Source: Oligoflexia bacterium (GTDB lineage: Bacteria > Bdellovibrionota > Bdellovibrionia > JABDDW01). Taken from it: a stretch of DNA of 64,000 nt. The translations under genes were made by a program, and so were the position numbers. The stretch spans positions 32,001 through 96,000 of the forward strand of contig JAYTHU010000062.1 of NCBI GenBank assembly GCA_043732305.1, read 5' to 3'. Each line of letters opens with the position of its first letter. Within the stretch, counting starts at the first letter, position 1. The notes below the pieces were generated by a model that was not told where the DNA came from, searched no databases, and saw only the letters and a list, made by a program, of their open reading frames with translations. This document shows, piece by piece, positions 1 to 64,000 of the stretch.

Positions 1-155
1 ATATTCTTGGCGCCAGCGGAATTACCGATGAGTACCAATGTGGCCGTCACATGAGAAACCTTGAGAGCGTAAACACTTACGAGGGAACCGAAGACATTCA
101 TCGCCTAGTTTTGGGCGAGCATATCACCGGAATCCCCGCTTACAGAGTCAACTGA
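1..155 (+). CDS. 3' end of acyl-CoA dehydrogenase (glutaryl-CoA dehydrogenase-like), partial
   Basis: Manual translation from base 3: [50 protein letters not shown]; the TYEGTxDIH motif is typical of glutaryl-CoA DH C-termini. Confidence 0.8.
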
Positions 156-159
156 CAGT

Positions 160-354
160 TCAGACTTTTTTAACGTTAGTTGCTTTTTTGCCTTTAGGAG
201 CGTCCCCGACTTCATACTCGACGCGATCGCCTTCTTTGGGCTCTTCTCCGCCTGGCAAATCTGACGAGTGAAGAAAAATATCTTCTCCGTCATCACCAGT
301 GATAAAGCCGAAATGCTTCTTAGAATTGTACCACTTGATCTTACCCGTCTTCAT
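160..354 (-). CDS. Cold-shock domain protein
   Basis: GKIKWYN..KHFGFI (RNP1) and DIFLHSS (RNP2); GAGGAG SD upstream. Confidence 0.95.
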   Translation of the reverse strand: MKTGKIKWYNSKKHFGFITGDDGEDIFLHSSDLPGGEEPKEGDRVEYEVGDAPKGKKATNVKKV

Positions 355-392
355 TCTGCTGTCTCCTCAAAGTTACAAAGGGTGTTTATTCA

Positions 393-420
393 ATTTTAAT
401 TCAATTGAATCCTGCGTCAA
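393..420 (-). promoter_or_regulatory. Putative sigma-70 promoter of csp gene
   Basis: TTGACG-N16-TAAAAT on minus strand. Confidence 0.45.
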
Positions 421-456
421 GGTGAGACGCAGTCAGACAGCAAATCTGGTCCAAGG

Positions 457-3108
457 TCAGTAGGTGAAACCCATTCCACCTTTTTTGTTTATAGACTTTT
501 CATTGAGTGCGCTAAACGAAACCTTCTCTAAAGTCAGCTTGCAGCTAGACCCTAAGGCGTTTGAGTTTGCAGATCCAGTCATGGTTTGCTTTTGAACGGC
601 GGCATCGATGGCCTGTTCCACTTGGGTGATCCCTTGCCGAAAGCCAGATCGTGGATCAAAATATTCATCAGCGATTGCCGTAAGAAATTTATCTTCATTT
701 TTTACGGTATAGTTTATGCCCGTTTGTCTTTTTTGCTCAGCTAACTTTTCCAGATACTTAGATTTAACGACTGCTAAAAACTCTTCTTTGGTTTGTGGAG
801 GAGTGAATACCAGAACGAATTTCATTCGATTGATGAAATATTCAGACAGAGGGTTTCGATCATTCAGCATCGCTTGTTTTAATTCTTCGCCCACTATATT
901 TGGATTTGCGACAACGGCATCTGCCCCTGCATTAGTAGCAAAAAACATTGTGGATTTTGTGGTCATCATTTCAACCACAGACTTGGCTCGTCCACTCAAA
1001 CCATCAATACTTTTACTCACGGCAATTGTTCCGGCATCTGTGACCGCTAGTAAAATATCTTGGATGTATTGAGGAGCTTTTTCGACTTCGTCAAACAGAA
1101 ACACTGTGAAAATACTTTTTTCTAACTCACGACCGATGTCTATTAGAAATTCTTCAGAAGTCCTTCCGGCGTAATGACTCAAAATGATTCTCTTGTAATT
1201 GAACCCCATGCTTTTAGCATAAACCATTGGAACAAAAGTTTTACCAACGCCCGCAGGACCTACGAGTAGTGCAAGACCCTGAGGAGTTTTACTCCCCGTG
1301 GTTTGATTGCTCGCCATCCTCTGCGCTGTGAAATCCAAAACAGCTTTAGCTTTTGGCAAACCAATCACAGCCTTGTTCATCTCCTTTTGATATTTGGCGT
1401 AGAGTTCTTTTCGTCCTTCAAAATCGAAAACACCTGGGTCAATGTTGTAGAGTTTGGCGGCAAATTTATCTAAATAATTGACGGTCACATTTGCAGGTGC
1501 CAGTCCGGGAATTTTGCTTTGAATTTTCAGGTGAGCATAAAAGCGATCTTGAAGTCTCACGGCTTTGTTCAAAGGCGATGCAATCGCATCAAACTCACGC
1601 GATAAGAAAGCAATACGGTCACGGATATTTTCTGGAAGAATTTCTTTCTTCTTAGTTTTTGCCCAATCAGCGAGTGCTTGTGTGATCATATCGTCAGGAA
1701 ACGCTGGTTTATTCACCAGAGTGAATCTCCTCATGAGACCATCATCACCGCCAAAAGCATTTTGAAATTTAGCGGGCTTGGACATAGCTATGATTCTAAG
1801 TGATCCATCTCCCAAGTAACTTTCGATTTTATTTATAATGTCCGATTCATTTCCAGTCGCACCACCGCCCCGCAATGTGTCTATTTCGTCGATAATTAAA
1901 ATGACGTCACGATTTCGAGCATAATCCATGAGCGCTTTCATTCGCGCTTCAGCTTGGCCGCGGAGAGAAGTTCCAGCTTCGATATCATCAACATGAATCT
2001 CTACAAACTTCGTCCAAACAGGAATTTCTGGAAATTTTCCCTCAGTCACGGCTTTCACAAAACTGCGAACAGTTTCAGATTTACCAGATCCAGCATCTCC
2101 AAGAATAACAACGTTCCGAGACTCTTCGGATTCTAATCCTTCGCGGATGCGATCACTCATATCTTCATCGAGTGCAAAAGTTTCTTTGCCCGCGCCAAGA
2201 TTTTCTTTGGTGTAATCTTTGAACACTCTAAAAATCATATCATTGAGATTTTCCTTGGCCCCATTTTCATTTGTGGCAGTGACATCGTTACTTGGCAAAT
2301 TAGGAGTTTTTCCGTTGAAAACGATTTTGTGTTCTAAAAGTGTAACTTGATAATTGTTTCCACCTTTTGCTTTATTAATCTCATAAGGATAAATTGAAAT
2401 CTTCTTGCTGGCAAACTCAACACCCTTAGAATCCAAGAAAGTAGCGCGGTCATCCGTCATTCCAACAGTCGCTTTTTTAGAAGCTTCAATCACCGCAAGA
2501 TCTTGGATCTCACCTTTTCTGTTTACAGCGAAATAGTGGGACGAAGGGCCGTTAGGACCTTGGCCAATAATCTTAAGAATACCAAGACCGGGTTCGGACG
2601 CTTGATAATACCAATGATGACTCACCCTGAATTCACCGATTTTGTGGCGGGCAATTTCAAATCCTGATGTACCAACGAGGGTAGAAAAATCGAGTGCCGT
2701 TTTCTCGCCATTTTGATTGATAACAAACAATCGGCCATCTACTTCCATAATAGTAAATTCAGAAATAAATTTTGAGTTAAACGTGACGGTATAATAATGG
2801 GAGCGAGATTGAGCATCGGCCCAGTTCATAATGTTATAGGGTGTGCGAGCCGGGTTCACATTGTCGTAAAATCTTTCAATATCGGCGCTAGAGAAAACGT
2901 TCTGCATTTTTTTGCCGTCAGCATCATAAATTTCGACTGTTCTGGATTTTGGAATGATTTTTAGGGTGTTACCATTAGTAAAACCAAAAATGAACTTTTC
3001 CTGCTGGCCATGGTTGACTGCAGTTGCAGATTCTGCAACTGCAGCGCTGCCCGAAACTAAAACTAAAACTGAAATTGATAAAAGAATTCCCCTGAATAAT
3101 TTAAACAT
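457..3108 (-). CDS. Signal-peptide-bearing ClpA/ClpB-like double AAA+ ATPase with unknown N-terminal domain
   Basis: Sec-type N-terminus MFKLFRGILLSISVLVLVSGSAAVA; D1 GDAGSGKS / ILIIDEID / LMRRF; D2 GPAGVGKT / FLFDEVEKA / ATNAG / FINRM; GAGGGGG SD. Confidence 0.85.
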   Translation of the reverse strand: MFKLFRGILLSISVLVLVSGSAAVAESATAVNHGQQEKFIFGFTNGNTLKIIPKSRTVEIYDADGKKMQNVFSSADIERFYDNVNPARTPYNIMNWADAQSRSHYYTVTFNSKFISEFTIMEVDGRLFVINQNGEKTALDFSTLVGTSGFEIARHKIGEFRVSHHWYYQASEPGLGILKIIGQGPNGPSSHYFAVNRKGEIQDLAVIEASKKATVGMTDDRATFLDSKGVEFASKKISIYPYEINKAKGGNNYQVTLLEHKIVFNGKTPNLPSNDVTATNENGAKENLNDMIFRVFKDYTKENLGAGKETFALDEDMSDRIREGLESEESRNVVILGDAGSGKSETVRSFVKAVTEGKFPEIPVWTKFVEIHVDDIEAGTSLRGQAEARMKALMDYARNRDVILIIDEIDTLRGGGATGNESDIINKIESYLGDGSLRIIAMSKPAKFQNAFGGDDGLMRRFTLVNKPAFPDDMITQALADWAKTKKKEILPENIRDRIAFLSREFDAIASPLNKAVRLQDRFYAHLKIQSKIPGLAPANVTVNYLDKFAAKLYNIDPGVFDFEGRKELYAKYQKEMNKAVIGLPKAKAVLDFTAQRMASNQTTGSKTPQGLALLVGPAGVGKTFVPMVYAKSMGFNYKRIILSHYAGRTSEEFLIDIGRELEKSIFTVFLFDEVEKAPQYIQDILLAVTDAGTIAVSKSIDGLSGRAKSVVEMMTTKSTMFFATNAGADAVVANPNIVGEELKQAMLNDRNPLSEYFINRMKFVLVFTPPQTKEEFLAVVKSKYLEKLAEQKRQTGINYTVKNEDKFLTAIADEYFDPRSGFRQGITQVEQAIDAAVQKQTMTGSANSNALGSSCKLTLEKVSFSALNEKSINKKGGMGFTY

Positions 3109-3150
3109 TTGACCCCCTCGAATGTTTTCCCCAATTTGAAAAGTATATAT

Positions 3151-3166
3151 TGCAATCCGCGGTCCA
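3151..3166 (-). promoter_or_regulatory. Sigma-54 (-24/-12) promoter of the AAA+ gene
   Basis: Minus strand TGGACCGCGGATTGCA = GG-N10-GC, about 40 nt upstream of ATG. Confidence 0.6.
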
Positions 3167-3369
3167 GGAAGAGGCCTCAGTGATACTTGAAGTTCATGGA
3201 CAGTTCTTAGTAATTACTTCAAGAAATACTAAAGTATTCACATTGCTTAAATAGTCTGACAAGCCGGCTTGGCAGATTTTTAGGGACATTTTAGGGCACC
3301 GTTACAGAGTAAAAAAACCTTGTTACATGAGATTTAAGCACCCAAAAGCTCGTTGCTCCAAGGCAAGAC

Positions 3370-3385
3370 GGGCATAGGCCTTGCG
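3370..3385 (+). promoter_or_regulatory. Sigma-54 promoter of 3422 gene
   Basis: GGGCATAGGCCTTGCG = GG-N10-GC. Confidence 0.6.
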
Positions 3386-3421
3386 ATAGTATTCACTTGA
3401 AACGTTACGGAGGTAACTCAA

Positions 3422-3670
3422 GTGGAACGATTATATAGGTATTTGCTTTTGGCTCTTTTTATCGTTGGTTTTGTCGGCGCAGTGTCAGGAATCGAATATT
3501 CGGGCCCTGCCGCAGTCGCCACGGTTGATTCTTCAGTCTCCCTAATCAAGGACGTGAGGCTCGCTCAAGAGATCAATAACCTCAATGAAGGACGTCTAAT
3601 GATCGAAGGTCAAGAAGACATGAACGAAAAGACTTTGACTCGCGTGGAACAGGTTTTCAGTCAGAAATAA
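3422..3670 (+). CDS. Small secreted/membrane-anchored hypothetical protein
   Basis: GGAGG SD before GTG; N-terminal hydrophobic helix. Confidence 0.65.
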   Translation: MERLYRYLLLALFIVGFVGAVSGIEYSGPAAVATVDSSVSLIKDVRLAQEINNLNEGRLMIEGQEDMNEKTLTRVEQVFSQK

Positions 3671-3712
3671 AATTCTCTTGCCCCTACTGTCGAAAACAGC
3701 GAAAAGTAGAGA

Positions 3713-6433
3713 ATGGAAAATTCAGAAACACCCCCCGCGGCGCCTACTATTGAAAAGGGTTATATCCCCACTCTTGTCGAACCAAAATGGTACGCTTTTT
3801 GGTTAGCGAAAAATTATTTCAAACCCGATGAAAATTCGACGGCTCCAACTTTTAGCGTCGTCATTCCTCCTCCAAACGTGACCGGCGTACTTCACATGGG
3901 CCATGCGCTCAATTGCACCATCCAAGATATTTTAGTTCGATTCAAAAGAATGCAAGGATTTAACACTGTCTGGATTCCAGGAATGGATCATGCCGGAATC
4001 TCCACGCAAATTGTCGTTGAAAAAATGCTCGCTAAAGACGGCATCAAGCGTGAAGTTTTGGGACGAGAAAAATTTGTTGAAAAAATCTGGGAATGGAAAG
4101 AGAAATCCGGCGGAATGATTCTTGAACAACAAAAGCGCCTAGGGATCAGTGTTGACTGGTCGCGATTGAAATTTACTTTAGATGAAGACATGTCTATGGC
4201 CGTCAAAAAAGTTTTTGTCGATTTGCACAAAGAAAAATTAATTTATCGTGGCAACAGACTTATCAACTGGTGCCCTCGGTGCGGTACCGCCGTGTCTGAC
4301 TTGGAAGTGAAACATCACGAAACCAAGGGAACCCTTTGGCATATCAAATATTTATTAGAAGATGGCACCGGCGAAGTTTTTGTCGCAACCACTCGTCCAG
4401 AAACTCTGCTAGGTGACACTGCGGTTGCCGTGAATCCCAAAGATGCTCGTTATAAAAATATTGTCGGCAAAAAAGTCAAACTTCCTCTGACCTCAAGAAC
4501 TATTCCTGTTATTGCCGACGACATGGTCGCACAAGAATTTGGAAGCGGAGTTGTGAAAATCACCCCCGCTCATGATTTCAACGATTATGAAACCGCACAA
4601 CGCAACGGTTTACCGATGATTGGAATTCTAGATAAAAAAGCAGTGCTAAATGAATATGCAGGAGCTTACAAGGGCCTCAAAGTTCACGACGCGCGTAAAA
4701 AAGTTTTGGAAGATCTAGTTACCGAAGGCTTATTGTTAAAAGAAGAATCGCATCTCATGTCTGTTGGGAAATGTGATCGTTGCGAAACCGTGATCGAACC
4801 CATGTTGTCGGACCAATGGTTTGTAAAAATCAAACCCCTTGCTGAACCAGCAATTAAAGTTGTCGAAAATAAAGATCTTAAATTCTATCCAGAAAACTGG
4901 TCCAAAACATATTTGGATTGGCTTTATAATATTAAGGATTGGTGCATTTCCCGTCAGCTCTGGTGGGGGCACCGCATTCCCGCTTGGTACTGTGATGATT
5001 GCAAACACATCACCGTCACAATGGACATTCCTCATAAATGTGAAAAGTGTGCAAGTGGAAAAATTCATCAAGATGAAGATGTTCTAGACACGTGGTTCAG
5101 TTCTTGGCTTTGGCCAATGAGCACCATGGGATGGCCTGATGAGACTCCGACACTTAAGAAATTTTATCCAACTTCTGTTCTAGTGACCGGATTTGATATT
5201 ATCTTCTTCTGGGTGGCCCGAATGGTCATGAGCGGACTACATTTTAAAAAGCAAATTCCATTTAAGGACGTTTATATCCATGCTCTGATTCGCGATGAAC
5301 GTGGGCAGAAAATGTCCAAGAGCAAAGGCAACGTTGTGGATCCATTAGACCTGGTCAATGATTATGGCACGGATGCTTTGAGATTCACGCTTGCTTCCAT
5401 GGTAGGAGCTGGACGAGATATCAAATTCAGTGAAGATCGATTAGATGGTTATCGCCATTTCATAAATAAAATTTGGAACGCGACAAGATTTTCACAAGGG
5501 GCTTTAGCCGAAGTAAAAATCGCAGAAAATATTGACGCCACCAAAATCACCTTATCTGACAAATTTATTATTTATGAATTGAAAAAGACTGTGGAAGAAG
5601 TCACAAAATCGCTTGAAGAATATCGTTTTACTGATGCGGCAACGAGTTTATATAAGTTCACTTGGAATGAATTCTGTGACTGGTACCTGGAATTTTCAAA
5701 ACCAACCTTGTATGGAACTGATCTTGAACAGAAGTCTCAATCGGGAGCTGTTCTTTATAAAGTATTAGACACTTTGATGAAGCTCTTGCATCCGTTCATT
5801 CCTTTTGTAACTGAAGAGATTTATCACTTATTGCCAAAACATGGCGAGAGTCTATGCGTTGAAAAATATCCGACAGTGGATGATCCATTCTTTATGTTGG
5901 CCTCGAGCGAAGCAGCGAGGGAAGTCGAAGCGGTGAAACTAGTTGTCTCCGCAGTGAGAAATATTCGTGGAGAGAACCGCATCAGTCCGGCAATTAAAAT
6001 TAAATTTTCCGTGGCCCTTGACGAAAAAAGTCCAACTTTTGCCGACTCAAAAAATGACAGTTTAAAAAACTTGAACATTCTGCGAGCAAACGACTCTTTT
6101 ATTCGTTCGCTAGGACGTGCTGAAGAAGTCACTTATTTTGAAACGATGCCTGAGACAAAAAAATCGGCCATCACACTGATCACGATGGGCTCTGCCCGCC
6201 TGCATGTAATTGTGCCTTTGGAGGGCTTGGTTGATTTCAATGAGGAGATCAAACGCTTAAATAAAGACTTGGAACGAGTAGCCAAAGATTATGAAATGGC
6301 CGAAAAGAAACTTTCCACTGAAACATTCATCAAGAACGCGCCCAAAGAGATAGTTGAACAAGAGAAGCTTCGTATCGTGCAACTTCAGGACAAGAAAAAG
6401 CAATTGTTGGAGAGCTTGGCTCTGCTGAAATGA
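3713..6433 (+). CDS. valS: Valyl-tRNA synthetase
   Basis: PPPNVTGVLHMGH, DWCISRQLWWGHRIP, KMSKS, C-terminal coiled coil. Confidence 0.99.
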   Translation: MENSETPPAAPTIEKGYIPTLVEPKWYAFWLAKNYFKPDENSTAPTFSVVIPPPNVTGVLHMGHALNCTIQDILVRFKRMQGFNTVWIPGMDHAGISTQIVVEKMLAKDGIKREVLGREKFVEKIWEWKEKSGGMILEQQKRLGISVDWSRLKFTLDEDMSMAVKKVFVDLHKEKLIYRGNRLINWCPRCGTAVSDLEVKHHETKGTLWHIKYLLEDGTGEVFVATTRPETLLGDTAVAVNPKDARYKNIVGKKVKLPLTSRTIPVIADDMVAQEFGSGVVKITPAHDFNDYETAQRNGLPMIGILDKKAVLNEYAGAYKGLKVHDARKKVLEDLVTEGLLLKEESHLMSVGKCDRCETVIEPMLSDQWFVKIKPLAEPAIKVVENKDLKFYPENWSKTYLDWLYNIKDWCISRQLWWGHRIPAWYCDDCKHITVTMDIPHKCEKCASGKIHQDEDVLDTWFSSWLWPMSTMGWPDETPTLKKFYPTSVLVTGFDIIFFWVARMVMSGLHFKKQIPFKDVYIHALIRDERGQKMSKSKGNVVDPLDLVNDYGTDALRFTLASMVGAGRDIKFSEDRLDGYRHFINKIWNATRFSQGALAEVKIAENIDATKITLSDKFIIYELKKTVEEVTKSLEEYRFTDAATSLYKFTWNEFCDWYLEFSKPTLYGTDLEQKSQSGAVLYKVLDTLMKLLHPFIPFVTEEIYHLLPKHGESLCVEKYPTVDDPFFMLASSEAAREVEAVKLVVSAVRNIRGENRISPAIKIKFSVALDEKSPTFADSKNDSLKNLNILRANDSFIRSLGRAEEVTYFETMPETKKSAITLITMGSARLHVIVPLEGLVDFNEEIKRLNKDLERVAKDYEMAEKKLSTETFIKNAPKEIVEQEKLRIVQLQDKKKQLLESLALLK

Positions 6434-6906
6434 GGACTAAGCTTTTAATCCCGTTATTTTTATTTCTGGTCTGTTTTATTTCTTCCGTGGAGGCTCCGGC
6501 GGGAAAAGCAAAATTGAAAGTTTACTACGCCCATCCCCTAAGTCTTTACGACACCACTCTAGAAAAGAGCGACATAGACACGTTGACTGCACTTGGATTT
6601 AAAGTGATTAATCCAAATGACCCCTCTATTGAGAGGAAGTTTCAGAAGTCACAAAACTTCGGGATTTTTCTGGATCTTGTTCGGTCGTCGGATGCGATCG
6701 CGTTTCGATCCTTCGCAGGTGGCGAGATAAGTAGCGGCGTTGTTTCAGAAATTAGAATCGCCAGTGAATTAAATTTACCTGTCATCGAATTACCGACGAT
6801 GATTTCTGAGAGAGCTTTGACTCAAGAACAAACGATAAAATTACTAGATGATTCAGGCACCACCAGACATTGCGCCGAGGTCTTGAGTACAAAATTCCCT
6901 CTGTAA
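6430..6906 (+). CDS. Secreted nucleoside 2-deoxyribosyltransferase-like (NDT-fold) protein
   Basis: Signal peptide ending VEA; KVYYAHP...GFKVINP...VRSSDAIAF...SSGVVSEIRIA..LNLPV matches the NDT/Rcl flavodoxin-like pattern with a Glu at the catalytic position; ATGA overlap with valS. Confidence 0.6.
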   Translation: MRTKLLIPLFLFLVCFISSVEAPAGKAKLKVYYAHPLSLYDTTLEKSDIDTLTALGFKVINPNDPSIERKFQKSQNFGIFLDLVRSSDAIAFRSFAGGEISSGVVSEIRIASELNLPVIELPTMISERALTQEQTIKLLDDSGTTRHCAEVLSTKFPL

Positions 6907-6958
6907 TTCTTGGACACGCCGTTTTTTATGACGCCGCGGCAGTTTGTGAGCACGATGT

Positions 6959-9691
6959 TTAGTACAGCTCTTGTGGGTACTTAAGCAAAGGCATCTTAAA
7001 GTTTGCTTTGCTTGGATTGGTGAGCACGCAATAATAATCGTTGTAAACCAGACATTGTGCAAAGTCGTAAACGGCGGATTTGACTTTGATGGGCAATTTC
7101 TTTCTATCTAGCACCAAAAATGTTTTATCCATTTCCAGGGTGTCCAGCTGATAAGGCCATAAAGGTTTCAAATCAATCGATCCGTAAAATTTAAACGTTT
7201 GAAATATCGACATGTCATTTACGTAGCGGCCTAAAAATACCACATCTTTACTTTTGATATTTTGATCAAGCTTTATGATATTCACCAAGTTGAGTAGGTC
7301 TTTACTGCGTGTTCCAGCTGTTTTGATTGGTAAAGCCACAAATAGACAAAGAAATAATAAGGAAAGTCTCTGCGTGATTTTGGCCAAAGGAATTTTATAG
7401 CTTGTTACCAAGAGATACAGCGGATATGCCGCAATGAGTGAAAAGAATGGATAAAACGGCAAAAGGTAATGCGGGTATTTAATTATGAAGAAAGACAATG
7501 GAACAATAATACTTGCGGAGACAAACGCACAGAGTTTTATGATCTGTAGTCCATTTTCAGAGATACCACGGAAATTTGTGCGCGCCAGAATTATCGGTGT
7601 AAGCACAGCGGCCAAAACTGGAACTGAAGCCATTTGCAAAACCAAAACAAAATAAGCCAAATAGCGATACCAGTAAGTCGTGGTTAGATAGCTCGACTTC
7701 CACATCAAAAACATTGTGTACATATTTAAACCGTCAAACTGCAAAGCCGGAAGAAGCGGAACCATGAACAGTGTCATCATGGTGACTAGTGAATAATAAA
7801 AATGACGTTCCTTTAAAAAAGAATATTGCTTTTGTGTGAGTGCCCAAGAAAAAATCCCTAAAGGTAGACCGAAGATGATCGGCCCTTTCGTAAAAACTCC
7901 AAATGCAAAAAACATCGTTGCTAAGTAAAAAAGTTTTGGTTTTTTGAATGCGCGCAAGAAGCAATAGAATGAGGCGAGATAATACATGGTGAGGGGAACG
8001 TCGTGCATGAGAGCCCCATTCCATTTCGTAGCCCCAAAACATAGAATGTACATGACGATCGCAGCCAACCCGTAAACTTTGTCTTTGATCATTGTTCCGA
8101 TGCGAAAAACTAGAATGTAGGAAATAAAAGAGCAGATCATCGGATAGAGCCTAGCCGCAAAATCAGAAGGTCCCATTATTTTGAACACCCATGCGGTGAT
8201 CCAATAAGTCATCGGCATGTGATCGAAAATATCTTTAAAATAATATTTCGAAATCGTGAAATGAAAAAAATCACCCGTGAGGTAGATGTTTTTAGCAATC
8301 GCACTGTACCAAACAGTGTCGATATTTCCTCCCGGCTCCCATTTTTTAATAAAAACAACGGTGAAGGCAACAATGCAAACTGCTTTAAAATAGTCATCCG
8401 CAAAAAACAAAGACATTTTGCGCCAAGTATTTTTGATGAAGTCCCATTCCGGCGCGGCCAAATTATATTTATAACGAAGACCTGCCACGAGCGCGAGCCA
8501 GAAGATAAACTGGTGCATTACCTTCATGTCGCCAAAATTAAACTGCGTGAGACCGCCCACATGAAAAGCAACTTGCGCTCCCAGCGCAGCAAGGACCATG
8601 ACTTTGTCCCAAACCTGATCTTTGGGAATTCGTTGATAAAGTTGTAATGTCATAATCAAGAACAAAGCAATGAACGACATGTAACAGAAAAATCCCAAAA
8701 TGCCCGTCGTTGCTAACATTTGAATATAATTATTATGAGCATGCCCAATTAAAGCGTCACCGACGCCAGGCATGTTTTTATAGTATGAGGCCACGAGTTT
8801 TTCATTTTGCTGATAGCCCACGCCAATCCACGGATGATCGCGGAACATTTCCATATTGGCCTGCCAAAGCACTTTTCTCTCAGCGTTGCTACGATAGTTC
8901 TCGGAGAAAATAGACTTCGCACGTTCACTAAAAAACGGATCAATTTTGCAAAGAAGCAAACTACCTAAAACAAACAAAGACAAAATGACCATGACTAGTC
9001 GCTTGCTTACCAACAAAGCCATGATTGGAAGTGCAATCAATGCCGCAATCCAAACTCCGCGACCATATGTGAAAATTAAACTGACGCCAATGATAGCAGC
9101 GGAAGTGAGATAATAACTTTTTCGAAGCCAAGTGGCCCCACGGTCAAGCAACAAACCCGCCCATGGAATGCAGAGAATCATCACATAACTGTGACCGTAA
9201 GTGAGATGGTGATTAAACAGTCCGACGGTCGAATATCCGGTATGATCGCCCCAAGGCACGGGCATAAGTGCACGGTGATTATGCCTCCACAAATCTATTC
9301 CTGTGAAATGTTGCCAAATCCCATAAACCGCAATAACAGTGGCGCAGCCAAGAATGACTTCAATTAGTTTTTGTTTCTTGTCGAACAACTGAAGAATCAT
9401 GGGAAGAGAAAAAATCAGCAATAGATTGCGAATGCGCCCAAAAGAATAAAGGAGATCGCTGTCTTGATCATTTATTAGTAGGCCAATTAAAACAATAAGT
9501 GAAAAAACGAGACAAGTTATTTCAACACCGACCGGTTTCCATTTGATTGTGATTTTTTTATTTTTTGTTCCCCACAACCACCAAGCGCAGAAGCTAATCG
9601 ATGCACCCCAACCCGCAATTTCCATGGCGGCCATTGAGCATGTCAGAGCGATCACATAGAGGACAAAGAGGACTTTGATAAAGTTTTTCAT
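6959..9691 (-). CDS. Fusion of O-antigen ligase (Wzy_C) domain and ArnT/PMT-family (GT-C) glycosyltransferase
   Basis: N-half RGVWIA and HAHNNYIQMLATTGILG; C-half DTVWYSAIAKNI..FDHMPMTYW..AARL and TKGP; many TM helices. Confidence 0.8.
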   Translation of the reverse strand: MKNFIKVLFVLYVIALTCSMAAMEIAGWGASISFCAWWLWGTKNKKITIKWKPVGVEITCLVFSLIVLIGLLINDQDSDLLYSFGRIRNLLLIFSLPMILQLFDKKQKLIEVILGCATVIAVYGIWQHFTGIDLWRHNHRALMPVPWGDHTGYSTVGLFNHHLTYGHSYVMILCIPWAGLLLDRGATWLRKSYYLTSAAIIGVSLIFTYGRGVWIAALIALPIMALLVSKRLVMVILSLFVLGSLLLCKIDPFFSERAKSIFSENYRSNAERKVLWQANMEMFRDHPWIGVGYQQNEKLVASYYKNMPGVGDALIGHAHNNYIQMLATTGILGFFCYMSFIALFLIMTLQLYQRIPKDQVWDKVMVLAALGAQVAFHVGGLTQFNFGDMKVMHQFIFWLALVAGLRYKYNLAAPEWDFIKNTWRKMSLFFADDYFKAVCIVAFTVVFIKKWEPGGNIDTVWYSAIAKNIYLTGDFFHFTISKYYFKDIFDHMPMTYWITAWVFKIMGPSDFAARLYPMICSFISYILVFRIGTMIKDKVYGLAAIVMYILCFGATKWNGALMHDVPLTMYYLASFYCFLRAFKKPKLFYLATMFFAFGVFTKGPIIFGLPLGIFSWALTQKQYSFLKERHFYYSLVTMMTLFMVPLLPALQFDGLNMYTMFLMWKSSYLTTTYWYRYLAYFVLVLQMASVPVLAAVLTPIILARTNFRGISENGLQIIKLCAFVSASIIVPLSFFIIKYPHYLLPFYPFFSLIAAYPLYLLVTSYKIPLAKITQRLSLLFLCLFVALPIKTAGTRSKDLLNLVNIIKLDQNIKSKDVVFLGRYVNDMSIFQTFKFYGSIDLKPLWPYQLDTLEMDKTFLVLDRKKLPIKVKSAVYDFAQCLVYNDYYCVLTNPSKANFKMPLLKYPQELY

Positions 9692-9786
9692 CTAAGCCGT
9701 CGATCTTAGCACTAAAGTTCTTCCAAACAACAACTCAAAGAATTAAAAAGTAGCAGATTTGGCTTGCGCCACTTAGAATCGGCGCC

Positions 9787-11202
9787 ATGCTTTTCAACTC
9801 ATTTATCTTCATCTTCTGCTTCCTGCCTATAGTTCTTTTAGGATACTACGGCATTCCCAATCGACGGGCGCAGCTCTTCTTTTTACTAGGCTCCAGCATA
9901 TTTTTCTATGCTTTCTGGAGCGCGAAATTAGTCTTCTTTTTACTTTTTACTGTATTTCTCGATTTTTATATCGCGCGAGCAATATTTCAATCGCCAGGAA
10001 AAAGGCGAAAAAAACTGCTGCTAGTTTCATCCATCACCATCAATCTAGGAATTCTTGGCTTTTTTAAGTACTACAACTTGCTCGCTCACACCTTTCATGA
10101 TGTTGGCGGGGTATGGGCCCATCAATCAGGTTTATTTCCGATTTTAAACATTGTTCTTCCAATAGGAATTTCTTTTTACACGTTTCAATCCATGTCTTAT
10201 GTGATTGACGTTTATCGGGGAACATCAAACGCCCATGGCGATCTTCTGCCTTTCGCAGGGTACGTCACACTGTTCCCCCATCAGATTTCAGGCCCACTCG
10301 TTCGACACAACACCATTGTTCCAACTTTACAAAACCCTCAAACTTATAAATTTCATTTTGAAAATTTTTGGCGGGGCTGTTGCTTTTTTATCTTAGGACT
10401 CTCGAAGAAAATTTTGATAGCCGATCTGCTCGCCCTCATAGTGACTCCCCTAGTAAATAACATGGGAGCCGCTTCAAATTTGGAAGCGATCTTCACAATC
10501 CTAGGCTACACGATGCAGCTTTATTTTGATTTTAGCGGGTACTCGGATATGGCGGTGGGTTTAGGCCTGATGATGAACATCCCCTTTCCACAAAACTTTA
10601 ATAGCCCCTATAAGTCTTCGTCGATCACAGAATTTTGGCAGCGCTGGCATATCAGTCTGTCGAGTTGGTTGAGAGATTATCTCTATATTTCGCTCGGCGG
10701 CAATCGCACGGGAAAATGGAAAACATTTCGAAACTTGCTTTTGACCATGATTATTGGCGGCATCTGGCACGGAGCCAACTGGACATTCGCCGTCTGGGGA
10801 TTGTTTCATGGATTTTGGCTGTGCCTGGAACGCTACTTTAAAAGCCGCGGCTGGAATATCATTCCAAATAAATTCGCCAGGTGGACCGTTACTTTTATTC
10901 TCATCAACATTGGCTGGGTGTTTTTCCGCGCCCCCACTTTCTCAGTCGCATTCACCTGGTTGAAAAAGATTTTTCTTCTCACACCCCATTTGACTTGGGA
11001 TTTGAAACTTTTTCCGGAGCGCCACAAAGATAGATTTTTTGTCGCACTCATTGTCGGATTTCTTATTTGTTTTTTGAGCAAGAACACCTGGCAGATTAAA
11101 ATGAAACCAGGTTTTCGGATGGCTCTGATGATCGGATTGCTATTTGCATTAAGTTTAATGTTTATGGGCGATGAATCGCCGTTTTTATACTTTCAGTTTT
11201 AA
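9787..11202 (+). CDS. MBOAT O-acyltransferase (AlgI/DltB family)
   Basis: MLFNS, LPIGISFYTFQ, YFDFSGYSDMA, FWQRWHISLSSWLRDYLY, GIWHGA, PFLYFQF. Confidence 0.95.
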   Translation: MLFNSFIFIFCFLPIVLLGYYGIPNRRAQLFFLLGSSIFFYAFWSAKLVFFLLFTVFLDFYIARAIFQSPGKRRKKLLLVSSITINLGILGFFKYYNLLAHTFHDVGGVWAHQSGLFPILNIVLPIGISFYTFQSMSYVIDVYRGTSNAHGDLLPFAGYVTLFPHQISGPLVRHNTIVPTLQNPQTYKFHFENFWRGCCFFILGLSKKILIADLLALIVTPLVNNMGAASNLEAIFTILGYTMQLYFDFSGYSDMAVGLGLMMNIPFPQNFNSPYKSSSITEFWQRWHISLSSWLRDYLYISLGGNRTGKWKTFRNLLLTMIIGGIWHGANWTFAVWGLFHGFWLCLERYFKSRGWNIIPNKFARWTVTFILINIGWVFFRAPTFSVAFTWLKKIFLLTPHLTWDLKLFPERHKDRFFVALIVGFLICFLSKNTWQIKMKPGFRMALMIGLLFALSLMFMGDESPFLYFQF

Positions 11203-11240
11203 GCGTCAGGACATTGGCATATTTATGTGGGGATACTCTT

Positions 11241-12251
11241 ATGAGTTATAAAAAAAGTTTACTTATTGCAGCTGCCACCACACTTGTTTTGCTAGGCAGC
11301 CTTTCTGCATTTAATTTTCACGTTGATCCTATGTGCTACTATCATTGCGCGGACATTGATCCTCACAAAAAAACCACAAATCACTTTTATGAATTAGGGC
11401 AGATCATCGTCACTCATCCGAACACCGAGGTGATTCTACTAGGTTCGTCACGAGCTCAAACAACGCCCCCACTTTGGATTCAAAAAATTCTCGACCAATC
11501 CACTTTGAATCTGGGCATGGGTGGAGCGGATCTTTACTCTAAACTTGCGGCACTTAACATGGCCCTCGATCACACCCGTGTGAACAAAGTTCTCTGGTTT
11601 GCCGACTATTTTGAGTTCACTCCGGAGATCACGGATATAACGATCAGGACTACTCCCGCAATTCGAAAATACTTAGATGAAGACCCACTAGTTAAAGGTG
11701 CGGTCGCGTGGAAAAGTCCATGGCTTGAAATCTTTGATCACAACACTTTGGAAGCAGCTCTCTATTCGCTGAAAAAAACTCCACCAGATTTGCAAAACCA
11801 AGGCAGCGGAAGTTACTTGGATTATGATCTGTGTGAAGGTCCCCGCTACAAAGGCGAAAAAACTCCGATTGATTTACAAAAAGAAAAAGATTCGGCGTTT
11901 GAACATTACACCAGGCAGATTTTGAATTCTCCGCAGTCAGAAAAAGAATGGGAAGTTTTTGGGAAAGAAATGTGGCGATTGAGTGCCAAATCAATAGAAA
12001 CAAGAATTGTTCTAACACCCTACAATCCCACGTTTTACAAACGTCTGGAAGCAGAATTTCCAGAGCAATTTGAGCGACATCAAGCATGGCGCAAACGCCT
12101 AGGTGCTTTGAAGATTCCGCATGTGCAGGTTTTTGATTTCTTTGGTGGGATTCCTGGCGATGACGAATCCAATAAATTTTGGAATGACGGGGTACATTTC
12201 ACATGCCGGGGCGCTATGAAATTTCTCACCCCGGTACTTAAAACTTTTTAA
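11241..12251 (+). CDS. SGNH-like periplasmic partner of MBOAT (AlgJ/DltD-like)
   Basis: N-terminal TM + VDP, LLGSSR, NLGMGG, WNDGVH (DxxH); ATG at 11241 preferred. Confidence 0.7.
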   Translation: MSYKKSLLIAAATTLVLLGSLSAFNFHVDPMCYYHCADIDPHKKTTNHFYELGQIIVTHPNTEVILLGSSRAQTTPPLWIQKILDQSTLNLGMGGADLYSKLAALNMALDHTRVNKVLWFADYFEFTPEITDITIRTTPAIRKYLDEDPLVKGAVAWKSPWLEIFDHNTLEAALYSLKKTPPDLQNQGSGSYLDYDLCEGPRYKGEKTPIDLQKEKDSAFEHYTRQILNSPQSEKEWEVFGKEMWRLSAKSIETRIVLTPYNPTFYKRLEAEFPEQFERHQAWRKRLGALKIPHVQVFDFFGGIPGDDESNKFWNDGVHFTCRGAMKFLTPVLKTF

Positions 12252-12297
12252 CGCATGAACACCACTAAATTTAAGCCGACTGCGGCCCGCAGCTTAC

Positions 12298-13584
12298 CTA
12301 ATTTAATTGCAATGCGATATCGTGAGCCATCGAAGTTGATTTACCCTGAGTAGCGGCATCGCCAATTCGGGTCATTTCTTCGTAGAGAGCTTTTTCACTA
12401 GGGGCAGCGTTGGCTGCCAAAATAGCTGGTGCCACCTGAGCGAATGCTTTCACTGCGACGTCCAAATCCTTTTCAGTATGCGTCGGCATAACCGAGCAAC
12501 GAATCAGAGCTTGACCACGAGGAACAGCTGGATAAACAACTGGAGTGGTGAAAATTCCAAGTTTCAACAATGTCTGGCAAACACCAAGACATACAGAATC
12601 ATCGCCAACAAATACGGGAATGATTGTGGTGGGAGATCCCATGGTGTTTATACCTAATTTATGTAAACCATTTTTGAAATAAGTGGCATTTGCAGATGCT
12701 TTTTTCACACGCTCAGGTTCTTCAATTAAAATTTCCAAAGCCTTCAAAGCAGCAGCAGTGCTTCCGGGAGCTAAAGCAGCAGAGAACATGAAGGAGCGGG
12801 CATTGTGTCTGAGCCAATCAATAAGTTCAGCAGTTCCAGCAACGAATCCGCCTTGGCTGGCCATAGATTTTGAGAAAGTTCCCATAATCACGTCGGCGGT
12901 TAAACCAAACATGTTGGCTGTTCCACGCCCACCTTTTCCGACAACTCCCAAACCGTGAGCGTCATCAATGAAAGTGCGTGCGCTATATTTCTTGGCCAGT
13001 GCATAAATCACGTCATATTGAGCAGTTTTACCAGTCATGCTGAAAACACCATCTGTGACGATGAGTTTACCGGCATCATAGGGTACAGAGGCCAAAAGCT
13101 CTTCCAAATGCTCAACATCATTGTGACGATAAACTAAGGTTTTAGCGTCAGAAGCTTTACAACCTTCAATGATGCAGGCGTGATTTTCACTATCACTGAA
13201 AATGAAGTCACCTTTACCGGCGAGAGCGGGAATAGATCCCAAATTGGCCAAAAATCCGGAAGCAAAAACAATTGTCGCTTCAGTTCCAAGAAATTCTGCA
13301 AGTTTACTTTCAAGCGATTCATGCAAGGTGAGATTGCCATTCAGAAAACGAGATCCCGTGCAACCGGTACCCCAAAATTTCACAGCCTCAACAGCTGCAT
13401 CTATCACGCGAGCATCATGTGTCAGTCCCAAATAATTATTGGAACTCATCATGACTAAGTTTTTTCCGTTGTGAGTGACGTTGTTGCCGATACTTCCTTC
13501 AAGTGTCCTGAAAAAGGGGTAAAGGTTGGCCTGTCTGACCATATTTACTAAGTTGAGACCTTGAAGTTTGGTGAATAATTCCAT
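12298..13584 (-). CDS. spt: Serine palmitoyltransferase (alpha-oxoamine synthase family)
   Basis: YPFFR, SNNYLGL, GCTGSRFLNG, NHAC, DDAHG, GTFSKS (PLP Lys); adjacent to ceramide synthase-like gene. Confidence 0.85.
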   Translation of the reverse strand: MELFTKLQGLNLVNMVRQANLYPFFRTLEGSIGNNVTHNGKNLVMMSSNNYLGLTHDARVIDAAVEAVKFWGTGCTGSRFLNGNLTLHESLESKLAEFLGTEATIVFASGFLANLGSIPALAGKGDFIFSDSENHACIIEGCKASDAKTLVYRHNDVEHLEELLASVPYDAGKLIVTDGVFSMTGKTAQYDVIYALAKKYSARTFIDDAHGLGVVGKGGRGTANMFGLTADVIMGTFSKSMASQGGFVAGTAELIDWLRHNARSFMFSAALAPGSTAAALKALEILIEEPERVKKASANATYFKNGLHKLGINTMGSPTTIIPVFVGDDSVCLGVCQTLLKLGIFTTPVVYPAVPRGQALIRCSVMPTHTEKDLDVAVKAFAQVAPAILAANAAPSEKALYEEMTRIGDAATQGKSTSMAHDIALQLN

Positions 13585-13676
13585 AAAAAAACACCCTCCG
13601 CTATAGGTGAAATTTAATTAGTTCTTAATAAAACCGAGATATTAGAAATACATCAGCTTAATGCCGCGCACAACCA

Positions 13677-14837
13677 CTAATTGATGCTGCACTGGATCGG
13701 TTCTTTTTTATACACTCGATAAACTTTATTCTGTTTTCCGCCCATAGCCTTGGACAGATCGTTCATAGGACCGTTATTAGCTAAAACCCAAGAGATTTCA
13801 CCTGTTTCGTAGGGAAGACCTCCGCAGACTCGAAACATTTCCCGAGTCAAAGCACTACCAATCCCACTCTTTTGATATTTCTTTAAAACTCCCAAAGCAT
13901 AGCCCCGAATTTTATCAGTGGTTTTAGCACGCCCAAAGTATCTCACCAAAAGTCCCAGATTAAGTTTTCCGCGACTCGGCTTGATCAGGTGGTTATAATC
14001 AGGAATCATAATAAGACAGCCAATTTCTTTGCCTTCGTGTAAGGCAAATATAACTACTCGAGGATCGACGAAAAACTTAAACATAAGCACCATTTCGTCA
14101 ATTTGGGCCTCTAAAAATTCTTCAAAGCCCCAATTTTCACTTAAAGCTTCATTAAAAATACCGGCGATAATGCGAGATTCCTGACGTAGTTTTTTCCCAT
14201 TCATCGCCCGAAAAGTCACACCAATTTGCTTGGCTTTTTCTGCATTTTCAATCATCAACTGTGGCAAACCTTCAGACTTAATCATCTGATATGTGAAGAG
14301 GTCCATGGCTTTTTCCATGCCTGTTTGTTTCAAAATCTGATCATACTCCTGATGATTATAAGTCATCATAAAATAAGGGTCCAAATCGAAACCTTCCACC
14401 AAGGTGCCAATGTATGGATCTTCTTGTCGAAACTGAAAGGGCCCCATCATCTCAAGTGAAGGATAAAGGCTATGCGCTTTGTTGATCAATGCTTGAGCCG
14501 CTTCAGGAGACTTAGGATCACACTCAAAGAATCCAAAGTGAAGTCTGGTTTCTTTTTCAACTGTATGAGTCTTCACTGCTAAACGCGCTACTGGCTCGTT
14601 GTCTTTATAAGCAATAAAAGCATGTTTCTGTCCCTGCCCTATCTTCCCAAGCATCATTTTAATATGAGCTTCGAGTGGCATAACGTAATGAGTTTTAGGA
14701 TCAATATAGATTTTTCGAGGAAGTTCTAAAAACGTCTTTAAATCTTTCTTAGTTTCAACTTCTTTGATTTGAATGGCATTTAAAGCTGAAGCGATATCAC
14801 GAGATGTTACGGGCAACTCTTGTGAATTAGAATTCAT
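13677..14837 (-). CDS. Bacterial ceramide synthase-like GNAT protein (bCerS)
   Basis: FGFFEC, GPF..GTLVEGFD..PYFMMTYN, NWGF, LGVLKKYQKSGIG, EISWVLANN..M; ATG at 14837 has AAGGAAG SD; directly upstream of spt. Confidence 0.75.
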   Translation of the reverse strand: MNSNSQELPVTSRDIASALNAIQIKEVETKKDLKTFLELPRKIYIDPKTHYVMPLEAHIKMMLGKIGQGQKHAFIAYKDNEPVARLAVKTHTVEKETRLHFGFFECDPKSPEAAQALINKAHSLYPSLEMMGPFQFRQEDPYIGTLVEGFDLDPYFMMTYNHQEYDQILKQTGMEKAMDLFTYQMIKSEGLPQLMIENAEKAKQIGVTFRAMNGKKLRQESRIIAGIFNEALSENWGFEEFLEAQIDEMVLMFKFFVDPRVVIFALHEGKEIGCLIMIPDYNHLIKPSRGKLNLGLLVRYFGRAKTTDKIRGYALGVLKKYQKSGIGSALTREMFRVCGGLPYETGEISWVLANNGPMNDLSKAMGGKQNKVYRVYKKEPIQCSIN

Positions 14838-14875
14838 TTGATCTTCCTTTACGGTATTTAAATACGGCCAGATGG

Positions 14876-14903
14876 ATAATAGGCAACCCACATCATTTGT
14901 CAA
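14876..14903 (-). promoter_or_regulatory. Putative sigma-70 promoter of cerS-spt
   Basis: TTGACA-N16-TATTAT on minus strand. Confidence 0.5.
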
Positions 14904-15012
14904 GAAGGTGAAACACCTAGTTATTATTTCATTCCTGTAAATTTCCAATCTATCTAGAATCACTTTAAACGCAGCTGGTTGGGTTTGAGCAAGCTTCAAT
15001 AGTGACAAATTT

Positions 15013-15028
15013 TGGCACAAAAGTAGCA
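15013..15028 (+). promoter_or_regulatory. Sigma-54 promoter of OM barrel gene
   Basis: TGGCACAAAAGTAGCA = TGGCAC-N5-TAGC. Confidence 0.6.
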
Positions 15029-15075
15029 ATAGGCGTTATATAGAAACTTAGAAACCTTTTAAGGAGGATCTCCGA

Positions 15076-15993
15076 ATGAAAATTCAAATCGCGATTTTAG
15101 CTGGTCTTTGCCTAATGGCATCATCAGTCTATGCGCAAACAGCATCAACTTCAGATGCGAGCACGTCGTCTACTAAACTTCAGGGACAAACTCCTTCTGC
15201 AGCAAAGAGAAAAAATATCGACGAAGAAATCACTAATAATCTTTTGCGTGCGTCTACTGGTGCAAAGTCTTTGTTGTCTTTACAAAGTACTTTCAATTAC
15301 AACGGATCTTCCATCCAAAATCCCACTGGACAAACTCGCCCCCAAATCAATCCTGCACAACCTCAACTTCCAGTTGAATTCACCGGCGGAATCGCCGCCA
15401 AATATAGATTGTCAGATCATGATAATTTAAGTGCGGGGATCAATTTCGGTTGGCTTGCTCCGGGACGAGAAATTCAGAGTTTCCAAGTTGAAGATCCAAA
15501 TATCACCTATTCAAGACCTTTCAAAGCTGGGGCTTTCCAAAACGTTTTTGAAGCTGTCCTGACAAAATATACTTCTGCTGCATTCTCCATTAATCGCAAT
15601 GACAACTATCAAGTGGATGTGGATCACACCATTTTGTATGAAGTTGCCAAGACTCATTTGCAAATCGGATTGAACATTGCTTATACAAGAGACACCTATA
15701 AAGGGATGTTAGGCTCGGGAAGTGGTCAGCCAGTCGACGATTTGAACGCGTACCCTTATATCGAATATGCCTTCAATCCAACTTTGAATTTCAGAACCGT
15801 TTTCAGAGGTTTTGGATACTACAATACTCTACAAGATTCTGGAACTTTCTATCACGAGACAGCGACCCAATCTGCTGGCTTAGGAATAGCTGTGACCAGA
15901 GATATCTTTCTCTATCCAAATCTACAATGGATTTGGGTGGCAATGTCGACTGCACAATCCAACGTGGCATTGGCGGCATACATCAATTTGTAA
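15076..15993 (+). CDS. Outer-membrane beta-barrel protein
   Basis: Signal peptide (VYA), alternating amphipathic beta strands rich in Y/F, C-terminal strand AAYINL; AAGGAGG SD. Confidence 0.7.
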   Translation: MKIQIAILAGLCLMASSVYAQTASTSDASTSSTKLQGQTPSAAKRKNIDEEITNNLLRASTGAKSLLSLQSTFNYNGSSIQNPTGQTRPQINPAQPQLPVEFTGGIAAKYRLSDHDNLSAGINFGWLAPGREIQSFQVEDPNITYSRPFKAGAFQNVFEAVLTKYTSAAFSINRNDNYQVDVDHTILYEVAKTHLQIGLNIAYTRDTYKGMLGSGSGQPVDDLNAYPYIEYAFNPTLNFRTVFRGFGYYNTLQDSGTFYHETATQSAGLGIAVTRDIFLYPNLQWIWVAMSTAQSNVALAAYINL

Positions 15994-16030
15994 TATGATT
16001 TTGATTTGATTTAAAAGGATGAACAACACT

Positions 16031-16063
16031 AAGGCTGCCATGATGGTGGCCTTTTTTATTTTT
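16031..16063 (+). terminator. Rho-independent terminator
   Basis: AAGGCTGCCA-TGA-TGGTGGCCTT followed by T run. Confidence 0.75.
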
Positions 16064-16082
16064 CCAATGTTATCGTAAGTTC

Positions 16083-17282
16083 ATGAAAAACAAATGGACC
16101 GTGCTTGCCGCATACTCTTTAGTCGCAGCCCTCAGTCAATATCTCTGGCTTGAGTTCGCGCCGATTCTTTCACTCATCGAAAAAAAATATAATGTCACCG
16201 AGAGCACCGCAAGTCTCTTGGTTTTGGTTTTCCCGTTGATCTATGTTTTCCTATCTATACCTGCGGGAATTATCATTGATAAAAAAGGGTACCGCTTTGG
16301 TGTGGGAGTGGGCTGCGCTATCATGCTCGCCTTTTCTTGTCTAAGGATTTTCGACGGACATTTTTATGTTTTGTTGATCGCACAAATTGGAATTGCGGTG
16401 GCGCAACCCTTTGTCATCAACGGGATCACAAAAGTAGTTTTTGATTGGTTCGAAGGAGAACAAACCGCGATGGCCACCGGTCTTGCCACTGTGGGGATGT
16501 TCGTGGGCATGGCGGCAGGTATGGCACTGGCTCCTGCAATGGTTGAAACATTTAGCTTTCGTCAAACAATGATCGTCGATGCATTCGGCACTCTCTGGTT
16601 TTGCCTGGCATTTTATTTCTTAGTGCATCCTAATCCAAATTCTAAATCCGTTGTTTCTGTATTGGGAGTTCAAGACAAGTACGAATTTATAAATGGACTC
16701 AAAAGTTTACTGCGCAATAGGAATGTCATGATTCTCTTTGTGCTCTCGTTTCTCGGCCTAGGCTACTTCAACGGTCTAACCACTTGGATAGAACCTATCC
16801 TTGCACCTCAGGGAATAAATTCTGTGCAAGCGGGAATCATCGGCGGAGTTCTCATTCTGGGTGGAATTATTGGTGCGGGTTTGGTTCCAGCAATTTCGGA
16901 CATGATCAAAAAAAGGAAAATTTTATTGGTTATATGTTTATTTCTGACATCACTGACATTGTTTCCCCTATGCCGAAGTCGTGGATTGGGAATTGTCTGC
17001 GTGCTTGCGGCCATCCAAGGATTTACTTTTCTGCCGGCGTTCTCTCTACTTTTAGAAATGTGCGCCGAGATCGTCGGAGAAAAAATTGCAGGATTTGCTA
17101 CCGGAATTTTAATGCTCGCTGGAAATGCTGGCGGAGTCATTGTTGCTTTGGCAATGGAATGGATCAAGGGCCCGGGACCAAGTTTTCTCTACGCGATTTT
17201 CTTGCTCGAAGGGATAATCATCTTGAGTTTTATTTTAAGTCTTTTTGTTCCCGAAACTTACAAATTTAAATTCATCAAATGA
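16083..17282 (+). CDS. MFS transporter (FLVCR/SLC49-like)
   Basis: About 12 TM helices; KWTVL..SQYLWLEFAPI start; GIIIDKKGYR motif A; ISDMIKKRK. Confidence 0.85.
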   Translation: MKNKWTVLAAYSLVAALSQYLWLEFAPILSLIEKKYNVTESTASLLVLVFPLIYVFLSIPAGIIIDKKGYRFGVGVGCAIMLAFSCLRIFDGHFYVLLIAQIGIAVAQPFVINGITKVVFDWFEGEQTAMATGLATVGMFVGMAAGMALAPAMVETFSFRQTMIVDAFGTLWFCLAFYFLVHPNPNSKSVVSVLGVQDKYEFINGLKSLLRNRNVMILFVLSFLGLGYFNGLTTWIEPILAPQGINSVQAGIIGGVLILGGIIGAGLVPAISDMIKKRKILLVICLFLTSLTLFPLCRSRGLGIVCVLAAIQGFTFLPAFSLLLEMCAEIVGEKIAGFATGILMLAGNAGGVIVALAMEWIKGPGPSFLYAIFLLEGIIILSFILSLFVPETYKFKFIK

Positions 17283-17878
17283 AACGGCTCACTCGCATCA
17301 TTCTGTCGATTTATCTCTACAATGAATACCAAGGTTACACTCAGCTCAAAAAGTTAAGAGACTCATTCAAATCGAAATTCCCAGCAGATATAGAAATGCT
17401 TGATTCAATTTCTAAACACGCCAATGATGAGAAAAAACACCATCTCATGTTTCAAAATTATTTTAATAAGATGGAAGTAAATCCACTTCCGATCGACTCA
17501 AAACTTGGTTACATTGATCAGTTAGTTTTAAGGATTTTTGGAAAACCTATTGTTGACCTAGATCAAAGTGAGTTGCTTGAAACCAAAGAAAAATTCCATA
17601 CACTTCTGCGAACAATCATGATCACTGAGGAGCGCGGTTTGAAACAGGTTGAATGGTTATTGTCTCAAAAATTCGTGCGTAACGATCGCTTGCTGCACGG
17701 CATATTCGCCGTCATTCACAGAGATGAACCATCACACTTCATGCCTTATAAAAAATATTTAGAGGACCAAAGCGCGGAACTTGTAAGTTTTAGAGAACGA
17801 TTCGCCGACTTCCGCGTTCACTACTACATGGTTTTATTTCAAGTGCCAAAGCTGTATCTAAAATCTTTTATAAGTTAA
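17279..17878 (+). CDS. Ferritin-like di-iron four-helix protein
   Basis: E..(YNEYQG)/DEKKH and E..(TEERG)/DEPSH ligand pattern; ATGA overlap with MFS gene. Confidence 0.75.
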   Translation: MKRLTRIILSIYLYNEYQGYTQLKKLRDSFKSKFPADIEMLDSISKHANDEKKHHLMFQNYFNKMEVNPLPIDSKLGYIDQLVLRIFGKPIVDLDQSELLETKEKFHTLLRTIMITEERGLKQVEWLLSQKFVRNDRLLHGIFAVIHRDEPSHFMPYKKYLEDQSAELVSFRERFADFRVHYYMVLFQVPKLYLKSFIS

Positions 17879-17899
17879 TGTTTGATTGATAACTCAACT

Positions 17900-18301
17900 T
17901 CAGTCCCAATTCTTACTTCGTGATTTTTTAATATCACCACGGTGTGATTTACCATCGAGCTTTCTTTCTTTGGAAGCTCGAGTGGGTCGGGTGGCTTTGC
18001 GCTTTTTTGGCTTATGAAAAGCAGAAGTGAGAAGACCTCGCAATTTTTCAAGGCAGCGATCTTTATTTCTAACTAAATCTCTAAATTCATCGCTACGAAC
18101 AAAAACTTGTTCCTCTTTATTGATCACTGATTCGAGTTTAGTCCGAATCAAATATTTCTGTGCATCAGTCAAGGCCGGTGAAAAAGTATAGCTCCAATAA
18201 AGAACGGCAGCGGAGGAAACTTTGTTAACGTTCTGCCCGCCGGGACCTCGACTTCTCACGGCCACAAACTTGACTTCATTTTTGATTTTTTCGAAATCCA
18301 T
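17900..18301 (-). CDS. arfB: Alternative ribosome-rescue peptidyl-tRNA hydrolase
   Basis: RSRGPGGQNVNKVSS; basic tail KPKKRKATRPT. Confidence 0.92.
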   Translation of the reverse strand: MDFEKIKNEVKFVAVRSRGPGGQNVNKVSSAAVLYWSYTFSPALTDAQKYLIRTKLESVINKEEQVFVRSDEFRDLVRNKDRCLEKLRGLLTSAFHKPKKRKATRPTRASKERKLDGKSHRGDIKKSRSKNWD

Positions 18302-18375
18302 AGAATCAACTCTACCATAAATGAACTGAGTTTGCAGCCCTTGCGAATCCACTTCATTTATGGAATATTCCGGTC

Positions 18376-19239
18376 GTGATTCACCCTCTATTTGAGATCG
18401 TAAAAACTTCCACCGGCGCCATAAGCATCTTGAATAAAGCTGTCGGGGAAATCATGCATAATCCTGTGGGACCTTGGCTCGAGGCCAACGGACTTTACAT
18501 TGAACAGTCTGGTCTAAAAGAAATCCTCGCGCTCAAAGAAGACGAGCTGGTGATTTTTGATGTGGGGCTTGGAGCTGCGGCTAACTCTCTTGCGGTTTTG
18601 CATGCGGCAAAAAACTCTAATCGAAAACTAAGACTTGTGAGTTTTGAAGTGGACCTGACACTTCTTGAATTCGCGTTAGAAAATTCCGCTCAATTTGACC
18701 ATTTCTTTGGGTTTGAAAGTGCCATCGCCGAACTTTTACAAAATAGAATTTGGAAAAGCGAAATAATCACTTGGGAACTTCGACATGGTGATTTTTTAGA
18801 TTTGATTTCACAAGAACAAAATTTAGCCGATCTCATTTTCTACGATCCTTACTCCCCCAAGATGAACAAAGACATGTGGACACTCGCCTGCTTTAAAAAG
18901 CTACGGGCAAAATGTAAAGACTCGTCAGAAAATCAAAACGCTAAACTCTTCACCTATAGCCGTGCAACACCTATCCGCTCGGCACTCCTAGCTGCAGGTT
19001 TTTTTGTTGGTTCAGGAATCGCCACGGGGCTTAAAAATGAAACAACGCAAGCGACCACTCGGTTGGAAGATTTGAGTTCTCCACTTGGAGAACGTTGGCT
19101 TAAACGCTGGAACAATTCCAGTACGCGTTTCCCCTTCGATTGCACAAGCGAGAATGAAGCATTTCTAACGCAGACAATTTTAGGTCACATTCAGTTTAAA
19201 AATTTAAACGAAAGCACAAAGGCAACAGTCAATGAGTGA
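18376..19239 (+). CDS. MnmC/MnmD-type SAM methyltransferase (stand-alone)
   Basis: EIMH..GPW.EA..LYI, DVGLGAAAN, FYDPYSPKMN..MW, TYS..T.IR.ALL.AGF. Confidence 0.8.
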   Translation: MIHPLFEIVKTSTGAISILNKAVGEIMHNPVGPWLEANGLYIEQSGLKEILALKEDELVIFDVGLGAAANSLAVLHAAKNSNRKLRLVSFEVDLTLLEFALENSAQFDHFFGFESAIAELLQNRIWKSEIITWELRHGDFLDLISQEQNLADLIFYDPYSPKMNKDMWTLACFKKLRAKCKDSSENQNAKLFTYSRATPIRSALLAAGFFVGSGIATGLKNETTQATTRLEDLSSPLGERWLKRWNNSSTRFPFDCTSENEAFLTQTILGHIQFKNLNESTKATVNE

Positions 19240-19603
19240 CAACTCTCGTTTAGTCTATTCCACTGACTCATCTAAAAAAGAAAAATGCCCAAAATGCAAA
19301 GAACTTTTATCTGAATGCACATGCGAGAAAGCCGACGGCCTAGCGAGAAAAAGTGGATATAAGTTTGTTGCGAAGCTGAGAATGGAAAAATCAGGTCGCA
19401 ATGGAAAAATCGTGACGGTTATTGATGAGCTGCCGAAACAAGAAATATTTTTGCGAGATTTGACCACCGAACTCAAAAAGAAATGTGGGTCTGGCGGAAC
19501 GTACTTAACTAGTGGCAAAGAAGGCGTCATCGAAATCCAAGGTGACAAGCGAGACATGATCAGGACCATCTTCACAAAAAAGGGCTATAATTTTAAAGGA
19601 TAA
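19232..19603 (+). CDS. yciH: SUI1-family translation factor
   Basis: LVYSTD, GRNGKIVT, LKKKCGSGGT, IEIQGD. Confidence 0.92.
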   Translation: MSDNSRLVYSTDSSKKEKCPKCKELLSECTCEKADGLARKSGYKFVAKLRMEKSGRNGKIVTVIDELPKQEIFLRDLTTELKKKCGSGGTYLTSGKEGVIEIQGDKRDMIRTIFTKKGYNFKG

Positions 19604-19682
19604 ACCTTGGCAAGCTCAAACTCGTCCTATCGATATACTAAAAGTAATCTTAAGCCATCGAAACGACTAACTTATTAGGCCT

Positions 19683-19709
19683 TAAGCTCCTAGCCCCCCT
19701 GTCCGATAG
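19683..19709 (+). promoter_or_regulatory. Sigma-28 (FliA)-type promoter
   Basis: TAAG-N15-TCCGATAG upstream of PA14 lipoprotein. Confidence 0.55.
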
Positions 19710-19737
19710 AGTGATTGACTAAGGTCGGGGGTAATTT

Positions 19738-20868
19738 ATGGGACGTTATAGCTTGGTCGTTACAACTGTCGTCATGTGTTCTCTAGCTCTTGCTGCTTGC
19801 GATACTAGTGATTCCGGAACTGCTGGGGGAGCTGCTGTCGTAGTGACACCATCACAGACCTCATCTTGCACAAATTTGAATGGAGCAGGTGGTGATCCCA
19901 CTGCACTTCCGACAAGCGGGTTAGCTGGAAACCTTTATTATTTAACTGATTCAATGCCCAGATACACCCATGTCGCCGACTATATAACTAAGGGTGTTCA
20001 AGCTCCAGTCACGCTTTATTTAAATCGACTTTACACACCCACTCGCCCATTTGACGAAGGGTTCATCACGAACAGTGGATCATTGGTGCAGACAGCTGCT
20101 GGCAATAGTCTTTACGAATATTTTGCGCTCCACCTGGAAAGCACTTTGCAGCTGAGGGAAAGCGACACGGATGGTTTTTATCAGTTGGCGCTATTGAGTG
20201 ATGACGGATCCATCATGCAGCTCAACCAAACTGGCGAAGGATACACTAATTTTATTAATGATGATGGCACTCACGCCACTCAATTGGCCTGTGCCAGTTC
20301 CGCCATCTACATGAATCACTTTACTAAAATTCCGATGAAGCTTGATTACTATCAAGGTCCTCGATATCACATCGCACTAAATTTGATCTGGAGACAGGTC
20401 GCTTCATCGACCTCGAATCTCACCGATCCACTCTGTGGACAAAGTGGGAACTCACTTTTCTGGGATCCAACCACCACACCTTCCACTCCACTTGCTTTTA
20501 ACGATTTAAATTTTCGCGGATGGAATATCTTGAACACAGAAAACTTTAAACTCCCTGCTAGCGCCTCAATAAACCCTTGTGGACAGACCACTCCAGTGAC
20601 AATCACAAATTTGAACATTGCGAATGTGACTCAAACTGGGGCCACAATCACTTGGGATTCAAATGTGAATGCGAATTCCATTGTGACTTATTCAGCTTAT
20701 CCGTACACCGTTTTTCAGACATCTGCGGATCCGACATTAACAAAGAGCCATTCTGTCACACTCTCTGGACTAACGGCCTTCACTCTTTACGATATCACTG
20801 TGACCTCACAAGCAGACTCTGCGAATCAAGCCACAAGTCCAGACACTACGTTTAAAACTCTGCGATAG
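19738..20868 (+). CDS. PA14-domain lipoprotein with C-terminal FN3-like domain
   Basis: Lipobox LAAC; YQLALLSDDGS..FINDDGTH..LDYYQG (PA14); ATITWDSN..HSVTLSGL..YDITV (FN3). Confidence 0.8.
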   Translation: MGRYSLVVTTVVMCSLALAACDTSDSGTAGGAAVVVTPSQTSSCTNLNGAGGDPTALPTSGLAGNLYYLTDSMPRYTHVADYITKGVQAPVTLYLNRLYTPTRPFDEGFITNSGSLVQTAAGNSLYEYFALHLESTLQLRESDTDGFYQLALLSDDGSIMQLNQTGEGYTNFINDDGTHATQLACASSAIYMNHFTKIPMKLDYYQGPRYHIALNLIWRQVASSTSNLTDPLCGQSGNSLFWDPTTTPSTPLAFNDLNFRGWNILNTENFKLPASASINPCGQTTPVTITNLNIANVTQTGATITWDSNVNANSIVTYSAYPYTVFQTSADPTLTKSHSVTLSGLTAFTLYDITVTSQADSANQATSPDTTFKTLR

Positions 20869-20907
20869 TCCAGTCACACTTTCCATCTACTTTGTCGATA
20901 AAGTAGG

Positions 20908-23172
20908 GTGGATAAATATCTTGTATCGTTAGCTATTTTACTATTTTTGGCGGAAAGCGTTTGGCTTTCTCACGATATAAATTCGACTTCTACAAATTCC
21001 CAATCCCATTCTTTAGGCAAGTCTTTAGGAAAAATCGAAAATTTTAAAAGTCAGGTCCGAAAAAGATCGCAAGATAGTTTGATTTGGGAGAACACGCAAA
21101 TTGAACAACCACTTTTTGCGTACGATTCCGTTTTAACTATGAGCCAATCGACCGCAGATATTTCTTTGCAAGGCGGAAGTGGCATCTCTATGAACGAGAA
21201 CACACTTCTCACTATCGAACCGCCACTGCCTGGTGAAGCGAACGGTCCATTGCGCTTACGTTTCAAAAAAGGAAATATCAGAACCATTGCGGGGCGCGAG
21301 CCACAGAGTTTGAGCGCAGGGGAATATATTATATCCGCCGGGCGTGACTCTCAGGTGAACTTGCGTTCAAGCGGCGAGGACAAAATTGAAATAGAAGCCC
21401 AATCTGGTGCAATAAAAATCATTGATGCAAAAACAATGTTTGTTGCAGAGGTGATTCAACCTGGCGAATCCGCACAAATAGAAAACCATCAGATTCTAAA
21501 AGAAAAAATCTCCGGGAATCTCCAGTGGGTATATCCGGTGGACGGACAGAAAATTTACACCCATGAAAGTCAAAGTGACGTCTCTTTTTCTTGGAAGACG
21601 TTTGGCAATGACGAAAGCATGGTAAAAAGTGTTGAGGCCAGCGGCAAAATGTTTGCGCTCAATCCTGGTACGTCTGATTTTCACTCTCAGTTTTCACTGG
21701 GAAATTATCTAGTGAAACTAAACACTGCGAGTGCCTCTACATTTGCCAGAGCGCTGTATGTTTGGGCAGCTCCTAAAATTCATCTAGTTTTTCCAGTTGC
21801 CCGGCAGCGTTTCAAAAAAGAAGAAACAGTCAACTTTCTTTGGACACGATCCGACGGCGTCAAAGATTACGAAATGCAAATCGCAACCGATATCGAATTT
21901 AAAAATATCGTCAAGGAATCAAAATCTTCTCAACTGGGCTCAACCGTAGACGGTTTACCTAAGGGAGAGTATTTCTGGAGAGTCAAAGGATTTGATGATT
22001 CGAATTTTGAGATTCCTGAACTTTATAAAAGTGTTTTTTATATTTTAGAAAAGCCGCTGGAAGCTCCTAAGCTCAGACCCGCGGTGATAGAAGATGACAC
22101 CTCACTAAGAAAAGATGTTAAGCCTTCAGGCAAACTTACTAAGTTGCTTTCTAAAATTTGGAAATTAATCCTTCCTCAAGCTGAAGCCGACGAGACGGGC
22201 AGAACTAGTGAAATTAAATCCTATTCTGCAGAATTTCAGTGGGAAAAAGTTGAGGAGGCTGCGTCCTACGTGATTGAAATTTCAGATTCACCAGAATTTC
22301 GAGAAAACATCAGATCACATCATGTCTCTAGAGAAAAATTTAAATGGAGAAATTTTAAGCTGGGAAGATATTACTGGCGAGTAGCGGCGGAAGACGCAAG
22401 AGGCGAACTCGGACTATTTAGCGAAACAGCATTTACCGACCTCACAAAAATTCCCACTAAACCAATTTTGCCTTTGGCGATTCCAAAAACTATGGCCAAA
22501 ACTCAATCTCCAAAATTAGATTTGGTACCTCCGGTGATTGCGTCGGTGGAAACTCCGGTTAGGCCAGAACCAAAAATTGAATACACAGATCCTTGGGACT
22601 TCAGTCTGATGTTTGGTACCCATTATGATATTTCTAGTTTTAGTGGATCAGACTTCACAGCTAAATATTCCGGACTTGCTATCGGAGATTTTTCATTGAT
22701 CATAGCACCACCCGTCGAAAAATTTGAGTCTTGGAAATTGGAATTTGAATTTCATGCCCTCTCGCTAAAAGCTAAACCCACAAGCACCTTTCCATTTCAA
22801 GATTTACTGAACACCAGCACTTTGAGATTTGCTTTTGTGCAGAACGAAAAATGGGGAATCTACGTCAGTCAATATCTCGCCTTCAAACGCACTGATCTGG
22901 AAGATCTGGCAACACTGAAATTTTGGGGTGTGGGTCCAATGATTGAAACTCTAAATCCAGGAGACATGAAAGAAACGCGATACCGAATTGCATTTGTGGG
23001 CGGGCAAGTTTACGCTCTAGATGCGAGTATTAATGAAACTTGGTATCTGGATGCTTGGCCTACCACTCAGTGGAGTTTTACCGTAGAATCCCGTGCGGCA
23101 AGTGGACTCACTCTCAACCGAGATTTCTTTTATGATATAGGCGGATATTTGTGGTTAGGCTTTCATTGGTGA
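20908..23172 (+). CDS. FecR-domain protein with FN3-like repeats and C-terminal beta-rich region
   Basis: N-terminal TM; DSVLT..S.A.I....I.MNENT (FecR); two YEMQIA..F / GxYxWRV repeats. Confidence 0.75.
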   Translation: MDKYLVSLAILLFLAESVWLSHDINSTSTNSQSHSLGKSLGKIENFKSQVRKRSQDSLIWENTQIEQPLFAYDSVLTMSQSTADISLQGGSGISMNENTLLTIEPPLPGEANGPLRLRFKKGNIRTIAGREPQSLSAGEYIISAGRDSQVNLRSSGEDKIEIEAQSGAIKIIDAKTMFVAEVIQPGESAQIENHQILKEKISGNLQWVYPVDGQKIYTHESQSDVSFSWKTFGNDESMVKSVEASGKMFALNPGTSDFHSQFSLGNYLVKLNTASASTFARALYVWAAPKIHLVFPVARQRFKKEETVNFLWTRSDGVKDYEMQIATDIEFKNIVKESKSSQLGSTVDGLPKGEYFWRVKGFDDSNFEIPELYKSVFYILEKPLEAPKLRPAVIEDDTSLRKDVKPSGKLTKLLSKIWKLILPQAEADETGRTSEIKSYSAEFQWEKVEEAASYVIEISDSPEFRENIRSHHVSREKFKWRNFKLGRYYWRVAAEDARGELGLFSETAFTDLTKIPTKPILPLAIPKTMAKTQSPKLDLVPPVIASVETPVRPEPKIEYTDPWDFSLMFGTHYDISSFSGSDFTAKYSGLAIGDFSLIIAPPVEKFESWKLEFEFHALSLKAKPTSTFPFQDLLNTSTLRFAFVQNEKWGIYVSQYLAFKRTDLEDLATLKFWGVGPMIETLNPGDMKETRYRIAFVGGQVYALDASINETWYLDAWPTTQWSFTVESRAASGLTLNRDFFYDIGGYLWLGFHW

Positions 23173-24831
23173 ACGATTTTTAAACTTAAACATGAGTTTA
23201 AATAACTGAGTGATCATAAAACATAGCGAAAGCACTAAACTAAATTCTCCAGGCCCATCCAAAGTTCCGCAAGACGGTTGAAAAGTAAAATTCGATTGGC
23301 TTTTACCATCAAAATTAGCCGTAAGAGAAAATATCTCGAGAGGAACCGGAAGTGGTGGTGCCGCAAAAGCTGCAGGCAAGTACCTAAAACTTATTTTAAA
23401 TCGAAAATACCTTTTACCTTGTAGTGCAGAGACGTTTGTCGCCGCAACAAATCCTGTGTCATCATTCACAAAACTATCACTGCTTCCAGCAACTAAAAGC
23501 GTAGCCGTACTTGTTCCGGGAAGATTCACATTCATTATAAATGAATTGTAAGTTGGGTTCGTATTTTTCACATCATAGGCCAGAGATTGCACCGTGTAGA
23601 CGAGTTCAGAAAAAAGTGGCTGCCCATTGTCTCCAAGATTAGCAATTGGAACTTCGGAATTTGTCTCGGTAAAAACTTCTCCTTGAAGCAACCAGGTGCG
23701 GCCATTGGCTCCAGCACCACCGGTTCCCGTTCCGGAGACAATTGTTCCGCCGGTTCCATTGAGGGCATTGATTGAATGCACGGGGCCTGTCGCAGAAAAA
23801 TTTCCCATCGTTTGAATCCAAATTGCTCCGCCCGCACCACCGCCACCAGATCCAGAAGTGTCCGCGCCAGATTCTGAGCCACCATTTCCGCCATTTGCTA
23901 AAATATATCCGGTGTTGGTAAAATCTCCGACGCAAGTGATTCGAATCACACCGCCACCAGCACCACCCCCGGCACCACTGCTAGCGCCAACAGTTGTTGA
24001 ATATCCGCCGCCGCCGCCGCCACTTCCACCGCCAGGTCCGCCGATTAAGTTTGAAAATGCTGTGATATATGGATCAAGCAAAGATGTTCCACCGGCACCA
24101 GGCCCTGTGCCAGCGCCATTTGTGCCCGCAAGATTGGAATAATAGCCGCCGCCGCCACCGCCGCCCCCCGCATTGTTCACAGCTTGGCCGCCGCCTGCTC
24201 CGCCCGCGACTGTGCAAGCACCATTTGCAAGTGAGCATCCACTCACGCCGGTGACAGCAGTGCTTCCAACATATCCGCCGGCGCCACCATTTCCGCCGCC
24301 ACATTTTCCGCTTCCGCCACTCGGTGAATTGGCCGTGGTGGGGGTAGTGCCTGAACCATTGCCACCGCTGCAGTCGATAGTTCCACTGTTAGTAAAAGTT
24401 CCTAAAACTTTAAACCAAAGTGGGTTAGCACCTTGGCCTTTGATAACCCAGCCTGGAGCCAAATTAAACGAAGTGAATTTTAAAACGGGGTGAACTGAAG
24501 TGTCTATGATGATGGTGTTTCCTGCCGTTGATCCACCGATACTGAAATTTGCGTAAGTGCTTACATCAAATGAGCCATCACTTCCGTCCCCCACATCTGT
24601 AATTGGAGAAAACTCGCTATAGATTGCGGTTGTGGTGGATACCGCCATTTGCGGGTGAATCATTTTTAGAGAAGTATTCCAAACGCCCGTGGAATTTGCT
24701 TTGTCAGAATATGTCGAAGTAGAAAAATTCTCAACAATTTGGGACGCAGAGGCGCTACCGACTGGAAGAAAAATCAGCAGTGAATTTAAAATTACTAAAA
24801 ATTGAATGATCGAAACTCTGAAAGTTTCCAT
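23155..24831 (-). CDS. Secreted glycine-rich surface protein with C-terminal Cys/TM sorting-like tail
   Basis: Signal peptide (ASA); GDGSDG and GGGGGG/GGAGG blocks; tail SCGTLDGPGEFSLVLSLCFMITQLFKLMFKFKNR. Confidence 0.75.
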   Translation of the reverse strand: METFRVSIIQFLVILNSLLIFLPVGSASASQIVENFSTSTYSDKANSTGVWNTSLKMIHPQMAVSTTTAIYSEFSPITDVGDGSDGSFDVSTYANFSIGGSTAGNTIIIDTSVHPVLKFTSFNLAPGWVIKGQGANPLWFKVLGTFTNSGTIDCSGGNGSGTTPTTANSPSGGSGKCGGGNGGAGGYVGSTAVTGVSGCSLANGACTVAGGAGGGQAVNNAGGGGGGGGYYSNLAGTNGAGTGPGAGGTSLLDPYITAFSNLIGGPGGGSGGGGGGYSTTVGASSGAGGGAGGGVIRITCVGDFTNTGYILANGGNGGSESGADTSGSGGGGAGGAIWIQTMGNFSATGPVHSINALNGTGGTIVSGTGTGGAGANGRTWLLQGEVFTETNSEVPIANLGDNGQPLFSELVYTVQSLAYDVKNTNPTYNSFIMNVNLPGTSTATLLVAGSSDSFVNDDTGFVAATNVSALQGKRYFRFKISFRYLPAAFAAPPLPVPLEIFSLTANFDGKSQSNFTFQPSCGTLDGPGEFSLVLSLCFMITQLFKLMFKFKNRSPMKA

Positions 24832-24832
24832 T

Positions 24833-25630
24833 TCACGCCGCTTTTGGAATCTTGCTCAAAAGATCAAATGATTCCACATGATATTTATTTACCTTAACCG
24901 CTTTGCGTAAAAATTCTTCGGCTTGTGTCATTTCACCTAAAAGATAATGACAGTGGCCTAAATTATAAAGAACATCTGCGTTGTCAGGAAAATGATCGTC
25001 AGCGTCCTGACAAAGTTTCACGGCTTTTTCAAACCATTTTATTTTTTTATACGAGTTAACAAGTTTTAGAATCAAAATAATATTTAACCTGGTGACGTCA
25101 ATTTCCTCAGGTGGATTTTCAGGATCAAATTCTCCGCTCTCGTAAACATCTCCAAGCTCTCCTGCAGCACGTTCGGCCACATCAACATTTCCGAATTCAT
25201 CAGCGAGAGACTCTTCAAAAAAGTCAGCGCTGGGATCACCTTTACCGTTGAGGAGATTCATCACTTTTTCTTTGAGAATTTCACTTCTAAAAGGTTTCAC
25301 TATATAGGCGTCGACGTGGGCTTTTGCAGCTTTGGTGATTTTCATTCTCTCGCGAGATCCTTGAGAGGTGACCATCAAAAACAGAACGTGACTCAAACCC
25401 GTTTCTTTTCTAACCGCTTTAAGAAGCGTAAGTCCGTCGATGTGAGGCATTTCCCAATCCGAAATGATAAAATTAATATTGGGTGTCGCCCGAATTAATT
25501 TAAGTGCGGCTTTGCCATTTTTAGCTTCGAGAATATTATGAAAGCCAAAACTTTTTAGATATTGAACAAGAATGTCCCGAACTAGACCGTCGTCGTCGAC
25601 AATCAGGAAAATCTTTTCTGCATACTTCAC
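24833..25630 (-). CDS. Response regulator (receiver + acidic linker + TPR)
   Basis: LIVDDD, ISDWEMP..DG, YIVKPF; C-terminal YNLGHCHY TPR. Confidence 0.9.
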   Translation of the reverse strand: MKYAEKIFLIVDDDGLVRDILVQYLKSFGFHNILEAKNGKAALKLIRATPNINFIISDWEMPHIDGLTLLKAVRKETGLSHVLFLMVTSQGSRERMKITKAAKAHVDAYIVKPFRSEILKEKVMNLLNGKGDPSADFFEESLADEFGNVDVAERAAGELGDVYESGEFDPENPPEEIDVTRLNIILILKLVNSYKKIKWFEKAVKLCQDADDHFPDNADVLYNLGHCHYLLGEMTQAEEFLRKAVKVNKYHVESFDLLSKIPKAA

Positions 25631-26913
25631 AATGCCTCTCCTTCTTCAATGGGAAGAAGAATAGTAAACTCAGCTCCCCCTTGAATATGATTGGTGACAG
25701 TCAATTTGCCTTGATGGCTGATCTCGATAACTTCTTTGCAAACACAAAGTCCGAGGCCGGTTCCCTTTTTACCCTTAGTAGTAAAAAAAGCATCAAACAA
25801 AGAGCCAAGATGTTCAGGTTTAATCCCTGGCCCGGAATCGTGAACCTTGATCTCTAGAATTTTATTTATAAGTTGGGCGCTAATTTCTATCTTGCCTTCA
25901 TCATCAATGGCGTGAGTAGCATTGATAATCAAGTTCATAAAAACTTGGACCAATGCTGAATGATTCCCCGGAATTTTCGGAAGACTATCGAGGCCAGAAA
26001 GTATCACCGTGATGCTTCGCTTGTTCAATTCATGTTCCATGAGCATGATGGTGTCTTCAATGGGTTTGGAAATATCCACGGGTTGCATGGTTTCATCTTC
26101 AAACTTTGGATTTGAAAGACTTTTGAAACGCTCCAATACTTTGCTCGCGTGTTCAGACGCGACCAAAATCATTTCTAGAGCTTTTTTCATTTCTTCAGAG
26201 CTTGAATTTCTCGAGAGATCAGCCTTACCCATTATCTGAAGTAAAATATTTCCAAACTCATGGCCCACGTTCCGAGAAACTGCTGCAACGGCTAGATTTT
26301 TTTCATGAGTGTTGATTTGCTTTTTCATTTCATCAAGATAGTTTTGCTGAGAAATTTGCTTTTGTCGAATATTCCACATTGACACCATTCCGCGTGCTTT
26401 TTGCAGAATTTCACCCTCAGAGAATGGTTTATTGAGATAGTCCCACATGTCTTTGAAGTCATTACCAAAAACTTTTTGGATACCGTTCACATGACGATCT
26501 TGATAAGCCGTGACCAACACCGCGTGCATTGATGGATCAAGTTCGTGAATTTGTCTTACGGTTTCAATGCCATCGATGCCGCCACCTAAAAGCACGTCGA
26601 AAAATCCCATGGCAAAAGGCTTGCCTTCGGAGCGTGCATTTCGAACTGCAATCACAGCATCTTCACCAGTGCTTACAACTACCAACTCAAAAAGATCAGC
26701 ATCACTAGCGTCCTTAACGACCTCTACAGTTTTGGACCGACTGCTCTTGAGTGCGACGACATTGGATTTTGGGGTGAGAATATCTTGATAGGCTTGCAGT
26801 ATTTCTTTTTCATCGTCGACAATTAGAATGCGACGACTCTCTGGCCATTTAAGTAGAAATGTATGTTGATGAGCCAATTTCTGGCCTGAAATTTTAAAAG
26901 GTAATGTCTTCAT
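25627..26913 (-). CDS. Receiver-histidine kinase hybrid
   Basis: ILIVDDE..FFDV..KPF; HEFGN H-box; NLIINA, DSGPGI, FFTTK, GTGLGL. Confidence 0.92.
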   Translation of the reverse strand: MKTLPFKISGQKLAHQHTFLLKWPESRRILIVDDEKEILQAYQDILTPKSNVVALKSSRSKTVEVVKDASDADLFELVVVSTGEDAVIAVRNARSEGKPFAMGFFDVLLGGGIDGIETVRQIHELDPSMHAVLVTAYQDRHVNGIQKVFGNDFKDMWDYLNKPFSEGEILQKARGMVSMWNIRQKQISQQNYLDEMKKQINTHEKNLAVAAVSRNVGHEFGNILLQIMGKADLSRNSSSEEMKKALEMILVASEHASKVLERFKSLSNPKFEDETMQPVDISKPIEDTIMLMEHELNKRSITVILSGLDSLPKIPGNHSALVQVFMNLIINATHAIDDEGKIEISAQLINKILEIKVHDSGPGIKPEHLGSLFDAFFTTKGKKGTGLGLCVCKEVIEISHQGKLTVTNHIQGGAEFTILLPIEEGEAL

Positions 26914-28982
26914 GCCGCAGCCTCTTGAGTTCTAACGCTCACTGGAATTTCGATTCGAAATCGAGTTTCTCCACTATCGCTGGCAACCAAAAATAAATCG
27001 CCGTTAAAAGCACGAACAAATCTTCGACTAATGTTAAGTCCAAGTCCTGTTCCAATTTCTGGTGATTTTGTTGAGAAATTATTCTCAAATATCTTAATTT
27101 TATTCTCGGGTGAAATTCCGATTCCATTGTCCACAATATCGATTATTAGTTTGTCTTTTTCATTTCGCGTTTCTATTTGAATTTTCCCTCGTGCATTTTT
27201 ATTTTCGATGATCGCATGGAGAGCATTTTTCATCACGTTGGTCATCACCTGGATGAGTTCGTCGCGATCCACAAAAATTAAATCAGAATTTGCGAGATAT
27301 TTCTCTTCCACGATAATCTTGTTCTTAGAAAATAAGTCAGCAACAATATTGATCGAGTCGTGAAGAACATCATGTGCTTTATATTGAGATTTTTGCCCAC
27401 CCATATGACTGAGAGATCGCATGCTGCCGAGGATTTTTTCTATCCTACTCACTTGTTGCAAAAGAAATTGAGTGTCGTTACCCAAAGAATCTAGCCCCTC
27501 ATCCCACCTCTTGAAAACCTCATTTATATTTCCAAGATCCTCTTGAAGAAGAGTTTGCTTTGGATCTAGAACCGAAGGCTCATTTAGGGATTTCATAAAT
27601 CCGTCAAAACCTTTTTCCTTGAGATCGCCTTTCCAAGCGGAAAGGATATCTCCGAGGAGATTTTTATCTGCGGCCACTTCTTCATTGAGCTTCTTCTGCA
27701 CTTTTTGGATACGGGCCATGATGCTAGTCAAAGGATTCAAAACCTCATGTGCTGCGCGGCCGGCAATTTCCCCAACTGACGCTAACCGAGTTGTTTTGAG
27801 AAGAGCCTCTTGAGCTTCCTTCACTGCATGATTCTGTTCTTCTAATTTTTTCGTTCGATCAGCAACCTTATTTTCGAGTTCTATATTTATTTCAACAAGC
27901 TGTTCACGAGAATTTTTCAAGTCCGTGGTCATCTGGTTGAACGAATGGGAGAGCACAGAAATTTCATCTCTCGAATTTACTATCAATTCAGTACTGAGAT
28001 TGCCTTCAGAAACTTTTTGAATTGCCGCTAATAGATTCTGTAGCGGTCGAGTCAAAGTGCGAGACAAAAATATGGTTGCGATAAAAGCTACGGTGCTGAC
28101 CATCAAGGCAAAAATAAATGAACGTCGCAAAAGATGTGTCACCGCCACGAAAGCTTTCTCACTCTCAACTTGGGAAACAATGCTCACTCCAGCAAATCCA
28201 GTTTTAGAATAAGCACCAAGAAAGCTTGATCCATTCTCGTTGAATTCTAAAGCACCACTCGACATCGATCCTTGGCGAAGCTCTTTCACGATGGGAGCCT
28301 CAGAAAAATCCGCGCCCTCCGCCATCAACTCGTTTCTAGGGTGAAGAAGCACATGACCTTTTTGATCTACTATATAAGCTTGGGTGAGAGACGCCGCTTT
28401 CAGATTTTTTAAAAAGACATCGGCTTTAAGAAATCCCACCACCGCCATTATTTTTTCGGGCTGCCCGCTAGCTCCGTCTTGAATAACGGAAATTCCCACG
28501 CCAATCAAAGGGGGATAATCCTTGAGGCTCGCATTCCAGACGCTCAAAGAAGAGGATTGAATGTCGTCGAATGGAATTGGTTTTGCTAAGGCTAATTTTC
28601 CTTCAAAATAATCGGATTCCAGATTGTACAATTTTTGAAACTCTTGATCTGAAACTTGAGAAGCGAGTTTCAGTTTGCCATCTAGCCCGCGCTCATAAAG
28701 CTCCATGCGGACCATCAGAGGATCGTGATCAATTATTTCTTGAAAGGAATTTTTATTTCCCAAATGCGCGTACAGCTTGAGTTTATCACTCGCCCCACGC
28801 AAAGAAGTTTCAACTTCTGCTCCGAGGGTTGTGACCAATCCTTTGTTCAAATCGAAAATAAGCAATCGCTTGTCTTCTTTAAAAATCCCCATAGCCAACC
28901 AAAGATAAAAGCCTATGGCAGTGACCAGAAGAATTGTCACAACGGACAAAATTTTATATCGAATTGAGAATTTAACATTCAT
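26910..28982 (-). CDS. Membrane sensor histidine kinase (Cache-like + HAMP)
   Basis: Two TM helices, HAMP (LTRPL..DEI..L..SFNQM), AHEVLNPL, DNGIGI, GTGLGL. Confidence 0.93.
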   Translation of the reverse strand: MNVKFSIRYKILSVVTILLVTAIGFYLWLAMGIFKEDKRLLIFDLNKGLVTTLGAEVETSLRGASDKLKLYAHLGNKNSFQEIIDHDPLMVRMELYERGLDGKLKLASQVSDQEFQKLYNLESDYFEGKLALAKPIPFDDIQSSSLSVWNASLKDYPPLIGVGISVIQDGASGQPEKIMAVVGFLKADVFLKNLKAASLTQAYIVDQKGHVLLHPRNELMAEGADFSEAPIVKELRQGSMSSGALEFNENGSSFLGAYSKTGFAGVSIVSQVESEKAFVAVTHLLRRSFIFALMVSTVAFIATIFLSRTLTRPLQNLLAAIQKVSEGNLSTELIVNSRDEISVLSHSFNQMTTDLKNSREQLVEINIELENKVADRTKKLEEQNHAVKEAQEALLKTTRLASVGEIAGRAAHEVLNPLTSIMARIQKVQKKLNEEVAADKNLLGDILSAWKGDLKEKGFDGFMKSLNEPSVLDPKQTLLQEDLGNINEVFKRWDEGLDSLGNDTQFLLQQVSRIEKILGSMRSLSHMGGQKSQYKAHDVLHDSINIVADLFSKNKIIVEEKYLANSDLIFVDRDELIQVMTNVMKNALHAIIENKNARGKIQIETRNEKDKLIIDIVDNGIGISPENKIKIFENNFSTKSPEIGTGLGLNISRRFVRAFNGDLFLVASDSGETRFRIEIPVSVRTQEAAA

Positions 28983-29076
28983 ACAAGGATTTATCGGATA
29001 TTAGGCAGCAGAACAAAAGGTAGGAATGTCTTGATTTTTCAGCAGTTTAGAGAGATTTCAAGCCCTAAGTCTGGGA

Positions 29077-29436
29077 TTAAACCAGAACGTAGTGGAGAAG
29101 TGTGCTCACAATCGTCAAGACGAGAGCGCCCAAAATCGCAGCTCCCCAGGTTTTCACATTAAATCCAGGCAGCAAGGCAGCACAGATTTTTATCACCATG
29201 CCATTGACGACAAACGTAAATAGACCCAATGTTAAAACGTTCAGTGGCAAAGTGAGGAAAATAAGGATCGGCCAAATGATGGTGTTCGCGATGGCAATCA
29301 GCACGGCTGCAGAAAGAGCTGACCAGAATCCTGAAACCTCAAATCCTTTGATCAACTTAGCGGTAATAATAACCGAGACTGCTGAGATTACCCAATGGAT
29401 CATATAATAAATGAGAGCGTGTGTGTCTGTAATCAT
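29077..29436 (-). CDS. YvlD / 4-TM 'phage holin family' membrane protein
   Basis: PILIFLTLPLNVLTLGLFTFVVNG motif. Confidence 0.85.
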   Translation of the reverse strand: MITDTHALIYYMIHWVISAVSVIITAKLIKGFEVSGFWSALSAAVLIAIANTIIWPILIFLTLPLNVLTLGLFTFVVNGMVIKICAALLPGFNVKTWGAAILGALVLTIVSTLLHYVLV

Positions 29437-29470
29437 GGGAGTATCTAATCACAATTAACGGGAGTATCAA

Positions 29471-29725
29471 ATGAAAACTGTAACAGTCTATACAATGAAC
29501 AATTGTCCTTTTTGCGAGGCATCAAAAAAGCTTTTAAAATCTAGAGGCGTCGAGTTTGAAGAAAAAAAAGTTGGTGAAGATGATGACGCTGAGTGGGAAA
29601 GACTTTTGAAACTTTCAGGATTACGAACAATGCCGCAAATTTTCAATGGAGATAATCTTATTGGCGGATTTGATTCACTTTCAGAGCTGGATAAAAAAGA
29701 TCAACTGGCCTCGCTTAAAAAATAA
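29471..29725 (+). CDS. grxC: Glutaredoxin
   Basis: CPFC, RTMPQIF, IGGFD. Confidence 0.9.
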   Translation: MKTVTVYTMNNCPFCEASKKLLKSRGVEFEEKKVGEDDDAEWERLLKLSGLRTMPQIFNGDNLIGGFDSLSELDKKDQLASLKK

Positions 29726-29752
29726 AAACCCAGAAGTTTTGCCTCTGGGTTT
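29726..29752. terminator. Bidirectional terminator between grx and DEAD-box gene
   Basis: AAACCCAGA...TCTGGGTTT inverted repeat between convergent genes. Confidence 0.65.
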
Positions 29753-29780
29753 CTAACTATTATAAACTTAATTGCCGTTG

Positions 29781-30908
29781 TTATTGAATGACAGCGGCTT
29801 TTTCTTTCTTCGCGAGAAGAGTGGAAATTTCTTTCCACTGCCCACGCTCTTCAGGTGTGACAAAACTAATGGCTTCACCCTTGGCGCCCGCACGAGCGGT
29901 ACGACCAATGCGATGCACGTAATCTTCAGCACACTGAGGAAGGTCATAGTTGATGACATGAGCGATCGAAGGAATATCAATTCCTCGAGCAGCAAGGTCA
30001 GTAGCAACTAAGATTCTGAATTTTCCAACGCGGAATCCGTTCAATGCAGAAATTCTTTGATTTTGTGATCGTCCACCATGGATACGGTTTGCAGGATGCC
30101 CCATGAGTTCAATTTGGCGAGTGAGTTTGTCTGCACGATGTTTTGTGCGAGCGAAAATCAAAACTGATCCTTCACGTGCATTTAATTCGTCAGCTAAAAT
30201 CTCATTTTTTTTAGTGGCGAGCATTTGGATCATGGATTGTTTAATTTCTTTCACGGGCTGAGAAACAGCACCGACAGCTAAACGCACTGGATCTTTCAAA
30301 TAGCGGCTAGCCAACTTTTGGATATTGTTGGGGTAAGTCGCCGAAAAGAAAAATGTCTGTCTTTGTCCAGGCAAGAAACGCAAAATTTCATTCAGCTGAG
30401 GAGCAAAACCCATATCTAACATACGATCGGCTTCGTCCAAAACGAGAATATCTGTTCCGAAAAGAGAAACAGTTCCGCGTTTCAAATGGTCGACGAGTCT
30501 TCCAGGAGTAGCAATAATGATTCGAGGTTTTTTCTGAATGCCTTTGATTTGTGGACCCATGGGCATACCACCCATAAGCAAAACTGTGCTCATTTGAGCC
30601 ACAGATTTTGTGAGTTGATTTAAAACTTCGGTGATTTGTGTAGCGATCTCACGTGTAGGAACTAAAATGAGAGCGTTCTTTTTTGCGTTCTTTTCTAATT
30701 TAGCAATGATAGGAATACAAAAAGCAGCAGTTTTGCCGGTACCAGTTTGTGCAGATGCAATCAAATCGCGATTAGTCAATGCAGCAGGAATGGCTTGCAT
30801 TTGAATAGCTGTGGGCTGGGTGTATCCCATTTGTTCGAGAGATTTTCTAAGACCTGGAGAAAGTGGGAAAGAATCAAAAGATTCCAACGGGATTGGGGTT
30901 TCAACCAT
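29781..30908 (-). CDS. DEAD-box RNA helicase (core only)
   Basis: AQTGTGKT, PTREIA, TPGRL, DEAD, SAT, ARGID, HRIGRTAR. Confidence 0.97.
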   Translation of the reverse strand: MVETPIPLESFDSFPLSPGLRKSLEQMGYTQPTAIQMQAIPAALTNRDLIASAQTGTGKTAAFCIPIIAKLEKNAKKNALILVPTREIATQITEVLNQLTKSVAQMSTVLLMGGMPMGPQIKGIQKKPRIIIATPGRLVDHLKRGTVSLFGTDILVLDEADRMLDMGFAPQLNEILRFLPGQRQTFFFSATYPNNIQKLASRYLKDPVRLAVGAVSQPVKEIKQSMIQMLATKKNEILADELNAREGSVLIFARTKHRADKLTRQIELMGHPANRIHGGRSQNQRISALNGFRVGKFRILVATDLAARGIDIPSIAHVINYDLPQCAEDYVHRIGRTARAGAKGEAISFVTPEERGQWKEISTLLAKKEKAAVIQ

Positions 30909-31045
30909 ATGAGTGCTCCTTAAAGCTGGGTCAGCTCAAGGAGAAAAACGGCACTATGCCAAGAACTCGGTGAGAAGACAAATTTACTAACTGCCTAGTT
31001 TTATAGCACAGGTGGTTTTCGTTTGATACGTCAATCCAGGTCGGA

Positions 31046-31909
31046 TTAGTTCTCGGAATCCGTATTGCCACCCCGACGTCTTTTCCGCCCCTGGCCTGCG
31101 TTTGAGTGGCCGCCACGCTTTTTATAACCACCAGAATTTTTCTTGGATTGTGGCGCTTCAGGATATTTTACAGGGTGATCTTGTAGGGCCTTGTTTTGGA
31201 AAAATTTTGGCTTTGATGGTGCTGAAGACCAAGTCTGAGTAGTCTTTTGTAATTCAGGATGATCAGTTTCATAAGCACTTACTCTAGCCTGCATTGGCTG
31301 AACTGAATTAGCAAAGGCGACCGTCTGCGGAGCTGCTGGCGGGTAAGAATTAGTCGGCGCAAGTATCACAACTTCTTTTTGATAAGCTATGTATTGTCTC
31401 ACAACAAAAATATGAGAGTGGTCACCATTACTCACAGTTTGAGTGGGCTCTGGAGGCATTTGAATATTTGAACCGTCGGACTCAGGGGCAACTCCCTCGA
31501 CGATCGTTTAATATCTTTTAATCTCTTCAGTGAAACCACTGTTCGCGAGTAGTTTTATTTTTTCTGGGTCGGTTACTTTTTTCGCTTCATCACAATCCTG
31601 AAATTCAACAGCAACTTTCGCAAAACTCATGTGAGTGTATATGGCTTTTTCCGAATAATGATCTTCGACTCTCGCTCCCCTTGGAACAAAAGAACATTCG
31701 TTGGCTAAATCCTGCAGTGCCATGCTTTCAGCTAAAAACATCGATCGTTCTAAATTTGAATCTTCCCCTGTACCTAGGTAAACGATGTAACCACCTTCGA
31801 CAGTTCTAGACGGAGTTTTTGTCCATGAAGGCGCATCGGCCAAAGGTTTCGAACTGCAGGCAGTTAAAATCAAAATTACAGAACTTAAAATGCATATGTT
31901 TTTATTCAT
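31046..31909 (-). pseudogene. Lipoprotein gene interrupted by one in-frame TAA (ORFs 31508..31909 and 31046..31459 are in frame)
   Basis: Lipobox LTAC; reads EEIKRY-TAA-TIVEGVAPESDGSNIQ-MPPE with no further stop. Confidence 0.6.
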
Positions 31910-31957
31910 GAATAATTTTAAAACTTAAAAACTGAAGTATTCAATCGAAATTGAATT

Positions 31958-33337
31958 TTATTTTATTTTTTTAAGATGAGAACTGAAACTGTGCATGACC
32001 CAGAGATGCGCTAAGGCCTGAGTATAATTGTAAAGATACCAAGAAAGTCTTGGACGAAAATCGTGAATGGCCGCGAGAGCTGACTTTCCGTCCAGAACTT
32101 CTCTAAATTCTAATCTGCCATTTCTAGAAAGATCATAACGAGCAAGCCATCCTCCATTAATATAGAAAAGCTGACGATCAGGCGCACTTCTCTCTGGAGA
32201 ATATTTCAAGGTCAACACACAGAAATTAATCAATGGAATAGTAAAGCTCCAAAGATTTTCTGTTTTCATTTCAACTCGCACCAGAGGGGTCATAAATTTT
32301 GGAAGCCAACGAAAATATTCTGCAGCTATCCATGCAGCGTCTTTTCCCTTAGGAATGGGCAGACGTTGAATAGACCTGACGTACTTTGCTTTTTTTAAAC
32401 TTTCTACTCGATCATTTGTGATTTTTCTTAAGGTGGGATGAATGTTTAGTAAACTTTTTTGGACCGCATCACGAATATTCATTGGCAAAATATGTGCCCA
32501 AGTGATCAACGCATTTTGTTTGGCGACCATTTCATGTTTTAAACTTTCAATCAGTGGATACACTAAATTCTTACTTGCCCCTGTGATAAGTCGAACCCAG
32601 AGTCTGGAAAGTCCGGGCGTAAAGAATGGCACATTTATAAAAAATCTTTTCTTATTCATGGCCAACGCCACTTCTTTCATCAAATCTCTGTACGAAAGAA
32701 TATTGGAACCACCAATTTCAAGAACGTGGCCGGCTGTTTCTGGATGGTCAACACAGAATTGTAACATGGCAAGCACATCATCAACGGCAATGGGCTGAGT
32801 CAAGCTCCTGGTCCAACGAGGACAGATCATCACGGGAAGTCTTTTGACCAAGGTGTAAAGCATTTGAAATGATGAGCCTTCCGCTCCTAAAATCAATCCA
32901 GCCCTTAAAGCTGTGACAGCCACGCCTTTGCTGGCGAGAGTATGTTCAACTTCCAATCTGCTTTGCAGATGACGAGACAATTTTCCCGTCTCAGGGATCA
33001 ACCCGCCAAGATAAATAATTCTTTTCACATTCATTTTACTGCAAGCCCGAGCAAAATTGTCGGCTAGCAAGAGGTCAGCATTTTCAAAACGACTTTGCAT
33101 GAGCCGTGCGGACGGAAGCATCGAATGAATCAGATAGATCGCGACGTCCACTCCTACGAGAGCTTCTTCAAGTTGCAAAAGTGAAAAGAGATCCCCAGTG
33201 CGCCACTCGATATTCTCACTCGCAATTGATTCTTTAGGTGAGGATCTTCTGATTGCAATAATCTTTTCGGGAGTTTTTAGATTTTCGAGTAAAAGATGAC
33301 CAATAAATCCGGTCGCTCCCGTGACCGCGATTTTCAT
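31958..33337 (-). CDS. Atypical SDR / NAD(P)-binding protein (YbjT-like) with C-terminal extra domain
   Basis: VTGATGFIG, YLIHSM, IIYLGG, SRHLQSRLEVE, TQPIAVDDV. Confidence 0.85.
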   Translation of the reverse strand: MKIAVTGATGFIGHLLLENLKTPEKIIAIRRSSPKESIASENIEWRTGDLFSLLQLEEALVGVDVAIYLIHSMLPSARLMQSRFENADLLLADNFARACSKMNVKRIIYLGGLIPETGKLSRHLQSRLEVEHTLASKGVAVTALRAGLILGAEGSSFQMLYTLVKRLPVMICPRWTRSLTQPIAVDDVLAMLQFCVDHPETAGHVLEIGGSNILSYRDLMKEVALAMNKKRFFINVPFFTPGLSRLWVRLITGASKNLVYPLIESLKHEMVAKQNALITWAHILPMNIRDAVQKSLLNIHPTLRKITNDRVESLKKAKYVRSIQRLPIPKGKDAAWIAAEYFRWLPKFMTPLVRVEMKTENLWSFTIPLINFCVLTLKYSPERSAPDRQLFYINGGWLARYDLSRNGRLEFREVLDGKSALAAIHDFRPRLSWYLYNYTQALAHLWVMHSFSSHLKKIK

Positions 33338-34026
33338 GGAATTACACTTTCAGCCATGGAGGCGTTGAAGCTTTTTCGAACATCTAGTTTGACGTTTAGA
33401 TTTTCCAGATTTTCATAAAGGGTCAAAAGTGCAAGACCAAGTACAAAGAAGTCAGTGTCTAATTTCAACTTTTCACGAGAGCAAGTGTCAAAAACTTCTG
33501 TGAAAGTGGTTTGAAAATTCTTGAGTTTAAACTCGACTTGCGTTTGATCTCCTACGCCAAAATGTTTTTTCAAAACATCTTTAGCCGGTGTCAAGCTTAA
33601 GGTTTCTAAAGCTGCATCAAAGCGCTTGTCATCATCACTGTAAAAACCTTGGTAAAGTTCTCTCAAGCTATTTGAAAAAGAAGGTTTCACTTCTGCATAA
33701 AGTGCCGAGGGAGTCCATCCGCCATCAGGATAAAAATTTTCTTTTCTAAAATCTAAAATCCACATGTTCGAAGTGAGTATTTGTTTAAAGAAAATTTTTA
33801 AGATCTCTTCCCCACGCAACACTAAATCTTTAGAGGCCACGTTTTCTTTTGTAAACGAGGGCTTTCGCTTTAGAACTTCTCTCCATTTGTCATCATTTCG
33901 GGAATTTAGTCTCAATTGGTTGGCAAGTGCGATCACTTCTTTGATCGAAACTACCTTCAATAGATTCGGCGAAACAAAGTGTAAAAGTCCGGAAAGTTCA
34001 GAATGTCCTAGCAGGTATTTGAGCAT
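33334..34026 (-). CDS. Hypothetical protein resembling the C-lobe of UbiB/ABC1 kinases
   Basis: FFKQI..WILDFRKENF and LDTDFFVLGLALLTLYENLENL echo ABC1 QI..HADPHPGN and LPxxFxLLxRAL..LEG; ATGA overlap with SDR gene. Confidence 0.45.
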   Translation of the reverse strand: MLKYLLGHSELSGLLHFVSPNLLKVVSIKEVIALANQLRLNSRNDDKWREVLKRKPSFTKENVASKDLVLRGEEILKIFFKQILTSNMWILDFRKENFYPDGGWTPSALYAEVKPSFSNSLRELYQGFYSDDDKRFDAALETLSLTPAKDVLKKHFGVGDQTQVEFKLKNFQTTFTEVFDTCSREKLKLDTDFFVLGLALLTLYENLENLNVKLDVRKSFNASMAESVIP

Positions 34027-34302
34027 GCGTTTAATCTAGCGCGCATTTCTTTGCGGAGCAATGCACTATTGGAAGCAAAAGCTAATTTGCATAAATTCTC
34101 ATAGCGTTTAAGTTTCTTGAATACTCGGCTTGTAAAATTTAAACCGGGGATGGAATCTTTCGATAGAAACGATGAAATATGAAGACTTCACCATTACCTG
34201 ACTAGCACCGACTAATTATTCTTACGTGACTTTCGTGCTCACCATCAAAACTCAATTGTACGACAGTTCCGTCCCCATTAGCTTTTCAACCAAAGAGTTA
34301 CT

Positions 34303-35598
34303 TTATCGAGGTCGTTCTTTTGGCGGCCCGTGTGACGGACGTTTTGCTGGCCATTTTGAAGGCCGACTGCGGCTGCCATTGTTTGGACGATTGCGATTGC
34401 CTTCCATTGCTGCCTTCGCTTTGCCAGTAGACATCAAGCGTGCATTTTCAATTTCGGCTGAATGATAAGGATGTTCGCGGTCAACTGGAACTGGCTGCGC
34501 AATTAGTTTTTCGATATCTCGAATGAACGAGCGTTCTTCGGTGTCACAAAAAGAAATAGCGATACCCTGAGCGCCAGCACGCGCAGTTCGGCCGATCCGG
34601 TGAACATAGCTTTCTGGAATGTTTGGAATCTCATAGTTGATAACGTGACTTATGCCATCGATGTCGATACCTCTCGCCGCAATATCGGTAGCGATGAGGC
34701 AACGAATTCGACCAGCGCGGAAGTTTTCAAGCGCTCTTTGACGAGCTGACTGAGATTTATTTCCGTGAATAGCTTCGCTGCGGATACCATTTTTCTCGAG
34801 GACTTCGGTTACCTTATTGGCACCATGTTTTGTACGAGTGAAAACGATAACGCGGTTTGCGGCTTTATCTAAAAGGACATGTCTCAATAATGCGGGTTTT
34901 TTACCGCGCTCCACGTACATAACCGACTGAGCGATTAATTCTACAGTGCTTGAAACAGGTGTGACTTCTACGAGCACGGGATTAGATAAAATACTGTCAG
35001 CTAATTTTTTGATATCCGAGGGCATAGTTGCCGAGAAAAACAAATTCTGACGTTTTGCCGGAAGCATGGCGATGATTTTTCGAATGTCTCTAATGAAACC
35101 CATATCCAACATTCGATCGGCTTCATCAAGAACAAAAACATCTAGATTTTGCAAACTGACCAAGCGCTGATTTATCAGATCAAGCAATCGTCCTGGAGTA
35201 GCGACAACAACATCGATTCCGCCAGAAATGGCCTTCACTTGAGGCTGTTGGCCAACTCCACCGTAAACACAAGTGTAACTGAGTCGAAGATGTTTTCCGT
35301 AAGTTTTAAAACTATCAAGAATTTGAATGGCTAACTCTCGAGTGGGCGTAAGCACCAAAACGCGAGTTTGCTTCCGATCTGCACGACGTGGAAATTTCAC
35401 CAGTCGATTAAGAATCGGTAACGCAAAGGCGGCAGTCTTGCCAGTCCCCGTTTGCGCGCAACCGAGTAGATCCCGCCCTTCTAGAAGATGCGGAATTGCA
35501 GCCAACTGAATTGGTGTGGGCTCGGTGTATCCGGTCTCGGCGACAGCACGTTGTAAAGGCTCAACAAGATTAAAATCTGAAAATTTAGTGGTACTCAT
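34303..35598 (-). CDS. rhlE: DEAD-box RNA helicase, RhlE-like
   Basis: All helicase motifs; IHGNKSQSARQRAL; basic C-terminal tail. Confidence 0.88.
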   Translation of the reverse strand: MSTTKFSDFNLVEPLQRAVAETGYTEPTPIQLAAIPHLLEGRDLLGCAQTGTGKTAAFALPILNRLVKFPRRADRKQTRVLVLTPTRELAIQILDSFKTYGKHLRLSYTCVYGGVGQQPQVKAISGGIDVVVATPGRLLDLINQRLVSLQNLDVFVLDEADRMLDMGFIRDIRKIIAMLPAKRQNLFFSATMPSDIKKLADSILSNPVLVEVTPVSSTVELIAQSVMYVERGKKPALLRHVLLDKAANRVIVFTRTKHGANKVTEVLEKNGIRSEAIHGNKSQSARQRALENFRAGRIRCLIATDIAARGIDIDGISHVINYEIPNIPESYVHRIGRTARAGAQGIAISFCDTEERSFIRDIEKLIAQPVPVDREHPYHSAEIENARLMSTGKAKAAMEGNRNRPNNGSRSRPSKWPAKRPSHGPPKERPR

Positions 35599-35640
35599 GA
35601 AGATGGGACACTAGCATGATCGAATTGATAAAAGGAATAT

Positions 35641-36186
35641 ATGCAGCCTAGAATTTATATTTACACGGATGCTAGCTTTAGCAACACACATAAACTTGCA
35701 GTTATAGGCTATGCTCGTTTTGGCAGCTCTTACGATCATGACACTATTGCATTCGCTGACACGAAACTCCAAATTCACGTGATTAACGAGAAAAATAATA
35801 TAAGAGCTGAGCTTCGAGGAGCCATCATGGCTTTAGCCGAAAGTTTCCCCGAAGCTCTGAAGGGAAGTCTCAAGGCTGGTGCAAAAAAAGACATCACGGT
35901 AGTTCTTTATACAGATTGCAGAGCTGTGGTCGATCTACCCTCTCGACGCGAAAAACTCGAACACACGGAATACATAAGTCAGAGCAAGGGCACTCCGCTC
36001 GCCAATGCAGACCTTTACCGCGAATTCTTTCTGATTTTCGATCAACTCCAACTAGAACTAATTTGGGTCAAAGGGCACTGCCCGGGCAAAGACCAGAGTA
36101 AAACGGAAAAAAACTTTTCTTACTTAGACAAAAAAGTTCGAGGAAAATTGAGAGAAGTTATTTTGTCTAATTCGACGAATAAATAG
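35641..36186 (+). CDS. Ribonuclease HI-family protein
   Basis: IYTDAS, NNIRAEL, YTDC, NADL, WVKGH, final D: all four acidic catalytic residues present. Confidence 0.85.
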   Translation: MQPRIYIYTDASFSNTHKLAVIGYARFGSSYDHDTIAFADTKLQIHVINEKNNIRAELRGAIMALAESFPEALKGSLKAGAKKDITVVLYTDCRAVVDLPSRREKLEHTEYISQSKGTPLANADLYREFFLIFDQLQLELIWVKGHCPGKDQSKTEKNFSYLDKKVRGKLREVILSNSTNK

Positions 36187-36859
36187 AAAAGTGAATATAG
36201 CGTTTAGGAATCACGCTTTTTTTGAGCCAGGGGTGATGCTCTTCAATGATGTCTCTAGAATCACGACCCCGCGCGACGACAGTGATGGTTTTTTCCTGAG
36301 CGATTTTTTTCAGATCAAATAAAGTTTTTTTGATAGCCTCTTCAGTTCCGTAATCATAAATAAAATAATAATCCGCTACGACTGGCTTAAATTCTATAGC
36401 ACTCAGATCCGCCGTTTTAATTTTTACGAGTGGATAGGCCGCAAGCTTCATACATCGTTTACTTTCTTTCACTCGCTCACCAGCATACTCGTATCCAAGA
36501 AATTTATTTTTCGGATAATGCCGACCGATCACAAATCCCATCCGGGCATAGCCGCAACCCAAATCAACGATGGTCGAACTTTGCTTGGGCTTAAGAAGCG
36601 AAAGAATAGTTCTGATTTCTGTATAAGGAGTAAGAAACCGTTTAGCAGCAAGTCCGATCCATAATTCCTGAGGGTGGTCTCGTGACACTTTCGCTTTGAT
36701 ACGGCAGCCGTGCAGGCGGAGTTTCTTTTCAACTTTTTCTATTTGTAGTCCCAGATACTTATCAACTTGATCTGAGTGTGCACGAACCCTGGCATCGGTA
36801 ACGGTTTTGTCATTGAGGGGCAACAGTGGGAATAGATTTTTAGGACTAAATTTTAGCAT
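36167..36859 (-). CDS. Class I SAM-dependent methyltransferase
   Basis: TPY.E, IVDLGCGYARMG, GYE, ADL, YFIYDYG. Confidence 0.8.
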   Translation of the reverse strand: MLKFSPKNLFPLLPLNDKTVTDARVRAHSDQVDKYLGLQIEKVEKKLRLHGCRIKAKVSRDHPQELWIGLAAKRFLTPYTEIRTILSLLKPKQSSTIVDLGCGYARMGFVIGRHYPKNKFLGYEYAGERVKESKRCMKLAAYPLVKIKTADLSAIEFKPVVADYYFIYDYGTEEAIKKTLFDLKKIAQEKTITVVARGRDSRDIIEEHHPWLKKSVIPKRYIHFSIYSSN

Positions 36860-36909
36860 CTGAAAAGCGTACTGTTGCCAAGCGTTCCATGCAAACGTTA
36901 ACCATCAAA

Positions 36910-36929
36910 GTGGGCACTGCAGGGATTGA
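36910..36929 (-). repeat. Imperfect direct copy of tRNA-Val 3' end (att-like)
   Basis: GTGGGCACTGCAGGGATTGA vs GTGGGCGCTGCAGGGATTGA at 36997..37016 (19/20). Confidence 0.75.
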
Positions 36930-36958
36930 TGAATTACGATCACATCCGCGTATGCCCT

Positions 36959-36990
36959 AAAATAAAAAATCCCGCCAGAGGCAGGATTTT
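36959..36990 (-). terminator. tRNA terminator
   Basis: Minus strand AAAATCCTGCC-TCT-GGCGGGATTTT then TTATTTT. Confidence 0.8.
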
Positions 36991-36994
36991 ATTT

Positions 36995-37069
36995 TGGTGG
37001 GCGCTGCAGGGATTGAACCTGCGACGTCTTGCTTGTAAGGCAAGCGCTCTACCACTGAGCTAAGCACCC
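36995..37069 (-). tRNA. tRNA-Val (anticodon UAC)
   Basis: GGGTGCTTAGCTCAGTGGTAGAGCGCTTGCCTTACAAGCAAGACGTCGCAGGTTCAATCCCTGCAGCGCCCACCA: cloverleaf with encoded CCA. Confidence 0.97.
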
Positions 37070-37102
37070 GACTATAAGAGATTTGATCGAAGCTTGGGTA
37101 TA

Positions 37103-37543
37103 CTAGTTATCGAGCACTCTGACAAGACTTGTTGGGATATTTTCCGAACCCTGATCAATTTGAGAGATATTGACTTTAAATTCAAGTCGGTCATGCCCGT
37201 CTTCGGAGGCTTTCACTAAGGGAGTCAGGGTGAGCTTGGATTTCTGATTCAACTCATTCTCGATCTGAACCACAAGTTCTTGAGCATTAGGATTGACTAG
37301 AGTCACAATCCCTAAACCGATCAATCGGCGTTTAGATTTGTCTGCTTCTGCCGTGGTGGCCTTCACCCTCAGGACAGGATTGCGATCCTTATCCCAGTGG
37401 GAAACAGAAATTTCGATGGCAATATTCTGATCAACAGCTTTCCAGCTGCCCAAAGCGGCATTCATTGGGAATGGCCCGTCTTTGGCAAAAGCCATGGCAC
37501 ACATCAGAGAAAATAATATCGAACTCAATAAAAATCTTTTCAT
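37103..37543 (-). CDS. Secreted hypothetical beta-rich protein
   Basis: Signal peptide ending AFA; AGGGGG SD; LGSWK start suggests lipocalin-like barrel (weak). Confidence 0.7.
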   Translation of the reverse strand: MKRFLLSSILFSLMCAMAFAKDGPFPMNAALGSWKAVDQNIAIEISVSHWDKDRNPVLRVKATTAEADKSKRRLIGLGIVTLVNPNAQELVVQIENELNQKSKLTLTPLVKASEDGHDRLEFKVNISQIDQGSENIPTSLVRVLDN

Positions 37544-37567
37544 TACAGATCCCCCTAAAATTAAATA

Positions 37568-38680
37568 TTATCCTAAAAGCACACGAGCAGATTTGTTCAA
37601 ATAATATCCGCTTTTACCTCTGAAAATATACTTGGGCTTTTTCAAATCAGGCTCAATCAATTGTCTGAGCCTCTTTATAGTTACATAAATTTTATTGTCA
37701 TGAACGGTAGGATCATAATTCTGATCCCAGACTTTTTTAACCAGAACTTCCTTGGAAAATATTCTTCCAGGATTTCTAGCAAAAAGCTGTAGCAAATCGA
37801 TCAGAATGAACTGATTTTTGAAATCTACTTTGCCCAGATTTTTCTCAACAAGTGTGTTGCTCTCGGCATTGAAAATTAAATCATACTGAACATCCACGTC
37901 TTCATGACCAAGTTCGCTCAATGTGTTGCGCAGAAGCTTGGACATCCGAGGGAGTTCACTGTCGTTGATGCTCTTGAGCGCCAATTGTAAATACACACGA
38001 GACAGCAGTCTTTCGCCGGAGCGCAGGTATGTGGAAGCCAATCCATAGAGCGCATTGTAATAGAGAAGCATGCTGGTATTGGTTTTGAGCATCTCATAGG
38101 CTTGCCAGAAACATTCGATGGCCTTGTCGTAATCTCCACGGTTTCTGTGAATCAAACCGTTCAGTAAGCGTGAGGAGATCTGCAGATCGGGAACCTGAAG
38201 TGCTCCGAAGAATACTTCTAGGTTATAAAGTTCCTTGAGTGCCTCTTCAAGATGTCCTTGAGAGTAATTAGTGTTTGCGATTCCGTAGATCGCGTAGCAC
38301 ATGTCGACTTTATTGTCTTTATCGAGAGCAATCTTAAGCGCACTTTGGAAATAGTCCATCGCGGTGCTCTCATGGCTGTCTCGATAATAAGAACAAAGGC
38401 CTAAAATGTAGTGAGTTCTTGAATTGAGTTGCAGGTTCTCTTTTACAACTAGGTCTTGAATCTTCTCTTTAGTGTCTTGGATCTTTTGGTTGTCTTCGCG
38501 CTCAACTAAAATGCGAAGCAAGTAATTGACAGTATCGATGTAACGCTCGTACTGCTTTTTTTCTAGAAACAAATCAGCGGCTTTTGTCAGTCTTTCTTGA
38601 GCCTTGCTGTATTCAGCACGGTCGTAGAACAGACGCCCCATCTCGTAATGATACTCAGAAGCCAGTGGTAACCCCATCAT
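37568..38680 (-). CDS. TPR-repeat protein with C-terminal OmpR-type winged-helix DNA-binding domain
   Basis: Multiple TPRs; NPGRIFSKEVL..VW..IYVTIKRLRQLIE..GYYL. Confidence 0.88.
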   Translation of the reverse strand: MMGLPLASEYHYEMGRLFYDRAEYSKAQERLTKAADLFLEKKQYERYIDTVNYLLRILVEREDNQKIQDTKEKIQDLVVKENLQLNSRTHYILGLCSYYRDSHESTAMDYFQSALKIALDKDNKVDMCYAIYGIANTNYSQGHLEEALKELYNLEVFFGALQVPDLQISSRLLNGLIHRNRGDYDKAIECFWQAYEMLKTNTSMLLYYNALYGLASTYLRSGERLLSRVYLQLALKSINDSELPRMSKLLRNTLSELGHEDVDVQYDLIFNAESNTLVEKNLGKVDFKNQFILIDLLQLFARNPGRIFSKEVLVKKVWDQNYDPTVHDNKIYVTIKRLRQLIEPDLKKPKYIFRGKSGYYLNKSARVLLG

Positions 38681-38746
38681 TAAATTCCCCCCTTAACGAT
38701 GGGTGAAATTTCTTACATTTAGTGAATTAAGGCAACAGAAAATTGC

Positions 38747-38780
38747 AAAAAAAATGGCACATATGTAAAATGTGCCATTT
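38747..38780 (-). terminator. Terminator after lon
   Basis: AAATGGCACAT/ATGTGCCATTT inverted repeat with T run on minus strand. Confidence 0.7.
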
Positions 38781-38804
38781 CTAATTCTTCCCTAAACCAA
38801 GCTT

Positions 38805-41246
38805 TTAATGCGTGTTCACTTGTCCACTATACTGAGCTTTGATTCCTTCAACGGCGTCACGTAACCCAGCCTTGAAGATCTCTTCAGGCTTTTTGACTTC
38901 CAGAGCGTTGATCAAAACTTGATCCACATGATCTACTAAAATCACGCGAAGCTCCTTCATGATCTTCTTAGGAATGTCTTTTAAGTCTTTTTCATTTTCC
39001 TTAGGGCAGATGATAGTTTTGATTCCACCACGATGGGCAGCCAGCATCTTTTCCTTCAGTCCGCCAATAGGAAGAACTCTTCCGCGAAGGGTCACTTCAC
39101 CGGTCATTGCCACGGTTTTTCTAACAGGAATCTTAGTCAACGCAGAGACAATTGATGTCACCATTGTCACACCGGCTGATGGTCCGTCTTTAGGGATAGA
39201 TCCTTCAGGAACGTGAATGTGGATATCTGCATTGTGCAAAAACTCTTTGTCGATTCCCATGAGAGGAGCGCGAGATCTGACGTAGCTCATTGCTGCGCTA
39301 GCAGATTCTTTCATCACGTCGCCCAATTGGCCAGTGACTTGGAATCTCCCTTTGCCGGGAACAACGCTGACCTCAACAACCAACAAGTCGCCGCCGACTT
39401 CGGTCCAAGCCATTCCGTTGGTAAGTCCAATTTCATTCTTGGCTTCGATCTTACCGAATTTATATTTCTCGGCGCCGAGGATGTCCTTCATGTTCTTGGC
39501 AGTGACACTGAAACCCTTTAGCTTTTTGTTAGCCAAAAGTTTTCGAGCTACCTTGCGACAAACATTGGAAAGTTCGCGTTCCAAGTTTCTCACGCCAGCT
39601 TCTCGAGTGTATCCTCTGATCAATATACGAATAGCGGAGTCTTGAATTTCCACTTTTCTATGGGACAAACCGTTGGCTTCAATAACTTTAGGAACAAGGT
39701 ATTTTCTAGCGATCTGGAACTTCTCTTCTTCAGTGTAACCTTCGAGGGAAATGATTTCCATTCGATCCAATAAAGGACGAGGAATGGTATGAAGTGTATT
39801 TGCGGTTGCCACAAAAGTGGTTTTGCTCAAATCATAATCAATTTCCAAGTAGTGATCACCGAAGTTCACATTCTGCTCAGGATCCAAAACTTCCAAAAGT
39901 GCAGAAGAAGGATCACCGCGGAAATCTGTGCTCATCTTGTCGATTTCGTCGAGCAAGAAAACAGGGTTTCCAGTTTCCGCTTTCTTCATTGCTTGAAGAA
40001 TTTTACCAGGCATAGCACCAATGTAGGTGCGTCTGTGACCGCGAATTTCGGCTTCGTCACGAACTCCGCCTAAACTGATACGCACAAAATTCTTGTGCAT
40101 TGCTCTTGCGATAGATCGAGCTAACGAAGTTTTTCCGACTCCGGGAGGACCAACCAAGCAAAGAATAGGACCCTTTTGGTTATCAACAATGCTTTGCACT
40201 GCTAGATATTCCAGAATTCTTTCCTTAACTTTTTCTAAACCGAAATGGTCAGCGTCTAGAATTTTTTCTGCCTCTAAAATATCAGTTTTGGCATCAGAGA
40301 ATTTATTCCAAGGAAGAGCCAATATCCAATCGATGTAGTTTCTCACTACGGTTGCTTCCGCAGACATAGGAGACATCATCTTGAGTTTTTTGATTTCTTT
40401 CTTAACTTTATCAGCCGCTTCTTTCGTGAGAGGCTTCTCTTTGGAGAGCTTTTCTAACTCGACGATTTCCTGCTGAAAATCATCTTTTTCGCCAAGCTCT
40501 TTTTGGATCGCTTGCATTTGCTCATTGAGATAATATTCTTTTTGAGATTTCTCCATTTGCTTCTTCACGCGAGATCGAATCTTCTTTTCCACTTGTAGAA
40601 TTTCGATTTCACCACTCATGAGTGAAAGCAATTGTTCCAAACGCTTCGCGGGATCAATCAATTCCAAAGCTTTTTGTTTGTCTTCAAGCTTAAGATTGAG
40701 TTGCGCAACAATAGTGTCCGCCAAACGCCCAGGCTGTTCGATACTTGCAACAGACATAAGCATTTCAGGTGGGATACGTTTGTTTAATTTAACGTAGGTT
40801 TCAAATGTCGTTTTCACCGAGCGCATAAGAGCTTCGGTTTCAACTTTGTTTTCCATTTTTTCTGGAAGCTCTTCACATTCAACCATGAAGAAATTGTCAT
40901 TAGAAACATAGTTCAAAACACGAACTCGCTTTTTGCCTTCGATCAAAACCTTTACGGTTCCATCAGGTAAACGCAAAAGCTGGATGATACTTCCGAGAGT
41001 TCCGATTTCATAGATGTCAGCTGATTCTGGATTATTTGTCTTTGCTTCTTTTTGAGCAGCGAGAACAATGTCGATTTTCTTGTTCATAGCTTCTTCGAGA
41101 GCATTGATACTTTTTTCGCGGCCAACAAAGAGCGGCATCATCATGTGCGGAAACACAATAACGTCACGCAAGGGAAGCAGCGGAAGCTTCATTCTCAGAC
41201 CTTGAGTATGTCCTTGTGTTTGGGAATCTTTCTTACTAGTACTCAT
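38805..41246 (-). CDS. lon: Lon protease
   Basis: [34 protein letters not shown]. Confidence 0.99.
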
Positions 41247-41291
41247 TCGCCCTCCTCTTAAAATTACATTGTTAAAGGTGATGAGAGAACT

Positions 41292-42572
41292 TTATGCGGA
41301 TTCAGCTTCAGCTTTTGCCGTTGAGGCTTTCATTTCCTCGTCGGTGTAGTACGTCATCCCTGGCGGTTTCCCGTCATTGATGACTCCTGCATCTATGATA
41401 CATTCTTTCACGTTATTTTTAGAAGGTATTTCGTACATAATATCCAACATTGATTGCTCAATGATGGCGCGAAGTCCTCGCGCGCCAGTTTTGCGTTGGA
41501 TAGCCTGTTTAGCAATTGCCTTCAATGCATCATCTGTGAAGCTAAGTTTGACATTTTCATATTCGAAAAGACGTTTGTACTGCTTGGTGAGAGCGTTTTT
41601 TGGTTTGATTAAAATTTCGATCAAAGCCTCTTCGGTCAATTCTTCCAAAATAGCCATTACAGGTAACCGCCCAATGAATTCAGGAATCAATCCGTATTTC
41701 ACCAAGTCATCAGGTTGCATGCTATTGAGAGTTTTGCTGAGATTTTTTTCTTTGGTGCTTCGAATATCGGCACCAATACCTAAACTCTTGTTGTCCACGC
41801 GATTATCCACGATCTTATCTAACCCGACGAAAGCCCCGCCGCAGATAAACAAAATATTGCTCGTGTTCACTTGAATGAACTCTTGTTGAGGATGTTTACG
41901 TCCGCCTTTGGGAGGCAAATTAGCAACCGTTCCTTCAATGATTTTAAGTAGCGCTTGTTGAACACCTTCACCGCTCACATCGCGAGTGATAGAAGGATTT
42001 TCAGATTTTCTAGAAATTTTATCGATCTCATCTATGTAGATGACGCCGCGCTGAGCACGATCAACATCATAGTCAGCTGATTGCAATAAATTGAGAACAA
42101 CGTTTTCAACGTCTTCACCAACATATCCAGCTTCTGTCAATGCGGTGGCATCAGCCATAGCAAAGGGAACGTTCAAAATTTTTGCTATAGTTTGTGCGAG
42201 CAAAGTTTTGCCTGATCCTGTGGGACCAATCAGCAAGATATTACTCTTCGAAATTTCGATATCACCTTTAGAGCGATGAGAAATGGAATTGATGCGTTTG
42301 TAATGATTGTGAACGGCGACGGCTAAAGACTTCTTAGCTTTTTCCTGACCAATAACGTAATCATCCAAGAAAAGTTTGATGTCGAGAGGCTTCGGAACTT
42401 TATGAGTTCCGGACTTGATCTCTTCTCTCTCTTTTTCTTCAACGATAATATCGTTACAAAGGTCAATACACTCGTTGCAGATGTAAACGTTGGGACCCGC
42501 AATAAGTTTTTTGACTTCTTTTTGGTTCTTTCCACAGAAACTACAATTCAATGTTGCAGCCATTTTTTCCAT
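41292..42572 (-). CDS. clpX: ATP-dependent Clp protease ATPase subunit
   Basis: CSFC..CNEC zinc finger, [20 protein letters not shown]. Confidence 0.99.
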
Positions 42573-42590
42573 CCCTGTTTCCTAGCTTTT

Positions 42591-43199
42591 TTAAGCAGGA
42601 GTCTTAACACTCTTTCGTTCGGCGACCACCACGTCCACTAGACCATAAGCCAGAGCATCCTCAGCGGACATGTAGTTGTCACGATCCATATCTTTTTCAA
42701 GACGCTCGTAAGGCTGCCCAGTATGCTTGACGTACAACTTGGTAAGTCTTTTCTTCATGTCAACAAATTCGCGGGCATGAATTTCAATGTCGCTGACTTG
42801 TCCTTGTAAACCACCCGTGATGATAGGTTGGTGAATCATTACTCTTCCGTGCGGAAGAATATGACGCTTGCCTTTGGTCCCTGCCATTAAAAGCAGTGAA
42901 CCCATGCTTGCTGCCATGCCGGTGCAGTAGGTTTGAACATCACACTTTACAAATTGCATAATGTCGTAAATCCCCAAGCCCGAGGTAACACTACCGCCAG
43001 GTGAATTGATATATAAGTGAATGTCCTTTTCAGGGTTCTCCATCTCAAGGAATAAAATCTGCGCGATTACAACGTTGGCGACTTGGTCGTCAATAGCCGA
43101 GCCTAAAAAGATAATTCTATCTTTTAACAGGCGCGAGTAAATATCGTAACTGCGTTCCCCTCGAGGAGTTTGCTCAACAACTATAGGTATAAGAGCCAT
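42591..43199 (-). CDS. clpP: ATP-dependent Clp protease proteolytic subunit
   Basis: [10 protein letters not shown] start with GGAGG SD; YINSPGG, AASMG, MIHQP. Confidence 0.98.
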
Positions 43200-43358
43200 C
43201 TCGATCCTCCAGACATAAGCATAACACCGGTTGATGCTCTGTCTATCAAAAATAAATATCTTCAGAGTCCAGTTTAGTGAGTCATTTGAAATAGTTACAC
43301 GCAGAGACATAAAGTTTTTTGTCTGATTATTGACGGGCAATAAGTAGAGGAAAAGAAT

Positions 43359-43386
43359 TTGACTAAGTCCAGTTGCGACCTATACT
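43359..43386 (+). promoter_or_regulatory. Putative sigma-70 promoter of pepA
   Basis: TTGACT-N16-TATACT. Confidence 0.5.
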
Positions 43387-43433
43387 CGTCTACGCATCAG
43401 ATTACATGTCTAAACTTTGACGTAGGGAGATAT

Positions 43434-44978
43434 ATGGAATTGAAATGTGAAAGCATTGCAGCAAGTCATTCAAAATCACAGTGCTTAGTTTTGTTTGCGT
43501 CGAGCACAGGCAGCAAAATGTCCCCACAAATATCGCTAGATATAAAAGGCAAAGAATTGTCTGGAGCATTAGCGTTAATACAAAAATCATTCTCCGAAAA
43601 ACGATTCAAAGGCGCCGCAAAAGACTCCGTCTTTTTCCGCGATGTGAATGTTTCTGGTTTTGAAAGCATGATGGTAGTTGGGCTTGGAGATAAAAAAGAT
43701 ATCTCTGAAGAAACTATTCGCTCAGCTGGAGCCATCGTCACAAAAACTCTCACTAAAGAAAAAATGCTCTCAGCCACGGTCGCTATTGAGAGTCTTCGTC
43801 GGCTGACTTCGGATGCAGCTGGTAGTGGCCGCGCATTAAGTGAAGGTTTGTTACTAGCTTCCTACAAATATGACGAATTAAAATCTAAACCCAAAGGTGA
43901 AGAGGCTGCGGCAAAAGCTCCCGCGATGGTGATTAAGTTTGCTCTTGCTGACAAAGCTGCGCTTATGAAATTTGCTGATGGCGTAGACCTCGGCGAGATC
44001 ATGAGCGAAGCAACAAACTTCAGTCGAGATCTTGGAAACGGCCCTGGTAATTATATTACTCCTACAAATTTAGCGGAACGTGCTCGCACCGCCTCCAAAG
44101 GTTTACCCATCAAGTTTCAAGCGCTAAACAAAAAACAGATAGAAGCTTTGAAGATGGGATCTTTCTTAGGTGTGAATCAAGGCAGCACAGAAGAGCCTCG
44201 ATTTATCATCATGGAATATTTTGGCGCGGCGAAAAGTAAAAAGCCCGTCGTTCTTGTAGGAAAAGGTCTCACCTTTGATACTGGTGGAATAAGTATCAAG
44301 CCTGGTGCAGCGATGGAAGAAATGAAATTCGACATGTGCGGTGGTGCCGCTGTTATTGGAACTATTTTAGCTCTCGCAAAAATGAAAGCCAAAGTCAACG
44401 TCGTCGCGCTTGTTCCCTCGACAGACAATATGCCTGATGGCAATTCCATGAAACCTGGAGATGTACTTACATCTCGCAATGGCAAAACTATTGAAGTGAA
44501 TAACACTGATGCAGAAGGTCGATTGATTCTATGTGACGCTCTCGTTTATGCCTGTGATCACTACGAACCCGCAGCTATCATTGACGCGGCTACCTTGACC
44601 GGCGCATGTGTTGTTGCTCTTGGAAACGTCTTCGCGGGATTCTTTTGCAAAGATAAAAATCTTTTAAAGAAAATTAACGAAGCGTCCATCAGCAGTGGTG
44701 AAAAAATCTGGCAACTGCCTTTAGTTGATGCTTATGTTGACGACATGAAAGGCACTTATGCCGATCTTTCGAACATTGCTATGGGAGTTAAAGGTGGCGG
44801 ATCTTCGCAGGGAGCAGCTTTCTTAAGTCAATTTGTGACCGAGGGGATACCTTGGGCACATTTTGATATTGCGGCCACCGCGTGGCATTTGGGCGGACGC
44901 TACAATTACAATCCCGATCGCGGAGCTTCCGGTTTTGCCGTAAGACTATTTGCTGATTTGGTTTTGAGTTTGGCGTAA
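43434..44978 (+). CDS. pepA: Leucyl aminopeptidase (M17)
   Basis: VGKGLTFDTGGISIK, MKFDMCG, NTDAEGRL; AGGGAG SD before ATG 43434. Confidence 0.96.
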   Translation: MELKCESIAASHSKSQCLVLFASSTGSKMSPQISLDIKGKELSGALALIQKSFSEKRFKGAAKDSVFFRDVNVSGFESMMVVGLGDKKDISEETIRSAGAIVTKTLTKEKMLSATVAIESLRRLTSDAAGSGRALSEGLLLASYKYDELKSKPKGEEAAAKAPAMVIKFALADKAALMKFADGVDLGEIMSEATNFSRDLGNGPGNYITPTNLAERARTASKGLPIKFQALNKKQIEALKMGSFLGVNQGSTEEPRFIIMEYFGAAKSKKPVVLVGKGLTFDTGGISIKPGAAMEEMKFDMCGGAAVIGTILALAKMKAKVNVVALVPSTDNMPDGNSMKPGDVLTSRNGKTIEVNNTDAEGRLILCDALVYACDHYEPAAIIDAATLTGACVVALGNVFAGFFCKDKNLLKKINEASISSGEKIWQLPLVDAYVDDMKGTYADLSNIAMGVKGGGSSQGAAFLSQFVTEGIPWAHFDIAATAWHLGGRYNYNPDRGASGFAVRLFADLVLSLA

Positions 44979-45004
44979 AACGTTTTCCTCGGGGGAGGCA
45001 TACC

Positions 45005-45490
45005 ATTCGTTCACTTGGTTTTATTGTAATTTTGAGCTTCGCATTCATAGGGATTTCTGCCTTTGGAAATCCCTGTCCAGCGACTTTGAGTCTGGTGATG
45101 GTTGAATTCACGACTCACTTGAATGAAGCCGAAACAACTCTTCTCCAAGCTAGAGCGGGAAAAAGCATTTCCATAGAGCAAATTCAAATAGCTATCGGAC
45201 ATGTGGAAGCAGCTAAACTTTCAACAGTTCAAGCTGCCGAAAAAGCAAAAACTTCCATGAAACCTAAAAAGTGGGCAACCCTGGCTCTGGATAAAAGGGA
45301 CTTGTTTCTAGAAAAATATGATACCGCCATGTGGGATTTTGCGGAGATATTAGAAAATTACCAAAAAGCTTTTGAAAATTGGAAACTCGCTACAATCTCA
45401 GGACAAGGCGCGAACTATGATTTTCTAGAGTTATCGAATATGAAATTAAAAGTTCAGGCCTTTGCTGGCGACGCTCATCACAAATTCTAA
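45005..45490 (+). CDS. Secreted cytochrome b562-like four-helix bundle, probable ATT start
   Basis: GGGGGAGG-N6-ATT gives signal peptide MRSLGFIVILSFAFIGISAFG; Met near N-terminus and C-terminal AHHKF resemble b562 heme ligands. Confidence 0.55.
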   Translation: MRSLGFIVILSFAFIGISAFGNPCPATLSLVMVEFTTHLNEAETTLLQARAGKSISIEQIQIAIGHVEAAKLSTVQAAEKAKTSMKPKKWATLALDKRDLFLEKYDTAMWDFAEILENYQKAFENWKLATISGQGANYDFLELSNMKLKVQAFAGDAHHKF

Positions 45491-45499
45491 ATTAAAAGA

Positions 45500-45904
45500 T
45501 CACTCTAGAAATCGAGATTTTTCAGAAGCGGTAGGCAGGCGGCAGGAATTTTTTTTGCCGAACCAAGCGTAGCGATTTTTCGCGATAATCTTATAAACGA
45601 CATCTGATATAGGCGAGGGAATGATTTTTAAAATTCCGAGCAATTTCCACGCGCCACCAAGGGAAATCAGGATTTTCAATACGGCATTAGATCGAAGGTA
45701 GATTTGCCCGTCTTCCCAGAGAATAATTGAATCCATTTTTTCAATATAATGAGCGGGGAGCATCTTTTCCGCTGTTTCACCTTGCAAAGAAGCCACCTGA
45801 AATTTCCGGCTCACGTCATATCGGAAAAGAAAATCCACAAAACCATTGCAGAGACTGCAAAGGCCATCGAAAAACACAATTGGTTTTGCATTTGGAGAGT
45901 TCAT
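45500..45904 (-). CDS. DCC1/YuxK thiol-disulfide oxidoreductase family
   Basis: FFDGLCSLCNG, ASLQ, IAKNRY.WFG..C. Confidence 0.9.
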   Translation of the reverse strand: MNSPNAKPIVFFDGLCSLCNGFVDFLFRYDVSRKFQVASLQGETAEKMLPAHYIEKMDSIILWEDGQIYLRSNAVLKILISLGGAWKLLGILKIIPSPISDVVYKIIAKNRYAWFGKKNSCRLPTASEKSRFLE

Positions 45905-46110
45905 AGTTCTAAGATATACAGGATACAGGGGCATGGAAAGCGGTTTTTAAGTTCGGCGGGCGGGAATGGAATCATAGCGGGAGGATTTGTGAACACGATG
46001 TCTCCGAGTTACTTACAGATGAAGCTCCTAGAAAAGTGACGCTTTCCGGCTTTCACTTGTAGGTTCTACTTTCCAAAATCTTCCATCAGCAACACATCCA
46101 GATAAGGCCG

Positions 46111-46126
46111 CGGCACCAGGATTGCT
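46111..46126 (+). promoter_or_regulatory. Sigma-54 promoter
   Basis: CGGCACCAGGATTGCT = GGCAC-N5-TTGC. Confidence 0.65.
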
Positions 46127-46169
46127 CATATCCCAGATGTTATTAATTTTGAACTTACTGGAGTATGAA

Positions 46170-46766
46170 ATGTCATCGAAATCTATGTCGTCACTTGCCC
46201 TCGCCGAATTTACAGTTGTGCTTGCTAGCGCGCTTTTCTGTGCTCCTATCGCAAACGCAGCAGCGGTGAGTCATTCTTCAATCAAACATAATATTCGCGA
46301 GATCGTCACCTATGATGCTGAAGCCATGGAGAAAATGGTGAACAGAGCGATCAATTCCCATGAAACAGATGACAATGCTTTCTATTCTGATGCGGCGGAT
46401 GTTCTTGCAACCATCGTGTTGGTTCATCCCCGTTTTGCCGAGCGGGAAGCTGGATTGAGTCGATTGAAATCGAAAATGGATCAGGAAGAATTTTACGAAG
46501 TCATGAGACGAGCCGCAACAAAACTTCAGGTGACCCTCAAAGATGCTGAAGCGTCACCCTCGGATCAAGCTTCTGCTTTAGTCGCACTCACAAACTGGGT
46601 CGTCGAAGCTCGCCATTTGCCAGAAGATCAAGTTCAGCCCACTTTAGAAGTTATTGCTAAAAGCGATTTTCAAATTTCAGACGCCGCTCGTGACTTTGGT
46701 CGAGAGCCTCTCGAGCATTTGATTTCTCCGAGCGAAGAAGCAAAAGCAGCTCTCGCTAAAAACTAA
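46170..46766 (+). CDS. Secreted alpha-helical hypothetical protein
   Basis: GGAG SD before ATG 46170; signal peptide ending ANA. Confidence 0.7.
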   Translation: MSSKSMSSLALAEFTVVLASALFCAPIANAAAVSHSSIKHNIREIVTYDAEAMEKMVNRAINSHETDDNAFYSDAADVLATIVLVHPRFAEREAGLSRLKSKMDQEEFYEVMRRAATKLQVTLKDAEASPSDQASALVALTNWVVEARHLPEDQVQPTLEVIAKSDFQISDAARDFGREPLEHLISPSEEAKAALAKN

Positions 46767-46915
46767 ATTATTTTCCTCGTGGCAGGGGTAAAAGGCGAAC
46801 CAATTCAAATACGGCCTAAGCCAAGTCAAATTTGTGGCTCATATCACTCGACAAACCGCCTTAAAATCAATAGAAAGAGAGCTAGCCAGAGAATTAAAAA
46901 GACCTTAGGGAACAT

Positions 46916-49687
46916 ATGAAAAAAACTGCGCCTGAAAAACTTGTCGATCTTGCCCTATTGGAAAAAACCGCCAAACTCGCTCATTACTACGCGATGGCCA
47001 TGATCGATCAAGCGAATCATCATCGAGAAAAAGATCGCACGGATCCAAAAATCGGCGGACATCCTGCGGCTTGTTCCAGCGCGCTGCATATTCTGGGAGC
47101 CCTCCATCTTCACGTCAAAGGACCGTTTGATCATTTGGCCATCAAACCCCATGCGAGTCCCGCTGATCACGCTTACAATTTCCTACTCAAAAATCTTTTC
47201 ACTCCGGGCACTTTGGATCGCCTGAGCGATGAAGACATGAAAACAGCGATGCACGGATTGAGAAAATTCTCTCAAAACGGTGAGCCGGTTTTCCAAAGTT
47301 ATCATTCTGCGTTTGATCCAGACGGACTTAACTTTTTACCTTCCGGTAGCGTGGGAATTCCACCTGTGAAAGCCGCCTACTTAGCTCTCGCTTATCGTTA
47401 TGCCGAAGAACACGGTTACAAAGTTCCTCCTGGCGCGCATTTTTGGTGCTTGATTGGTGACAGTGAATTTCGTGAAGGCTCACTTTATGAAGCGATGCCC
47501 GATGCCGCCGAGCGCGAAGTCGGAACTGTGACTTGGATCATCGATTACAATCGTCAATCACTGGATGGTCACAGAATCACCAACAGACAAATTATGGGCG
47601 GGACAGATGATATGCGCATCGAGCGCACTGCAGCAGCAAATGGTTGGGAAGTGATTCAAGTTCGCCACGGTCGGATGCGCCAAGCGGCGTTCAATAAACC
47701 TGGCGGCGATATTTTCAAATCTGTTTTAGAAAATAGTTTTGACGATTATGAATATCAAAGTTTGCTTGGCTCTCGAGATGACGGAAAAATAAAAGAAACT
47801 TTTTTGCAAAAAAATCCGGAACTAAAAACTTTTTTGGCCGGATTAAAAAATGGCGAAGTTTTTGATTTACTCCATGATCTTGGTGGTCATGACATGGCAG
47901 AAGTTATCGATGCTTTTGAAAAATCAAAAGTGAACAAGAAAAAACCAACATTAGTCATTTGCCACACAGTCAAAGGTTGGGGCCTTGAGTCCATGGCCGT
48001 TAGTGGAAATCACAGCACATTGCCGGAGGAAGCAGAGATGACATCTCTGCGGAAAGCTCAAAAAGTTCCCGCTGATAATATTTTTGCACGCCCCGAGGAA
48101 CTAGTAGGTAGAACAGACGCAGCTGATATCGCAGCATTCGTAAAAACTCGCGGAGATAAATTGCACGAAGGATTCAAAGAGCAATTCCAGATGCGTGATG
48201 AAAATCAGGCGTTCTTCGCTGCTGACCTATCTAAGAACGGAACCATCCCAGAAACCATGGGCATCAACTTAAAGATGATGCCTATCGTTCACACTCAATG
48301 GATGCTTGGACAAATCGCCGCAAAGATGACTCGAATAGCGAACACTTCACTAGATGAAACTAAACTTACAGAAAGACAACGCGTTCTTACTGAAGATGAA
48401 AAGCGCTGGAAGACAATCAGCGAAGCATTGATCACCATGGCTCCTGACGTTGGAACATCAACCAATCTCAATCCCACCATGGACGGAAAAATCTTTGCAC
48501 CAGAAATGGTTCAGGATTACGAAACCGCCTACGACGTGAAAGATGCAAAATCTCCCGATGTGGTTCCTGGAGAAGAAGTATCTCATCGTCATTTGAGATT
48601 TGAAATTGCCGAAGGAAACGCCATGTCTTGCGCTGGCAGCTACGGAAAAATGCGCGACATCACAGGTATTCCGTTTCTACCGTTAATGACTGTTTATGAT
48701 TTTTTTATCAAGCGTGCTCTCGATCAACTTTTTTACAATCTGTACTGGGGATCGAGTTTCATTTTGGTAGGAACACCTGCCGGTGTGTCTCTTTCACCCG
48801 AAGGCGCTCAACACGGATGGAAGAGTGACATTCAGATTCCAAACTTGATCACCTGGGAGCCAATGTTTGCTCTCGAGCTCGATTGGATTTTTTCTGAAAG
48901 TGCTAAACTTCACATCGAAAATAAAAACCAAGGTCGCACGGGAGTTCTTATTCGCGCGGTAACTCGCGGAGTGGAACAGGGTGAGATGCTCAAACGTTTA
49001 AAGAAACATTCTCGATTTGCGGCGCTCGACGAAAACGCGATTTTACAAGCCACACGCACCAATGCACTCAACGGCGGCTATTACCTGGTTGATCACAGAG
49101 GCGCGCAAGGTTATGAACCTGGTGACAACGTGATTAATATTTTTGCCATGGGAACAATGGGAACTGAAGCTTTAAAAGCTTCCGACACTTTGATGGCCAA
49201 AGGAATTTTTGCAAATGTCATCATGGTTTCATCTCCCGATTTAATGGTAGGAAATTTAGCCCATGAAAATGGCTACAAGCATTTACGAGAAACTTTGGGC
49301 GTGAATTCTAATTTGCATTTGGTTCCCTATGTGAACGGAAACTCTATTCCTGCTGACGTTTTGACTTTAGCCGGCCGCCGCATCCCTTGCGTGAGCGTGC
49401 ATGATGGCGAATCCGGACTACTGGACAACATTGGAAGCATCATTGGCGTGAAGCAAGAATGTCTTTCGGTCAGACATCACTCAAAGAGTGGGCGACCAGT
49501 AGAGATCTATGCTTATCATCACATCAATGATGAAGCCGTGGTCGAAGCTTGTGGAAAAGCATTGGCAGAAACAGCACTCGAGCAAGTGAGTCTTTCCAGT
49601 CAAGTGCTGGCACAAACACAAAACCAATTGCAGAAGAACTCTCATGATGACTTCAATAAAAACTGGCAGAATTACTGGCCCGGCTAA
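46916..49687 (+). CDS. aceE: Pyruvate dehydrogenase E1 (homodimeric AceE type)
   Basis: KIGGH, GDSE..N TPP motif, NRQSLDG, TVKGWG, EGAQH. Confidence 0.85.
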   Translation: MKKTAPEKLVDLALLEKTAKLAHYYAMAMIDQANHHREKDRTDPKIGGHPAACSSALHILGALHLHVKGPFDHLAIKPHASPADHAYNFLLKNLFTPGTLDRLSDEDMKTAMHGLRKFSQNGEPVFQSYHSAFDPDGLNFLPSGSVGIPPVKAAYLALAYRYAEEHGYKVPPGAHFWCLIGDSEFREGSLYEAMPDAAEREVGTVTWIIDYNRQSLDGHRITNRQIMGGTDDMRIERTAAANGWEVIQVRHGRMRQAAFNKPGGDIFKSVLENSFDDYEYQSLLGSRDDGKIKETFLQKNPELKTFLAGLKNGEVFDLLHDLGGHDMAEVIDAFEKSKVNKKKPTLVICHTVKGWGLESMAVSGNHSTLPEEAEMTSLRKAQKVPADNIFARPEELVGRTDAADIAAFVKTRGDKLHEGFKEQFQMRDENQAFFAADLSKNGTIPETMGINLKMMPIVHTQWMLGQIAAKMTRIANTSLDETKLTERQRVLTEDEKRWKTISEALITMAPDVGTSTNLNPTMDGKIFAPEMVQDYETAYDVKDAKSPDVVPGEEVSHRHLRFEIAEGNAMSCAGSYGKMRDITGIPFLPLMTVYDFFIKRALDQLFYNLYWGSSFILVGTPAGVSLSPEGAQHGWKSDIQIPNLITWEPMFALELDWIFSESAKLHIENKNQGRTGVLIRAVTRGVEQGEMLKRLKKHSRFAALDENAILQATRTNALNGGYYLVDHRGAQGYEPGDNVINIFAMGTMGTEALKASDTLMAKGIFANVIMVSSPDLMVGNLAHENGYKHLRETLGVNSNLHLVPYVNGNSIPADVLTLAGRRIPCVSVHDGESGLLDNIGSIIGVKQECLSVRHHSKSGRPVEIYAYHHINDEAVVEACGKALAETALEQVSLSSQVLAQTQNQLQKNSHDDFNKNWQNYWPG

Positions 49688-50457
49688 TGGGATTCTTTTC
49701 TAAATTTAAATTTAGAGCCGAGCCCCATTTGACTTGGCATTTCTCGAGCGACATCAAAGACTCCTACTTTCGCCCGGTGATTGCGCTCATTCATAATTTT
49801 GGTGGCACTGAAGAACATTTTCTCAAGCATGTGCAGTACTTGAATCAACTTGGATTTGACGCGGTAACTTTTGATCTAAGCTGGCATAAAAATGGCGACC
49901 GGGTTATTTTTTTTAGGCGAATCAGAAAAGCATGGTCGAAAGAAATTAAAACCGCTCTCACTGAAATTCTGCAAAAACGTGATATCATCGTTTTCACGTT
50001 CTCGGGCTTAGGGGCCTGCACTTTTGATGCGGTTGCGGAATTGCTTCCTAGGCATCGTGATAAAATCAAATCTTTGATTTTTGATTCTGGTCCTTTCGAT
50101 GAGTACTCCACCTGTGTGGATAGAATGTTGGAATATTATTATGGAATAAAAACCAAATGGCTGAGGTCGGCGCTCACAAAACTTTTAGTTTTCGCTTGGG
50201 ATCCGGAAAACTCGCAGACCACTCGCCAGAAAATAGCTGAAATTCTGAAACTTAAACCGGAATTGCCGGTCTTATCTATTGAGGGGGCAAGAGACAAAAT
50301 CGTTCCCATAGCTTTTATTCAAAACTGCTTCGAAATGATTCGAAATACTTCACAGCACTTCACCCAAGTCATCTTTGAACTTGGTGGCCACTTGACAAGT
50401 TTTAAAGAAGAACCGGCCAAATATAAGGCAACCCTCCGTAAATTTCTTTTTGGTTGA
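49687..50457 (+). CDS. Alpha/beta hydrolase (DUF829/TMEM53-like)
   Basis: FTFSGLG elbow, IFDSGP, DKIV, GGH. Confidence 0.7.
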   Translation: MGFFSKFKFRAEPHLTWHFSSDIKDSYFRPVIALIHNFGGTEEHFLKHVQYLNQLGFDAVTFDLSWHKNGDRVIFFRRIRKAWSKEIKTALTEILQKRDIIVFTFSGLGACTFDAVAELLPRHRDKIKSLIFDSGPFDEYSTCVDRMLEYYYGIKTKWLRSALTKLLVFAWDPENSQTTRQKIAEILKLKPELPVLSIEGARDKIVPIAFIQNCFEMIRNTSQHFTQVIFELGGHLTSFKEEPAKYKATLRKFLFG

Positions 50458-50528
50458 AAAACCACTCAAATATAACTAGTAAAGTAGCTCCACCCATATC
50501 CGCGAAAGCGAAGTATTTAGGAGTTTCT

Positions 50529-52475
50529 ATGTTGGCTATTTTGGCACTGATGGCTGTTTTGTTCCCTCTCGTCTCATCCGCTCAAGAACAAGCTGACGTT
50601 AAAACCGACACCACCACAACTATCTCCGCACCTAGCGTGAATATTTATGATGACGTGCAGACCTATCCAGAAAAAGTCAGTTTGACACAATCTCCACTAG
50701 CACTTGATCTGGATTTCAATTTGCGAAAGCTGCCTGGCGCCTTAGTCACTCAATACGGTGGCCCAGGATCCACTTCTACAATCATCTCACCTATCGCCAC
50801 TGGTTCTGGTGGAACCATGGTTTCTATCGACGGGATTCCAGTTGTGGCACCGTTGGGACGCGGAACGGATTTGACTTATTTTCCACCCGCATTTTTTGGA
50901 CGTGTCGATTGGTACAGTCCATTTTATCCATGGGCTGAAGGGCGCATTGCTCCAGGCGGACGATTGGACATGATTTCTCGAACTCATGAGAAAAAAGACT
51001 CCACTGAAATTTTAGGTGAAGGACTTTATGGAACCGGACAAACCGCACAGGTTTCTAGTTTAGTAACGCACAATGGAAAAACAAATTCTTATGTTGTTGG
51101 TCTCACAGGATTTCGCACCGAAGGCACTTGGAATTATGTGAGTCCAGTCGACGGGAGTCAGCAGACGAGACAATTCGATGACAATAAATATTTGGGACTG
51201 CTACTTAAAGACGAATATAAATTCAGCGAAAAAAATCGCGTGCTTTTCTCAGGCTTGACACAAATTGGGCACCGCACCGAGCCTAACTCCATCGTAAATC
51301 AGGGTGGTCCTTCTCCAACATCCGCAGCAGATAGCCGGGACACTTTCTTTGGTCAAGCGGCAGTTAAATTTTCCAGTGATGATCTATGGATCGATAACAC
51401 GATTCAAGAATGGTCTTTGAGTCATTCAGCAGATCGTTCTTATTATTATGGCCTCACACTTTATAGCCCCCAGACTTTTCAGCCCACGGCCACAGGCGTT
51501 TCAGGATCAGAGAATGGGCAGGGAGATCTGTTTTCTTGGTCGGTGAAAGGAAAAAAGGTTCATGATTCTTTCTCGGCTCAGTTGGATGGCATGTATGAGA
51601 AAGTTGAAACTTATTATCCTCTCTACGCGGATCGTCAGACAGTTGGAATGACCTTGGCGTATGACGCCTTCAAAATTTCTAAGAAAGATTTTGTCATTCC
51701 TCGAGTTCGAGTGGAAGAAATTTCCGCCCAACAACAACAAGACCCACAGACTCAGGCTGATGGCAGCATCGGTTATATTCATGAATTCGAACCTGGCCAG
51801 CAGCTCTTTGCTTCGGCATCACTCCTACACAAAACTCCAAGCATGATCGCGCTCTACGGTTACTTGGAAGGTGGATTGCCTGTCACGGGAATGCCTACTC
51901 TTCCTGTTGAACGCACTGGCGTTTACAGCTTGGGTTATAACTTGGTTGAAAAAAATCACGGACTTTGGCTCAACACTTGGTACAGCCATCACAACAACAT
52001 GGCGCTCAGAACAACTAACAACTTTGGATTGGGAAACTTCATTCAGGTTTTGGACGCACAAACCTACGGCATCTCAGGTCAGTTCACTTGCCAGTTTTTA
52101 AATCACTGGGGAGCACTTTTTTCAGGTTCATATGAAAAAACGCGCAACAATGATCTCTCGACTGAACTCACGTTCAAACCTACCTACATCGGAAGTTCAA
52201 CTTTAAGTTATGAGATCGCCACAAAGACAAATATCAGCGTGGAAGATGTTTATGAAGGCACTAGATACTTCAGCGCTTCTAACTCGGGAAAATTCCCTAA
52301 CGGCAGCACTGAACCCATGAACTGGACAAATCTCAAATCTGATATTGCAGTGGGACCCGGTTCCGCCTACGTCAAAGTGGTAAATATTTTTAACGCTGCC
52401 GGTTTTGATAACCCTGGCTATCCTTACCCTGGAATCAGCTTCTGGGTTGGTTACTCATTCATGGGCGACATATGA
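50529..52475 (+). CDS. TonB-dependent receptor
   Basis: AGGAG SD at ATG 50529, signal peptide, plug (LRKLPG..GGPGS..VSIDGIP..GGRL), barrel ending NIFN..PG..FWVGYSF. Confidence 0.85.
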   Translation: MLAILALMAVLFPLVSSAQEQADVKTDTTTTISAPSVNIYDDVQTYPEKVSLTQSPLALDLDFNLRKLPGALVTQYGGPGSTSTIISPIATGSGGTMVSIDGIPVVAPLGRGTDLTYFPPAFFGRVDWYSPFYPWAEGRIAPGGRLDMISRTHEKKDSTEILGEGLYGTGQTAQVSSLVTHNGKTNSYVVGLTGFRTEGTWNYVSPVDGSQQTRQFDDNKYLGLLLKDEYKFSEKNRVLFSGLTQIGHRTEPNSIVNQGGPSPTSAADSRDTFFGQAAVKFSSDDLWIDNTIQEWSLSHSADRSYYYGLTLYSPQTFQPTATGVSGSENGQGDLFSWSVKGKKVHDSFSAQLDGMYEKVETYYPLYADRQTVGMTLAYDAFKISKKDFVIPRVRVEEISAQQQQDPQTQADGSIGYIHEFEPGQQLFASASLLHKTPSMIALYGYLEGGLPVTGMPTLPVERTGVYSLGYNLVEKNHGLWLNTWYSHHNNMALRTTNNFGLGNFIQVLDAQTYGISGQFTCQFLNHWGALFSGSYEKTRNNDLSTELTFKPTYIGSSTLSYEIATKTNISVEDVYEGTRYFSASNSGKFPNGSTEPMNWTNLKSDIAVGPGSAYVKVVNIFNAAGFDNPGYPYPGISFWVGYSFMGDI

Positions 52476-53194
52476 TCAAGCTCGCCATCTTTGACCTTGA
52501 TGGAACTCTTGTGGATTCCATTCAGGATCTGGCGATTTCTGCCAATCACGTTATCAAAAGTTATGACCGGGATGAAATTCCCTTAGACCATATCAGAGAT
52601 TTTATTGGCGATGGCGTGAGGCGCTTTGTTCAAGGCCTCGCGGGTGACCGACATGAAGATGAAGAATTTGTAGATAAGGTTCTCGGCGAATTCAATGCTC
52701 ACTATGAACATCAGCTTGTGAAGAACACTCGGTTTTATCCAGGAGCCGCAGAGTTTCTGACAAAGTTTTTGGAGCAGACGACCAATGCTGACTCCAACCT
52801 TCATATTCGACGCAAGATGGGAGTCGTGACCAATAAAGGGGAACGCCAAGCCCGAATTATATTGGATCACCTTGTGCCCTCGCTCGGATTGGGTGATGCG
52901 AAGAATCTGTTTGTGGAAATTTATGGCGGCGATACCTTTGATGTGAAGAAACCTGATCCCAAACCTTTACTAAAAATGATGGAAAAAGCCGGCGTCACAC
53001 CCGATGAGACTATAATGATCGGAGATTCAAGACAGGATCTCGAAGCGGCCCGCAATGCAGGCACGCACTTTCTTGCGGTGAGTTTTGGTTACAACACAGT
53101 CGACGTGTTAAAAGGTTATGGAGCCAGTCGCTTTTTTAACCACTTCGATGAGCTTTTAGAGCTGATCGAAAAGTACCCTGACGCCAAACCTTGA
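52472..53194 (+). CDS. HAD phosphatase (phosphoglycolate phosphatase-like)
   Basis: FDLDGTLVDS, VVTNK, KKPDP, MIGDS. Confidence 0.92.
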   Translation: MIKLAIFDLDGTLVDSIQDLAISANHVIKSYDRDEIPLDHIRDFIGDGVRRFVQGLAGDRHEDEEFVDKVLGEFNAHYEHQLVKNTRFYPGAAEFLTKFLEQTTNADSNLHIRRKMGVVTNKGERQARIILDHLVPSLGLGDAKNLFVEIYGGDTFDVKKPDPKPLLKMMEKAGVTPDETIMIGDSRQDLEAARNAGTHFLAVSFGYNTVDVLKGYGASRFFNHFDELLELIEKYPDAKP

Positions 53195-53245
53195 CGCATC
53201 GGCACTTCACCGCAAAAATCCAATCGCTAGCCGAACATCTTTTCT

Positions 53246-53274
53246 TTGACATTTCCGAGTGCCTCAACTAATTA
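53246..53274 (+). promoter_or_regulatory. Putative sigma-70 promoter of ABC operon
   Basis: TTGACA-N17-TAATTA. Confidence 0.45.
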
Positions 53275-53315
53275 TTTGAGGGGGTTCTACCACTCACTAT
53301 CAAGAGGACAAAAAC

Positions 53316-55106
53316 ATGATGTCGAAAGAAAGCTTAAGGCTTATTCCCGTATTTTTGGTCGCCACGATTCTGATTCTTGTTGGTTGCACTAAAAAAGAGA
53401 ATGCAGAGTACACTGGCTACACTCGCGAAGTTATAAAAACTAACATCAAGGGAATGGACCCAGTCATTTCCAGCGATTTATATAGTGGAATTGTAATGGG
53501 CCAAATTTATTCCACTTTGATGCAATACAATTATTTGAAACGCCCTACTGTTGCAGAACCTTGCGATGCCGATGGATTGCCACTGATTTCTAAAGATTTA
53601 AAAACTTATACTTTCAAAATTAAAAAAGGCATTTTGTTTCACGACAGTCCCGCGTTCAAAGACAACGGTGGAAAAGGCCGTGAGTTGACCGCAGAAGATT
53701 ATATTTACTCTTGGAAACGTCTTGCAGATCCAGCTACCCACTCCGATGGCTTTTGGATTTTCGAAGGCAAAGTCAAAGGTTTCAAAGAATGGCAAGACCA
53801 AGCTGTCAAAGCTGGAAAAGCTGATTATTCCAAACCTGTTCCTGGTCTGACTGCTTTAGATAAATACACATTAAAAATTGAACTTGAAAAACCTTTCCCT
53901 CAGATGACTTATGTTTTGACGATGGTCACTGCGGGTGCCGTTCCGCATGAAGCTGTTGATTTCTACGGGCAGGAATTTCAGAATCATCCCGTAGGCTCAG
54001 GTCCTTACCAATTCAAAAGTTGGGTGAGAAACTCACAAATCATTTTGAGTAAATTTGCTGGCTATAGAGAAGAGCTCTACCCTTCCGAAGGAGAATCTTC
54101 TGACAAGGCCGCCGGTTTACTTGAAGATGCTGGAAAAAAATTGCCTTTGAATGACGGAGTGATCTTCAGTGAAATCGTGGAAGATCAGCCTCGCTGGCTA
54201 GGTTTCCGCAAAGGTGAATTTGATTGGGTCGAAATTCCCAAAGATAATTATGATTCTGCAGTTAAAAACGATGCCATTGATCCTGAGTTGGCTAAACAAG
54301 GTGTGAGACTCCAAAAGTATGTTGATCCCGATTTGACTTTCGATAGTTTCAATATGGATGACGCCGTTGTCGGCGGCGCGAAGAATAAATTTTTGCGTCA
54401 GGCCCTGAGCCTTGCGATTGATCCTGCAGACATGATCAGAACATTTTACAGCGGCCACGCGGTTTCCGCTCAAGGCCCAATCCCACCCACTGTTGTAGGT
54501 TACAATCCTAGTTTGAAAAATCCTTACAAGGGTCCAAATATTGAGAAGGCTGAAGAAATTCTAAAAAAAGCGGGCCATCCTCACGGCGAAGGTATTCCTG
54601 AAATTCAATATGAAATTTACTCCGGCTCCACTGCTCGCCAAATCGTAGAATATTTCCAACAGCGCGCGGCTCTCATTGGTGTGAAAGTTAAAATCAACGT
54701 CAACACCTGGCCCGAATTTTTAGCTAAACAGAAGAAGAGAAAATGTCAGTTGTTCGGAATGGCTTGGTCTGCGGATTACCCTGATGGAGAAAATTTTCTC
54801 CAATTGTTTTACGGTCCTAACGCGAGCCCCGGACCTAACAGTTCAAATTACAATAATCCAGAATTTAATAAACTCTACGATCAAGCTTCCGTCATGCTGG
54901 ATAGCCCCGTTCGCAACGTCATTTATCAGAAAATGGTAAGCCTTGTTATTGAAGACAGCCCTTGGATTTTTGACACTCACCGTATGACATACACACTGAC
55001 AAACGGTTGGCTTCATAATCACAAACGCAATGTCATGATGCTTAATTACAGCAAATACTATCGAATAGATAAAGACGCGAAAGCGCAGTTGAAAAAGAAA
55101 CTTTAA
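53316..55106 (+). CDS. Peptide ABC transporter substrate-binding lipoprotein (SBP family 5)
   Basis: Lipobox LVGC, PVGSGPY, LRQALSLAID, W.ADYPD. Confidence 0.93.
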   Translation: MMSKESLRLIPVFLVATILILVGCTKKENAEYTGYTREVIKTNIKGMDPVISSDLYSGIVMGQIYSTLMQYNYLKRPTVAEPCDADGLPLISKDLKTYTFKIKKGILFHDSPAFKDNGGKGRELTAEDYIYSWKRLADPATHSDGFWIFEGKVKGFKEWQDQAVKAGKADYSKPVPGLTALDKYTLKIELEKPFPQMTYVLTMVTAGAVPHEAVDFYGQEFQNHPVGSGPYQFKSWVRNSQIILSKFAGYREELYPSEGESSDKAAGLLEDAGKKLPLNDGVIFSEIVEDQPRWLGFRKGEFDWVEIPKDNYDSAVKNDAIDPELAKQGVRLQKYVDPDLTFDSFNMDDAVVGGAKNKFLRQALSLAIDPADMIRTFYSGHAVSAQGPIPPTVVGYNPSLKNPYKGPNIEKAEEILKKAGHPHGEGIPEIQYEIYSGSTARQIVEYFQQRAALIGVKVKINVNTWPEFLAKQKKRKCQLFGMAWSADYPDGENFLQLFYGPNASPGPNSSNYNNPEFNKLYDQASVMLDSPVRNVIYQKMVSLVIEDSPWIFDTHRMTYTLTNGWLHNHKRNVMMLNYSKYYRIDKDAKAQLKKKL

Positions 55107-56041
55107 TGATTCTTTATATACTGAAGCGCATTGTCTCCATTGTTCCCGTGGTATTTGGAGTCACGCTGATCACGTTCTTACTTTTTAACGTGGTTGGCGG
55201 AGATCCTGTTTATCAACGCATGGGGAAACACGGTTCTGAAAATGAAATCGTGATTCTTCGCCATGAGATGGGTTTAGATCGATCACTTCCACAGCAATAT
55301 CTTTTTTATCTCAAGCAATGTGGAACTTTAGATTTCGGTCGCAGCTGGGCCACTAACCAAAAAATTTCTGACATGATTGATAACGGAATTGGCGCGAGTC
55401 TCAGCCTGAGCATTCCTGCATTCAGTATCACTGTGTTTATTTCAATATTGATTTCCATCCTTGCGGCATTCTATCGCAACACGTCATTCGATCGGTTTTT
55501 GCAAGTGGCCTGCTTGGCAGGAATCAGTATTAGTTCGCTCGTCTACATTATTGCGGGCCAATATTTTCTAAGCTATCTCGGAGGCTGGTTCCCAATCTCC
55601 GGTTACGATCCCAGTTGGGATGGCAGATGGCAGTACTTGATTCTGCCAATCATCATTTGGTTGCTTGTCAGCGTTGGTAACGAAGTTTTGCTTTATCGCA
55701 CCGCAATCTTAGACGAAATCTTTCAAGATTATGTCCGTACCGCACGCGCCAAAGGTTTGTCTGAAAAATTAGTTTTACTTAAACACGTCTTGAAAAATTC
55801 GCTAGTGCCAATCATCACCAGCGTCATTATTGAAATTCCATTCTTATTCACCGGAGCACTTTTGCTTGAAGCTTTTTTCAGCATTCCTGGGTTAGGTGGA
55901 ATGGTTGTTCAGGCGATTTCCAATTCGGATTTCCCGGTGATCAAGGCCATGACTTTTATAAGTTCGATTTTGTATGTTTTGTTTAACCTCATTTCTGACA
56001 TTTGTTATGCGCTGGTTGATCCGCGCATAAAATTGGAGTAG
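55106..56041 (+). CDS. Peptide ABC permease (OppB/DppB-like)
   Basis: DFGRS, DYVRTARAKGL, DPRI. Confidence 0.95.
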   Translation: MILYILKRIVSIVPVVFGVTLITFLLFNVVGGDPVYQRMGKHGSENEIVILRHEMGLDRSLPQQYLFYLKQCGTLDFGRSWATNQKISDMIDNGIGASLSLSIPAFSITVFISILISILAAFYRNTSFDRFLQVACLAGISISSLVYIIAGQYFLSYLGGWFPISGYDPSWDGRWQYLILPIIIWLLVSVGNEVLLYRTAILDEIFQDYVRTARAKGLSEKLVLLKHVLKNSLVPIITSVIIEIPFLFTGALLLEAFFSIPGLGGMVVQAISNSDFPVIKAMTFISSILYVLFNLISDICYALVDPRIKLE

Positions 56042-56043
56042 CC

Positions 56044-56931
56044 GTGGCAATCGAAAATACGCCCCTCACTCCTCAAACTGAAGGTGTGAGTTTGTGGAAA
56101 GATGCTGTCCGCAGATTTAAACGAGATAAATTTGCAGTTCTTTGCTTTCTTATAATTGTTCTGTATTCGCTTGTGGCACTGCTCACTTGGTTTGGACTTA
56201 TCGGCTCTGACTACATGGTGACGGGACCTCACAGTTATCAAGCACCTTCCACTCAACATTGGTTTGGAACTGATATATTTGGCCGTGATGTTTTTGCTCG
56301 CACGCTTCACGGCACTCGCATTGCTTTGTCTATTGGTATCGTCACTTCACTCATTGCTATTCCCATCGGCGTGACATTGGGAGCATTGGCAGGGTATTTC
56401 GGCGGCATCATTGACGAAGTGATCGTGTGGTTCTACACAACGATGGAAAGTATTCCTGACATTTTCAAAATCATTTCTATCAGCTTTATTATCGGACGTG
56501 GACTCCGGAGCGTTTACATTGTTTTAGGTGTGACCACTTGGGTTAGTCTTTGCCGACTTATTCGCGCGGAATTTTTAAAACACAAAAATCGAGATTACGT
56601 ACAAGCTGCAAATGCGCTTGGTGCAAGTCACAAGCGTCGCATGTTTATTCACATTTTGCCCAATGTGTTTCACATCATTTTGATTAACTTCAGCATGCGT
56701 TTTGTCACGGCTATTAAAACCGAAGTTATTCTTAGTTACTTGGGTCTTGGCGTTGAGCCTGGCCAACCTAGTTGGGGCATCATGATTGACGATGCTAAAC
56801 TTGAACTTGCTCGCGGCGTTTGGTGGCAGCTCGCTGCCGCCACGGCATTTATGTTCTTCCTGGTTTTGGCATTTTACATTTTCACCGAATCTCTTCGAGA
56901 AGCTTTAGATCCTAAAATGAGGAATCAATGA
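56044..56931 (+). CDS. Peptide ABC permease (OppC/DppC-like)
   Basis: HWFGTDIFGRD, YVQAANALGA, HILPN, PSWG. Confidence 0.95.
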   Translation: MAIENTPLTPQTEGVSLWKDAVRRFKRDKFAVLCFLIIVLYSLVALLTWFGLIGSDYMVTGPHSYQAPSTQHWFGTDIFGRDVFARTLHGTRIALSIGIVTSLIAIPIGVTLGALAGYFGGIIDEVIVWFYTTMESIPDIFKIISISFIIGRGLRSVYIVLGVTTWVSLCRLIRAEFLKHKNRDYVQAANALGASHKRRMFIHILPNVFHIILINFSMRFVTAIKTEVILSYLGLGVEPGQPSWGIMIDDAKLELARGVWWQLAAATAFMFFLVLAFYIFTESLREALDPKMRNQ

Positions 56932-57848
56932 TTTCGGAGACCGAACTCACTTTAGGACAAGCTTTGGTTGCGGCAAATCTTATGTCAGCCAAGGACCTAG
57001 ACGCGGCTGTTCGCGATGTGGAAAGCGAAAAAACTTCCAATCTCATCATCCAGCTTCTAAAAAAAGAATTCCTAAGTTTTAAAATATTCCAAAAATTTCT
57101 CACGCAGAATTATAAAATGCGGACCACTATTTTAGCAGAGAGAGAAATCCCTTTGGATTTGGCTGAAAAAATTGGCTGGGAAATGATTGAGAGTCGTCAC
57201 ATCTTGCCGATCATGATGAAAACTGTGGAGAACTCTCAGAAGCTTGCTGTCGGTATGGTAAATCCATTAGACGAAGCAACTATTACGGAAGTACAAAATA
57301 TAACCGGTGCAGAAATCACACCGTTGCTCGTTTCACTTTCTGATTTTCAAGAAGCTTATGCAAAATCTCAAGCTCGCATGAACACGACAAAAATGGGAAA
57401 TCACACGGCCATTGCAACATATGAAGAGCAGCTGCACCGCTTAGAGCTTCTGAACAATGCCCATGAGGTGATCTCAAAAGAGGGCGGCGTGCTCCAAACC
57501 CCACACGCTGCCCTGCCCACTATTCGTCCAATCCAGCCGGCGCCTGTGCCAATGACGGAATATTTTGCCGGCAATGTGAAAAAATTCAAAGAAGAAGTGA
57601 TCGTCAAACTTGAGCTAGATAACTTCGAAGCTTCAGCTTTAGAAAAAGAAAGTTATAATGCGGGTGAATTGTTTGATGAATTGAATAAAATGAAGAAATC
57701 AACTCTCGAAAGAAATTTTGAGACCCTCGATGCAAATGCTAAATTCAATGCTTTGGCGAATAGTTTAATTCGGCAAGGACTAGTGGGTAAACTTGATATT
57801 CTGGTGGCGGGATCCGTCGCCCGAGTTTTTGGAGAAACTAAAAATTGA
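56928..57848 (+). CDS. MshEN / T2SSE_N-domain protein without ATPase domain
   Basis: [46 protein letters not shown]. Confidence 0.7.
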
Positions 57849-58855
57849 AAACAATAATTGAAGTCAAAAACCTCGTGACATCTTTCAAAACCGGCGAAGG
57901 TGATTTCAACGCTGTCGACAATATTAGTTTTAAAGTCGAAGAGGGTCGCACTTTAGGAATTGTCGGTGAATCTGGTTGCGGGAAATCCGTCACATCACTT
58001 TCCATCATGCGCTTGATTCCGAGTCCCCCAGGAACAATCAAAAGCGGGGAAATTTTATTTCGCGGTAAAAATCTGCTCACTCTTTCAAACGAAGAGATGA
58101 GAAACATTCGCGGAAATAAAATCGGAATGATTTTTCAAGAACCCATGACTTCTTTGAACCCCGTGTTTACTGTGGGCAATCAAATAGAAGAAGCGATCAG
58201 ACTTCACCAAAGAGAATTAACAAAAAAAGAAGTACGCACACGCGCCATCGAAATGCTCACTTTGGTGGGTATCCCCAGTCCGGAAAAGCGGATAAACGAT
58301 TATCCTCACCAACTTTCTGGTGGGATGAGACAACGCGTGATGATCGCAATGTCTCTGAGTTGCCATCCTGATTTGTTGATTGCCGATGAACCGACAACAG
58401 CTCTTGATGTCACAATCCAGGCGCAAATTTTAGATTTAATTAAAAAACTTCAAAAAGAATTCAATACGGCCATGATACTCATCACCCATGATCTTGGCGT
58501 GGTTGCAGAAACTTGCAATGACGTGGCAGTGATGTATGCCGGAAAAATTATTGAGCAAGGAACCGCCGAACAAATTTTTGAGGCGCCGAGACACCCTTAC
58601 ACAAAGGGTCTGCTCAATTCAGTCCCGCATTTTGAAACAGGACAGCGAAAGAAACGTCTAGAAACAATTCCAGGAATTGTACCAAGCCTTTCACAACTTC
58701 CCAAGGGTTGCCGCTTTCGCGATCGGTGTACTCGCGCCATTGATATTTGTGCCACCAAACATCCAGAACTAGAAATTTTAAGTGATCATTTGGTTGCTTG
58801 CTACAATCCCGTTCCGCTAGGTGCTGCTCACGTGGGAGATTCAAAAAATGTCTGA
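57845..58855 (+). CDS. Peptide ABC ATPase (OppD/DppD-like)
   Basis: [27 protein letters not shown]. Confidence 0.96.
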
Positions 58856-59864
58856 CCAAAATGAAACACCCCTTCTCGAAATTAAAAATCTCTATAAGAA
58901 ATTTCCTATCAAAGGCGGATTTTTTGGTCGAGAAATCGCCGCCGTTCAAGCCGTGAGCAATGTTAGTCTCGCAATTAAAAGAGGCGAGACCTTGGGTCTT
59001 GTTGGAGAATCCGGTTGCGGAAAGTCCACTCTTGGCCGATGCGTGATCAGACTTCTTGAACCCACCAGCGGACAGATTATTTATAACGGTAAAGACATTA
59101 CTGATTTAAAAGGCGAAGCACTCAGAACTTTACGTCGAAAGATGCAAATCATTTTCCAAGATCCCTACGCGAGCTTAAATCCGCGCATGAATATTGGAAA
59201 AATCATTGAAGAACCTTTGCTCATTCATAAAATCGGCGCCAATCGCAAAGAGCGAATGGAGCGAGTGCAACAATTATTAGAATTGGTTGGATTGAGAAAA
59301 GAAGCGGTTCACCGCTACCCGCATGAATTCAGTGGTGGTCAACGTCAGCGGATTGGAATTGCTCGTGCACTTGCTGTCGAACCAGAACTCATTGTTTGCG
59401 ATGAACCTGTTTCTGCACTCGATGTTTCTATCCAAGCGCAAGTTATTAATTTACTCATGGATCTCCAACAGAAGTTGGGTCTCACCTATTTATTTATTGC
59501 GCATGATTTGAAAGTGGTCGAACACATCAGTAATCGCGTGGCGGTGATGTATCTCGGTCGCGTGGTGGAACTTGCTGAGGCTGATGAACTTTATAAAAAT
59601 CCGCAGCATCCCTACACTCAAGCTTTGCTTTCCGCCATTCCAGTGCCTCGAGTTCCCAAACCTGGCGACAAAAAAACGCGGATCATTCTTCAAGGCGATG
59701 TTCCAAGTCCCGTCAATCCACCCAGTGGCTGTCACTTCAACCCACGCTGCCCGATAGTTGGTCCACAGTGCAAGGTTGAAGACCCAAAACTTCTCTACAC
59801 TCGCGATGGCATAGACCATCTCGCACGCTGTTTAAAAGTTCCGTCTGCCGAACCACAGCCGTAA
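58848..59864 (+). CDS. Peptide ABC ATPase (OppF/DppF-like)
   Basis: [41 protein letters not shown] before ATG 58848. Confidence 0.96.
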
Positions 59865-59893
59865 CTATCTGATATCCCATCTATTTTTATGCA

Positions 59894-59922
59894 TTGCGAC
59901 AGTAAGTCAAATGTCGTATAAT
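59894..59922 (+). promoter_or_regulatory. Sigma-70 promoter with embedded inverted repeat (putative operator)
   Basis: TTGCGA-N17-TATAAT; CGACA-N10-TGTCG overlaps -35 and spacer. Confidence 0.65.
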
Positions 59923-59941
59923 AAGGTCAGAGGTTAAGTGA

Positions 59942-60466
59942 ATGAAGACTTTGACTAAAGAAAAAATGCTTGATGCATTGAAGCGTCTTTCGCAACTGCT
60001 TCCAATTCCAACAACATTAATTGTTGGCGGCGGTGGCGCAATGCTTCTGGCTCATGATTTTCCTTTGGCTACAGCTGACATAGATGCGATTCCACGGGGA
60101 ATAACCGTCGAAGAGCTGGATGTGTATGTGAAAAAAATTGCGACGGAGAAAGATCTTCCCGGGGATTGGTTGAACCCTTATTTCTCTAGTTTCACCCATG
60201 TTCTGCCGGACGATTTTGAAACAAGAACAATTAGCGTATTTGAAGGCGGAAAACTAACGGTAAAGTCACTGGGCAAAGAAGACTTACTTATCATGAAGTG
60301 TTTTGCCCACCGAAGAAAAGACATTCCCCATGCTCGAGCGCTCATTCGCAAAAAAGCAGATCTAAAAATCGTTTCTAAGCAGATCGAAAAATTAGAAACT
60401 AACAAAACTCCAGGAACCGCGGAGGCCTTTGATTTTTTGGACGAAGTGATAGCACTTGAAGAATAG
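59942..60466 (+). CDS. Pol-beta-superfamily nucleotidyltransferase (DUF6036/AbiEii-like)
   Basis: IVGGGAM...T.DIDA, LPGDWLN, LLIMK..A.R.KD. Confidence 0.75.
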   Translation: MKTLTKEKMLDALKRLSQLLPIPTTLIVGGGGAMLLAHDFPLATADIDAIPRGITVEELDVYVKKIATEKDLPGDWLNPYFSSFTHVLPDDFETRTISVFEGGKLTVKSLGKEDLLIMKCFAHRRKDIPHARALIRKKADLKIVSKQIEKLETNKTPGTAEAFDFLDEVIALEE

Positions 60467-61145
60467 CCTTAAAAAAATTCCCACGATCAAACAGCGAGCT
60501 AAAGTTTATGATATTTTACTATGGTCAAAAGAAAGTATCTCCTCTGATAAATTGATACTCTACTCTCAGTGGGTGCGATTTGATTCTCGTCTAGGGGAAA
60601 TTATAGTAAATTACATTTTTGAAAAGTTTATGAAGTACAATCCCCTGGAGCTCCGCAAGTTTTTAACCTCCAGCCCCTGGCCACAAGTATTCTTGGTGAT
60701 CTGCGAATTCAGTGAACACCAAATGGAAATCGTAAAAGATTCTAGGTTACAAGAATTTAAGGCGTGGTTTGAAGCAGTGAAGTTTGGATTTGCAAAAATA
60801 GAATTTCAAAATTTCTTTATTGGACTTGATCAAATAAATCCTTCTCAACTTCAAAAAAAAATGAAAAAGAGCCTCCGTTACTACGAACGCTGGGGTTTTT
60901 GGGGAACGGAGAACTTAATACCTTCACCGAAAAATAAATTACCTAGAAGCTTGATAGGCAAAAACTTAAGAATCCAAGTTTTGACTCAACTTCTCTCTCA
61001 TAAAAATAAAATTACCGTCACCGATTATATTCGCGCGCTGAGTGGCGCAGTCCATCCTAGGCAGGCAGAACGAGACCTCAAAGATTATCCTGGAATTAGA
61101 AAAACCGGATTCACCCGTTCTAGATTTTATTTCCTAAAATTTTAG
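60456..61145 (+). CDS. Hypothetical protein with C-terminal winged-HTH; partner of nucleotidyltransferase
   Basis: Overlaps upstream gene by 11 nt; ITVTDY..RQAERDL..IRKTG.TR.R.Y. Confidence 0.6.
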   Translation: MKNSLKKIPTIKQRAKVYDILLWSKESISSDKLILYSQWVRFDSRLGEIIVNYIFEKFMKYNPLELRKFLTSSPWPQVFLVICEFSEHQMEIVKDSRLQEFKAWFEAVKFGFAKIEFQNFFIGLDQINPSQLQKKMKKSLRYYERWGFWGTENLIPSPKNKLPRSLIGKNLRIQVLTQLLSHKNKITVTDYIRALSGAVHPRQAERDLKDYPGIRKTGFTRSRFYFLKF

Positions 61146-62221
61146 CGTTTGCTCGCTTGGATTTGCTTGAGGATGTCTTGTCTGACTTCGGCAAGTGTTG
61201 CCTCTTCTTTGGCCCCTAAAATGGAATCAATTTTGTAAACGGACTGAAGTTGCAGGTCCGCTTGGATGTAGTGAAGAGCGTCTCCATCGGAAATAATTTT
61301 CTGACTTTTAAATTTCTGAATATCTTGGACGTAATTTGATTGCTCAAGGACGTTTTTGCGATGGTCGATTAATTTCTGGGCCAGTGGCAAATTTCTATCG
61401 CTCATCAAGCTTTCAGAGGGCATTACAAGTTCTAACGCGGCTTCGTAATCAAAAGCCAAAACCTCTTTGACTTCAATTATTTCCTGAAGCTGCTCTTCAT
61501 TGGAGGAGGTTACAATTTCGTCAGGAATCTGTCCTTCTAAAATCACGCGATAAATTTCACCTTGTGTGCGCGCAGTCTCGCCCGGGTGTTTGTTATGAAG
61601 CTCGTAGATATCTATATAATAAAGACTTTGATTGAAAACTTTCTGGCGAGTGGACTGATCGATAGCATTGAGTGTGGTCTGTTTTCGTAAATTAAATCTT
61701 CCATTTTCCAATTTTGATTTGAGTAGGAAATTATTTTCCAATTGATTTTCAAATCGCAAATCAAATTTGACGAGAGTGTTGTAGTGAGTGGCTTGAATTT
61801 CAATATTATAATTACGCCAGTGAGTTTTGCCAGATTCAAAAGCAATATCCACAGGACCAAGTGCCGCCATAAAAATTCCCGTTCCTATTGCAAAGTCAGC
61901 GGACCAGCGAACGAGACTTCCTGAGGCCCATCGATTTCGGCTCAAATATTTTGAAACAAAAAACAAAGGGCGTTCAATAACAAGATTTCTTAGTCCAAAA
62001 ACGGGGCGGGGCTTGAATGGTTTTAAAGTTCCAAAACTTTTTACGATTGGCGGAGGCTCTATAGAAGTGGATTTAATAAACAGCTCAGCCAGTGACTGAG
62101 AACAAATGTTCAGACTTTGCTGTGACTTCCGATTAGAAGGTCGATATTGAGCTTGAGCGGGCGAGGCCTCCGCGAAAACGAAGGCCATCATCAAAATTAA
62201 ACTTACAAGCTTTGCCCACAT
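61142..62221 (-). CDS. Secreted hypothetical protein
   Basis: Signal peptide ending AQA; single Cys in NICSQSL; internal hydrophobic segment FAIGTGIFMAALGPV. Confidence 0.7.
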   Translation of the reverse strand: MWAKLVSLILMMAFVFAEASPAQAQYRPSNRKSQQSLNICSQSLAELFIKSTSIEPPPIVKSFGTLKPFKPRPVFGLRNLVIERPLFFVSKYLSRNRWASGSLVRWSADFAIGTGIFMAALGPVDIAFESGKTHWRNYNIEIQATHYNTLVKFDLRFENQLENNFLLKSKLENGRFNLRKQTTLNAIDQSTRQKVFNQSLYYIDIYELHNKHPGETARTQGEIYRVILEGQIPDEIVTSSNEEQLQEIIEVKEVLAFDYEAALELVMPSESLMSDRNLPLAQKLIDHRKNVLEQSNYVQDIQKFKSQKIISDGDALHYIQADLQLQSVYKIDSILGAKEEATLAEVRQDILKQIQASKR

Positions 62222-62243
62222 CGAACATCACCAATTTTCTAAC

Positions 62244-63608
62244 TTAATTCTTTGAACCAGAACCAGACGCGGAATCGGCGGGAGTGGTTGGATACAAATT
62301 TTCCTTTAATGCTTTTTTGCCCGCGCGAAGGGCTTCGCCGCTCTTGATTATTGCAGTTCTTGCAGCTTCCTGAGCAGCCTGCTGAGTGATTGACGCCGCG
62401 ATCTCGGCACCCTTGACCGTAACATCTACGCCCTGGAACAAAGCATCTTTGGCTTGATCCAAAGAATTGTTGATGACGTCGTCAGCAGCATATTTATCAT
62501 AGCCTATTTTTCCTAAGAATGTTTGAATCACAGGATCAACCGCATCCACTATGATTTGTTCCATTGGACTCACACTAGGAACTTGATCCCAAGCAACAAG
62601 CTCGTAACCTTTTTCTGCAAGATCAGCAACCAGGTAGGTCAGAACTAGAAATTTACCAACGACCTTAACGCCGGTATAAGTTCTGCTGATAATTCCGGGA
62701 CGTCTAGCCACCTGCAAAAGGTTAAACTCAGCACCTTCCAAATTATTTCTAGCAACAATGAGAAAGTCATTCGCATTCGAGAATTTGCTAGCTCCAGAGA
62801 TAAGTGAGTCACGAATCTTGGAAAGAATTTCTAACTGCTTGAGGACTTCCCCCTTCTCTGCTCGAACGAGAACAATTCTTTTCATTGTTAACTTATCTTG
62901 GTTAGATATGGCGGTATTGCTATGCGTAGCAAGAACTTGTTCAACTCCGTTGAACATAGCAATATCAGTAGGACTATTTTTAAACATCACTTCTGCAGAA
63001 ACAACACCCTTATCCAAAGCATCGGCAAGATCCTTAGGATCCATAGCAGGAATGCCTTTTTGGGTCAGCTTTGCTTTCGCGCTACGGGCACTCTCGATGA
63101 TGCCAGGAATTGTTCCATCATATAGATATTTTTCTTGAGCATCCAAAGCGATGACTTCTTTTTCAGAAGATAATATTTCCTTGTCCAAGGTAGCCAGTTT
63201 ACCAAGGCTGTCCGCGTTGTTCACGTTGGCGTTCACGCCTGCAACCGCAGTTTGCAATTGAATTTTGGAAAGTTCTAATTTTCGAGTTGCATCTTTAATT
63301 GCGATAGCTTGTTTGCGGCCAATCAAATAACGTTTGTGGAATCCACCAACTGTTTTCAATCCAATTAAAACTTCTAGAGTGGAGACTGCTCCCAGCATGT
63401 AGTCAGATCCGCGGACGTCATATCTCATACGGTTCACAGCTTTGCTGTTTTTAAACCATGCCTCGGCATGGCCAGCGGGATCTTCCATCAATGTCTGATT
63501 TGTGATTGGCTCCCTTGTCAAACCGTTCCTTGCGGCAAGTCCCACTTGTCCAATGATGAATGTAGTAGCCAATGTTGTAGCGATAAGACTCTTTTGCTTT
63601 AGAAACAT
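62244..63608 (-). CDS. Secreted helical/coiled-coil hypothetical protein
   Basis: GGAGG SD before ATG 63608; signal peptide; coiled coil plus two hydrophobic segments. Confidence 0.7.
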   Translation of the reverse strand: MFLKQKSLIATTLATTFIIGQVGLAARNGLTREPITNQTLMEDPAGHAEAWFKNSKAVNRMRYDVRGSDYMLGAVSTLEVLIGLKTVGGFHKRYLIGRKQAIAIKDATRKLELSKIQLQTAVAGVNANVNNADSLGKLATLDKEILSSEKEVIALDAQEKYLYDGTIPGIIESARSAKAKLTQKGIPAMDPKDLADALDKGVVSAEVMFKNSPTDIAMFNGVEQVLATHSNTAISNQDKLTMKRIVLVRAEKGEVLKQLEILSKIRDSLISGASKFSNANDFLIVARNNLEGAEFNLLQVARRPGIISRTYTGVKVVGKFLVLTYLVADLAEKGYELVAWDQVPSVSPMEQIIVDAVDPVIQTFLGKIGYDKYAADDVINNSLDQAKDALFQGVDVTVKGAEIAASITQQAAQEAARTAIIKSGEALRAGKKALKENLYPTTPADSASGSGSKN

Positions 63609-63678
63609 GCGTCCTCCAAAAAAATTATGAAAACTTCGTTCAAAAACGAAGTAAACCTTTGTGATCAGTTGCCTATAA

Positions 63679-63694
63679 AGCAATTTCTTTGCCA
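63679..63694 (-). promoter_or_regulatory. Sigma-54 promoter of the 63608-61142 gene pair
   Basis: Minus strand TGGCAAAGAAATTGCT = GG-N10-GC. Confidence 0.65.
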
Positions 63695-63791
63695 AGAAAG
63701 CAAGCTATCAGATCGGCTTTAACATTGATGGAGTGGGAAAGTGAGAAATCACGGACCTAGAATGGCACTGTGACTAAAAGATTGTCGGGCC

Positions 63792-64000
63792 TTAGCGCAA
63801 TTTGAGTAGGGTGCGAACTGTGTCTTTTATTTCCTCAACATTGAATGGTTTTTTGATGTAATCATCTGCGCCAACTTCAAAACCGCGCTTCACATCAAAT
63901 TCACTCGTTTTTGCAGAAATAAATACAATGGGGATTTTCTTGAGCTCGTCATTCTCCTTCAGGAGTTTAGCGAGTTCAAAACCGTTGATCCAAGGGAGAC
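63792..64000 (-). CDS. C-terminal part of a receiver-domain response regulator, partial
   Basis: Manual translation LPWINGFELAKLLK..IPIVFISAK..GADDYIKKPF..LR*. Confidence 0.9.
   Translation of the reverse strand, partial: LPWINGFELAKLLKENDELKKIPIVFISAKTSEFDVKRGFEVGADDYIKKPFNVEEIKDTVRTLLKLR

Follow-up and report, generated by a model that had tools for sequence, protein, structure and literature searches.

A predicted exported Clp-type ATPase of Bdellovibrionota with a deleted D2 pore loop and a candidate ClpP-docking motif at its C-terminus

In a stretch of 64,000 nucleotides from an Oligoflexia bacterium (the window), we found that the gene P0001 encodes a Clp-type ATPase that is very probably exported by Sec. 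P0001 belongs to a Bdellovibrionota family (named for 4 of 20 clusters) of variant Clp ATPases that descend from the ClpA/ClpC type. The evidence, drawn from sequence, points to docking on ClpP without strong unfolding. P0001 probably acts in a foreign cytoplasm, that of prey; that it docks there on prey ClpP, whether blocking or activating it, we hold to be about evenly balanced. Activation or deregulation of prey ClpP in the manner of ADEP antibiotics is a tentative reading by analogy. That the organism is a predator, and what it preys on, we assume on the basis of its taxonomy. New in this analysis are the deletion of the D2 pore loop, the moving IGF motif, the prey-ClpP reading, and exported enzymes in a genome in which no ClpA, ClpS, or ordinary Leu/Phe-tRNA transferase (Aat) was found.

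P0001 occupies positions 457 to 3,108 on the minus strand (883 amino acids); the plus-strand frame has 27 stops. It matches the ClpA model TIGR02639 with an E value of 1e-43 (149.6 bits against a cut-off of 993). A Shine-Dalgarno-like GAGGGGG (positions 3,113 to 3,119, minus strand) lies 4 nt upstream of the ATG. The next methionine is M68, and a start there would remove the family motif FxFxNG at residues 39 to 46. We rejected a wrong start for P0001, given the Shine-Dalgarno-like sequence, the signal-bearing orthologs, and the unconserved positions of the internal methionines; homologs starting at an internal methionine, which the sequence-only reading had named as a threat to its proposal, did not occur. 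Contigs from another run within the same study are identical over positions 2,519 to 3,800 (positions 1,621 to 1,680 lie outside that run's coverage), so the junction between signal and N-domain is no assembly artifact. A chimera at this junction was therefore rejected on the basis of these contigs and the orthologs. The immediate neighbors are an acyl-CoA dehydrogenase gene on one side and the valS side on the other. Promoter and terminator scans around P0001 stayed at chance level.

The predicted signal peptide is of the Sec/SPI type and spans residues 1 to 25 (positions 3,034 to 3,108, minus strand). As called by eye and by our own heuristic (not SignalP), it has K3 and R6, a hydrophobic stretch at residues 7 to 18, and A23-V24-A25 with cleavage before E26, which agrees with the signal peptide proposed earlier. 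There was no second 19-residue hydrophobic segment in P0001 (best later mean, 1.43). Orthologs also carry signals, and the heuristic assigned one to 114 of 133 full-length family rows (those with at least 200 residues upstream of Walker A) versus 0 of 21 ordinary Clp controls, so the signal is conserved in homologs. By eye, several of the 19 signal-less rows resemble late-starting gene calls. In 115 family rows, the upstream flank of the hydrophobic segment was the more positive one in 92 and the less positive one in 4. Such N-in/C-out charges would place the ATPase outside the cytoplasm even if the segment were an uncleaved anchor. They led us to reject an N-out anchor for the family and contradict an anchored ATPase facing the cytoplasm, a case raised in the sequence-only reading. 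A lipoprotein reading was also rejected (lipobox pattern in 1 of 133 family rows). Cleavage of the signal in P0001 is strongly suggested.

P0001 contains two AAA+ modules. D1 (about residues 290 to 555; positions 1,444 to 2,241, minus strand) has Walker A GDAGSGKS at 337 to 344, pore-1 GTSLRG at 379 to 384, Walker B D407/E408, and Arg finger R460/R461. D2 (about residues 560 to 865; positions 514 to 1,431, minus strand) has Walker A GPAGVGKT at 617 to 624, Walker B D673/E674, N726, R761, and R824. All catalytic residues are present (K343, D407/E408, and R461 in D1; K623, D673/E674, N726, R761, and R824 in D2), and the two intact Walker A/B sets with Arg fingers seen earlier were confirmed. Residues 328 to 835 align to Escherichia coli ClpA in one continuous piece (phmmer E value, 1e-26). 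P0001 lacks the coiled-coil middle domain of ClpB, which it matches only in two stretches; a separate gene of the same genome (C38) is the true ClpB. The AlphaFold2 model of P0001 (99-sequence alignment; mean pLDDT, 85) had its best matches in ClpA/ClpC structures (Foldseek E value, 1e-31; about 21% identity to ClpA). Of 140 covered family rows, 110 keep both rings catalytically intact and 131 keep D2 intact. This retention of ATPase residues in most rows indicates selection for ATP use. In 21 covered rows D1 is broken, including P0011, the syntenic ortholog from genome G001.

The pore loops have fared differently in the two rings. The D2 pore-1 loop (GAPPGYVG of ClpA) is deleted between L655 and I656 (positions 1,141 to 1,146, minus strand): the family alignment has a gap here in 155 of 155 rows (153 of which reach D2), versus a loop in 12 of 12 ClpA controls. 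In D1 pore-1, P0001 has leucine (L382) for tyrosine; across the 155 rows this site is aromatic in 97, with G in 144, and several members of the close clade of P0001 have L, R, or G. When the D2 loops of E. coli ClpA are inactive, ClpP still degrades an unfolded substrate with no loss of rate, whereas folded substrates are not degraded, as described in part of PMC8666677. The deleted D2 loop together with a nonaromatic D1 loop would make for poor unfolding of stable proteins, and P0001 is probably a weak unfoldase at best.

Between the signal and D1 lies a family-specific N-domain (about residues 26 to 290; positions 2,239 to 3,033, minus strand), delimited from the model and a family profile, that begins with FxFxNG. 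The earlier description of an unrecognized beta-rich region in place of the Clp N-domain held up: P0001 had no Clp_N match, residues 26 to 300 had no Pfam or PHROG match below an E value of 0.05, and the model of the domain is mostly strands. There was no usable match to residues 30 to 290 in the ESM Atlas. A structure search with the full-length model returned match lists filled by the AAA+ part. A profile of the N-domain recovered 40 of 101 held-out family proteins and 0 of 10 canonical controls. The domain also occurs on an AAA+-M41 protease fusion (P0013).

Clp ATPases bind ClpP via an (L/I/V)-G-(F/L) tripeptide, and according to passages in PMC8745299 and PMC7966870, those without the tripeptide fail to dock. 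In P0001, the loop after D2 sensor 1, where ClpA has IGL, is shortened and has no IGF-type motif in the alignment (positions 832 to 930, minus strand). By motif comparison, a basic-plus-MGF motif of the ClpP-docking type (KKGGMGF, residues 875 to 881; positions 466 to 486, minus strand) is found in the low-confidence tail of the model, outside the known structural context of such motifs. Among 144 complete family rows, an IGF-type motif occurs in the loop only in 52, in the tail only in 20, in both in 2, and in neither in 70. The strict motif [KR]x0-3[IMVL]G[FY] was present in the loop of 44 of the 144 rows (shuffle mean, 2.6; maximum, 8 in 1000 shuffles; about 17-fold) and in the tail of 22 (shuffle mean, 2.3; maximum, 8; about 10-fold). 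Loop and tail motifs were rarely found together (Fisher P = 0.003, an overstatement given the kinship of the rows). The median loop length was 48.5 residues in rows with a loop motif versus 31 in tail-only rows. In the clade of P0001, a set picked for its tail motif, the loop has 28 to 32 residues and the proteins end in KKGGMGF, KRGMGF, KSIGF, GRIGF, KRIGF, or KMGF. An approximate tree (FastTree; 163 rows, 494 columns, ClpA root, 4 fragments dropped) placed tail forms in at least four separate clades next to loop-bearing sisters. About 5 of the 22 tail matches precede the tail cysteine and may be chance matches.

Two observations limit this reading. Looser variants of the motif were not enriched among the 70 motif-less members (loop, 11 versus 13.5 expected), so ClpP docking is not a universal function of the family. 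Moreover, a lasso peptide carrying a grafted IGF sequence raised ClpP peptidase activity but left the pore unopened and did not compete with ADEP, as reported in part of PMC8745299. Grafting an IGF does not by itself ensure pocket binding or pore opening, which counts against the prey-ClpP reading. A second exported AAA+ protein of the same genome, a Lon-like module without protease, ends in IGF; among its listed relatives, 119 of 119 end in [IVML]GF (3 are signal-like, and the named ones are proteobacterial). A C-terminal GF tail on an AAA+ ring thus exists widely, with a putative role in docking.

To delimit the family, we searched 1.84 billion representatives with a profile and took the best 150 matches. 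Removing one ordinary ClpA (to the controls) and the fusion P0013 and adding six genome-derived sequences gave the 155-row alignment. Taxon names were found on 4 of 20 clusters looked up (Oligoflexia, Bdellovibrionales, Bacteriovoracaceae, and Bdellovibrionota); all named members thus bear Bdellovibrionota-type labels. In 401 genomes of the phylum, at least 39 matches in at least 37 genomes scored above 430 bits (ordinary ClpAs, at most 405); only two candidates were scored per genome, so 37 of 401 is a lower bound. None of these matches fell in the 26 genomes of the class's largest sampled genus. Within the organism's own family (six genomes, including its own), orthologs were found in G001, G003, and G005, and no member was found in G002 or G004. 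P0011 of G001 sits in the same place, between the acyl-CoA dehydrogenase gene and valS, and G003 has at least two family genes, each split across two contigs. The 30 of 39 loci that we read, many of which repeat sequences of the 155, had no common neighbor. A word-index homolog search gave 9 matches, all ordinary Clps at 23 to 28%, and a pattern scan of the genome contigs gave ordinary Clps, with no family member named among the matches listed. In the literature searched (mainly nonsubscription, main texts), we found no description of the family, of C-terminal IGF tails, or of the Cys tag described below, and no bacterial Hsp100 leaving its producer's cytoplasm.

We next consider which partners the genomes offer. 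The sole clpP found in the organism's own genome has no signal peptide and lies in clpP-clpX-lon (positions 42,591 to 43,199, minus strand), 39 kb from P0001 and outside its locus. An exported ClpP or HslV-type barrel was not found in this genome, nor was an HslV/20S-type barrel in 5 genomes of the organism's family. ClpP was present in 35 of 35 family-bearing genomes. Of 21 second ClpP-like loci fetched (13 from these 35 genomes and 8 from others, weak matches in frames of 240 to 370 residues being left out), 19 had a readable frame and 1, a divergent gene in G266, carried a signal. A paired exported ClpP as a rule was rejected on this count. Taxonomic family f1 had no ClpA with Clp_N (Clp_N matched only ClpB, in 5 of 6 genomes), no ClpS (0 of 5 genomes), and no ordinary Aat (0 of 6, versus 35 of 35 elsewhere in the class). 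A search for ATP/ADP translocases had no match anywhere, controls included.

A candidate C-terminal Cys tag precedes the MGF tail of P0001 (SSCKLTLEKV, with C856; positions 520 to 549, minus strand; profile score, 6.3), and its cysteine is conserved without exception in the tail clade (11 of 11 rows). The tail has a cysteine in 127 of 144 complete family rows versus 1 of 12 ClpAs. A Cys-tag profile trained on other genomes, with the organism's own genome excluded, matched 14 times after the signal and 10 times at the C-terminus in its 537 signal-bearing soluble proteins, versus 1 and 0 times in its 886 other proteins and once in mid-protein. A plain C-x-x-x-hydrophobic pattern at C-termini was not enriched genome-wide (70 of 747 versus 96 of 1058). 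C856 lies in a predicted strand of the model, perhaps no more than the final strand of the small domain of D2. The D2 pore loop loss, the D1 leucine, the shortened IGF loop, the Cys tag, and the MGF tail are all features of P0001 beyond those of the sequence-only reading.

Among 45 hand-picked Cys-tagged proteins were an ABC1 kinase, PrkA and MoxR ATPases, SelO, two ATP-grasp ligases, and DnaJ; 19 of the 45 had no Pfam match. Three signal-bearing, Cys-tagged proteins of the organism resemble Leu/Phe-tRNA transferases (E values, 2e-10, 4e-9, and 3e-4), an assignment that rests on near-cut-off Pfam scores and a profile of 25 relatives; two of these transferase-like proteins had no solved-structure match below an E value of 0.01. 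Tagged enzymes that need ATP or aminoacyl-tRNA, placed behind export signals, suggest the cytoplasm of another cell. Since no ordinary Aat, ClpS, or ClpA was found in family f1, the N-degron partners of exported transferases would have to be another cell's as well. Bdellovibrionota predators reach the prey cytosol by means described in part of PMC12428579 as still unknown, and the Cys tag may be a pointer to a protein-delivery route.

We propose that P0001 would be exported by Sec and, like many Cys-tagged proteins of its genome, passed into the ATP-containing prey cytoplasm. ATP binding, by analogy with ClpA, would there assemble a two-ring hexamer displaying six C-terminal MGF tails, which, judging from the motif, could enter the hydrophobic pockets of prey ClpP. 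Lacking both the D2 pore loop and an aromatic residue in the D1 loop, P0001 would act mainly as a hexavalent gate opener and not as a strong unfoldase. It might displace ClpX and ClpA and admit unfolded or nascent proteins into ClpP, helping to digest or disable the prey; at a guess, the N-domain chooses targets or location. The prey-ClpP reading draws on the failure to find a signal-bearing ClpP in the organism's own genome, the conserved export signals, the motif counts far above shuffles, and the retained ATP chemistry. A broader scheme, which we hold as doubtful, is that uncultured Bdellovibrionota deliver Sec-exported, Cys-tagged enzymes of the cytoplasmic type into prey by a novel route, including a proteolysis-hijacking kit: ClpP-docking Clp hexamers whose IGF has repeatedly become C-terminal (an ATP-assembled ADEP), and Leu/Phe-tRNA transferases that stamp N-degrons for prey ClpS-ClpAP. 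Thousands of Lon-like ATPases without a protease would then also carry, in their C-terminal GF tail, a general and so far unrecognized signal for docking on ClpP.

The same docking evidence would serve if P0001 merely plugged prey ClpP, blocking ClpX and ClpA and halting regulated proteolysis; the predator's other effectors would then be spared from degradation, or the prey's antitoxin turnover and suicide responses would be brought to a halt. A close clade without threading loops (D2 deleted; D1 with L, R, or G in several) and a broken D1 in P0011 and in 5 of 17 tail-motif rows are in keeping with such a plug. We consider it unlikely, as P0001 and most members keep both rings catalytically intact, more than a plug requires, and the co-exported Leu/Phe transferases fit the promotion of degradation and not its blocking. 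In the prey cytoplasm, P0001 might also work independently of ClpP, the N-domain gripping a complex that the D1 loop and ATP hydrolysis pull apart (as in ClpV/ClpB), with the GF as a relic or a secondary feature. The 70 of 144 members without a motif, the D1 site (aromatic in 97 of 155 rows, with G in 144), and the N-domain common to the family and the AAA+-M41 fusion speak for such a remodeler. A relic motif, however, would not reappear C-terminally in several clades while the loop shortens, and P0001 itself has leucine in the D1 loop, leaving a remodeler a rather small chance.

Sec export alone stops at the periplasm, and P0001 could instead be an extracytoplasmic machine in the producer's periplasm or at a feeding junction, using prey-leaked ATP as a chaperone or as a PTEX-like motor that exports further tagged proteins, perhaps with an exported ClpP. 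HSP101 is a precedent, and the one divergent signal-bearing ClpP-like gene (G266) would fit. Yet the periplasm is considered devoid of ATP, the search of the organism's own genome yielded neither an exported ClpP nor an HslV-type barrel, a missing D2 pore loop is at odds with a translocon motor, and the patchy spread (at least 37 of 401 genomes) and lack of conserved neighbors are unlike a core export motor; we find this quite improbable. Least probable of all is that P0001 stays in, or faces, the producer's cytoplasm and replaces a lost ClpA for the organism's own ClpP. Family f1 indeed has no Clp_N-bearing ClpA, the organism's own ClpP is present, and the G266 family gene directly follows clpP-clpX-lon, but such a neighborhood was seen in 1 of 30 loci. 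The conserved signal peptide and N-in/C-out charges also oppose this reading, as do G002 and G004, in which neither ClpA nor a family member was found, and it is further weakened because 4 of the 5 genomes checked have an ordinary ClpA alongside a family member. If P0001 does dock on prey ClpP, a protein would be hijacking a validated antibiotic target, giving predators a novel route to digest prey from within; the Cys tag would, if the reading is true, mark an unknown protein-delivery route.

Compared with known systems, P0001 is closest in build to ClpA of E. coli ClpAP (PDB 7uiv, 6uqe, and 1ksf), with which it has in common two stacked AAA+ modules, no middle domain, and an IGF-type motif. 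P0001 differs in its signal peptide, a beta-rich domain in place of Clp_N, the deleted D2 pore loop, a nonaromatic D1 pore-1, and a docking motif at the C-terminus instead of after D2 sensor 1, and it scores far below the TIGR02639 cut-off (149.6 versus 993.15 bits). HslU and PAN/Mpa also carry a docking motif on the C-terminal tail of an AAA+ ring, as P0001 putatively does, but they are cytoplasmic, with other motifs, and serve other barrels (HslV and 20S). ClpV/TssH of type VI secretion is a Clp variant linked to interbacterial attack (TIGR03345 E value for P0001, 9e-32). It is, however, a cytoplasmic sheath recycler with Clp_N, and P0001 reaches 110 bits against a cut-off of 885. Torsins (PDB 5j1s), previously put forward as the eukaryotic example, proved not to be the nearest one: they have a single AAA+ module versus two in P0001, reside in the eukaryotic ER lumen, and are activated by LAP1/LULL1. 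Closer is Plasmodium HSP101/ClpB2 of PTEX (PDB 6e10), a two-ring Clp with a cleavable signal peptide (cleavage is mentioned in part of PMC10433460), as predicted for P0001. HSP101 uses a eukaryotic secretory route, keeps its N-domain, has, like ClpB and Hsp104, a middle domain that P0001 lacks, and docks on EXP2/PTEX150 and not on ClpP. Its twelve tyrosine pore loops are spread over both rings, and it has a partner in the translocon, whereas P0001 has no D2 loop and no conserved neighbor in 30 loci. As for function, the works-like model for P0001 is provided by the ADEP antibiotics, which fill the hydrophobic pockets of ClpP as IGF mimics and deregulate it, as described in part of PMC8745299. 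ADEPs are small peptides that need no ATP, whereas P0001 is an ATPase whose binding to ClpP is putative.

In G005, a genome with an orthologue of the ClpA-type ATPase P0001, that orthologue is adjoined by a 1418-aa protein (P0013; L017:4745-9001) that shares its signal and N-domain and carries a Peptidase M41 domain in addition to two AAA+ modules. P0013 is an exported FtsH-like protease, and frames of 1400 to 1500 aa resembling it occur in G004, G027, G034, G106, and G118. The source genome (G000) encodes a 983-aa paralogue of P0001 with a broken D1 module (region L022:1131-11784, contig C31), beside four signal-bearing proteins of 620 to 640 aa that carry the Cys tag (a short Cys-containing motif after the signal or at the C-terminus) and match no confident Pfam family. 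G266, which has a family member adjoining lon, also encodes a protein that resembles ClpP but is divergent and bears both a signal peptide and the Cys tag (L266:223-1002).

Within the window, an 82-aa ORF with a hydrophobic N-terminus (3422-3670, + strand) diverges from the P0001 gene (457..3108). It is kept at the equivalent place in G001 (L016:8248-8646) and had no match in a Pfam search. Directly after valS lies a gene (6430-6906, + strand) for a 158-aa protein with a signal peptide, a C-terminal Cys tag (RHCAEVL), and a weak DUF4406 match (E 0.04).

Elsewhere in G000, a signal peptide and Cys tag have been added to P0167 (L057; C31:77479-78639), a Lon-like AAA+ module without the protease that is ~50% identical to proteobacterial proteins of 320 aa. 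Among the matches listed, 119/119 relatives end in [IVML]GF, possibly a hitherto unrecognised ClpP-docking tail. Three Leu/Phe-tRNA protein transferase-like proteins bear both signal peptide and Cys tag (L054, C102:36808-39201; L072, C239:1470-2924; L063, C239:2925-4619); no ordinary Aat, ClpS, or ClpA turned up in G000. Also signal-bearing and tagged are an M48 peptidase-ABC1 kinase fusion (L049, C148:696-5402), a SelO-type AMPylase (L059, C51:27474-29279), an adenosine deaminase (L082, C25:36649-37782), and a DnaJ-domain protein (L086, C120:9116-10048).

Signal-bearing MoxR-type ATPases are paired with large partners at C212:16685-21936 and C188:319-4689 of G000, one with transglutaminase and vWA domains. 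Three signal-bearing, Cys-tagged genes (L053, L048, and L051; C50:1270-12292) encode a PrkA-type AAA+ protein, an 1804-aa protein with no match in a Pfam search, and a SpoVR/DUF444-vWA fusion; this run is an exported version of the yeaGH-ycgB type of module.
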